Assembly: GCA_016839945.1 (NCBI GenBank) | Contig: JAEOTE010000065.1 | Coordinates: 1-36,114, forward strand | DNA: 36,114 nt | Source: Candidatus Heimdallarchaeota archaeon | Lineage (GTDB): Archaea > Asgardarchaeota > Heimdallarchaeia > Heimdallarchaeales > Heimdallarchaeaceae | Reading direction: 5' to 3' | Shown: positions 1 to 36,114 of the stretch, one piece after another | Layout: each line of letters starts with the position of its first letter | How positions within the stretch are numbered: the stretch's first letter is position 1 | Notes under the pieces: generated by a model | Databases searched by the model: none | What the model was told of the DNA's origin: nothing | Seen by the model: only the letters and a program-made list of their open reading frames with translations | Position numbers and translations under genes: made by a program

Positions 1-37
1 TATGAGCATCAACTCCATAAATTTCTTTCTTAAGCAT
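1..37 (-). CDS. Partial CDS (N-terminus only, runs off window); possibly TatD/amidohydrolase-like metallo-hydrolase
   Basis: ATG at 37 on the minus strand reads MLKKEIYGVDAH; a beta-strand followed by DxH is typical of amidohydrolase-superfamily N-termini, but only 12 codons are visible. Confidence 0.4.
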   Translation of the reverse strand, partial: MLKKEIYGVDAH

Positions 38-181
38 ATATTTTATGTGAAAAGGTAATCCTAGAAATGTAAGAAATAATGGAACAAAAAAAGCGATTAA
101 GTAAATAACTATAGGTGGAATTACAATGGCCATTAAGCAAATCTTTGTAAACTATATTTGAAAGTTACTGTAAGCTACTTT

Positions 182-1027
182 TTATAAATCTTCAAGTTTC
201 TTTAGTGCTTTTAGCAATTCCGCTTTATCACCACTTACTGCTTCACCAAATAATTCTGCTGATTTTCCTTCTTCAGGAGCTGAAGGATCAATTTCTTCTT
301 TTGGAGCGATTGGTTGAACTTGTTGTGGAGTTGGAGGTTCTGCTTGTTTAGGTGGCATAGGTATTGTTCCTGAAACTTCCTTTGAAATTGGACTAACTTC
401 TCTCTCAACAGTTTCTGAAACTTGTGTAGCTGGTGTTGCTGCTGGAGGTGCTGTTGGAATTTCAGTTGGTGATGCAGTTGGAGCTACAGGAGGGGTTGGA
501 ATTTCAGTTTTAGCTTCTGGAAGTAGTTTTACATCTGGTTCAATAGGTACAGATTCTACTGGTTCTTCAACTGGAACTGGTTCTGGAGTAGGTTCTACAG
601 GCAATTTTAGTTCTGCTTCTGGTATTGGAGCTGGGGTTGGAGGGGCTTCTAATACTGTGGTTGGTTCTACTTTCATTTCCTTTTCTGCTATATCTTTTAT
701 TGCTTCAACATCTGTTGGAGCAGCAATAGCTTCTCCATGAACGCTTTTTGTTGCTTCAATTAAAAGAAGTCTCTCATTTAGACTATCAATTCTTTTTACT
801 AATTGATCTATTTTTGATGAAAATGCACTCATGTCAGGAGATGCAACACCTGTAACATCTCCTCCTGATGTCTGTGTTTCTAATCTTTCTAATCGTTCTT
901 TTAAGGTTACTACAACATTATCATAATCTTTGAATCGGTCTTGAACAGCTGCTACTATGCTTTCAACCATATTCCTAACCATATTTATGGAGTTAACTAA
1001 AGATTTGACTTCATCTTTCTTTGACAT
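182..1027 (-). CDS. Hypothetical protein: N-terminal coiled coil, Pro/Glu/Thr-rich disordered linker, C-terminal amphipathic helix
   Basis: 281-aa ORF; heptad-like segments at aa ~7-52 and ~68-92; Pro-rich aa ~120-252; ends DKAELLKALKKLEDL. Confidence 0.8.
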   Translation of the reverse strand: MSKKDEVKSLVNSINMVRNMVESIVAAVQDRFKDYDNVVVTLKERLERLETQTSGGDVTGVASPDMSAFSSKIDQLVKRIDSLNERLLLIEATKSVHGEAIAAPTDVEAIKDIAEKEMKVEPTTVLEAPPTPAPIPEAELKLPVEPTPEPVPVEEPVESVPIEPDVKLLPEAKTEIPTPPVAPTASPTEIPTAPPAATPATQVSETVEREVSPISKEVSGTIPMPPKQAEPPTPQQVQPIAPKEEIDPSAPEEGKSAELFGEAVSGDKAELLKALKKLEDL

Positions 1028-1164
1028 CTTAAATCTACATTCAACTATTATTTTTATGCATATAAAATAATTGCTAAAGGCTAGTAATGGTAAACAAAAG
1101 TTTTCTATCCTTATGAAGTAAAAGAAGAGAAAAAAAGAATTTTATTATGATGCTACTACTGATG

Positions 1165-3156
1165 TCAGAAATAAATTAAATCAATTTTTTCCGCAAAATC
1201 AAGAAAATCAAATATGCTTTTCCAATCGGGAATCTTCCAATTAACTAAGCTCATATATGATATTATGTCATATATTGTTTTTTCATTGTTGATTAGATTA
1301 AACAACTCAAGGATATTTCCACTATAGCTTTGCATTGACGCTTTAACAAAATTCTTCATCCTTCCAAGTTTCTCTTCAGAAAATTGTAGATCTTCTTCGA
1401 ATTTCTTATCCTCACTCATTAATTTGAAGATATCTTGTGTGTTGAGTGGCCCTCTCAACTTTCTTCTTGGTATCTTATCTAATATCTCCTTGGTTTTTTC
1501 ACTTAATTCCTGTTTTTCAATAGGTGGAAGTATCGATTCTAAAGTTTCTTTAGTTGACGTTACATCGTTTTCAAGTATTTTCAGTGTTTTGTTGTCTAAT
1601 TCTTGGAACGTATTAATTATTGAATCCAATATTTGATTCTCAAATTGAATAAAACATTTTATGGAATTGTGTATTAGCATGTTTTTTATTACTTTATTTT
1701 CTGTTTCTAATTTTTCTTGAATGTCTTTCTCTTTCTTAATCATCTGTATTAGTTTTCCTTTTCTTTTATGATATCCCATGATGTAATCATTAAGAATCTG
1801 TGTAGAATACTGATTTTCGTATGCTGCAGTAATAGTTGTCATTGTTGTTGTAACTCCCACTCTTTTCATTGTAGTTGGATCTACTTTCTCTATTGTGTCT
1901 AAATTGGTATGATGGAAGGTGTCAGGATGTCCAAACATCACTGAGGGGATTCTTACAGGATCATCATTAAACAAAATATGGTCAGATCCTCCTGAGAATG
2001 GATTTATCCTATAGTTCCAAGCAAATTGCCACCCTCCTTGTTCTATAGCTTGATTGTTATCCTTTACATTATCAATAACCATAGATATAATATCATTAAG
2101 GTACGAAGGTGTTGAAATACTGGATTGACTAAAAGTGAATGGGTGTCCAACAAGAGCAGGATGCTCGCCACACATATCTAAGTTGATACAGAATAAAGGT
2201 TTGAATGTTTCTTCTTTCATTCTTTCCATTATCCAAGGGATAGTACCATGAAATTCAGGAACCCAAAGGAATCTAATTGTACGCTCAGGTGGAAGTATCT
2301 TTTTCTTCTCAATGAGTATTTTTATGGTTCTATATACTTCAAATAAAAGAGCACTTCCAGATGCATTGTCATTAGCTGAAGGAGCTGGATGACATATATG
2401 AGCTATTAAGATAATCTCTTCAGAGGATTTCTTTGTACCTTGAATTTTAGTAGATAAGACATGCATTTTTCCTTCATAAATATCCGCATCTATTTTTCCA
2501 TGAACCATTACTTTTTTTCCATCTTTCATGAAATTGAGTAATTCTAGAGCTTGTTTTCTAGATATTGAAAAACCGAAAGTTGATTTCTTTAGATTCTCTG
2601 CATTGGGCCACAAACCTACATATTGAATCATTTGTAAATATCCTTGGGCTCTCTGTTCTGATGGATAAGCTATTATTCCTGCAACATTGAATTCCGCTAA
2701 TCTTTCAAAAATTTCACGTGGCTTTCCTGAGGTTAAAACTATTTTTCCATCAAGATTTTTTCCCTTAATATCTTCCAATTTCCCCTTTCCTATATGAATA
2801 ACTTCAGTTTCTATATCAACTGATTTTGAGTGTGTACAAATACTCTCCGGAACTTCAGAATATTGGCATAAAATTTTCTGTGAAGGTTCAAGTAAAATTA
2901 GTTCTCCGTCCTTAATATCCCAAGATAATGGGGCATTCCATTCATAGTACCTTTTAGTCCCATCAGCAATATATTCATGAATTTCTGAATCTTTATCCCC
3001 TATTTTTTTCAATTCTTCATTGATAACTTCAACAGATGTAAGAAACTCTTTGCTTGCTTGAATTCTATGATATTGAGATAAGATACCAGTTAAACGTTTT
3101 GCACGTTCTCCTGACAATTCTCTAACGATTTCTAAAAGAAGGTTTTCAGTGCTCAT
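1165..3156 (-). CDS. DUF4910-like M28 family aminopeptidase with PA domain and C-terminal wHTH-like region
   Basis: Motifs HRIQAS, AHICHPAPSANDNASG, WVPEFHG, INLDMCG, GGSDH, FHHTNLDT; PA-domain-like segment GKIVLT...AGII. Confidence 0.8.
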   Translation of the reverse strand: MSTENLLLEIVRELSGERAKRLTGILSQYHRIQASKEFLTSVEVINEELKKIGDKDSEIHEYIADGTKRYYEWNAPLSWDIKDGELILLEPSQKILCQYSEVPESICTHSKSVDIETEVIHIGKGKLEDIKGKNLDGKIVLTSGKPREIFERLAEFNVAGIIAYPSEQRAQGYLQMIQYVGLWPNAENLKKSTFGFSISRKQALELLNFMKDGKKVMVHGKIDADIYEGKMHVLSTKIQGTKKSSEEIILIAHICHPAPSANDNASGSALLFEVYRTIKILIEKKKILPPERTIRFLWVPEFHGTIPWIMERMKEETFKPLFCINLDMCGEHPALVGHPFTFSQSSISTPSYLNDIISMVIDNVKDNNQAIEQGGWQFAWNYRINPFSGGSDHILFNDDPVRIPSVMFGHPDTFHHTNLDTIEKVDPTTMKRVGVTTTMTTITAAYENQYSTQILNDYIMGYHKRKGKLIQMIKKEKDIQEKLETENKVIKNMLIHNSIKCFIQFENQILDSIINTFQELDNKTLKILENDVTSTKETLESILPPIEKQELSEKTKEILDKIPRRKLRGPLNTQDIFKLMSEDKKFEEDLQFSEEKLGRMKNFVKASMQSYSGNILELFNLINNEKTIYDIISYMSLVNWKIPDWKSIFDFLDFAEKIDLIYF

Positions 3157-3208
3157 AAAAGTAATATAAATTCAATCATTTTATCTTTTTTGCATACTAC
3201 TTTTTTGT

Positions 3209-4057
3209 TTATTTTTGGCATTTTGGACAGAAAAAGATTCTTCTTCCTTTATTCTTAATAGCTACTATCTCAGTTTCACATACCTGACATAGTTGATCTT
3301 GTTTCCCATAAACCTTGTGCCATTGTTGAGCAGAACCCTCCTCTCTAAATGGTGTTTGAAAAGGTTGAATGTTGAAAGAACTACCTTGACTCTCTAAAGC
3401 TCTATGTAGAGTGTCTGAAATTGCATGTCCTAGTTTTTTCCTTTCGTTGGGACTTAGGTTTTCAACTAATTTTGTAGGATTAATTTTAGCTTGAAAAAGA
3501 GCTTCTGATCGATAAATATTACCAATTCCAGCTACAAGCTTCTGATCTAACAAAATATCTCCTATCTCCCTGTTAATGTAATTTGATCTCTTTAGTTCTG
3601 TTAAGAAAGTATCAATAGGAAAAGGTAAAGCAAGACCATCTATACCTATTTTTCTAATCGGATCATGTCTTAGAATAGTTTCATATGATTCAAAAACTCT
3701 AAATTGACCAAAATTTCTGACATCATCAAAAACCACTTTTTGTTTCAATTCATGAAACTTAATTATAACTTTAGCATGAGATGGGTTTTCTTCATTTTCT
3801 TCCACGAAAATCCATTTGCCAGACATTCCTAAATGGTTTAATATAACTTTCTCGAAATTGAAAATCCACATCAAGAATTTTCCTTTTCTCTCAATAGTTT
3901 TGATTTTTTTGTCTTCAAAAATATCTAGTTCTTTTTGTTTAAAACGGTATTTTTTATATTTTTGAGATAAATTAGTAAATTGTATTTGTTTTATCTTTTT
4001 ATTAAAAATAGCCTGCAATGAAAGCCTTGTACATTCTACTTCGGGTCCTTCAGGCAT
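3209..4057 (-). CDS. mutM: Fpg/Nei family DNA glycosylase/AP lyase
   Basis: N-terminal catalytic PEGPEV, ERKGKFL, HLGMSG, DVRNFG, H2TH motif LLDQKLVAGIGNIYRSEALF, C-terminal zinc finger CQVC...CPKCQ. Confidence 0.92.
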   Translation of the reverse strand: MPEGPEVECTRLSLQAIFNKKIKQIQFTNLSQKYKKYRFKQKELDIFEDKKIKTIERKGKFLMWIFNFEKVILNHLGMSGKWIFVEENEENPSHAKVIIKFHELKQKVVFDDVRNFGQFRVFESYETILRHDPIRKIGIDGLALPFPIDTFLTELKRSNYINREIGDILLDQKLVAGIGNIYRSEALFQAKINPTKLVENLSPNERKKLGHAISDTLHRALESQGSSFNIQPFQTPFREEGSAQQWHKVYGKQDQLCQVCETEIVAIKNKGRRIFFCPKCQK

Positions 4058-4571
4058 ATTGTTTTACCAACTCCACTATCCCCTTTTTTACACTTTCTCT
4101 ATTCTCTTTTGTTAGGTTAAACACTAGTGTGTCTTCTCTATTTTTTATGTTTCTTGTGAATTCGTTATCCCGTAACATAATAGTTCCTAGGACCTTTTTT
4201 GTATCTAAACTTTTTAGCACGAATGTTTTGAAATTCGATGAAAAAAGCTCCATCTTGCCAATTTCATCGATTATGATGAAATCATGTTTTTGTTTTACTG
4301 ATTTTACAGTAAGTTCTTCAACTACTAAATCTACATTTTCTATATACACACCATAACTAGCAACTCTAAATTTGCTTTTATTATATTTCTTCGAAGCTAA
4401 TATCTTATTTAATCCTGAAAACGTTTCAATAGAAAACCCCTCCCTTATGTTATTTACACGTATTTCTTTTGTAACGAATCCCATAACCTCTTTTTTCATC
4501 CTTTTAACAATATCTAAAATCAATGTTGTTTTGCCCGTTCGTGGTAATCCTGTTATTAGTATGTTCTTCAT
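4050..4571 (-). CDS. Nucleoside-triphosphatase (NTPase_1/THEP1 family)
   Basis: Walker A ITGLPRTGKTT, GFVTKEIR...REGF, Walker B IIIDEIGKME; start placed at ATG 4571 (MKNILITG) rather than the ORF-track start; overlaps the fpg start by 8 nt. Confidence 0.9.
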   Translation of the reverse strand: MKNILITGLPRTGKTTLILDIVKRMKKEVMGFVTKEIRVNNIREGFSIETFSGLNKILASKKYNKSKFRVASYGVYIENVDLVVEELTVKSVKQKHDFIIIDEIGKMELFSSNFKTFVLKSLDTKKVLGTIMLRDNEFTRNIKNREDTLVFNLTKENRESVKKGIVELVKQYA

Positions 4572-4708
4572 AAACGTAACCTTGGTTGAATAATATACGG
4601 ATTTTCTATTATTTATGATTATTCTCAATCTTGAAAACTCTTATAAATCTGGCATATAACTTGTTCAAAAATTAAACGACATTACTTTGATGCTCGAGTG
4701 TGAATGAA

Positions 4709-5452
4709 ATGAGCAAAGATTTCAGAGGTGTAACAATAGATAGACGAATTGATTTACGTGGAAAGTCTATTGTTCGATATGAAAAACATGGGAGGCGTTT
4801 TGAGATGTTAGTTAACCCTGAACCTGCGTGGCTATATTTGCAGGGAGATGAAGTAGAAATAGATGATATTTTCGAAGTGTATGATGTTTATGAAAACATA
4901 TCAAGGGGTTCAAAAGCAACGAAAGATGATTTAGAAGCTGTTTTTGAAAATATGACTGACAGAGAAATAGCTGTAAGAATACTTGAAGAAGGTAAACTTC
5001 AATTAACAGCTGATCAAAGAAATGAAATATTAAAAGAAAAGAGGGAGGAAATCGTTGATTTTATTCACATTCATTGTATAAATCCAAGAGAAAATGCACC
5101 CATTCCCAAGGATAGAATTGAAAAAGCAATATTAGATCTGGGTGTAAACATATCATATAAAGAAGAAGCGAAAAATCAAGCTTTGGAAATAATCGATCTT
5201 CTTAAACCTATCATGCCTATAAGACTAGAATCTGTTAAACTTGCAGTTAAGATACCCCCAAGTTTTACTGGTCCTCTCCGAGGATACATTATATCATCTG
5301 GAAACGTAATGCAAGAAGAATGGTTAACTGATGGTAGTTTAGCTGTTTTAATCCAAATTCCATCGGGAACTCAAGCAGATTTCTTAGATCAATTGACATC
5401 TAGAACTAAAGGCAAAGCACAGGTTAAAGTATTAGAACGATTATCAGAATGA
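4709..5452 (+). CDS. sdo1: Ribosome maturation factor SBDS/Sdo1
   Basis: RYEKHGRRFEMLV, ILEEGKLQLTADQR, INPR...PIPKDRIEKA, EEWLTDGSL; first gene of the exosome operon; start could be GTG 4700 or ATG 4709. Confidence 0.95.
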   Translation: MSKDFRGVTIDRRIDLRGKSIVRYEKHGRRFEMLVNPEPAWLYLQGDEVEIDDIFEVYDVYENISRGSKATKDDLEAVFENMTDREIAVRILEEGKLQLTADQRNEILKEKREEIVDFIHIHCINPRENAPIPKDRIEKAILDLGVNISYKEEAKNQALEIIDLLKPIMPIRLESVKLAVKIPPSFTGPLRGYIISSGNVMQEEWLTDGSLAVLIQIPSGTQADFLDQLTSRTKGKAQVKVLERLSE

Positions 5453-5473
5453 AATATAAAACAGTGAAAATTT

Positions 5474-6181
5474 ATGTCTGAAATTAAAGTTGAAAATCAC
5501 GAAATAGTTATCCCTGGTGATTTATTGGCTGAAGGGGAATTTAGATGTGGTGATGGAGTAGTAAAAAGAGGAAATTCTTACTATTCGACACTAATCGGTC
5601 TTTTTCAAGATAAAGGTGATTTTATACAAGTCAAATCTTTAAAAGGAAAATATTTTCCTCGTCCAGGGGATTTAGCAATCGGAAAAATAATTGAAGTTGG
5701 ATTAACCAGCTGGATAGTAGACATAGGCTCCCCTTATTTTGCTATTTTAAGTGGAAATAATGCTACTGAGAAACGATTTGATCCCGTAAAAGATGATGCA
5801 CGTAAGATATTCGACATTGGAGATATTATTTTAACCAAAATAATCAGTTTTGATAGAACAAAGGATCCAACAATAATTACTAATGAAAGAGGTCTAGGAA
5901 AACTACGTGGTGGGAGAATCATTGAAATTGAAGCAGCTCACATTCCTCGAGTAATCGGTAAAAAAGGTACAATGATAAATATGGTGAAACGATTAACAAG
6001 AACACAAATAATTACTGGTCAAAATGGACGTATTTGGGTTCAAGGAAAGAAAATAGATGATGAGCTCAAAGCAATTGAATCAATTAAGAAAATAGAACTG
6101 GAAGCACATACTCAGGGATTGACAGATAGAATTAGGGCAATGTTATCAGACAATCAACAGACAACATTAGGTGATGAATAA
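5474..6181 (+). CDS. rrp4: Exosome complex RNA-binding subunit Rrp4
   Basis: VIPGDLL, YFPRPGDLAIGKI (S1 domain), KH motif PRVIGKKGTMI, GQNGRIW, EAHTQGLTDRI. Confidence 0.96.
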   Translation: MSEIKVENHEIVIPGDLLAEGEFRCGDGVVKRGNSYYSTLIGLFQDKGDFIQVKSLKGKYFPRPGDLAIGKIIEVGLTSWIVDIGSPYFAILSGNNATEKRFDPVKDDARKIFDIGDIILTKIISFDRTKDPTIITNERGLGKLRGGRIIEIEAAHIPRVIGKKGTMINMVKRLTRTQIITGQNGRIWVQGKKIDDELKAIESIKKIELEAHTQGLTDRIRAMLSDNQQTTLGDE

Positions 6182-7161
6182 TGGCTGGAGATGGAACTAC
6201 ACAATTAATAGATGAAAAAGGAAAACGATTAGATGGACGTAAACTCGATGAATTACGTCCCATAGAAATTAAAATTGGTGTCTTAAAAAACGCTGATGGT
6301 TCTGCAGAAATACGTATGGGAAAGAATATTATTTTGGCTGCAGTTTATGGACCAAGAGAATTACATCCAAAACATAGAGCTCTCCCAAATAGAGCTTTAA
6401 TCCAATGTTTTTATAGGATGTCAACATTTTCAGTAAATGATAGAAAAAGTCCTGCTCCCTCTAGAAGAGAGAAGGAAATATCAATGATTCTAAGTAATGC
6501 ACTTACATCAGTAATATTAACTGAAAAATACCCTCGAACCACAATTGATGTTTATTTACAAGTTTTACAAGCAGACGGTGGAACAAGATGTGCAGGTTTA
6601 ACTGCTGCATCAGTAGCACTTGCAGATGCTGGTATTCCAATGAAAGGTTTAATTTCTTCCGTTGCTGTTGGTTTAGCGAATGATAAAGTGGTTCTTGATC
6701 TTTTTGATATTGAAGATCAGAAAGGTTCTGGTGACCTACCTCTAGGGTATTCTCCAATATTAGATGAAGTATCATTAATCCAATTAGATGGTGTTTTTAC
6801 TCTAGAACAATTCGAGGAAGCTTTACATCTAGGAATTAAAGGTGCTAAGGAAATTTATGAAATCCAGAAACTAGCATTAAAAGAGAAATATTCTGCAATA
6901 AGAAACGAAGTAGCAGATGAAATAAAACCTTCCAAGAAAGAAGTGAAAGAAGTTCCTAAAGAAGAGGTTAAAGAAGCTCCCAAGAAAGAAGTGAAAGAAG
7001 TTCCTAAAGAAGAGGTTAAAGAAGCTCCCAAGAAAGAAGTGAAAGAACCTCCTAAAGAAGAGGTTAAAGAAGCTCCCAAGAAAGAAGTGAAAGAACCTCC
7101 TAAAGAAGAGGTTAAAGAAGCTCCCAAAGTGAAGGAGAAAGAAGAAAAGGAGGATGAATAA
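6181..7161 (+). CDS. rrp41: Exosome complex exonuclease Rrp41 with C-terminal Lys/Glu/Val/Pro repeat tail
   Basis: RLDGRKLDELRPI, NADGSA, AVYGPRE, RREKEIS, phosphate-binding QADGGTR; about 80-aa repetitive extension. Confidence 0.97.
   Translation: MAGDGTTQLIDEKGKRLDGRKLDELRPIEIKIGVLKNADGSAEIRMGKNIILAAVYGPRELHPKHRALPNRALIQCFYRMSTFSVNDRKSPAPSRREKEISMILSNALTSVILTEKYPRTTIDVYLQVLQADGGTRCAGLTAASVALADAGIPMKGLISSVAVGLANDKVVLDLFDIEDQKGSGDLPLGYSPILDEVSLIQLDGVFTLEQFEEALHLGIKGAKEIYEIQKLALKEKYSAIRNEVADEIKPSKKEVKEVPKEEVKEAPKKEVKEVPKEEVKEAPKKEVKEPPKEEVKEAPKKEVKEPPKEEVKEAPKVKEKEEKEDE
6932..7123 (+). repeat. Coding tandem repeat, 4 x 48 bp (each built from two related 24-bp halves)
   Basis: Unit ccaagaaagaagtgaaagaa(gtt/cct)cctaaagaagaggttaaagaagctc starting at 6932, 6980, 7028 and 7076; encodes KKEVKE(V/P)PKEEVKEAP. 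Confidence 0.97.
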
Positions 7162-7972
7162 AATGGCAGACAATTACGTAATAAGTGAAATTGAAAAGGA
7201 CTACATCCTTGCTCTGTTAGATCAGAAAAAGAGAACTGATGGTAGAGAATTTAATCAGCATAGAGAAATAAAAATCGAAACAGATTTAGTTCAAAAAGCA
7301 GAAGGTTCAGCTATCGTCAGTATTGGAAACTCTAAAATCATTGTTGGTATAAAAGCAACTCTTGGTTCTCCGTTTCCTGACACTCCTGATAGTGGTGTAA
7401 TTACTACAAGTGCTGAGCTTTCTCCTATGGCATCTCCGTTCTTTGAAAGTGGTCCTCCCTCTGAAGCTGCAATTGAATTAGCTAGAGTAACTGATAGGGC
7501 AATTCGAGAGTCTCATTGCATCGATTTATCCAAACTCTGTATTATCCCAAGAAAATCTGTCTGGATATTATTCATAGATTTCTATATTCTCAATCATGAT
7601 GGCAATTTATTTGACGCCGCAACATTGGGAGCCATGGCAGCCTTATCTAAAACAAAAATCCCCAAAGTTAAAATCTTAGAAGATGAAGAAGTTGAAATTC
7701 TTGAGGAAACTGAATCTCTTAAAATAAATCATTATCCTGTTTCAGTAACAACCTACAAAATTGGTAAAAACAATGTAGTTGATGCAAATCTGAAAGAAGA
7801 AAGAGTAAGTGATGCTAGAATAACTGTAGGATTTGATGAGGAAGATCACATAGTTTCATTACAGAAAGGCAATTATGGTGTATACAAACCTGATGAGGTT
7901 TTACAAATCATAAAAGAAAGTTTGAATGTATCGAAAAACTTAAGGAAAGAGCTTATGAAAGCGATTTCGTAG
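7154..7972 (+). CDS. rrp42: Exosome complex component Rrp42
   Basis: RTDGREFNQHREI, KAEGSA, PFPDTPDSG, ELSPMASPFFESGPP, ELARVTDRAIRES, HDGNLFDA; start may be ATG 7163. Confidence 0.96.
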   Translation: MNKMADNYVISEIEKDYILALLDQKKRTDGREFNQHREIKIETDLVQKAEGSAIVSIGNSKIIVGIKATLGSPFPDTPDSGVITTSAELSPMASPFFESGPPSEAAIELARVTDRAIRESHCIDLSKLCIIPRKSVWILFIDFYILNHDGNLFDAATLGAMAALSKTKIPKVKILEDEEVEILEETESLKINHYPVSVTTYKIGKNNVVDANLKEERVSDARITVGFDEEDHIVSLQKGNYGVYKPDEVLQIIKESLNVSKNLRKELMKAIS

Positions 7973-7987
7973 AAAAAGGTGTAAACA

Positions 7988-8269
7988 ATGGGAAAGACAA
8001 AAAAAGTTGGTTCCACAGGACGTTTCGGTGCTCGATATGGTAGCACAATTAGAAAAAGAGTAAGGCAAGTAGAACAAAAAAGTAAAGCTGTCTACAAATG
8101 TCCAGTTTGTAGTATGAAAACTTTAAAAAGGGCTGGACTTGGTATCTGGCAATGCACAAAATGTGGAGAAAAACTTGCTGGGGGAGCTTGGGAACCCAAT
8201 ACTAGTGCTGGTCGCAGTATTACTAGAAGGGTTACAAGAATTGCTGAAGGATTAAAAGAAGAAGCTTAA
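7988..8269 (+). CDS. rpl37ae: 50S ribosomal protein L37Ae (eL43)
   Basis: TKKVGSTGRFGARYG, zinc ribbon CPVC...GIWQCTKC, AGGAW; upstream SD-like AAGGTG. Confidence 0.97.
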   Translation: MGKTKKVGSTGRFGARYGSTIRKRVRQVEQKSKAVYKCPVCSMKTLKRAGLGIWQCTKCGEKLAGGAWEPNTSAGRSITRRVTRIAEGLKEEA

Positions 8270-8346
8270 CAGAATTCTTCATTTCTCTTTTTCTTAAAAT
8301 GTTCCCTATCCTTAAATTTTAATTATAGTACTGTTTTTTTGTTTTA

Positions 8347-8892
8347 ATGAATAAGATTGGTTTTACTACCTCCCGTTCACCTGCAAAGAAGACACGATCA
8401 TTTGTTTTTGATATTATTCAGGTGGTTCCCAAATCTTTCAGAGTTGTTAGGGGTTCTTTAAACATAGAAAACAGCTTGAACTCAATGAAAAATCAATCTT
8501 TTAGTACAGTAGTCATAATAAATTCAGTTAAGGGAAATCCAAATTTCATAAGAATATTTGATTTATCAGATAACATAAAAGAAATACCTTTTGCCATTAA
8601 ACTGAGGGGGTTGACTCTTTCGAGAGAATATCAGAACAAAAAAAGAAAAAACAAACCTATTTATTCATTTTTAATATCTTCATTAAATAATATAGATGAG
8701 GAATCCGTGATAAAAAAATTTCTTGGAATAACAAATAAGAAAATAGATGAAATTGAAGAAAAGGAATATGTAACTGCTTATGCTGATTATATTGATAAAG
8801 ACGAAGGTTTGATTTTCATTGAGTTTCTAGACAAACGAAATAGACAAGTAGGACCAAGAATGAAAATGAAAATAATAACTAGACAGGTATAA
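8347..8892 (+). CDS. Brix-domain (Imp4-like) ribosome biogenesis protein
   Basis: N-terminal TTSRSPAKKTRSF, RG, KGNP, LSRE, C-terminal VGPRM; conserved position in the exosome operon. Confidence 0.85.
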   Translation: MNKIGFTTSRSPAKKTRSFVFDIIQVVPKSFRVVRGSLNIENSLNSMKNQSFSTVVIINSVKGNPNFIRIFDLSDNIKEIPFAIKLRGLTLSREYQNKKRKNKPIYSFLISSLNNIDEESVIKKFLGITNKKIDEIEEKEYVTAYADYIDKDEGLIFIEFLDKRNRQVGPRMKMKIITRQV

Positions 8893-8923
8893 TTTTGCTA
8901 TACGTTTTGTATGAGGAGAAAAA

Positions 8924-9220
8924 ATGAAAAAGGAAATCATTAGTAAGATTGAAATGACAATTGAGTTATCATTCGATGATCAAAAAACAACTAAACTAGT
9001 TTTTGATGCACTTCTGTTAGAATCTGACTATAATCCAAATGAAAGAGCACAAGCTAATTTAGAGAATAAAGAAAAGAGTATTATTCTAACAATAAATGCT
9101 AGCGATACAGCTTCTGCCAGAGCTGCAATAAATTCATTCTTAAAATGGATAAATTTGTCAATAGAACTCATTTCATTAGCAGAAAATAAGAATATTGCAT
9201 TTGACACTAAAGTTATGTAA
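8924..9220 (+). CDS. pcc1: KEOPS complex subunit Pcc1
   Basis: LTINASDTASARAAINSFLKW matches the Pcc1 motif; operon context; SD-like GAGGAG upstream. Confidence 0.88.
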   Translation: MKKEIISKIEMTIELSFDDQKTTKLVFDALLLESDYNPNERAQANLENKEKSIILTINASDTASARAAINSFLKWINLSIELISLAENKNIAFDTKVM

Positions 9221-10040
9221 TATTTGCCTTTTTTAATTTTCTTTGAATTATAGGTTTCATTAAGAACATTCGTGTTGCAATCTTAGCATATAATCTCTTA
9301 TTGAAATATTTAGCAACCTCTTTATACGAGTTTATAGCACTCCATACGCTTGGATATGCATAAGTTTCATTAACTATTATCTTATTAAAACCTCTTCTTT
9401 TAATGTCGTTAAGAATACTTTTGATTGGTAAAACACCTGCTCCGAAAGAATAATGAGAATCCTCTTTTTCAGTACAATCCGATAAGTGAATTTCCTCTAA
9501 TTCATCAAAAGGTAATTTATCAAGAAGTTTCATATAATCATTTGGTCCATTTCTTAAATAAGAGTGAGCAACATCAAACAACCAACCAATTAACTGATCA
9601 CCCAAATCATCCTTAAATTGTTGATAAACATCAATAAACTGTTCATCTGAGTATAACTGTATGTTTTCAACTACCAGTTTAATATCAAGTTGTTGAAGAT
9701 TTTCAACAAGAGTTTTGTGATTTCCATGAGTTTCAGCTGGGTGGAACACTGCAAGAATCATGTTCATATCTTCCCCTTTAGTGTTCAAGAGCTTAATTAT
9801 ATCTTGAATATCTTTCCCTCTTTCTGGGTATGCAAAATCAAAACCATCGATACCTTCTACAGGTAAATGAAATGTTGCTTTCATATCACCAATCGCACTA
9901 ATAATCTTATCTACATTCTTCAGTGAAACACCTTGTGGATTAATCTCACATGATTCAATACCCATTGTCTTGGCAAATTGTATAAGATGCTCACAACCTA
10001 AACCTTTGTATGCTTGAATTGTTTGACCGATTAGAACCAT
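9213..10040 (-). CDS. Xylose isomerase-like TIM-barrel protein (AP endonuclease 2 / sugar phosphate isomerase family)
   Basis: Metal-binding motifs TFHLP, VFHP, VVEN, FDVAHS, EIHLSD, DSH..FGAG, VNE. Confidence 0.8.
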   Translation of the reverse strand: MVLIGQTIQAYKGLGCEHLIQFAKTMGIESCEINPQGVSLKNVDKIISAIGDMKATFHLPVEGIDGFDFAYPERGKDIQDIIKLLNTKGEDMNMILAVFHPAETHGNHKTLVENLQQLDIKLVVENIQLYSDEQFIDVYQQFKDDLGDQLIGWLFDVAHSYLRNGPNDYMKLLDKLPFDELEEIHLSDCTEKEDSHYSFGAGVLPIKSILNDIKRRGFNKIIVNETYAYPSVWSAINSYKEVAKYFNKRLYAKIATRMFLMKPIIQRKLKKANIT

Positions 10041-10099
10041 ATTTTTTCATCCACGAACAAAATATTTAAACTATAGCATTAAATCAGTGTTTAGTTAAA

Positions 10100-10855
10100 A
10101 TGGAAGCAAGAAGAGCTATAGTTAGAGAACCTGGTTTAAGTTATAAAGAATGTATTTCGACTCATCCTTTACATCATTCCTTGAATTTAGAACTAGCTAA
10201 AGAACAGCATAGAATTTATTGTCAAACTTTAGAAGACTTGGGTTTAGAATTAATCAAATTACCTGCAAAAGATGATTATCCTGATTCTTGTTTCGTAGAA
10301 GATAATGCTATTGTTTCTGGAGATAAAGCATTTGTAACTCGAATGGCAGTAGAAAGTAGGAGAGGAGAAGAAGAAGATGTAGAAGAGGTTCTAGAGAGAT
10401 ATTTTAAAGCAAAAAAAGCAAAAGAACCAGCAACAATTGAAGGTGGGGATGTAGTGCATTTGCCTAACAAATTAATTTGTGGAATAACACAAAGAACCAA
10501 TAAAGAAGGAGTTAGACAAATGAGAGAATGGCTTGATATACAAATAGATACTATATCCAATCCTAATATTGTTCACTTGAAAAGTTACATGAAATATCTA
10601 GGAAATAAAATTATGATTACAACAGAAGAATATTCTAATCATCCTCTTGTAAAAGAACTTGAACTGCTTATTGTTCCTAAAGAAGAATACTATTCTGTGA
10701 ATTGCTTAGCAATTAGAAATAGCGTTGTTATGTCAAATAAATTCTCTTATGCAAGTAAGATCGTAAGGGAAGCAGGATTTGAAGTAATAAATTTAGAAAT
10801 GAGTGAATTTGAGAAATGCCAAGCATCTTTAACGTGCTTATCAATTCTATTCTAG
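10100..10855 (+). CDS. Dimethylarginine dimethylaminohydrolase (DDAH; amidinotransferase superfamily)
   Basis: PDSCFVED, SRRGE, IEGGDV, RTN, HLKS, C-terminal nucleophile SLTCLS. Confidence 0.9.
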   Translation: MEARRAIVREPGLSYKECISTHPLHHSLNLELAKEQHRIYCQTLEDLGLELIKLPAKDDYPDSCFVEDNAIVSGDKAFVTRMAVESRRGEEEDVEEVLERYFKAKKAKEPATIEGGDVVHLPNKLICGITQRTNKEGVRQMREWLDIQIDTISNPNIVHLKSYMKYLGNKIMITTEEYSNHPLVKELELLIVPKEEYYSVNCLAIRNSVVMSNKFSYASKIVREAGFEVINLEMSEFEKCQASLTCLSILF

Positions 10856-11030
10856 ATTCTACTTAATATTATGTTTCTTTAACCACTTTAAAAAATTCTA
10901 AAACATTTTTTACGCCGTAATGCAAACATGTATGAGTAGAAGATTATTTCTTCTTCCATTTGTACTCTTCTAATTACACTTTTATTGTCAAAATCCATAA
11001 ATTAGAGAGATGTAAGACAACTACAATTTC

Positions 11031-11060
11031 CGACAAAAATGCTTTTAGGGATTTTTGTCG
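11031..11060. promoter_or_regulatory. Perfect 10-bp inverted repeat upstream of the nuclease promoter (candidate regulator site)
   Basis: cgacaaaaat-N10-atttttgtcg, about 25 bp upstream of the TATA-like tatttaaa (11085-11092). Confidence 0.5.
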
Positions 11061-11112
11061 ATTTTAGCAACGTTTGGAGTAATATATTTAAAATAGTAAG
11101 TCTTACTTAATG

Positions 11113-11196
11113 CGTCTCTATAGAATGCTTATCTTCGTTCAAAAATAATAGCAAGCCTATTAGAATTGAAACGTCCTTGATACGATTTAAGAGACG
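11113..11196 (+). ncRNA. Candidate structured 5' leader or small RNA (long imperfect hairpin)
   Basis: Nested pairings cgtctct/agagacg, tatc/gata, cgtt/aacg, caa/ttg, taatag/ctatta; begins about 21 nt after the end of a TATA-like box. Confidence 0.4.
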
Positions 11197-11214
11197 ATCT
11201 TTAAATTTAAAGAA

Positions 11215-12891
11215 GTGAAAAGCAAAATGAAAAAAATCAATAAGCAATTGTCTATTATATGGACTTCTTTTGCTATCTTAGTACTACTATTTGGTTTTAC
11301 TCCAGTTTTTGCATACGATAATCCAGTAGTTACTATAGCAGAAATTCAAGGAGATTCATGGTATACTCCATATGCTTGGGATTATGTTGAAACATGGGGT
11401 ATTGTGACAGCAGATTACCAATGGGAAGGTAAACGTGGATTCTTCCTTCAAGACCCAATCGAAGATGGAAATCCTGCAACTTCTGAAGGGATTTTTGTTT
11501 ATGAAAGATATGATTTCGATGTCAATGTTGGAGATGAGATTAAAATCGTGGCTAGAGCTAGAGAGTATTACAGTTTAACTCAACTTGATAGAGTACAAAG
11601 TGTAGAAATACTTTCTACAGGTAATGTTCTTCCTGCACCAGTTGAACTTAATCCTCCATTTGATGACGATGAATCTGATGTTTACTACGAAAAATTAGAA
11701 GGTATGCTAGTTTCTGTTGAGAAACTAAGAGCTATATCTGGTACTAATGTCTATGGTGAATTTGCTGGTGTTGTAGCTAACTTAGGCATTCATCGTGTCT
11801 TTGAATCTGATGAAGACAAAGGTATGATAATCTTTGGCGATGAAGGCGGTGGATGTTGGGTTAATGTTAAGAGTGGTTATCTAGTTAAGAACTTGGTTGG
11901 TCCTCTTGACTATACATATGATGAATACAAAATCTTACCTTCTGCAGATAATCCCCCAACTGTATGTCCTGATTTGTTCTGGGATGACTATCTCGGATGG
12001 GGATCAATGTTTAGAGGTTTAACAGTTGCTACATACAATATGTTCAATCTCTTCGATGACTATGATCTTGAAGATGAATTAGCTAAACATGCATTAGCTA
12101 TCCATGATTACTTAAGAGAACCTGATCTTATTGCAGTGCAAGAAGTTGAGAAAATTGAATTACTTGAACAATTAGCACTTACTGCACCTATTGAAACTAA
12201 CTATGGCGCTGTCTTAATAGAAGGATACGACGCTCGAGGAATAGATATTGGTTTACTTTACAATATGGATAGAGTGGAAATCTTATCAGCTGAAATAAGA
12301 CAAACAACCACTGATCTTGATGATGGATATGGACCAGGAGATGATATGCTCTTCTCAAGACCTCCATTAGTGATCCATATGAATATTCTTTGGAAAGGAG
12401 AAGCGTATACTGATATGTGGGTGATTGTAAACCACTTTAAATCAAAGAGTGTATATGCTCCTTACTATGCTGATACAACTCCACGTCGTATCGAACAAGC
12501 TGAATGGGTTAGTGAACTGGTTGATGAAATTCAAGTAGAAGATGAAGATGCATACGTTATAGTGCTTGGAGATCTTAACGATTTCGAGTATAGTGAACCT
12601 ATACAAGTACTTACAGATGGTGGACTCATTAATCTCATGAATAAAATCCATAAGAGAACCAGATATACTTACATATATCGAGGATATTCACAAGTCTTAG
12701 ATCATATACTAATTACTCCATCTCTTGCAAAATTATTCCGTAAAATCAGGATAGTTCACTCTAGTATTGATTGGCCATTCCCATTATTTGGTGATGATAC
12801 AACAACAGGCTTGTGCAGTTCAGATCATGACATAGTTTTAGCTAGCTTTAGAATTTTTCCATATAAAATGAAGTGGAGATGGTTCTGTTAA
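11215..12891 (+). CDS. Secreted extracellular nuclease (ExeM/NucH/YhcR-like: OB-fold plus EEP domain)
   Basis: Signal peptide ending VFA; TIAEIQG, GFFLQD..DGNPATSEGIFV (OB-fold); EEP motifs ATYNMFN, AVQEVE, NHFKSK, LGDLND, LDHIL, SDHD; start may be ATG 11227. Confidence 0.9.
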   Translation: MKSKMKKINKQLSIIWTSFAILVLLFGFTPVFAYDNPVVTIAEIQGDSWYTPYAWDYVETWGIVTADYQWEGKRGFFLQDPIEDGNPATSEGIFVYERYDFDVNVGDEIKIVARAREYYSLTQLDRVQSVEILSTGNVLPAPVELNPPFDDDESDVYYEKLEGMLVSVEKLRAISGTNVYGEFAGVVANLGIHRVFESDEDKGMIIFGDEGGGCWVNVKSGYLVKNLVGPLDYTYDEYKILPSADNPPTVCPDLFWDDYLGWGSMFRGLTVATYNMFNLFDDYDLEDELAKHALAIHDYLREPDLIAVQEVEKIELLEQLALTAPIETNYGAVLIEGYDARGIDIGLLYNMDRVEILSAEIRQTTTDLDDGYGPGDDMLFSRPPLVIHMNILWKGEAYTDMWVIVNHFKSKSVYAPYYADTTPRRIEQAEWVSELVDEIQVEDEDAYVIVLGDLNDFEYSEPIQVLTDGGLINLMNKIHKRTRYTYIYRGYSQVLDHILITPSLAKLFRKIRIVHSSIDWPFPLFGDDTTTGLCSSDHDIVLASFRIFPYKMKWRWFC

Positions 12892-12901
12892 AACAGATCA
12901 T

Positions 12902-12942
12902 AAGGATAGTTCATCCTTCTCTTCTCTTCCCTTTTTTTATTT
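12902..12942 (+). terminator. Probable terminator after the nuclease gene
   Basis: Short hairpin aaggat-agttc-atcctt followed by a pyrimidine/oligo-T tract. Confidence 0.45.
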
Positions 12943-13027
12943 TGAGTAGTTATTAAAAACGTAGAACCTGAGCTAAAATCAAATACAAAAGTCTAAATAG
13001 TAAAATAGCCAAATTTATTTGAGTTAA

Positions 13028-13627
13028 ATGTTCTTCAGACGTATTATAAAATCAATAATAGGTTTTATTACATGTACTATTGTTGTTGTAATGTTAATAC
13101 TTCTTATCTGGCCAACAATAGATTTCCAAGCCCTAATTGATTTAAATACTGATATGGCAACTAACCATGGAGCTGGAGGACACTTCTGGGTCACACTTCT
13201 AATGCTGTTAGTCGTGAATATGTTTTTACCAATAAATATCCCTAACCCTATTCCTTTAACTGATGAGCTCATTTCAAACTCATTTGGAAGTGGAGGTTTG
13301 TATGCATTAGTTTTAGGTATCTGGCTAATCGGAGCGTTTGCTGGTGGATTAGCTTCAAGAGGTGGATTGAGGTCTGGAGCATGGTCAGCAATTCTGTCAT
13401 TTCTATTCTTAGATTTTATTTTTGCAGCAATGACTGCTTCAATGAATCTTTCTATAGCTGGATTACATGGTTTCACGCTTTTTATTGTTACATTCTTATT
13501 TACAATAGTTATAGGTTCTTTTATCTTTGTACCAATTATAGGGCTAGTAGGAGGCATTGTAGGGGGAATTTTAGGTAAAATGCTTTTTACTAAAGATAAA
13601 AAGAAAGATGAAACCAAAGAAGAATAA
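13028..13627 (+). CDS. Hypothetical integral membrane protein (about 5 TM, Gly-rich helices)
   Basis: Several hydrophobic segments; GxxxG-rich GLVGGIVGGILG; charged C-terminal tail. Confidence 0.75.
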   Translation: MFFRRIIKSIIGFITCTIVVVMLILLIWPTIDFQALIDLNTDMATNHGAGGHFWVTLLMLLVVNMFLPINIPNPIPLTDELISNSFGSGGLYALVLGIWLIGAFAGGLASRGGLRSGAWSAILSFLFLDFIFAAMTASMNLSIAGLHGFTLFIVTFLFTIVIGSFIFVPIIGLVGGIVGGILGKMLFTKDKKKDETKEE

Positions 13628-13707
13628 TCTTTATTTGCATTACATTCAATTCATAGTACCTTGTAATCAATGCATACAGTTTTTATACTAAAATACTAAT
13701 GCTCTAA

Positions 13708-15156
13708 ATGACAATAATAGGTGTTCAAAGCTTGAATGATTCTGTTCCTTGGGTTGAAAAATACCGTCCAGAAACCTTTGACGAATTTGTTGGTAACAGA
13801 GATGAAGTTACTCGATTAGAGAATTGGTTGAAAACATGGAACCAACAAAGAAAAAAAGTTGTTCTTTTAGCAGGACCTGCTGGTGTGGGGAAGACAAGTG
13901 TAGTTTACTACTTAATCAAGAAATATGATTATGAATTTATTGAAGTTAATGCAAGTGATAAAAGAAATAAGAAAGCTGTTGAAAACCTTGTAGGAAAATC
14001 TTCTACTGAAGGAACTGTGCTTCAAGGAGCAATAGTTCGTAAATTAGTACTAGTTGATGAAGCAGATGGTCTTTTTGGTAATCAAGATAGAGGAGGAGGG
14101 CAAGCTCTTGCAAGAGCCATAGATACAGCACGAATCCCTATAATCTGCACAGCAAACGATCCTTCTGCATCTGCCTTGAAATCAGCAAAGAGAAAGATGT
14201 TAGTAATAGAATTCAAAAGGTTAAATGAACAAGAAATTCTTTTGTTACTCCAAAATATCTTAAAGAAAGAGAAAATAAAAGTTAATGAAAAAATACTTCT
14301 TGATATTGTGAAGAATTGTGGAGGTGATGCTCGATCAGCAATAAATGATCTAGAAAGCATAGCATTTGTTAGTGATTTAACAGATATCACCTTCAGTTCA
14401 AGAAACCAACAACAGAATTTGGATGATGCTTTAATCAAAATCTTTCAAGCAAAGGATTTCAATTCAGCTAGAAGAGCAACAGACAATTTAGATGTTGAAT
14501 ACCGAGAGTTACTAATGTATGTTTTTGAACACGCATATAAACAAGCAAACAATAGTAACGAGCTTTCAAAAATGTATGAAATTATAGCGGAAGCTGATTT
14601 GTATCTTTCTTATTGTTATAAGACACAAAATTGGATTTTTCTCAAATATTTCTTTATGTTTATTTCTTCAGTTGGTTTGGTAAAAGAATCACCATTTAAG
14701 TATACTAAATTTGGATTTCCTGGATATTGGGCGTTAATGGGTCGATTAAGAGGTAAGAAAGCAAAATTAAAATCTCTTGCTTCAAAGAGTTCAAAAAAAC
14801 TTCATTGCTCAGAGAATTTTTTCGGTAAAGAGATTTTCCCCTATATTCGAATCATATTCAATACAGATCCTAAAATGGCTGCAGGTATTGCAGCGTGGTT
14901 AGAATATAGTGAAGAAGATATAGCTTACTTAACGAATGATTCAAAGAAATTAACAAATAAAATCTCACAGTTGGCAGAAGAAGCATACATACAAATGGCT
15001 GATGAATGGATAAGTGCAGCAAAAGTTAAACAAAAATCAACATTATTTGATTACACAAAACCCAAAGAAAAAGAAGTGAAAAAGAAGCAAGACTCAACGT
15101 CTAAAAAGAAATCCAAAAGCTCTCAAGCTTCTCTTGAGAAGTTTATAGAAAAATAA
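13708..15156 (+). CDS. rfcL: Replication factor C large subunit
   Basis: PWVEKYRP, Walker A GPAGVGKT, EVNASDKR, Walker B LVDEADG, GDARSAINDLE, C-terminal PIP box QASLEKF. Confidence 0.95.
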   Translation: MTIIGVQSLNDSVPWVEKYRPETFDEFVGNRDEVTRLENWLKTWNQQRKKVVLLAGPAGVGKTSVVYYLIKKYDYEFIEVNASDKRNKKAVENLVGKSSTEGTVLQGAIVRKLVLVDEADGLFGNQDRGGGQALARAIDTARIPIICTANDPSASALKSAKRKMLVIEFKRLNEQEILLLLQNILKKEKIKVNEKILLDIVKNCGGDARSAINDLESIAFVSDLTDITFSSRNQQQNLDDALIKIFQAKDFNSARRATDNLDVEYRELLMYVFEHAYKQANNSNELSKMYEIIAEADLYLSYCYKTQNWIFLKYFFMFISSVGLVKESPFKYTKFGFPGYWALMGRLRGKKAKLKSLASKSSKKLHCSENFFGKEIFPYIRIIFNTDPKMAAGIAAWLEYSEEDIAYLTNDSKKLTNKISQLAEEAYIQMADEWISAAKVKQKSTLFDYTKPKEKEVKKKQDSTSKKKSKSSQASLEKFIEK

Positions 15157-15165
15157 AAATGCTTC

Positions 15166-15498
15166 TTATTGTTCATCTTTAGTTTTAGAAATTTGTTCAC
15201 TTAGAGGAAAAATCATTCCAGAAGATAGAAGGAATTGTAACATCTTCTTGAAATTTGATACTCTATAAATGTCAGAATTTACCTTCTTTCGTACCATCCT
15301 ATTTTGTATCAAATAATCTAGGCTCTTTATTGCATCTTGTTCTTTAATTCCAGTTACTTCCATTAACTCCTCCAGACTCATCCCTTCTTCATATAAACTC
15401 AAAGAAGTTGCAATAACACCGATATTCACTCGATCTATTACATCTTTCGGTAATTCATCATCAAATTCTGATTTATCTTTATTCATCTTCATCCTCAT
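15166..15498 (-). CDS. Small winged-helix (MarR/TrmB-like) protein
   Basis: GMSLEELMEVTGI...SLDYLIQNRMVRK...YRV wHTH pattern; overlaps the upstream PRT gene by 20 nt. Confidence 0.7.
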   Translation of the reverse strand: MRMKMNKDKSEFDDELPKDVIDRVNIGVIATSLSLYEEGMSLEELMEVTGIKEQDAIKSLDYLIQNRMVRKKVNSDIYRVSNFKKMLQFLLSSGMIFPLSEQISKTKDEQ

Positions 15499-16090
15499 TT
15501 TTTATTTCTTCTTGTTTGAGAATTAGAGAGAAATATGCTTCTATTAGATGGGAAGGAATACCTATATCTTTCAGCTCTTTGCTAATCTCATTAACTGGTT
15601 TTTTATCACGTTGTTTACTATATTCAAAGGCAACAAACTCTCCATACTCCCATGGATAAACTATCCAAGATTGTGTTTCCTTAATGTAATAATCTGGTTT
15701 TATGATACTGTGTCTTTTAAAATAAAGAGTAGCAGTTCTTAGTTCCTTTGGCCCCATCTGTTTTATATGTTCTACAGCTGCTTTGAGGCTTTTTCCTGAA
15801 TCAGCAACATCATCCACTACCAACACTATTTTATCCTTCACGTTTTCTGAGATTTCTTGAGTAATAATAGGTTCTTCTGTTGCTCTTGAAGTGTTGTCAT
15901 AAAATTCTATTTTGATATTGGCGGTTCTTCTATTTCCATAAAAATCAGCTAGTAGACGAGCTGGTATCCAACCGCCTCTAGCTATCCCTACTATAACTTC
16001 TGGGTAAAATCCATCATTTGTTATTTTTTCAAATAAATAGAATGTCATATGGTAGCTTTGATCCCAAGAAACTATTTCGTAGTCAACCAT
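15479..16090 (-). CDS. Purine (xanthine/guanine/hypoxanthine) phosphoribosyltransferase
   Basis: VGIARGGWIPA, PRPP-binding VLVVDDVADSGKSL, PDYY...WIVYPWE. Confidence 0.9.
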   Translation of the reverse strand: MVDYEIVSWDQSYHMTFYLFEKITNDGFYPEVIVGIARGGWIPARLLADFYGNRRTANIKIEFYDNTSRATEEPIITQEISENVKDKIVLVVDDVADSGKSLKAAVEHIKQMGPKELRTATLYFKRHSIIKPDYYIKETQSWIVYPWEYGEFVAFEYSKQRDKKPVNEISKELKDIGIPSHLIEAYFSLILKQEEIKNEDEDE

Positions 16091-16215
16091 ATCAGTATCA
16101 CAAATGTTGTATAATATACAGTGTTAAAAAAGATTATCAAACTTGCTATCAGTAAAAACCTTTTTTAGAAAAGTTAATAACACTAAGTCAAAAATAAAAA
16201 ATTGAAATCTAATAG

Positions 16216-18459
16216 GTGAAACAAATGTCATTTATAGAACGTTTACAATTAACACCCGAGGAGAAACAAATTTATCAACTTCTCCTTGGCAGCGGACAAC
16301 TAACAGCTTCTGAAGTAGCTCAATTCAGTAACTTACATTATTCTAATGTTAAAACAGCATTGGATTCTTTAATCAATAAAGGCGCAGTGGGTGCATCTGA
16401 GGGATACATCAATAAGTTCTACGTAAAAATCCCACTTGGATATTTAGCTACTACTAGCGATAAATTGAATGAAGATATCAATCAAAACATAAGTGAGACA
16501 AAATCCTTTATTGAAAACAAAAAGAATACTTTTGAAAATCTTAGAGGATCATTAACCTCACAATTATCAGAATCTGTTGGTAGGAAAAAAGCAGAAATAG
16601 ATCAGAAGTTAAATCAAACTTCATCACAATTTCAGACTTCAGCACAGCAAAAGAAAGAAAACCTTTCGCAAAAGTCATCTGAACTAGCTTCTAAATGGTC
16701 TTCTATTAATAACAACCAAAAAACGTCCATACAATCCTCTGTAAAAGAGGTTTTAGGCTCTAATGTAGAAAACCTCAATCAAGCTAAAACCTCCATTAAT
16801 ACCATCGTAGAAAATGTAAAGCAGAAAAACATTGAATCAATTGCTAATTCTAATGCTGAAATTGAACAAAGTGTAGCTCAATCTATTGAAAAAATCCAAA
16901 CTACTGCTCAAGCTTTAGGTCCTAAAGTAGATGAGCTTCGACAATCTTTGACAACTGATTTAGAAGGAATAGTTGAAACATTCAAACAAAGCACAGATAC
17001 AACAAAATTAGATGTTCGAGCATTTAATAGAACTCAGGCAGATAAGTATCTTGGTTATTCGGAAGAAACCACAAGGAAAACAGGAGAAGCAATAGATGGA
17101 ATTTCTGAATCAGCGACAAGTTCACTATCAGAACTAAATAGTTCTCTCGAATTAGTTTTAGATAGAAAAGTAGAAGATTTATCCCTTCAAGTACAAGAAG
17201 CATTATCTGCTTTGAATGAAAAAGTAACTGGTATCAAAGAGAGTTTGAAAGAAGAATTATTACAACAAAAGAATGTAACAATTTCTAATACAATATCACA
17301 GATTAAAGAATCTATGGCTCTTAAATATACAGACCTTCAAAATAATGAACAAACTCAAAGGAACAATATGATTAGTGAAAGAGATATTTTCACACAAAAA
17401 TTGGAAGCTCATTATACTGAAACTTTGGATAATTACAATCAGAATATTAATACAATTAATGAGAATACTAAAACAAGATTAAATACTTTTGCAGAAGGTT
17501 TAGCCACTCAATTCAATGAATTATCTGCTAATACAGAAAACAACTTGAATTTACATTTACAAGCCTTCAAGGATCTATCGCAGCAACTAAATACAACTAC
17601 AGGTGAAGAATTGGCTATTGGTTCAGATAGATTGAAAGAGAAATGGACTGATTTAATAGAAAAAGCAGAAACTTTGATACAAGAAAGTGAAGCAAAAATC
17701 AATCAAAATTATCAAGAAGTAAATAATCTTATTCAAACAACTAAAGATACGATATCTGAAGAATTAGATAATTACTTGCAACAAACATTGGATTCAACAA
17801 TAGCAGTAACAAATGAAGTTCTTAATGTGTCCAAAACAGGTATTGATGAAGGAAAGGAGTTACTATCTGGAAACTTAAACAATGAAATTGATGAATCAGT
17901 AAAATACTTCGAAGATACAGGAAGGAAATTTAACGATACTGCAAACTATCTAATTAGCGCTACTATGAAGCTAAAAAATGATTTTAGAGATTTAGAAGCT
18001 ACATCAAAAGAAATTCAACTTCCACCAATCCAAACTACTTCAATAGTAGGACTTGATGCTGTTTTGGATCACATGGCAAGAATAATAGGCAGTACAAAAA
18101 GCAATGTAACTATCCTTTCGCCAAAACATGAATATATACCTCTTGAAGCTGTAAAAGGTTTACAAAGAGCTAATATTACACTGGTAACTACATTAGATGA
18201 AGAAATTAACAAAGATTGGATAGATAATGCGGCTTCTACAGCTGTAGATGTAAACGTAGAAATAAGGAAACTTAAGGGAGTAGATATACCTCAATTTATT
18301 GGAGTAGAGAGAGATCAAGAAGAGGTTTTAATAGCTGCTCAAGATGAAGCAACAGGAGAAGTAGTTGGAATTTTGAGTCAATCTACATATTTTGCAAAGC
18401 TAGCATCTTTTGTTATTATATCCCATCATGCTAAAGGTAATTCAACAAAAATCAGGTAA
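16216..18459 (+). CDS. TrmB-family wHTH protein with very long helical/coiled-coil insertion and C-terminal TrmB effector-binding (PLD-like) domain
   Basis: N-terminal LTPEEKQIYQLLL.SGQLTASEVA...ALDSLINKGAV; about 530 aa of Q/N/E/S/T/K-rich, Pro/Gly-poor helical sequence; C-terminal VGLDAVLDHMARII.STKSNVTILSP...ERDQEEVLIA; start GTG 16216 or ATG 16225. Confidence 0.8.
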   Translation: MKQMSFIERLQLTPEEKQIYQLLLGSGQLTASEVAQFSNLHYSNVKTALDSLINKGAVGASEGYINKFYVKIPLGYLATTSDKLNEDINQNISETKSFIENKKNTFENLRGSLTSQLSESVGRKKAEIDQKLNQTSSQFQTSAQQKKENLSQKSSELASKWSSINNNQKTSIQSSVKEVLGSNVENLNQAKTSINTIVENVKQKNIESIANSNAEIEQSVAQSIEKIQTTAQALGPKVDELRQSLTTDLEGIVETFKQSTDTTKLDVRAFNRTQADKYLGYSEETTRKTGEAIDGISESATSSLSELNSSLELVLDRKVEDLSLQVQEALSALNEKVTGIKESLKEELLQQKNVTISNTISQIKESMALKYTDLQNNEQTQRNNMISERDIFTQKLEAHYTETLDNYNQNINTINENTKTRLNTFAEGLATQFNELSANTENNLNLHLQAFKDLSQQLNTTTGEELAIGSDRLKEKWTDLIEKAETLIQESEAKINQNYQEVNNLIQTTKDTISEELDNYLQQTLDSTIAVTNEVLNVSKTGIDEGKELLSGNLNNEIDESVKYFEDTGRKFNDTANYLISATMKLKNDFRDLEATSKEIQLPPIQTTSIVGLDAVLDHMARIIGSTKSNVTILSPKHEYIPLEAVKGLQRANITLVTTLDEEINKDWIDNAASTAVDVNVEIRKLKGVDIPQFIGVERDQEEVLIAAQDEATGEVVGILSQSTYFAKLASFVIISHHAKGNSTKIR

Positions 18460-18586
18460 TCTCAATAATTATCTTTAGTTCTTTTTTTTCTTATAACTAA
18501 AATCATATATGATAAACATAGTTGTTGAGAAGACTTTAAAAAGAGATGTTCTCGGTAAACGTAAAAAATACAAGGTGTATAGAAAA

Positions 18587-18760
18587 ATGCCAACTGTTAT
18601 AGATGCTGATTGTTGTATTGCTTGTGGAGCTTGTGTTGACATTTGTCCTGAAAATGTATATGATCTGGGTGATGTTGCAATTGTTGCAAGAAAAGAAGAC
18701 TGTACAGATTGTGGTCTTTGCATAGACGAATGTCCAAATGAATGTATTGATTTCGAATAA
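18587..18760 (+). CDS. 2[4Fe-4S] ferredoxin
   Basis: CIACGACVDICP and CTDCGLCIDECP; start reassigned to ATG 18587 (MPTVID), which has SD-like AAGGTG upstream. Confidence 0.93.
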   Translation: MPTVIDADCCIACGACVDICPENVYDLGDVAIVARKEDCTDCGLCIDECPNECIDFE

Positions 18761-18892
18761 TACTTTCATTTATTTTTCTTCTTTTTCTCAGTTTCTTTCC
18801 CTCAGTTAATATTTTCAATATATTTTCAGAAATTAAGTAGTCTTTCGGAAGTAACCTACATGTTTATTTACTGAATTTTTATTTTAGAGATA

Positions 18893-21829
18893 ATGGAAGT
18901 ATTAACTTGCGTTTATCTAAAAACTCTTTCACAAGTTGATGGTGAGAATCCTCGCTCAACTCTTCTAATTGATGTAGATGGACAAAACTACAACTTAAAC
19001 CTCTGGAATCCTTGGAACGAAATAGTTGACTATCTTCAACCATATACAACTCTAAAATTATATAGTGTAAAAAAAATCTCTGGAAAAGATTCAACATATT
19101 TCTCAACAGACTCAAACACAATCGTTGTTGCGGATCCTGATATTCTTATAAATGCGACAGCAATTAATAATGTTTCATACTGCTCCCGAAGTTATTATTT
19201 GAGTGAAATGATTGGTGAATCTATTTCTCCTTATATTGCAGTAAGAGGTTCTATTATTCACGATTGTTTAAGTTATGCCATCATGAACAATACAAAACCT
19301 TCAGAGAATTTATCGCAAGTTTTAGATATTTTTTCTCTTCAGTATGAGAATTTTGGTTACTCCAAAGAAGATGTGCATCAAGAATTAAGAGAAATGGCAG
19401 AATGTCTTGATCCTTTTGTAGAAAACCTATCAGGTGACTCTCTTCCAGAAACACTATTTTTGTCACCTGATTTTGGAATAAGAGGAAGAATTGATCTTTT
19501 GAATAATGGTCACATCTTTGAATTGAAAACAGGTAAAATCTCTGAAAATAATGACGCACGACCTTCAGATATAAGGCAAGTTGCATTATACCGGTATGGT
19601 CTAGGAGATTATACTGCAGATAAGGATCCTGAAAAAGGTTCTATCCTCTATGTAGGTACTAACAAGGTTGTAAGAAAAATAGTAGAACCAAACTGGAAGA
19701 TGCTAAAATATGCTATGGGCAAAAGGAACATCGCATATATGGTTTCATATCAAGGTTATATTCCTCTGATACTTCCAGAATCTGCAAGGAGAAAATGCCA
19801 GAAATGTTCAATAAAGCATTTCTGTTATATTGTGTGCGCAGGTTTAAATCAACAACGAAACTGTTCAGAATGCCCACATAATGAACTCTGTAAACAGCAA
19901 GCTCTTCCAGAATCATATCGAGAATATTTCAACCGTTTTTCAAGATGGATAAGAGAAGAGAAAAATGAATCAAGAAGAAATTTCTCTGATTTATGGAATT
20001 TGAATGTTGATCAAAGGGTCGCAAAAGGAAAAACGATTCAAAATATGATTCTTGAAAATGAACAAAGTGAAAATGGAAACACTAAATTACTTTTCTCTTG
20101 CGATAACAAATCAGAACTTCGCGAAGGAGATATTGTTGTTTTAAGTGATGGCAAGGTTCTTCACGGACCTATAGCTACAGGTGTAGTTTCATCTGTATCA
20201 AATACATCAATTGAAGTAGACACTAGAGCAATTGGAGACAAAATGTCTGTGTTAGACTTGTATTCAATAGATGTAGGTTTTCGAAGACAACAGAGAGGTT
20301 TGTTTAATCTTGTTTTCAAGAAGAAGGATTTTAGAGACATTATTGTTGAAGAAAAACCTTCTCTTATTGATGAAGTTGAGGGAGATTTTATTCAAAACAA
20401 CCAAACTCAAAACAAATCTATAGAGAAAATATTAGGCACCCAAAATTATTGTCTCATTCAAGGACCTGCTGGAACAGGTAAAACTCACGTTATTGCAAAA
20501 GTAGCCATTATACTAGCTGAAAAAGGGGAAAAAGTTTTACTAACAGCATTTACTAATCGAGCAGTTGATAATATCTGTTTATATCTATTAAGAAACAATT
20601 ATCACAAATTCATTAGATTAGGATCTTCTCATTCTATTCTCAGAGAAATAAGAGATTATACACTTAGTGAATATAAAGAAAGAAACGAAGAAAAATCCAC
20701 ACAAAGTATTTTAGAGGATTTTCCAATAATTGTAGCTACTACTTCGACAATTTCAAATCCTGTATTCGAGAAAATAGGAACTCAAACAATTATAATTGAT
20801 GAAGCAAGTCAAATGACAGAACCAACAGTATTATCAGCTCTAATTGAAGGTGATAGGTTTATACTAGTTGGTGATCACAAGCAACTTCCACCAGTAGTGC
20901 AAAGTTCTAAGGTATCCGAAGAAGGGATGAGTCTCTCTCTCTTTGAGAGATTAGCAAAAGCTAATTCTAGTAACGTTCATCTCTTACAACAACAATTTAG
21001 AATGAATGAAAAACTAATAGATTACTCAAACAAACAATTTTATGATAAAAAACTAAGCTCCTTCAATGATGAAATAAGAAAACAAAATCTATCTAAATTA
21101 TCTAATTATATTGGAGATTATAATGAGATTCAACACAGTAGTATTTATGATCCAGACTATCCTTTGATTTTTGTACCTGTGAAAGGTAATTTTCAACATA
21201 AGAAAAAGATTAACGAAGAGGAAGCTAAAATTGTTGGTCAAATTGTCTCAAACTTTCTTAAATTAGGATTGAATATCGAACAATTAGGAGTTATTTGCCC
21301 CTATAGAGGTCAAGTCAGTGAAATTAGACGCTTAGTACATCCTACAGTAACTGTTGATACTGTTGATCGTTTTCAAGGAAGTGATCGTGAAGTCATTATA
21401 CTTTCTTTAGTCGAATCTCAAATTCATGGAAGTAAAGGTTTTGCTGATGAACGTAGACTTAATGTTGCTTTAACTCGAGCTAAGAAAAAACTAATTGTTG
21501 TTGGAGATCCTCAAGGAAAACAAGACGTATTAGAAAATTATATCAAATATCTAAATGAAAATGCTAAACAGATTGATGCTATAGAACCAAAATCCCCAAC
21601 TTCAATTGAACAAGATTTGATAATTGTAGCAGATAATATTAATAAAACTGCAAGGATACTAAAAGATGCTACTGCCAAGTGCTTAATCTGTTTTGAGCAA
21701 ATTCAAGATGATGCAATTGAATGTCCTAACTGTAAATCTCTATTTCATATTGATCATATCATTAAATGGATTAAAAATTATGATCGTTGCCCATATTGTA
21801 AAACTAAACTGTCGGCATTTCTTAAATAG
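18893..21829 (+). CDS. dna2: Dna2-like nuclease-helicase (PD-(D/E)XK Fe-S nuclease plus SF1 helicase) with C-terminal RING-variant finger
   Basis: Nuclease: YCSR, GSIIH, GRID, ELKTG, QVALY, CQKCSIKHFC; helicase: QGPAGTGKT, TAFTNRAVDN, IIDEASQ, VGDHKQLPP, QFRMN, TVDRFQG, RLNVALTRAK; C-terminal CLIC...CPNC...HIDH...W...CPYC. Confidence 0.88.
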   Translation: MEVLTCVYLKTLSQVDGENPRSTLLIDVDGQNYNLNLWNPWNEIVDYLQPYTTLKLYSVKKISGKDSTYFSTDSNTIVVADPDILINATAINNVSYCSRSYYLSEMIGESISPYIAVRGSIIHDCLSYAIMNNTKPSENLSQVLDIFSLQYENFGYSKEDVHQELREMAECLDPFVENLSGDSLPETLFLSPDFGIRGRIDLLNNGHIFELKTGKISENNDARPSDIRQVALYRYGLGDYTADKDPEKGSILYVGTNKVVRKIVEPNWKMLKYAMGKRNIAYMVSYQGYIPLILPESARRKCQKCSIKHFCYIVCAGLNQQRNCSECPHNELCKQQALPESYREYFNRFSRWIREEKNESRRNFSDLWNLNVDQRVAKGKTIQNMILENEQSENGNTKLLFSCDNKSELREGDIVVLSDGKVLHGPIATGVVSSVSNTSIEVDTRAIGDKMSVLDLYSIDVGFRRQQRGLFNLVFKKKDFRDIIVEEKPSLIDEVEGDFIQNNQTQNKSIEKILGTQNYCLIQGPAGTGKTHVIAKVAIILAEKGEKVLLTAFTNRAVDNICLYLLRNNYHKFIRLGSSHSILREIRDYTLSEYKERNEEKSTQSILEDFPIIVATTSTISNPVFEKIGTQTIIIDEASQMTEPTVLSALIEGDRFILVGDHKQLPPVVQSSKVSEEGMSLSLFERLAKANSSNVHLLQQQFRMNEKLIDYSNKQFYDKKLSSFNDEIRKQNLSKLSNYIGDYNEIQHSSIYDPDYPLIFVPVKGNFQHKKKINEEEAKIVGQIVSNFLKLGLNIEQLGVICPYRGQVSEIRRLVHPTVTVDTVDRFQGSDREVIILSLVESQIHGSKGFADERRLNVALTRAKKKLIVVGDPQGKQDVLENYIKYLNENAKQIDAIEPKSPTSIEQDLIIVADNINKTARILKDATAKCLICFEQIQDDAIECPNCKSLFHIDHIIKWIKNYDRCPYCKTKLSAFLK

Positions 21830-21897
21830 GGCTTTCTCTTCTTCTATCCTTTAGTTCGGAAAAATGAAAAAAGAAAAAAAAAAGGAAAAAATTTGGT

Positions 21898-23730
21898 TTA
21901 TTTTCTGAATCTTCTGAATGCTAGTATAGATGCTAGTCCAAGGAATGATAGGAATATTAATCCAGCTATTCCTGTTTCTGTTGCAGTTACACGTACTGTG
22001 AAACCTGCAGCTTCAACATAATCAATAGCTAAATCAAGATCAAATGCATATGGAACTAATTCATCATTAAATCCTACTAGAACATTTGGGAATGGACAGG
22101 TTGCGGCAGAGCCAAGACCTTCAAGAATTTCATCAACGATGGTTTGACGTGGGCATGAGTGACTAATAGCTTTACGGATGAATTTAGCAGCTTCAGGGGT
22201 TCCTAGAGGTGTTAATTCACCAGTACCTAAGATTGGGTGTTTCATGTTGATTGACATTTCTTGATGAGATGGATCTCCAATTAATACACCTTCAATTAAA
22301 GTCTCACCTTCAAAGTCTGATAAGACTGGGTAGTATTGTGCATCCATGATGTCATAGTTTCCTAGTTTCAATTCTGAAATAGCGTTATCCTTACCCATTA
22401 CATGGGTTATGTAAAGATCAGTTAGGAAGGGTTGAACACCACCAGAAATAATGGTATCATCCCAGTATGGGTTTGGTACCATGTGAACTGTGCTGCTTAC
22501 TGAATCAAAACTGCTTAACATAAATGCACCAGGAGATTTGACTAGGTTGAAACCAATAGTTGGGTCTCCTGGGGGTAATCCAAAGATGTCATAACCATGG
22601 GTTGCAATTAATTCTTCTACACCAGTACCGTCGCCTTTATGTTTGTCAAGAATATAATAAGCTAGAAGACTTAATGGGAAGTTATACATAGTAACTAAAC
22701 GGTAAACCAATTGACCACCAGCACCAGGAATGGTTATTTCTATAGAATCATTAGTTCCAAGGAATCTAACTAGATTACCATATTCGCTTGAAGCCATTAC
22801 TGGAGACATAAATAATTCCATTGTGTATTTAATATCTTCTGGAAGTACAGGTTCACCATCATTGAATTTAGCATCTGGGTCAAGATTAACAGTTATGTTA
22901 ATTGGGTGAGTTGCACCTACGATGGGTCCATCAATTGTCCAGTTCTTAGCGATAACAGCTCCCCATTCACGTGTAACTTGTTCTCTTTGAACTAGTTGTG
23001 CATGGATCATTTGCATCCATTGAAAGTCGTAAAATGAGGCTCCTTCATAAATGTTGTATTCTCTAAGATCTGCTGGGATACAGTATTTGATGATATTATC
23101 ATCAGGGTCATCCCAGAGCCATGGACGTTGATTACCGCTAGCAAATAACATATCATCTATTCCAGTAAGACCAACTTTGTATCCAAAGAGTGATTGTGGA
23201 TAAATGATGGCAATTGCAGGAAGATCGTCGAAAATAATTTCTTGTATGTCAAATGCTAGTTCAATTCTTGCAACTGGATCTAATTCAGCAAGATAATCAT
23301 CTAGCATATCATCGTATACTGGATTGGAATATTGATAATGGTTGTCACCTGCTGGATGGATACTCAATGTGTCAAAAAGACCAGTGAGATCTAGATCCAA
23401 ATCCCATGACCATCCGACAAAGAGAAGGTCGTATCCTCCATCTTCATATACTGGAATATAATTATAATCCAATAATGGATGTGCCCATGTTCTTGGACCT
23501 ATATTACCCCATCCTGTAGATTCATGGAATGATATTCCAATACCTGCTTTTGGTAGCAATTGCTCCATTAGTAATGACCATTGGTTACGGGCTGGACTTG
23601 TGTTTGGCGATAGTATGTTAATCGAAAAGGCTGTTTGAATTGTAACGTCTTGTGCTAGTACATTACCAGCAACCATGGAAAAACCAAATAAAACAATTAG
23701 GCTTATGCCTAACAATGCTTTTTTATTCAT
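21898..23730 (-). CDS. ABC transporter substrate-binding protein, family 5 (peptide/nickel-like), C-terminally membrane anchored
   Basis: Signal peptide from MNKKALLG (ATG 23730); AKFNDGEPVLPEDIKYT, IRKAISH, YSNPVYDDML; C-terminal TM followed by RRFRK. Confidence 0.85.
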   Translation of the reverse strand: MNKKALLGISLIVLFGFSMVAGNVLAQDVTIQTAFSINILSPNTSPARNQWSLLMEQLLPKAGIGISFHESTGWGNIGPRTWAHPLLDYNYIPVYEDGGYDLLFVGWSWDLDLDLTGLFDTLSIHPAGDNHYQYSNPVYDDMLDDYLAELDPVARIELAFDIQEIIFDDLPAIAIIYPQSLFGYKVGLTGIDDMLFASGNQRPWLWDDPDDNIIKYCIPADLREYNIYEGASFYDFQWMQMIHAQLVQREQVTREWGAVIAKNWTIDGPIVGATHPINITVNLDPDAKFNDGEPVLPEDIKYTMELFMSPVMASSEYGNLVRFLGTNDSIEITIPGAGGQLVYRLVTMYNFPLSLLAYYILDKHKGDGTGVEELIATHGYDIFGLPPGDPTIGFNLVKSPGAFMLSSFDSVSSTVHMVPNPYWDDTIISGGVQPFLTDLYITHVMGKDNAISELKLGNYDIMDAQYYPVLSDFEGETLIEGVLIGDPSHQEMSINMKHPILGTGELTPLGTPEAAKFIRKAISHSCPRQTIVDEILEGLGSAATCPFPNVLVGFNDELVPYAFDLDLAIDYVEAAGFTVRVTATETGIAGLIFLSFLGLASILAFRRFRK

Positions 23731-23998
23731 ATTTTTATTCACCTTTTTATATTCCACCAAAAACATTTCTTATAGGTGGAACTAGTGAAATCTTGATTTC
23801 CATCTATATATATTTTTTGGGTTTTTATTTTAATAATTGGATTATTAGAGAATTTTCATTCTAATAGAATAATTTCATTTTTTTGTCAATTCCGATTAAG
23901 AATAAGAACCCTTTTTACGCCATTTACAACTTTTCATTCCAATTGTTGGAATAAAAAAAACACTCTAGTAGAACCTCTTATCTAATGGTTAGATTATT

Positions 23999-24472
23999 TT
24001 ATGAGACATTGACCATTAATTTCATAACTTGCCATAATATCAATGCAAGAAGAACTAGGAAACCTCCCCCAAAATAATACGTGAAAGAGTTGAAAGTTGC
24101 TTCCTTAAAGCTTTCTTTACTTATAGGATCTGATCCAAATATTTTTTGTTTAATACCTGATATAAACGCTGATTGACCAATATTACCAAGACATGCACCG
24201 ATAATAATTACCAAAGCTACCTCACCATAAATAATATATTGCATAAAATCCAAAATAAAAATTAATTCATTGTCGAAGCCATAAAGAAATATCAATATTA
24301 TTATTAAGTCGATAATAGAAAAAACGAATGCAGTAATAAATCCAAGAAATGCAATTCTGGGCCAATTTATTTTAACTCTGTCTCCCTTTTCTTCTTTTTC
24401 TTCTGTCTCTTTCTTTTCGACTTCTATATCTTCGACTTCTTTACTTTGCCATTTCTTCTTTTTTTCACTCAT
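23999..24472 (-). CDS. Hypothetical membrane protein (3 TM)
   Basis: Charged N-terminus then three hydrophobic helices; start probably ATG 24472 (MSEKKKK), overlapping the ATPase stop by 8 nt. Confidence 0.7.
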   Translation of the reverse strand: MSEKKKKWQSKEVEDIEVEKKETEEKEEKGDRVKINWPRIAFLGFITAFVFSIIDLIIILIFLYGFDNELIFILDFMQYIIYGEVALVIIIGACLGNIGQSAFISGIKQKIFGSDPISKESFKEATFNSFTYYFGGGFLVLLALILWQVMKLMVNVS

Positions 24473-25493
24473 TCTTTTCACTTCGAGCTGTAATAGCAGA
24501 ACCGCAGTAATTACAGAATTTTGAATCATCAGTTACCATATTACCACACATTGAACAGGTTATTATTTGATTATTGTTCTTAAAACTGCTTGGTTCAAAT
24601 ATGGGTTCTAAGATTATTTTTCCTTTTTGTGCAATTATTGAAAAATGTTTGGGATTGTTTAGATTTTGAATTATATTGGTAGGAATGGCTAATCGATTTT
24701 GTCTGTCTATTTCCAACAATCGACTCTTTTCCAACTTACGAAGTTGAATTTCACTACTATGTTGCCCTACAATTATTCCATCTCTTAATTCCAAAATTCT
24801 ATCTGCTCTGGAAGCAACTTGTTGAGAATGAGTGACTATACAAATTGCAATACCCAATTCCTCATTAATCCTGTCAAAAAGATCAAGTATATTTTCTGAA
24901 GTTAGAGCATCCAAATCTCCTGTTGGTTCATCTCCAATTAAGATTTTGGGATTTGTGATAAGTGTTGTAGCAATTGCAGCTCTCTTTTTTTCCCCACCTG
25001 AGAGTGTGTTTTCTTTTTTATTTCTTTTCTCCCAAATACCTAAAAATCTTAGTAGAAATTCTGTTTGTTCTTTAACTACGCTAGGTTTGATTTTCGCGTA
25101 ATATCCAGCTAGTTCAATATTTTCTTTGACTGTTAAATGAAGCAACAATTTGCTATCCTGAAAAATCACACCTGCAAATCTTCTTCTTGCTTTTATAATC
25201 TCTTCTAAGGATGATCGTGTAATGTCTTTTGTAAGATATTTCCAAAAAACTTTCCCAGAAGTGGGTTTTGTTATTCCAGAAATTATGCTTACTAAAGTTG
25301 TTTTACCTGAACCACTGGGTCCAATTAGAAATAATTTCTCTTTAGGATAAACCTTGAAAGAAACTCCTCTCAATGCTTGAGTTTCAATTTTACCTGTTTT
25401 GTATATTTTTATTATATCTTCTGCTACTAGTAGTGGTAAATTATTATTTTCATCTACCGTATGTCGCGAAGTAGAGAGCTCTGCGTTAGTCAT
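24465..25493 (-). CDS. LolD/MacB-type ABC ATP-binding protein with C-terminal AbrB-like domain and zinc ribbon
   Basis: GPSGSGKTT, LSGGEKKR, LIGDEPTGDLD, VTHS; tail IDRQNRLAIP...KIILEP (AbrB-like) and CSMCG...FCNYCG; start probably ATG 25493. Confidence 0.88.
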   Translation of the reverse strand: MTNAELSTSRHTVDENNNLPLLVAEDIIKIYKTGKIETQALRGVSFKVYPKEKLFLIGPSGSGKTTLVSIISGITKPTSGKVFWKYLTKDITRSSLEEIIKARRRFAGVIFQDSKLLLHLTVKENIELAGYYAKIKPSVVKEQTEFLLRFLGIWEKRNKKENTLSGGEKKRAAIATTLITNPKILIGDEPTGDLDALTSENILDLFDRINEELGIAICIVTHSQQVASRADRILELRDGIIVGQHSSEIQLRKLEKSRLLEIDRQNRLAIPTNIIQNLNNPKHFSIIAQKGKIILEPIFEPSSFKNNNQIITCSMCGNMVTDDSKFCNYCGSAITARSEKNE

Positions 25494-25655
25494 AATCTCT
25501 GTTTTCTCCTTTTCATGCAAAATGCAATTTCGATAAGAAGTTAAGTATAAACATCTATGAAGTTTACTGTTTTTGATAGAATCACAATGACTGTGGCTAA
25601 TAGGAAAAATCGAAAGACCTCTTAATCTTTCGTTCAAACTTCTTTATTTATGAGT

Positions 25656-26672
25656 CTAAGCCTTTTCATCGAAATCCATATCTGGAGTTCTACGTGCGTC
25701 TATAGCACCAGTGATTTTACGATAGAAATAGTCTTTATTTCTCCATATAGTGTCCAGATTTCCAATTAAAAGGAAAATACCATAAACTAGAAGAAACGGA
25801 ATCATATACAATAACCAAGCTGTAAAACTAACACCTATCGGATGGTATTGTCCTTGTTCACCACAACACTCTTGAAATTCGAAACCATAAACTAGAAAAG
25901 TGTTGGATCTTCTATCTACGAAAAGTGAATAGAAGAATTCTCTGAAATCCAGTGATATGTTGCCTGTCATTAGAGCTACTGAAACTCCAACAACTAAACT
26001 TGCCAAAAACATAATGACTAAGAATGTTCTTGTTTTTGGAAGGAATTTGGGTCTTTTTTGAACTATTTTAAATACTATGAAATTGTAAGTTCCTGCAACA
26101 ACAGCCCCTAGAACAATAGGCATTATAACGATCAAAAAATATGCTAACGTATATTTAGGATTATTTGGAAACGCTAATTCGCCTGATTTATTTAAAGGTA
26201 AGTTAGATCCCCAAATGTTTTCCAAACTGTAAAATCTGTGATTTTGAGCAAAATTCTGTTCTGCAACTAAATCATAACCATTTCTGAAGTAACCACTATC
26301 TCCTAGCATGAACAAACAAAAACCTAATATTAAAACCACCATTGGGGCGAAAAACCATACTAATACTGGTTTAGCTATTATACGTGAGCTTGGATCTTGT
26401 CCCGAATTTAATCCAAATGTAAGAAATACTGAAACCCAGTAATATGGACCTTCTAGAAAACTTTCTCCTCTCAAAGTATTTGTAATGCCCATTATTGTTA
26501 CACTTATCAACCAAGTTGCAAATAGGTAAATACCCATCGGAGAGTGAAACCTTTTCCAAATGTATTTTAGAGCTGCTAAAATCCAATCTCTCCAAACACC
26601 AAAAAAGGTTCTTGGGCCTAATTCTGTAGAGCTTAAAGATTTTTCTTCAGATTTTACATTATCGGTGCTCAT
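25656..26672 (-). CDS. Hypothetical polytopic membrane protein
   Basis: 338-aa ORF with 5-6 hydrophobic segments; no family motif recognised. Confidence 0.7.
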   Translation of the reverse strand: MSTDNVKSEEKSLSSTELGPRTFFGVWRDWILAALKYIWKRFHSPMGIYLFATWLISVTIMGITNTLRGESFLEGPYYWVSVFLTFGLNSGQDPSSRIIAKPVLVWFFAPMVVLILGFCLFMLGDSGYFRNGYDLVAEQNFAQNHRFYSLENIWGSNLPLNKSGELAFPNNPKYTLAYFLIVIMPIVLGAVVAGTYNFIVFKIVQKRPKFLPKTRTFLVIMFLASLVVGVSVALMTGNISLDFREFFYSLFVDRRSNTFLVYGFEFQECCGEQGQYHPIGVSFTAWLLYMIPFLLVYGIFLLIGNLDTIWRNKDYFYRKITGAIDARRTPDMDFDEKA

Positions 26673-26811
26673 AATAATAACACGATTTATTTTACAATAA
26701 GCATTTTAAATCTTTTCTGTCCAAATAAGTTTCGTATATTTAAAAAATACTTCAACCAAAATGCTTTAAGTGTGTGGTATTTGAAGGTTTTAACGTATTG
26801 AGGCTCAAAAT

Positions 26812-28251
26812 ATGAGTAGTAACGAAGAATACACTTTAGCTTTGACCAGCTGCGGAATAGACGTTGGTACAACAACATCACACCTGATCTTTTCTAAACT
26901 CAAATTAGAAAAAATCTATACTCCTAGAGGAGTAAAATTTGAGGTTACAGAGAGAGAAATATTGTATAAGGGTCAGATTATCTTAACTCCTTTGATAGAC
27001 GGTCAGAATATAGATTACTTAAAACTCGTAGAATTTCTTAAGGAGGAATATATACTAGCTAAGATGTCAATTGATGATATCGACACTGGTGCAGTTATTA
27101 TAACAGGTGAAAGTGCAAAAAAAGAAAATGCAGAAGAATTGGTTAAATCATTAGCTCATAAGGCAGGTAAATTTGTTTGTGCAGCAGCAGGACCGAATTT
27201 TGAATCAGTTATTGCAGCGATGGGTTCTGGAGCCGTTCAATATTCAAAAAAATCACAAAAAAAAGTAATCAATATTGATATTGGTGGTGGCACTTCAAAT
27301 ATAGCAATTATAGAAAATGGAGAAATAATTGAAGCTGCTTGTGTTAATGTTGGAGGAAGGTTGTTAGCTTTTGATAAAAATAACAAAATTGTAAGAATCG
27401 AATATCCAATCAGATATTTAGAAGAAAAGTTAGGAATAAATTTCCAATATGGATTAGAAATCACAGAGAATCAAAAAAAGGAAATTGCAAAAATCCTAGC
27501 GGAAAGCTTATTTGAAGTCTTAGATCAGAAAATTGTTTCAGAAATTGCAAAAAAACTCTTGATGACAAATGAAATAGACCACAAAGAAGCAATAGATGAA
27601 TATATCTTTTCGGGAGGAGTCGCTGAATATATTTACAACAAAACTAAACAAGAATATGGTGATTTAGGTAAACATCTTGGCGAAGAAATTAGAAGAATAA
27701 TAAATAAAAAGAAACTCATAATACAAGAGCCCAAGGAATTAATACGTGCAACTGTAATTGGTGCAGGTCAATACACTCTCCAAGTTTCAGGAGTAACAAC
27801 TCATATCTCTGATGAAGATGTGTTGCCTATCTATAACATCCCTGTTCTAGAACCAAAAATCAACAATAGAGAAATAACAGAAGAAAACATTAAGCGAGCA
27901 ATAATCAAAAGTTTTAGTCTTTTTGACATTGATGAAGGCGAAGCTATTGTTGCTCTTTCATTCAAAGGAGCAATTGGTGGTTCTTATGCGGGATTAACAA
28001 CGTTTGCTAAAGGAGTGGTCGGCGCAATACCCAACACAATTAAAAAAGAAAAACCAATCATAATGGTTTTTGATAGAGATGTGGGTAATTCAGTAGGAAA
28101 TGTAATGAAAAGAGAAACCGATGCAACCAAGAATATCATATCTATAGATGAAATAATTGTTGAAGAAGGAGACTTCATAGATATAGATGTACCTAAAGCA
28201 GGAGGACAAGTTGTTCCTGTAGTTGTTAAATCATTAGTTTTTTCGAATTAG
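26812..28251 (+). CDS. eutA: EutA-like reactivating factor for adenosylcobalamin-dependent enzyme (ASKHA ATPase)
   Basis: GIDVGTTTSHLIFS, TGAVIITGESAKKENA, FVCAAAGPNFES, IDIGGGTSN, FSGGVA, IRATVIGAG, SIDEI...GDFID, VVPVVVKSL. Confidence 0.9.
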   Translation: MSSNEEYTLALTSCGIDVGTTTSHLIFSKLKLEKIYTPRGVKFEVTEREILYKGQIILTPLIDGQNIDYLKLVEFLKEEYILAKMSIDDIDTGAVIITGESAKKENAEELVKSLAHKAGKFVCAAAGPNFESVIAAMGSGAVQYSKKSQKKVINIDIGGGTSNIAIIENGEIIEAACVNVGGRLLAFDKNNKIVRIEYPIRYLEEKLGINFQYGLEITENQKKEIAKILAESLFEVLDQKIVSEIAKKLLMTNEIDHKEAIDEYIFSGGVAEYIYNKTKQEYGDLGKHLGEEIRRIINKKKLIIQEPKELIRATVIGAGQYTLQVSGVTTHISDEDVLPIYNIPVLEPKINNREITEENIKRAIIKSFSLFDIDEGEAIVALSFKGAIGGSYAGLTTFAKGVVGAIPNTIKKEKPIIMVFDRDVGNSVGNVMKRETDATKNIISIDEIIVEEGDFIDIDVPKAGGQVVPVVVKSLVFSN

Positions 28252-28269
28252 ATTCTGGTTCGCAGAGAA

Positions 28270-29883
28270 TTACCATCCTATTACTACCCCATCAGCTCGA
28301 GGACTTGTTCCTCCACAAAGAACACCATTTTCAGGATTTCGAGTAATAATCTGACCTCGACCAAATCTAGATCTTGCTAGACCAGATGTAGGAATTATTG
28401 TGTGCCCCATTTGACTCAAGGCTTTCATAACTGAATCTTCTATTCCTTCTTCCAAAGCCACATCACCTCCGCTTGTCCCATCAAGAATACAGAATCGAGG
28501 TCTATTCAATGCTTCTTGGGGATTCATATCAAAATCAATCATATTCAGCAAAACTTGCATATGTCCTTGAGGTTGATTAAAACCACCCATTACTCCAAAA
28601 CTAGCATAAAGCTCTTTATTTTTTGTTGCTATACCTGGTATGATTGTATGATACGGTCTTTTATTAGGTGCTAAGCAATTAGGATGATCAAGATCTAGCG
28701 AAAAGTTTGCCCCTCTATTCTGAAGAGTAAAACCACATCCTTCTGGTATTAACCCTGTTCCAAATCCCATATAGTTTGAATTAATAAAACTACAGGCATT
28801 ACCTTCGCCATCTGCGACTGAGAAATAAACTGTGCCAGAGCTCGATGTAGGAGAACCTTTTTGCACATCTATTGTAGCTTTTGTTGGATCAATTAGTTTT
28901 CTGCGTTTAGTTGCATATTTTTTTGAAATCAATTCTTCAATTGGAACATGAACTACATCTGGATCTGCCACATACCAACGAGTGTCTGCAAAAGCTATTC
29001 TCATAGTTTCAATCATTGTGTGAAGGTGATTTGCAGAAGAATGTTCCATATTTTCAATATCAAATTCTTCAAGAATATTCAATGCAATCAATGCGGTTAT
29101 TCCTTGACCATTGGGTGGAATTTCATAGACATCAATTCCTCGATAATTAACAGAAATGGGTTTATCAAATGTGTTGTAATGATTCTTGAGATCATCAAGA
29201 GTCATATAACCCCCCATTGATTGTATTAAATTAATAATTGATTCAGCTATTCTTCCCTCATAAAAACCAGCTTTTCCATGATCTACTAATTCTTTGAATG
29301 TCTTCGCTAAATTGGGAATTTTCATTATCTCGCCCTCTTTGGGTGCCTCTCCATTTAGAAGCATTTCATTGGAATGTGGTCCTAACTTTAATTGTCTAAC
29401 TCCTCTATTCCATGCAAGAGCTGTTATTGGTGCAACAGGGAATCCTCCTTCTGCAAGCTCAATTGCTGGCGTAAGAATCTCACCTAGAGTCATTGTACCA
29501 AATTTTTCAATTGTGTCTACCCAACCAGCTGCAGCACCTGGAACAGTGACTGTATGCACACTCAATGAAGGAAGTTCCTTAGTGATACCTAATTCTGCTA
29601 ATTTCTCCGTATTTATGTCTGCAGGAGCACGACCACTTCCATTAATCCCTGAGACGATTTTTGTTTTATTATCGAAATATAGACAGAAACAATCTCCACC
29701 AATCCCAGTTGAACAAGGTTCAGTAACATTTAATGCAGCTGCAGTTGCTACTGCTACATCAGCTGCGTTTCCTCCCTGTTGCAGAATTCTCATCCCTGCT
29801 TCGGAAGCTAAAGGTTGACTAGATGCTACCATACCTCTACTCCCATAAACTGGAGCTCGGTATGAATCAAAACGAAAACTCAT
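28270..29883 (-). CDS. ggt: Gamma-glutamyltransferase (glutathione hydrolase family, Ntn hydrolase)
   Basis: GMVASSQPLA, GGNAAD, GIGGD, PPNGQG, autocleavage Thr in SGTVYFSVAD, KRPYHTIIP, GVMGG..QPQG, PRADG; start placed at ATG 29883. Confidence 0.95.
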   Translation of the reverse strand: MSFRFDSYRAPVYGSRGMVASSQPLASEAGMRILQQGGNAADVAVATAAALNVTEPCSTGIGGDCFCLYFDNKTKIVSGINGSGRAPADINTEKLAELGITKELPSLSVHTVTVPGAAAGWVDTIEKFGTMTLGEILTPAIELAEGGFPVAPITALAWNRGVRQLKLGPHSNEMLLNGEAPKEGEIMKIPNLAKTFKELVDHGKAGFYEGRIAESIINLIQSMGGYMTLDDLKNHYNTFDKPISVNYRGIDVYEIPPNGQGITALIALNILEEFDIENMEHSSANHLHTMIETMRIAFADTRWYVADPDVVHVPIEELISKKYATKRRKLIDPTKATIDVQKGSPTSSSGTVYFSVADGEGNACSFINSNYMGFGTGLIPEGCGFTLQNRGANFSLDLDHPNCLAPNKRPYHTIIPGIATKNKELYASFGVMGGFNQPQGHMQVLLNMIDFDMNPQEALNRPRFCILDGTSGGDVALEEGIEDSVMKALSQMGHTIIPTSGLARSRFGRGQIITRNPENGVLCGGTSPRADGVVIGW

Positions 29884-30019
29884 ATGATAAAATAATGCTT
29901 GAAAAAATAAATCTAATGGTCGATCCTCAAAAAAATGAGGGTTTTTGTATTTCATTCATATCTAAACAATATTTATATGCCATGTCTAGTATTCAGAGTT
30001 ATAATTTGAACAAGGTGAA

Positions 30020-31030
30020 TTGATGAAATATTGGTTTATGATTTTATTAATAGTATCTTCAGCTTTTACCCCAAATGCTTCAATAAAGTATAATGAACTC
30101 TCAACATCCTTTGCTTCAGAATTTGCAACTCATCTCTCTCCGCAAGAGGATACTGGAAAGAATTATGAACCAGAATCTGGAACTGAATACTCACCATTTT
30201 TCCTCCTTAATCAATCAATACCAGTAGATTATTCTCCTATAGTCTTGATTCCTGATTATGATTGGTATGTAAACAATAGTTTGAATTACTATTCGGATAC
30301 ATATCTTGCGGGGATAAAAATCAATGAAACATCAATAGATCTAAGTACCTATACTCATGAAGATTTGGTCGCTGTTGGTGTGGATTGGCATGTTTCAGGT
30401 TATGGTTTGCATAGTTGTCACAATCTTAGTTATTCTGTTTATTCTGATACTTATGCACTATTAGCTAACGATACTATTGAAATAGAGATTCAATTAGATG
30501 AGCAACCTCAAATTGATTATGCAAACTCAAAGATAGAAATAGGTATTCAGGAATATCATCATATTGATTTTCCCAATGATTTCAAGTATACAATTTATCC
30601 AGATGGTTTGGTTCTATACTCCTTATACCTAACTGATGAAACCGTTACTTATGAAGGATGGATAAAAGATGAAAAATATATTGAACTGCTAGATTTGATT
30701 TGGTCATATGGCTTCTTTTATTTCAAAGACTATTATTTTGGTCCTGATGACAATTTGTTGTTAGACACAAACTATTACACAATGGTAACAATTGGAAATG
30801 AGAGTTATTACAAATTCTTCACAGGATTAACTACACCTGTAGTTGCTGGAGAATTATGGGATCTTATAGCATCTGAAGTTGCAGATCTCAACTATATTCC
30901 TAGAACTGGGATAAGACTCTTCGGTCGTTCTGGATTTTGGGGACTTACTTGGGGCTGGTGGTTTGGTATATTTGGTGGCACTGCAGTATTGGGTGTTGCA
31001 GCTTTCATAGGAAGCAGATTCAGAAGATGA
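30020..31030 (+). CDS. Secreted, C-terminally membrane-anchored hypothetical surface protein
   Basis: N-terminal hydrophobic signal, Tyr/Asp-rich ectodomain, C-terminal TM followed by SRFRR. Confidence 0.75.
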   Translation: MMKYWFMILLIVSSAFTPNASIKYNELSTSFASEFATHLSPQEDTGKNYEPESGTEYSPFFLLNQSIPVDYSPIVLIPDYDWYVNNSLNYYSDTYLAGIKINETSIDLSTYTHEDLVAVGVDWHVSGYGLHSCHNLSYSVYSDTYALLANDTIEIEIQLDEQPQIDYANSKIEIGIQEYHHIDFPNDFKYTIYPDGLVLYSLYLTDETVTYEGWIKDEKYIELLDLIWSYGFFYFKDYYFGPDDNLLLDTNYYTMVTIGNESYYKFFTGLTTPVVAGELWDLIASEVADLNYIPRTGIRLFGRSGFWGLTWGWWFGIFGGTAVLGVAAFIGSRFRR

Positions 31031-31215
31031 TTCTAATAGGAGTTAATAGTGAAATTTTGGCTTATTTGAACTGATAATGATTGAAGAAGCAATTTCAAGG
31101 TTTCAGTGCAATTTTTTAAATGACAAGAAACTCAAGAAGAAAATTAAGAAAAAGAATCAAATAGCACTCTTCTAAAATGGAGATCTTTACAAGAAGGTAG
31201 CATATTAGAAAGCAA

Positions 31216-31542
31216 CTAGTTTTGTGCCAAAGAAATACTGGTATAATATGACAAAATCTTCTCATAAAACTCTAAAACAATTTTGTTTATTTTAATCCAA
31301 TTTGTAGTATTAATGCCTTCATTAAGCAGAAAAGAAAGAATTTCTACTTCTCTGTTTATATTTATAGAACAGTATAATTCCATTTCACCAGAAAAGACTT
31401 GTAATAGATTTCTAACTGAACAAGTATATGACTCTAATCCTTCTTTGATTTTAGTTAATTCATAAAATATCTCATTAACTTGCTTCAACTTAAACTTAGT
31501 TTGAAGAATGTTTAGCTCTTTATCATTGTTGCTATGTTCCAT
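31216..31542 (-). CDS. Hypothetical protein divergent from the TetR regulator
   Basis: Helical 108-aa ORF from ATG 31542; shares a promoter region with tetR. Confidence 0.55.
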   Translation of the reverse strand: MEHSNNDKELNILQTKFKLKQVNEIFYELTKIKEGLESYTCSVRNLLQVFSGEMELYCSININREVEILSFLLNEGINTTNWIKINKIVLEFYEKILSYYTSISLAQN

Positions 31543-31584
31543 TATGTCTCGCCAGCCGGTAATAATGATCGACACCCCTTGCCT

Positions 31585-31653
31585 TAAATGAACGTTGTTA
31601 ATTTACAAATCTCATGTGTTTATAAATCTTATTAAATGAACAACGTTCACTAA
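31585..31653. promoter_or_regulatory. Divergent promoter with two inverted copies of a 21-bp palindromic operator flanking a palindromic TATA box
   Basis: Site 1 (31585-31605) taaatgaacgttgttaattta; site 2 (31633-31653) taaatgaacaacgttcactaa; tttataaa at 31619-31626. Confidence 0.7.
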
Positions 31654-31688
31654 AAAGACTTAATAATAGTATAAGATTACTAAAAACC

Positions 31689-32336
31689 ATGAAACAAACT
31701 CGAGCTCGTTCCGAGGAAGCAAAAACTGAACAAATAGAACGAATTATAGAAACCAGTAGAGAGATTTTTCTAAAAGAAGGTTTCAAGGGATTTAGCATGC
31801 GTTCATTAGCTAATCGTTTAGGGATGTCACAAAGTAACTTATACAACTATTGGTCAAGTAAAAGAGAAATTTGGTTCGATATTATTAAAAATGATTTTAA
31901 GGAATTCGAAGAAGATCTAGTTAAAATTGCAGTTAAACATCAAGAAAATGTAGTTGAACTTTTAGAAAGTATTGCAGAATATTATTTTGCTTTTGCTAAA
32001 AATAATCCAAAGAGATATCAAATGATGTTCGTGCTTCCTCCTCCTCCTTCTGATAGCAAAGGACCAACTGAGCTTGAATTTGAACCACAAACAATTCAAT
32101 TTTTGGTTAATATTCTAAAACAAGCAGCTGATGCTGGTCTGTTGAAAGGAGTAGATGTTGAAAAACTTGCTTTGTATTTGTGGGCATTAGTTCATGGGAC
32201 AACATATGTTTCCCAATCTATAGTTTTTCATCCTGATGCTAAAATTGCAAAATTTGGATCAGCTGAAGAATTTCAAAAATATGTCATCAAATTAGTAAAA
32301 CAACAATTTAGTGCTTTCATCTCTTCGAATGGATGA
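31689..32336 (+). CDS. TetR/AcrR family transcriptional regulator
   Basis: IIETSREIFLKEGFKGFSMRSLANRLGMSQSNLYNYWSSKREI; C-terminal LWALVHG (WHG-type). Confidence 0.93.
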   Translation: MKQTRARSEEAKTEQIERIIETSREIFLKEGFKGFSMRSLANRLGMSQSNLYNYWSSKREIWFDIIKNDFKEFEEDLVKIAVKHQENVVELLESIAEYYFAFAKNNPKRYQMMFVLPPPPSDSKGPTELEFEPQTIQFLVNILKQAADAGLLKGVDVEKLALYLWALVHGTTYVSQSIVFHPDAKIAKFGSAEEFQKYVIKLVKQQFSAFISSNG

Positions 32337-32460
32337 TTTGTGTCAATTCTTTCAAAAAGATGTGCAATCTTAAAAATTCACTAGAATCTCTAAAAGTAAG
32401 TTCTAGTTTTTCACGCTAATTTCATTCCAAAGATTAGAACAATATATAAGTGTTTGAACT

Positions 32461-32566
32461 AGGGATAGCTTAAAGAGGTACTGTGAGGAATATTAAAATT
32501 AGTCCGTCCATTTATTGCTTGAATAAATTTTTAATTTAAATGAGCCTCTAGTACCTCTCTATTTCT
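32461..32566 (+). ncRNA. Candidate small structured RNA or 5' leader (long hairpin)
   Basis: agaggtact (32474-32482) pairs with agtacctct (32550-32558); inner gagg/cctc, attaaaa/ttttaat, atttatt/aataaat; TATA-like tatataag at 32443-32450. Confidence 0.4.
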
Positions 32567-32702
32567 TATCTAAAATACAAGAATAAATTATTTTTGATTT
32601 ATACGGTATTGCATTAATATTACAAAGTATTAATAAAGAAAATAGAAGAAGTTCCATAGTAAATTGAAAACTGCGTACTAGACAAAAGAAATTGGTGACA
32701 AG

Positions 32703-32882
32703 ATGAAAGAAATAGAGAAAGAGGATTTACTCAAAAGCTTAAAAGAGAATTCTGAAACATTAACACAAATCGATATGGATGCAGTTGATTTTGTACTATT
32801 GAAATTGAATGAGCTCAGATATGAGGTCAGTTTGAAATTACAAGAGAGGGAAGATAAAAAAATCAAGAAGAGTGTTTCTTAG
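32703..32882 (+). CDS. Small 59-aa helical hypothetical protein (not in the ORF track)
   Basis: MKEIEKEDLLKSLKENSETLTQIDMDAVDFVLLKLNELRYEVSLKLQEREDKKIKKSVS; SD-like GGTGA just upstream; purine-rich coding bias. Confidence 0.6.
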   Translation: MKEIEKEDLLKSLKENSETLTQIDMDAVDFVLLKLNELRYEVSLKLQEREDKKIKKSVS

Positions 32883-32970
32883 GAACTTCTCTTTAAATTA
32901 TTCTCTTTTTTTATCAGATTTAAGAAGTAGAATTATTAACATTTAAATAAAACTCCTTTCAGTCGATTCT

Positions 32971-34188
32971 GTGAAATCTTTACTTGAACCTATAGAATAT
33001 ATCAGTACTAATTTCGGACCTAGAATTGCTGGATCAGATGCTGATTATAAAACAATAGATTATATAGAAAAACAATTTCTCTCATTTACACCAAATGTAA
33101 TGACAGAAGAATTCAATGTTGTTGGTAGGTCTCTTCAGTTTCTGATTCAATTTCTTGTTTGGGGATATTTTGTATCTACGTTATGCTATTTCTTTTATGC
33201 ACCTCTGGTACCAGTTCTAACCATCATAAAGCTTCTAATTTTTTATTTAGCAAGATTTAAAGATCGCAATCTTGTTAATTTGTTTGTAAAAAAGGCAAAA
33301 ACAAAGAACATAATAGCTATATTTGAGCCTACAGTTGAAAAAAAGAAATTAGTTATATTCTCTGCACATCATGATTCTGCATTCTACATGCCATTATTTG
33401 AGAAGAAAGTAAAAGAAGTAACAATAATTCAGAATAGCGCAATTGGCGGTATGATACTACTCTTAATATCTGGAATTTGGAAAGCTATTTCTTATTTTGT
33501 CCCTGCTGCTGGTATTTTAAGACTTTTTGATTATTCTTTGGGTACTCTAACAGTATCATGGTTCCTTCTACCTGATATTCTTTTTCTTATTTCTCTCGGT
33601 GGTTTAGGATTCGCTTTTTATTTTCTAAAGAATATGGTAACAAAAACCCCTGTGGTTGGAGCAAATGATAATTTGTCCTCAATAGCTGTATTATTTTCTC
33701 TAGGAGAATATTTGAAGGAAAATCCTCCTCAAAATCTAGAGATACGTTTAATCTCATTTGGTGGAGAAGAACCTGGAATGGTAGGAAGTACTTTCTATGT
33801 TAAGAATAATTTAGGAGAACTCAAAGAAGCTATAAACATAAACTTTGAAAATCTGGGGAGTGGAAAATTAGGCGTTATTGAGAAAGAGAAAGATAACAAT
33901 ATCAAACATGATATAGAACTAGTTAGATTTTTACAGAATATAGCAAATAAGAACGGTTTTGAGCTTCCATCTAAAAAAATTCACTATGGCAATACAGATG
34001 CAGGAAGTTTCTCAAAAAAGAATATTATTGCAACAACAGTTTTTTGTTATAACAAAGAGGATATTTTTGATTTATGGCATTCAACAGATGATATAGTAGA
34101 CAATATAGATGAAAATATTCTAGGAGATGCTTTTGAATTTTCATTAAAAATTATTGAGGAAATCGAAAAAGAGAACTTAAAGAAGTAA
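32971..34188 (+). CDS. Membrane-embedded M28 family metallopeptidase
   Basis: GPRIAGS, NIIA, SAHHDS, GANDNLS, GGEEPG, NFENLG, TDAG, WHSTDD, interrupted by about 4 TM helices. Confidence 0.88.
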   Translation: MKSLLEPIEYISTNFGPRIAGSDADYKTIDYIEKQFLSFTPNVMTEEFNVVGRSLQFLIQFLVWGYFVSTLCYFFYAPLVPVLTIIKLLIFYLARFKDRNLVNLFVKKAKTKNIIAIFEPTVEKKKLVIFSAHHDSAFYMPLFEKKVKEVTIIQNSAIGGMILLLISGIWKAISYFVPAAGILRLFDYSLGTLTVSWFLLPDILFLISLGGLGFAFYFLKNMVTKTPVVGANDNLSSIAVLFSLGEYLKENPPQNLEIRLISFGGEEPGMVGSTFYVKNNLGELKEAININFENLGSGKLGVIEKEKDNNIKHDIELVRFLQNIANKNGFELPSKKIHYGNTDAGSFSKKNIIATTVFCYNKEDIFDLWHSTDDIVDNIDENILGDAFEFSLKIIEEIEKENLKK

Positions 34189-34209
34189 TAGATATTTCGA
34201 AAAAAATAA

Positions 34210-34320
34210 TGGTAGCGCCTGGTGGACTTGAACCACCGATCTTCGGGTTATGAGCCCGACGGGTTTTCCATGCTTAGGGATCATGTGGAGAACCATCCAC
34301 ATAATTTACCCCAAGGCGCT
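34210..34320 (-). tRNA. Initiator tRNA-Met (CAU) with D-loop intron and encoded CCA
   Basis: Acceptor stem AGCGCCT/AGGCGCT with A1:U72, anticodon arm TCGGG-CTCATAA-CCCGA with three G:C pairs, T arm GGTGG-TTCAAGT-CCACC, 3' ACCA; 111 nt including a 33-nt insert. Confidence 0.95.
34274..34306 (-). other. tRNA intron, 33 nt, predicted position 14/15
   Basis: GGGG/CCCT central helix, 3-nt bulges TAA and AAG, 10-bp intron stem ATTATGTGGA/TCCACATGAT; removal restores the D-arm GGGT-AGCATGGAAA-ACCC. Confidence 0.85.
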
Positions 34321-34491
34321 AATCACTCATTCCCTTTACACATTCTTAATCTTTTAAACCTTTGTTTCTGTCATACGTTTTTTGCGGTGAAAGTTCTTCT
34401 AGTTTTATAAGAATGCAATAAAGCAAATTTAGAATGTCAAAAACAGTTTTATGGAAAACTTCATAACTTTTTCCACAAACTCTAGTAATAA

Positions 34492-35304
34492 ATGTTTCAA
34501 TCAACTGATGAATCAAGGTTTGTTCAGAAAGAAAGGATAAGGATATACACAATATTTGTCCTTCTGTTGATTGATGCAATAGTCTATTATGTTCCTTATC
34601 GTAACAATGTTTTGATTGGAAATCTTTTTGGTATTAGTCTATGGTTTTATTTCGGGATTTTGAATGCATTGCTAATTATTCTTGTTTACATGTTTGTCAA
34701 AGGCGAAGTAATTCTTGATTTTACTTCTCAAGAATTGATTTTTAATGAATTCAAAAGAAGTAAGAAATGGTCATTTTCAAAACTATTAGGTGTTTATCTT
34801 TTAGCTTATGAAGGTGAGTATCTTATCCGAATAAGGCAACAAAGATTACAAACACTTGATATCAGAGTAAAATTTGAGCAAGCATATTTATTAGTGGATA
34901 AATTTGAGGAACTGGGATATAGTTTTGTTACTGTACGACTAGATAAACCAAAACGATTATCCTACACATTCCCAATTCTTCTTTCTAAATATGAAAAAAA
35001 ACCTAATGGTTTCAATCCTGAAATTCCAGAGTGGTATAGAGGAATTACTCTACGAACAAAATTACTATCTATAACCTTATCTCCTTTAATGTATATCATA
35101 AGTGCTACATTGATTGTAAGAATTCCATACCTCCTTGAAGGATTATCTTTTACTAAAGGAATAGTTACATTCATCTATGCTCTTACAGCTTTTATTCTAT
35201 TTGATGGAGGTTTATATTTCCTATTTGGAATATCATTCTTGGTATTTATAGCAAAAAGCATAAGCAAAATCACATCACGATTACACTCAAGCGACAATCC
35301 CTAA
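34492..35304 (+). CDS. Hypothetical membrane protein (2 TM, soluble domain, 2 TM)
   Basis: 270-aa ORF with paired hydrophobic helices at both ends. Confidence 0.7.
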   Translation: MFQSTDESRFVQKERIRIYTIFVLLLIDAIVYYVPYRNNVLIGNLFGISLWFYFGILNALLIILVYMFVKGEVILDFTSQELIFNEFKRSKKWSFSKLLGVYLLAYEGEYLIRIRQQRLQTLDIRVKFEQAYLLVDKFEELGYSFVTVRLDKPKRLSYTFPILLSKYEKKPNGFNPEIPEWYRGITLRTKLLSITLSPLMYIISATLIVRIPYLLEGLSFTKGIVTFIYALTAFILFDGGLYFLFGISFLVFIAKSISKITSRLHSSDNP

Positions 35305-35352
35305 AAAATAAGTAGAGAAAAATTAATGTGCCCCTCTTCTTTTATAATGATA

Positions 35353-35907
35353 ATGAAAGAATTTTCAGGTATACTAATTTCAAGTGCAAGAACCTTGGAA
35401 CGAAATTCCTCAAGTGAAATGTTCTACTTGCTATCAGAGATACTAGATTATGAAAACGTCGATGTAAAACCTGTTATAGATATCTCTGGATTATCTATAG
35501 CAATTTTCTCTGAAAATCCAATTTTAACATTAGAGAAGATTAAAGCTGAAATTGAGAAAGATAATTCGGTTTTACAGTACTCACTTAAACTTGTACCTAT
35601 TCAATATAGAACAAACTCTTCAATTGAAGAGATGGAAGAAGTCATGGTAATTTTTAATGAACAAATAGGAGAGGACGATACTTGGAGAATCACCCTCCGA
35701 AGAAGACATTCTCAATTATCTAGGGATGAGATAATTCACTCTTTAGCTGCAATTATGACAAATGGTAGTGTAAGGCTAGAAGATCCTGATTATTACATAA
35801 TTGTTGAAATCTTGGGAAAATGGTCCTATTTATCCCTTTCTCCAATATCAGAGATATCTGTTTCACATTACATTTCTGATCAAAAAAAAGATGAGTTTAC
35901 TTTTTGA
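35353..35907 (+). CDS. THUMP domain RNA-binding protein (Tan1-like)
   Basis: LKLVPIQ, TWRITLRRRHS.LSRDEII..LA, VRLEDPDYYIIVEILG; start probably ATG 35353. Confidence 0.88.
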   Translation: MKEFSGILISSARTLERNSSSEMFYLLSEILDYENVDVKPVIDISGLSIAIFSENPILTLEKIKAEIEKDNSVLQYSLKLVPIQYRTNSSIEEMEEVMVIFNEQIGEDDTWRITLRRRHSQLSRDEIIHSLAAIMTNGSVRLEDPDYYIIVEILGKWSYLSLSPISEISVSHYISDQKKDEFTF

Positions 35908-35986
35908 ATCAGTTATTGAAATATAATTAAAAAAAATAAAGAAGAAAGATTTTAACTTTCCATTTTACTTAGAGGTCTCTGATTTT

Positions 35987-36114
35987 TTAAAGGTCTCTTG
36001 CGGAAACGGTTTTTCTTCCGTTAGCTTTAGCTCTTCCAGCTGCTATTTTAACCATTTTAGCAATCTTTTCGTCTAAAGCTTTTAGGAGGTCTCCACCAAC
36101 CTTATAATCACCGA
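35987..36114 (-). CDS. Histone-fold protein, DUF1931/short alpha3 type (partial, N-terminus outside window; not in the ORF track)
   Basis: Reads ...GDYKVGGDLLKALDEKIAKMVKIAAGRAKANGRKTVSARDL*; contains the histone-fold L2 signature RKTVxxxD and ends directly after it. Confidence 0.88.
   Translation of the reverse strand, partial: GDYKVGGDLLKALDEKIAKMVKIAAGRAKANGRKTVSARDL

Follow-up and report, generated by a model that had tools for sequence, protein, structure and literature searches.

Why should a DNA-processing enzyme of an archaeon end in a finger that resembles those of ubiquitin ligases? This question is raised by a gene within a 36,114-nucleotide stretch of Candidatus Heimdallarchaeota archaeon DNA (termed here the window; contig JAEOTE010000065.1 of assembly GCA_016839945.1), for which a first-pass annotation, made from the sequence alone, proposed a Dna2-like nuclease-helicase fused to a RING-like finger and, beyond this, a ubiquitin-linked DNA repair or replication module.

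To our knowledge, archaeal RING ligases have no known physiological substrate or pathway outside the link between ubiquitin and ESCRT; ubiquitylation by the Caldiarchaeum system was studied upon a surrogate substrate (PMC5654768). A RING that is fixed to Dna2 points to a process (flap processing or resection), to a candidate E2 and to four testable residues. Because process, E2 and residues can be named, the question of whether ubiquitin controlled genome maintenance before eukaryotes becomes directly testable, and for such a test five proteins, all purified from a single genome, would suffice.

The enzyme part is a Dna2 with intact catalytic motifs

The gene is an open reading frame at 18893-21829 on the forward strand that encodes 978 residues without internal stops. 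Its features are as follows (window coordinates and strand, description, evidence):

18893..21829, + strand: 978-aa Dna2 nuclease-helicase that ends in a RING (P0001); ORF, Pfam, full-length model
18893..19132, + strand: all-beta domain at the N terminus, aa 1-80, where Dna2 has its OB domain; model
19133..19972, + strand: PD-(D/E)XK nuclease domain, aa 81-360; Pfam Dna2 and PDDEXK_1, invariant columns, alignment with mouse Dna2
19835..19891, + strand: extra four-Cys cluster (C315, C324, C327, C333), just past the Fe-S motif; alignments
20390..21517, + strand: SF1B (Upf1-like) helicase core, aa 500-875; Pfam AAA_11/AAA_12, alignments
21518..21676, + strand: linker, aa 876-928, variable, with a predicted strand at 909-913; dN/dS 0.28, model
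21680..21802, + strand: RING finger, C4-H-H-C2; motif, Pfam, fold model, comparison with operon RINGs

Pfam searches of the full protein match Dna2 at aa 30-180 (above cut-off), PDDEXK_1 at aa 87-333, AAA_11 and AAA_12. The predicted full-length model (mean pLDDT 87, pTM 0.88) matches mouse Dna2 (5ean) by Foldseek with a TM of 0.74 over 1035 columns (E 3e-54), and the next fold families, Ighmbp2 and Upf1, reach a TM of 0.50 or less. The nuclease residues D201, E210 and K212 and the Fe-S cysteines C97, C302, C305 and C311 are invariant among 33 homologues, as are helicase motifs I-VI, all of which are there (Walker A at aa 524-531, nt 20462; Walker B, DEASQ, at aa 636, nt 20798; motif VI at aa 855, nt 21455). 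The enzyme part is thus a Dna2 with complete nuclease and SF1 helicase motifs, as the first-pass annotation had it.

Mouse DNA2 (PDB 5EAN/5EAW/5EAX; PMC4716839) shares with the archaeal protein the order of OB domain, Fe-S nuclease and SF1B helicase and, at 24% identity, the catalytic and Fe-S residues. The archaeal protein differs by its C-terminal RING, by the extra four-Cys cluster and by what appears to be the absence of alpha1, the helix through which mouse Dna2 binds RPA, in that its model opens with a strand at residue 2. The extra cluster, which is likewise missing from the Hodarchaeales-type clade, is a putative second metal site within a region of low model confidence (pLDDT about 62). 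The nuclease tunnel of mouse Dna2 takes threaded single-stranded DNA ends, its substrates being Okazaki flaps and DNA ends (PMC4716839); by analogy, the archaeal enzyme would thread single-stranded DNA and act upon Okazaki flaps and DNA ends in the same way.

The C-terminal tail is best assigned as a RING finger

The tail follows the motif C-x2-C-x10-C-x2-C-x4-H-x2-H-x3-W-x6-C-P-x-C, which begins at nt 21680 and spans aa 930-969, exactly as first claimed; the ligands are C930, C933, C944, C947, H952, H955, C966 and C969, and the Trp is residue 959. When the protein was shuffled 100,000 times, even a loose form of the RING pattern never arose, and 20 shuffles of the 2,473 open reading frames of the genome likewise yield no match.

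Profile and fold both favour a RING for this finger over a PHD or a zinc ribbon. In isolation the tail scores above the Pfam zf-RING_2 gathering cut-off (28.3 versus 27.3 bits), with PHD and DZR giving weak scores below cut-off, and a profile of 51 tails, in which the eight putative zinc ligands and the Trp are invariant, finds RING-H2 E3s at E 5e-10. The tail model (pLDDT 83-90 in the core) lies within an rmsd of 1.8 A of RNF165 (Foldseek), and in a wide fold search (VIA) RING/U-box domains fill the top ranks at Z 5-7, which is modest, as is expected with about 50 aligned residues; PHD domains are absent among the top 50 fold matches. Because the Trp sits on the RING helix of the model and the structures matched are RINGs throughout the lists, a RING appears to be the better assignment than either a PHD or a double zinc ribbon. 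Its ligand order is exactly neither that of canonical RING-H2 fingers (C3H2C3) nor that of RING-variant fingers (C4HC3, as in Listerin/FANCL), both of which have a Cys as sixth ligand. The His that was first noted at this position (C4H2C2) is no local peculiarity: the order C4-H-H-C2 holds in all 69 distinct tails.

The fusion is real, conserved and old

These 69 tails, each bearing the exact RING pattern, come from orthologous Dna2 proteins of Heimdallarchaeia, and the survey that yielded them includes the closed chromosomes CP084166.1 and CP070760.1, both of which carry the fusion. The named close relatives belong to Heimdallarchaeaceae and then to Hodarchaeales; the finger is present on all complete homologues in these two groups, and every intact full-length copy inspected ends in it, one with the Trp helix deleted. 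Across 201 genomes of the phylum, full-length Dna2 was found only in the class Heimdallarchaeia, namely in 32 of 44 genomes other than the window's own, with 21 of 21 in the window's family; in the remaining 12 of the 44 it was not found, and thus it is not universal in the class.

Halophile homologues stop about 30 residues past helicase motif VI, without a finger. The best 150 matches from a search of 1.84 billion representatives include another 15 prokaryotic Dna2 proteins with a RING, but no eukaryote-like or named bacterial Dna2 that has one, in keeping with the first-pass statement that eukaryotic Dna2 has no RING. With the tail by itself as query, a homology search found four close relatives only; a search of the ESM Atlas gave no usable match. 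Two RING-bearing matches are labelled 'Thorarchaeota' and 'Promethearchaeota' at NCBI; these are probably label errors, because both fall inside the Hodarchaeales-type clade and, at 90%, one of them clusters together with a Heimdallarchaeota protein.

Selection upon the finger is strong. When 11 close pairs, which are not wholly independent of one another, are pooled, dN/dS is 0.04 for the RING, compared with 0.085 and 0.098 for the catalytic core and 0.28 for the linker; hence the RING is more constrained than the catalytic core, that is, it is under strong purifying selection. Literature searches, most subscription papers being outside their reach, found no published description of a Dna2-RING fusion, and two surveys of Asgard structures do not mention Dna2; as far as these searches reach, the fusion appears to be unpublished.

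Around the gene lie housekeeping neighbours--the RFC large subunit, exosome genes, a coiled-coil protein with a TrmB-HTH and a ferredoxin--and the closed genome of Ca. Heimdallarchaeum aukensis has the same arrangement. An anti-phage helicase-nuclease system (Mokosh, Hhe or Cas4-like) was considered and rejected: the PADLOC profile matches are partial, covering either the helicase or the nuclease part only, and the context is one of housekeeping.

The finger belongs to the RING family of Asgard ubiquitin operons

That Asgard archaea encode ubiquitin-E1-E2-RING systems, as the first-pass annotation stated, is evident at seven of eight E2 loci examined from other Asgard lineages, where an ~80-aa RING gene lies directly upstream of the genes for Ub, E2 and E1. 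Six of these seven small RINGs (L139-L145) have the C4-H-H-C2 ligands of the Dna2 tail, and one of them aligns with the Dna2 RING at an HHalign probability of 98.6% and 40% identity. The Dna2 tail also conforms to the operon pattern C-x2-C-x(9-13)-CPxC-x4-H-x2-H-x3-W-x6-C-x2-C and is similar to these RINGs by profile. Because the operon RINGs share its ligands and align with it, the tail is a member of the small-RING family that fills the E3 slot of Asgard RING-Ub-E2-E1 operons, and a His as sixth ligand is what is normal among Asgard archaea rather than an oddity. The likeness to Listerin and FANCL that was first suggested gives way to this nearer kinship: orthology with them was rejected, since their sixth ligand differs and the operon small RINGs, with their His, are closer; WDR24, moreover, has the same spacing.

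Nor is Dna2 the sole carrier. About ten further proteins of the genome, unrelated to Dna2, also terminate in a RING of this family; they include membrane proteins, a protein with a PCI domain and a fusion with a signal peptidase. In the loci examined no ubiquitin-system genes were seen near Dna2; the idea of a self-contained module therefore does not stand. A profile built from the RING-ended proteins of this genome detects the family in 89 of 121 Asgard genomes, with 1 to 36 matches in each, and an E2 query matches 88 of the same set: 88 genomes have both, 32 have neither and one has the RING only. This co-occurrence concerns the RING family at large, not the copy on Dna2, and kin genomes are not independent; nevertheless, seven families are wholly or almost without both RING family and E2 (e.g., 0/17 and 0/5). 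Thorarchaeota have been reported to be without ubiquitin (PMC9192718).

Candidate partners and E2-contact residues

The genome itself has the ubiquitin, E1 and E2 genes upon which the first-pass reading depended: it encodes ubiquitin, E1-like genes, a JAMM protease and four matches to the E2 fold. The ubiquitin gene (G000:C129:1-) is truncated by the contig, E1 lies beside it at C129:308-1366, and the catalytic E2s are at C4:10258-10731 and C69:24244-24777. One of these (G000:C4:10258-10731) is UBE2D-like (E 1.5e-27), is 47-52% identical to the operon E2s and retains the catalytic Cys together with the RING-binding loops, namely PFKP in loop 4 and W-x-PA in loop 7; an E2 of this type is present in all 44 genomes of the class that were searched.

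On the side of the finger, the residues expected of an E2-binding face are I932, W959, P967 and K970, that is, the aliphatic residue, the helix Trp, the Pro and the basic residue at the linchpin position that characterise RING E3s. Within the window's clade all 39 RINGs have Ile, Val or Leu two residues after the first ligand, the Trp, a Pro after the seventh ligand and Lys or Arg after the eighth. Mutation of I30, W58 or R69 impairs ubiquitylation by the Caldiarchaeum srfp E3 (PMC5654768), and the aliphatic residue, the Trp and the basic residue of the window's clade correspond to these by position. The Hodarchaeales-type clade has a Pro after the seventh ligand in 0 of 28 sequences and a Gln at the linchpin position; in one small lineage the Trp helix has been lost.

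Proposed function and its alternatives

Kinship with the operon RINGs is the strongest evidence for ligase function, though indirect, and judging from these sequence relationships the tail rather probably has E3 ligase activity. The mechanism that suggests itself is as follows. The chromosomal Dna2 of Heimdallarchaeia would have acquired a RING module of the Asgard ubiquitin system as a C-terminal tail. Dna2, if it works as in eukaryotes, would draw single-stranded 5' flaps or ends into its nuclease tunnel as Okazaki fragments mature and ends are resected. By comparison with Caldiarchaeum srfp and with eukaryotic RINGs, the tail would dock a ubiquitin-charged, UBE2D-like E2 through I932, W959, P967 and K970, the E2 at G000:C4:10258-10731, as an orthologue of the operon E2, being the most likely one; in docking an E2, Dna2 would therefore become its own substrate-finding E3. 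The target, speculatively, might be a protein on the single-stranded DNA that Dna2 occupies (RPA, PCNA or a trapped protein) or, about equally, Dna2 itself, a dangerous nuclease whose turnover ubiquitin might then signal. Taken as a whole, this suggests that the RING tail ties ubiquitin tagging to DNA processing in Heimdall-group Asgard archaea. The more specific proposal, that Heimdallarchaeia Dna2 is a DNA-sensing E3 which, on engaging single-stranded flaps or ends, ubiquitylates RPA, PCNA or trapped proteins, is put forward tentatively; if true, a prokaryote would for the first time be seen to signal DNA damage through ubiquitin.

A possible, if less likely, alternative to a ligase is a non-catalytic docking RING like those of Slx1 or of WDR24, WDR59 and MIOS, which would activate or localise Dna2 by binding a partner, possibly another RING protein encoded in the genome. 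The nuclease Slx1 needs its C-terminal RING to bind Slx4, a role in complex assembly (PMC4726241), and the RINGs of SEACAT/GATOR2 (WDR24, WDR59, MIOS and their yeast equivalents) are structural joints for RING-RING dimerisation (PMC9646525). Fold searches with the tail return, among others, the RINGs of Slx1 and of SEA/GATOR2. Human WDR24 aligns with it without gaps, has the same first six ligands and keeps the same spacing through the Trp and the Pro after the seventh ligand, and the genome's zinc-finger-plus-RING tandems match WDR24, WDR59 and MIOS over their whole length. The drift of the E2-face residues in the Hodarchaeales-type clade also fits a docking role; within the window's clade, however, all four are fixed. 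Against docking, moreover, the nearest family members are the operon RINGs beside Ub, E2 and E1, and the RING family is missing wherever E2 is missing, apart from the single RING-only genome among the 121. No Slx4 or coatomer-like partner was identified.

An improbable alternative is that the finger serves Dna2 itself, either as a structural or DNA-binding zinc domain on the helicase or as a non-catalytic binder of ubiquitin or E2 that recruits Dna2 to ubiquitylated sites. When modelled as part of the whole protein, the tail is better ordered than by itself (strands at 909-913, 921-923 and 972-977; pLDDT 78-89), and this greater predicted order suggests packing against the enzyme. Yet the Dna2 proteins of halophiles and bacteria and the eukaryote-like ones manage without a finger, and the module also occurs on membrane proteins and on a signal peptidase, where DNA binding would be senseless. 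Finally, an assembly artefact, which the first-pass annotation had itself raised and which an assembly in 186 contigs might invite, or a neutral, recent fusion can be dismissed in view of the 69 orthologous tails, the two closed chromosomes and the RING's dN/dS of 0.04.

Relation to known systems

The Dna2-RING protein combines known kinds of component: a Dna2, an archaeal RING E3 and the principle of the helicase-E3 fusion. The last is familiar from Rad5, HLTF and SHPRH, in which an SF2 ATPase carries a RING. ZNFX1 (10.1101/2025.10.14.682297) has an SF1, Upf1-like helicase core, as does Dna2-RING, and RZ and Miz-like E3 domains. In these proteins nucleic-acid tracking and ubiquitin transfer reside in one polypeptide; they differ from Dna2-RING in their E3 domain or helicase superfamily and in having no Dna2 nuclease, and are independent fusions. 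Among archaeal counterparts, the srfp E3 of Ca. Caldiarchaeum subterraneum (PMC5654768) is described as C3H2C3 with shifted ligands, the comparison here being by description and position; it is the only one of the srfp-type RINGs compared whose activity has been demonstrated. Unlike srfp, the Dna2 RING lies outside the operon and is joined to a 900-aa DNA enzyme.

Evolution of the fusion

A FastTree phylogeny was built from 167 Dna2 cores; the RING-bearing proteins among them, 36 in number, all fall on one branch with a support of 0.82, and this branch has a support of 68 in an IQ-TREE analysis of a subset; a single gain of the RING in the class is plausible. A clade that unites the RING-bearing proteins with eukaryote-like Dna2 is not rejected (p-AU 0.41), the eukaryote-like group being recognised only from a single named member and from where it branches. 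A relationship of eukaryotic Dna2 to some Asgard homologues has been reported by Feng et al. (PMC12680538, Ext. Data Fig. 5b), and the main text of that paper mentions neither RING nor ubiquitin. Eukaryotic Dna2 may conceivably descend from such a fusion through loss of the RING. More generally, the presence of one C4-H-H-C2 family on many proteins per Asgard genome, where it tracks E2, suggests that E3s expanded early through the fusion of domains.

RING-bearing proteins of the genome

A tandem consisting of a zinc finger followed by a RING forms the C-terminal end of six proteins encoded in G000, the window's own genome, at the following positions:

Zinc-finger-plus-RING tandem proteins of G000 (locus, contig and coordinates)
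L091, C24:34080-36170
L095, C47:1536-3317
L094, C68:27222-28634
L097, C73:4564-5511
L093, C149:48003-49706
L096, C170:1359-2747

The tandem profile matches the entire C-terminal zinc region of the GATOR2 subunits WDR24, WDR59 and MIOS and, likewise, that of IFT-A subunits, in both cases with E-values of about 1e-5 to 1e-4. The C-terminal RING of the protocoatomer may have come from an archaeal tandem of this kind. At locus L091 on contig C24, a minus-strand gene (L091:2084-4171) encodes a 696-aa protein that combines a PCI/winged-helix match with a C-terminal RING; open reading frames of about 690 aa with a match to the RING family are found repeatedly across the class Heimdallarchaeia.

The same genome harbors two ubiquitin loci:

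C69:24244-29998 (L098), E2, JAMM, membrane RING, Ubl and E1
C129:1-6016 (L100), Ub, E1, UEV-type protein and Vps4

RING-Ub-E2-E1 operons occur in seven Asgard genomes (L139-L145), two of them adjoined by UEV and Vps4 genes. Their small RINGs share a conserved G-x-W-x-W strand N-terminal to the finger; in the L142 operon, which has a second RING gene upstream, the sixth ligand of the small RING is Glu.

Variation within Dna2 and its neighborhood

The RINGs of L032, P0034 and P0135, which belong to one small lineage, have lost the Trp-bearing section of the helix yet keep all eight ligands. The Dna2 orthologue at L038 (G166:C90:10059-12581) carries an in-frame TAG about 750 aa into its coding sequence; it is either a pseudogene or affected by a sequencing error.

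The window's Dna2 contains a second cysteine cluster:

19835-19891, plus strand, C-x8-C-x2-C-x5-C (aa 315-333), directly after the Fe-S motif

This cluster, possibly a second Fe-S or zinc site, is retained in Heimdallarchaeaceae and a sister family, as well as in certain prokaryotic Dna2 proteins that have no RING; it has been lost from the Hodarchaeales-type clade and, unlike the window's protein, mouse Dna2 is without it.

Upstream of Dna2, as a neighbor conserved throughout the family, lies

16216-18459, plus strand, 747-aa protein with a TrmB-type HTH and a long helical repeat

At L138 (14791-18084), a RING-Dna2 gene shares its contig with NurA and a DUF87 (HerA-like) gene, both 4-7 kb away, an arrangement found at none of the other loci examined.

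Three genes of bacterial type sit in the window, on an Asgard contig:

3209-4057, minus strand, Fpg/Nei DNA glycosylase
11215-12891, plus strand, ExeM/NucH-like nuclease
26812-28251, plus strand, EutA-like protein

Follow-up and report, generated by a model that had tools for sequence, protein, structure and literature searches.

The window analyzed here, a 36,114-nt stretch of DNA from a Heimdallarchaeia (Asgard) MAG, very probably carries a functional initiator tRNA-Met gene, likely the only one in its genome, that is matured by EndA/RtcB splicing of an intron located between tRNA positions 14 and 15. The evidence comes from the anatomy of the gene, from its conservation and covariation among congeneric species, from the exact junction found in the DNA of a relative that lacks the intron, and from enzyme genes present in the same genome. 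The whole gene, including the intron and an encoded CCA, occupies positions 34210-34320 of the minus strand (111 nt). Exon 1 (34307-34320, minus strand, 14 nt) corresponds to tRNA positions 1-14 and consists of the 5′ acceptor strand, U8, G9, the 5′ D-stem strand and A14. It is followed by the 33-nt intron (34274-34306, minus strand) and by exon 2 (34210-34273, minus strand, 64 nt with the encoded CCA), which comprises positions 15-76, from G15 to the CCA end. Read in order, the sequence thus gives a 7-nt acceptor strand, U8, G9, GGGU, A14, the insert, G15 onward, and A73 followed by CCA.

Archaeal and eukaryal initiator tRNAs are marked by a terminal A1:U72 pair, and by a CAU anticodon together with three G:C pairs in the anticodon stem. 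In the sequence, the A at 34320 forms the terminal pair with the U at 34214, and the anticodon CAU lies at 34252-34250 on the minus strand. The anticodon stem, UCGGG/CCCGA, contains three consecutive G:C pairs, G29-G31:C39-C41, which can be read from the sequence and are drawn by ARAGORN for the spliced form. A preliminary description of this DNA had proposed an initiator tRNA-Met with a 33-nt insert in the D-loop, and this identification holds, with the gene on the minus strand. In-silico excision of the 33 nt lets ARAGORN recognize a 78-nt tRNA-Met(cat), which has the D stem GGGU/ACCC, G18G19 and C48. This spliced form is a normal cloverleaf with U8, A14 and G15:C48, and the call reproduces the earlier prediction that cutting after the second base of each bulge would yield a 78-nt tRNA with A14, G15, G18G19 and a G15:C48 pair. 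R1, a covariance model that spans exon 1, the intron and the part of exon 2 reaching to the anticodon, gives the gene a score of 96 bits.

The unspliced gene is poorly visible to standard tRNA finders, as had been anticipated. ARAGORN reports no tRNA in the whole window, and none at the locus when run in intron mode on the whole genome; given the unspliced gene by itself, it returns “nothing found”. The Rfam tRNA model produces a single hit in the window, at 34282-34213, with a score of 30 bits (cut-off 29). This hit is mis-registered, with the 3′ end of the insert, the CCCU stretch, taken for the acceptor strand. A 62-aa plus-strand open reading frame at 34222-34410 overlaps the tRNA gene and its promoter and is almost certainly spurious. 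The G+C content of the window is 31-37%. A gene for an M28-family peptidase (32971-34188, plus strand), whose closest relatives are on Heimdallarchaeota contigs, stops 22 nt short of the tRNA gene's 3′ end, on the opposite strand, and this neighborhood is kept, with the same intron-containing tRNA, on two Heimdallarchaeota MAG contigs. About 1 kb from the tRNA gene lies a gene for a small THUMP-domain protein (35326-35907, plus strand). Elsewhere in the genome, a tRNA-Ile(GAU) gene (C74:275-383, minus strand) contains another non-canonical intron, an insert of ~31 nt inside the D-arm, for which ARAGORN reports the wrong intron position.

The insert and the flanking exon bases form a splicing motif of the relaxed type. 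The 5′ strand of the central helix H is G9-G12 (34309-34312, minus strand), which pairs with 34276-34279. This 3′ strand, CCCU, corresponds to intron nucleotides 28-31 and mimics the 3′ strand of the D stem; after splicing, G9-G12 are G9 plus the 5′ strand of the D stem. In this gene, helix H has three G-C pairs and one G-U pair. The inner hairpin h′ (34280-34305, minus strand) has 10 contiguous pairs (34305-34296 with 34289-34280) closed by a 6-nt loop, and is part of the minimum free energy (MFE) fold. Between H and h′, the 5′ bulge UA/A (34306-34308, minus strand), made up of U13, A14 and the first A of the intron, provides three unpaired bases in every fold. The 3′ site, AA/G15 (34273-34275, minus strand), is invariant in the intron alignment (columns 46-48) and is of the loop, or relaxed, type, being followed by unpaired bases that form a loop and not a closed bulge. 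No outer exon-exon helix h is possible, because U8 faces C16; U7/G7 faces A17/G17, and there is no conserved pairing. The absence of the outer helix means that the intron cannot be filed as a strict hBHBh′ motif and instead takes the relaxed HBh′, or bulge-helix-loop, form, for which helix H, one 3-nt bulge, h′ and splice sites 4 bp apart on opposite strands are all present. The bulge-helix-bulge-like elements proposed earlier, namely the GGGG/CCCU helix, the UAA and AAG bulges and the 10-bp stem, were all recovered, and the outer helix that had been called poor is absent.

Folding of the whole precursor gives −45.8 kcal/mol (z = −3.9 relative to shuffles), and this fold contains the helix, the bulge and the hairpin. 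In the MFE fold, the two A's of the 3′ site are additionally paired to U7 and U8, an arrangement that would eliminate the 3′ bulge. Pairing of this kind needs an unfolded acceptor stem and is impossible in congeners with G7. Shuffling the insert produced four H pairs with an adjacent stem of at least six pairs in 58 of 200,000 cases; the observed numbers are 4 and 10. The splicing motif is beyond chance. Other classes of element were considered for the insert and rejected: a strict bulge-helix-bulge (BHB) motif with an outer helix is ruled out by the folds and by the alignment, which has no conserved outer pairing; group I, group II or any other self-splicing intron is ruled out for an insert of only 33 nt that forms a simple hairpin; and a box C/D guide function is ruled out on size.

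Cutting after the second base of each three-base site places the junction at 14/15. Since there is an A at both ends, a cut at 13/14 would yield an identical mature sequence, and it is only the bulge rule that picks 14/15. Applied to the second intron found in congeners, this rule also yields the 37/38 junction, which argues against the shifted register. Moreover, splicing at 13/14 would require helix H to form between U8-G11 and UCCC, with a U-C mismatch. A related proposal is that cleavage occurs on a transient strict BHB, with an outer helix of C5-G15 and G4-C16, before the acceptor folds. Folds of the 5′ part do pair bases 2-5 with 15-17a in several congeners, but this alternative outer helix lacks covariation and competes with the acceptor stem. 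There is a small chance that one or the other of these routes is the one used, and splicing at 14/15 on the relaxed motif is the preferred reading.

Among 25 species representatives of the genus, the orthologous gene is detectable in 22. The 14/15 intron is present in 13 of these 22 species and absent, with a precise join, in eight. It is the sole intron in four genomes (the present genome, G022, G018 and G017) and is accompanied by a 37/38 intron in nine; eight genomes have the 37/38 intron only, and one (G009) combines a 37/38 intron with a related hairpin intron ~8 nt downstream in the D-loop. In the alignment of the 13 introns at 14/15, mean column identity is 88%. Across the 12 distinct orthologous sequences, 96% of cells pair in the proposed structure, and pairing falls to 37-57% when partners are slid by one to three columns. 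All four pairs of helix H are kept in 12 of 12 distinct sequences, with only G-C to G-U changes. The h′ stem has 9-10 pairs, four of which show changes on both sides (compensatory) across congeners. The bulge, the 4-bp helix and the AA/G site are invariant while the hairpin sequence drifts.

This pattern bears on whether the insert is removed at all. An insert retained in the mature tRNA as an extra hairpin of an enlarged D-loop would be in keeping with the relaxed 3′ site seen here, and a 2026 census noted that some D-arm insertions of Asgard archaea that lack a canonical motif “may not be introns at all” (bioRxiv 10.64898/2026.10.13.758758). However, the insert splits A14 from G15 and sequesters G10-G12, such that the D stem, U8:A14 and G15:C48 could not form. 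An invariant bulge, helix and AA/G site combined with a drifting hairpin fits an endonuclease substrate and not a structural expansion; in sister species, the loss of the insert is exact and accompanied by no further change. Retention is therefore very unlikely, and removal of the insert by splicing is favored.

The sister species also supply the junction itself. G003 (L011), one of the two closest relatives as judged by RtcB (92% identity), has identical exons and no D-loop insert; its DNA reads GGGGTA-GCATGG, exactly the junction that the preliminary description had predicted for the spliced RNA. Similarly, the D-loop intron is the sole difference between the gene of G011 and those of G019 and G013, with identical exons and an identical 37/38 intron. 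Precise deletions of this sort are what loss via a spliced RNA copy would produce. On a tree of RtcB, the state of the D-loop requires at least six changes and that of the 37/38 site at least four, counts that are rough given a single-gene tree that is only partly resolved; even the well-supported clades by themselves call for about four separate losses of the intron in the D-loop. No other copy of the intron was found in the genome under study, and the 15-nt hairpin core of the congeners' introns has exact matches only in initiator tRNA genes. Copying of the intron from or to other tRNA genes was considered and rejected: of the 19 one-mismatch matches, the seven inspected are coding-like and without tRNA hallmarks.

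One congener departs from this pattern. The orthologous initiator locus of G009 (G009:C10, ~1184-1311, minus strand; L028/L103) has the same promoter as that of its sister species, G019. Its D-loop intron lies ~8 nt downstream, near 20a/21; the core of its hairpin is the 15-mer of the 14/15 introns of G005 and G012, and a G-G mismatch interrupts its central helix, GUGG/CGAC. In the sister species, the D-loop is free of introns and the 37/38 intron is a different one. The G009 intron looks like a case of relocation or turnover.

The genome assembly (3.0 Mb, 186 contigs) is 88% complete, and a single initiator locus was found in it by each of three approaches: R1, the Rfam tRNA model, and a BLAST search with the in-silico spliced gene as query. 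The possibility of a second, intron-less initiator gene had been raised in the preliminary description; none was found in the 88%-complete assembly by BLAST, with either the spliced gene or exon 2 as query, by Rfam or by R1. Two further tRNAs with a CAU anticodon are encoded in the genome; both have G1:C72 and are of the elongator or Ile2 types. Intron-bearing congeners likewise have one gene each, including two genomes that are 91-92% complete. The initiator gene is thus probably single-copy, with room for a second gene in the remaining 12% of the genome. Two tandem initiator-like CAU tRNA sequences were found on a 4-kb contig of G013 (L039; G013:C2:1183-1791). They have the three anticodon-stem G:C pairs and no encoded CCA, and G013 also has a normal initiator gene; the tandem sequences could be contamination or mobile-element tRNAs.

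The gene is flanked by the BRE/TATA promoter and T-tract terminator expected of an archaeal transcription unit. A purine-rich BRE-like stretch and a TATA box, TTTAAAAG (34351-34364, minus strand), lie 31-44 nt upstream of position 1; all 22 orthologous loci have a purine-rich stretch and a box of the TTTAAAAG type, at a shared distance of 28-41 nt upstream. A T-rich tract directly after the encoded CCA (34200-34209, minus strand), read from the sequence, is the likely site of transcription termination; T-tracts follow the CCA in all 22 loci.

These observations can be set against the suggestion that the gene is a pseudogene or disabled copy, with a working initiator gene in the unassembled 12% of the genome. 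The incompleteness of the assembly, spread over 186 contigs, leaves space for such a gene, and the Rfam model gives the unspliced gene only 30 bits. Nevertheless, the exons match those of congeners exactly or almost exactly, with all initiator identity elements intact, and the promoter is conserved in 22 species. Compensatory substitutions in the intron stem indicate selection on the fold of the precursor, and in 13 species the intron-bearing form is the only copy detected. A disabled copy is thus highly improbable, and the data argue strongly for a functional gene.

The genome encodes the enzymes that splicing at this site would call for. Two 183-aa homologues of the splicing endonuclease EndA are present. 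The first, on contig C55, matches the α subunit of Aeropyrum pernix EndA (3P1Z chain B) over its full length, including the crenarchaea-specific loop, with an E value of 1.7e-37, and aligns to the C-terminal catalytic repeat of two-repeat models. Within the loop, the alignment to 3P1Z chain B is gap-free apart from one residue; a lysine aligns with K44, R46 is replaced by Gln, and the Tyr/His/Lys triad is aligned. For the second homologue, the alignment is to the structural (N-terminal) repeat of two-repeat models and, weakly, to β-subunit models. By sequence, then, α and β are encoded by separate genes, and the enzyme is predicted to be an α2β2 EndA with a crenarchaeal-type loop (CSL/L1). In the second homologue (C9:4989-5249; L041:1444-1995, minus strand), the catalytic triad of Methanocaldococcus jannaschii EndA is matched by Tyr, His and Lys, and this protein may not be a purely structural β subunit. 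The loop and its K44 lysine have been shown in vitro to confer cleavage of D-loop and bulge-helix-loop introns (PMC3241643), and Asgard archaea have been reported to possess an α2β2 EndA carrying this loop (PMC5829648). The preliminary description had held that a non-canonical site with a relaxed motif needs a broad-specificity endonuclease; the genome encodes a candidate of this type, with separate α and β genes and the loop lysine in α.

The ligase RtcB is present (547 bits), as is ArcTGT/TgtA (452 bits, cut-off 350); the score of an ArcS-like protein falls slightly short of its cut-off. Exon 2 begins with G15, the site of archaeosine, and with ArcTGT encoded by the genome, the earlier statement that splicing takes place next to the archaeosine site is reasonable. 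In six relatives (G021, G041, G008, G046, G045 and G012; L073 and L075-L079), an insert of ~500 aa splits RtcB after about residue 90, with the whole remaining one open frame of ~1000 aa. The size of the insert fits an intein; the RtcB of the present genome is without it.

Taken with the gene structure, these components lead us to infer a course of transcription, cleavage, ligation and modification. Transcription from the BRE/TATA promoter would produce a precursor with the 33-nt intron between A14 and G15. In this precursor, the CCCU of the intron, rather than the 3′ strand of the D stem, would be the pairing partner of G9-G12, and the helix, the 3-nt bulge and the 10-bp hairpin would together present a relaxed HBh′, or bulge-helix-loop, substrate. 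The predicted α2β2 EndA would cut after the second base of each site, UA/A and AA/G, with the loop lysine of the α subunit binding the substrate. RtcB would then join the exons and probably circularize the intron. The D stem could form at this point, with G15 open to ArcTGT. Translation initiation in this organism would accordingly be expected to depend on splicing.

Outside the genus, R1 was run on 83 genomes of the class. Full-length, intron-containing matches were found only in the 13 intron-bearing species of the genus, and elsewhere in the class the matches have the intron deleted. A sample of 151 genomes was used for the phylum. In this sample, two initiator genes from another, distant Asgard family (G152:C62, L110, 1501-1621; G112:C352, L111, 163-283) have a G+C-rich 29-nt insert exactly at 14/15, with the same UA/A and AA/G sites, plus a 16-nt intron at 37/38. 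A D-loop insert at or near 14/15 also occurs in a single genome of a further family and in four Asgard genomes of 1.3-1.4 Mb (L113-L116). In two of these four (L115 and L116), the full genes are 226-228 nt long and have several inserts, one of them close to the 3′ acceptor strand; in the other two (L113 and L114), the same D-loop insert is seen in the R1 alignment only. Between this genus and the other Asgard lineages, only the bases constrained by the motif are shared.

The 14/15 site is thus not unique to this genus, and the intron is less unusual than the preliminary description had suggested: D-arm introns are documented in Asgard archaea, and the same site is occupied in other Asgard initiator tRNAs. 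A distant family shares both the site and the bulges, losses within the genus are repeated and precise, and the hairpin of G009 is shifted. For these reasons, it has been proposed here, as a tentative and rather doubtful idea, that introns may have occupied position 14/15 of the initiator repeatedly, or from ancient times, across the Asgard archaea and may still be mobile there.

Introns in the D-arm of Asgard tRNA genes were described by Valentin-Alvarado et al. (2024), as cited in a 2026 preprint census of Asgard tRNA genes (bioRxiv 10.64898/2026.10.13.758758). According to the census, tRNAscan-SE misses ~30% of intervening sequences, half of the missed ones being in the D-arm, and the missed inserts lie at splicing-motif boundaries and have been gained repeatedly (bioRxiv 10.64898/2026.10.13.758758). 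The census centers on Freyrarchaeaceae, Jordiarchaeaceae and Atabeyarchaeaceae, places Heimdallarchaeia with the lineages that have fewer interruptions and are relatively intron-poor, and names neither the initiator tRNA nor position 14/15 in its text (bioRxiv 10.64898/2026.10.13.758758). The intron described here resembles the D-arm introns of the census in being within 20-35 nt, in being missed by annotators, in lying at motif boundaries, and in its repeated gain or loss among close relatives. It differs in its relaxed motif and in the scope of its documentation, which covers each orthologous gene detected in a whole genus.

For Crenarchaeota, it is well established that non-canonical BHB introns occur and depend on a broad-specificity EndA (PMC4090602). 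The sites listed in that review are 20/21, 22/23, 25/26 and others, and 14/15 is not in the list (PMC4090602). A close parallel is the D-loop intron of A. pernix pre-tRNA-Thr2, which likewise lies in the D-loop, has a 4-bp helix and 3-nt bulges, and is cut after the second bulge base (PMC3241643; PMC4090602). Both systems have two types of EndA subunit with a conserved loop lysine, here predicted from the genes. In contrast to the A. pernix intron, the one described here is from another phylum, lies at 14/15 and interrupts an initiator tRNA. The preliminary description had drawn a comparison with Thermoproteales; its taxonomic frame needs correction, as the host is a Heimdallarchaeia MAG. A permuted tRNA-iMet gene has been described in Thermofilum pendens (PMC3218864, as cited in PMC4090602). 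It provides another example of an essential, usually single-copy initiator tRNA that needs the splicing endonuclease to mature; the gene described here differs in being unpermuted, with one intron. This kind of intron has already been reported for Asgard archaea, and the gene reveals no new mechanism.

The practical consequence of these findings is for annotation. For this genome and at least 12 sister species, automatic annotation would report the initiator tRNA as absent or mis-split, an error that the gene model corrects. Along with the corrected gene model, the main by-products of the analysis are an intron polymorphism with four states within one genus and the apparently relocated intron of G009. 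The genus offers all four combinations of the two introns in one orthologous gene; these combinations provide an unusually clean comparative proof of the splice junction and a data set for the study of tRNA intron gain and loss in archaea. If the 14/15 site is recurrent or ancient and its introns mobile, the genus would be a natural system in which to follow the entry of BHB introns into tRNA genes, their movement inside them and their loss, and could show whether an intron abutting G15 times the formation of archaeosine on the initiator. Asgard archaea are the closest prokaryotic relatives of eukaryotes, and in this lineage an essential, single-copy tRNA is proposed to depend on a splicing endonuclease that acts on a relaxed motif.
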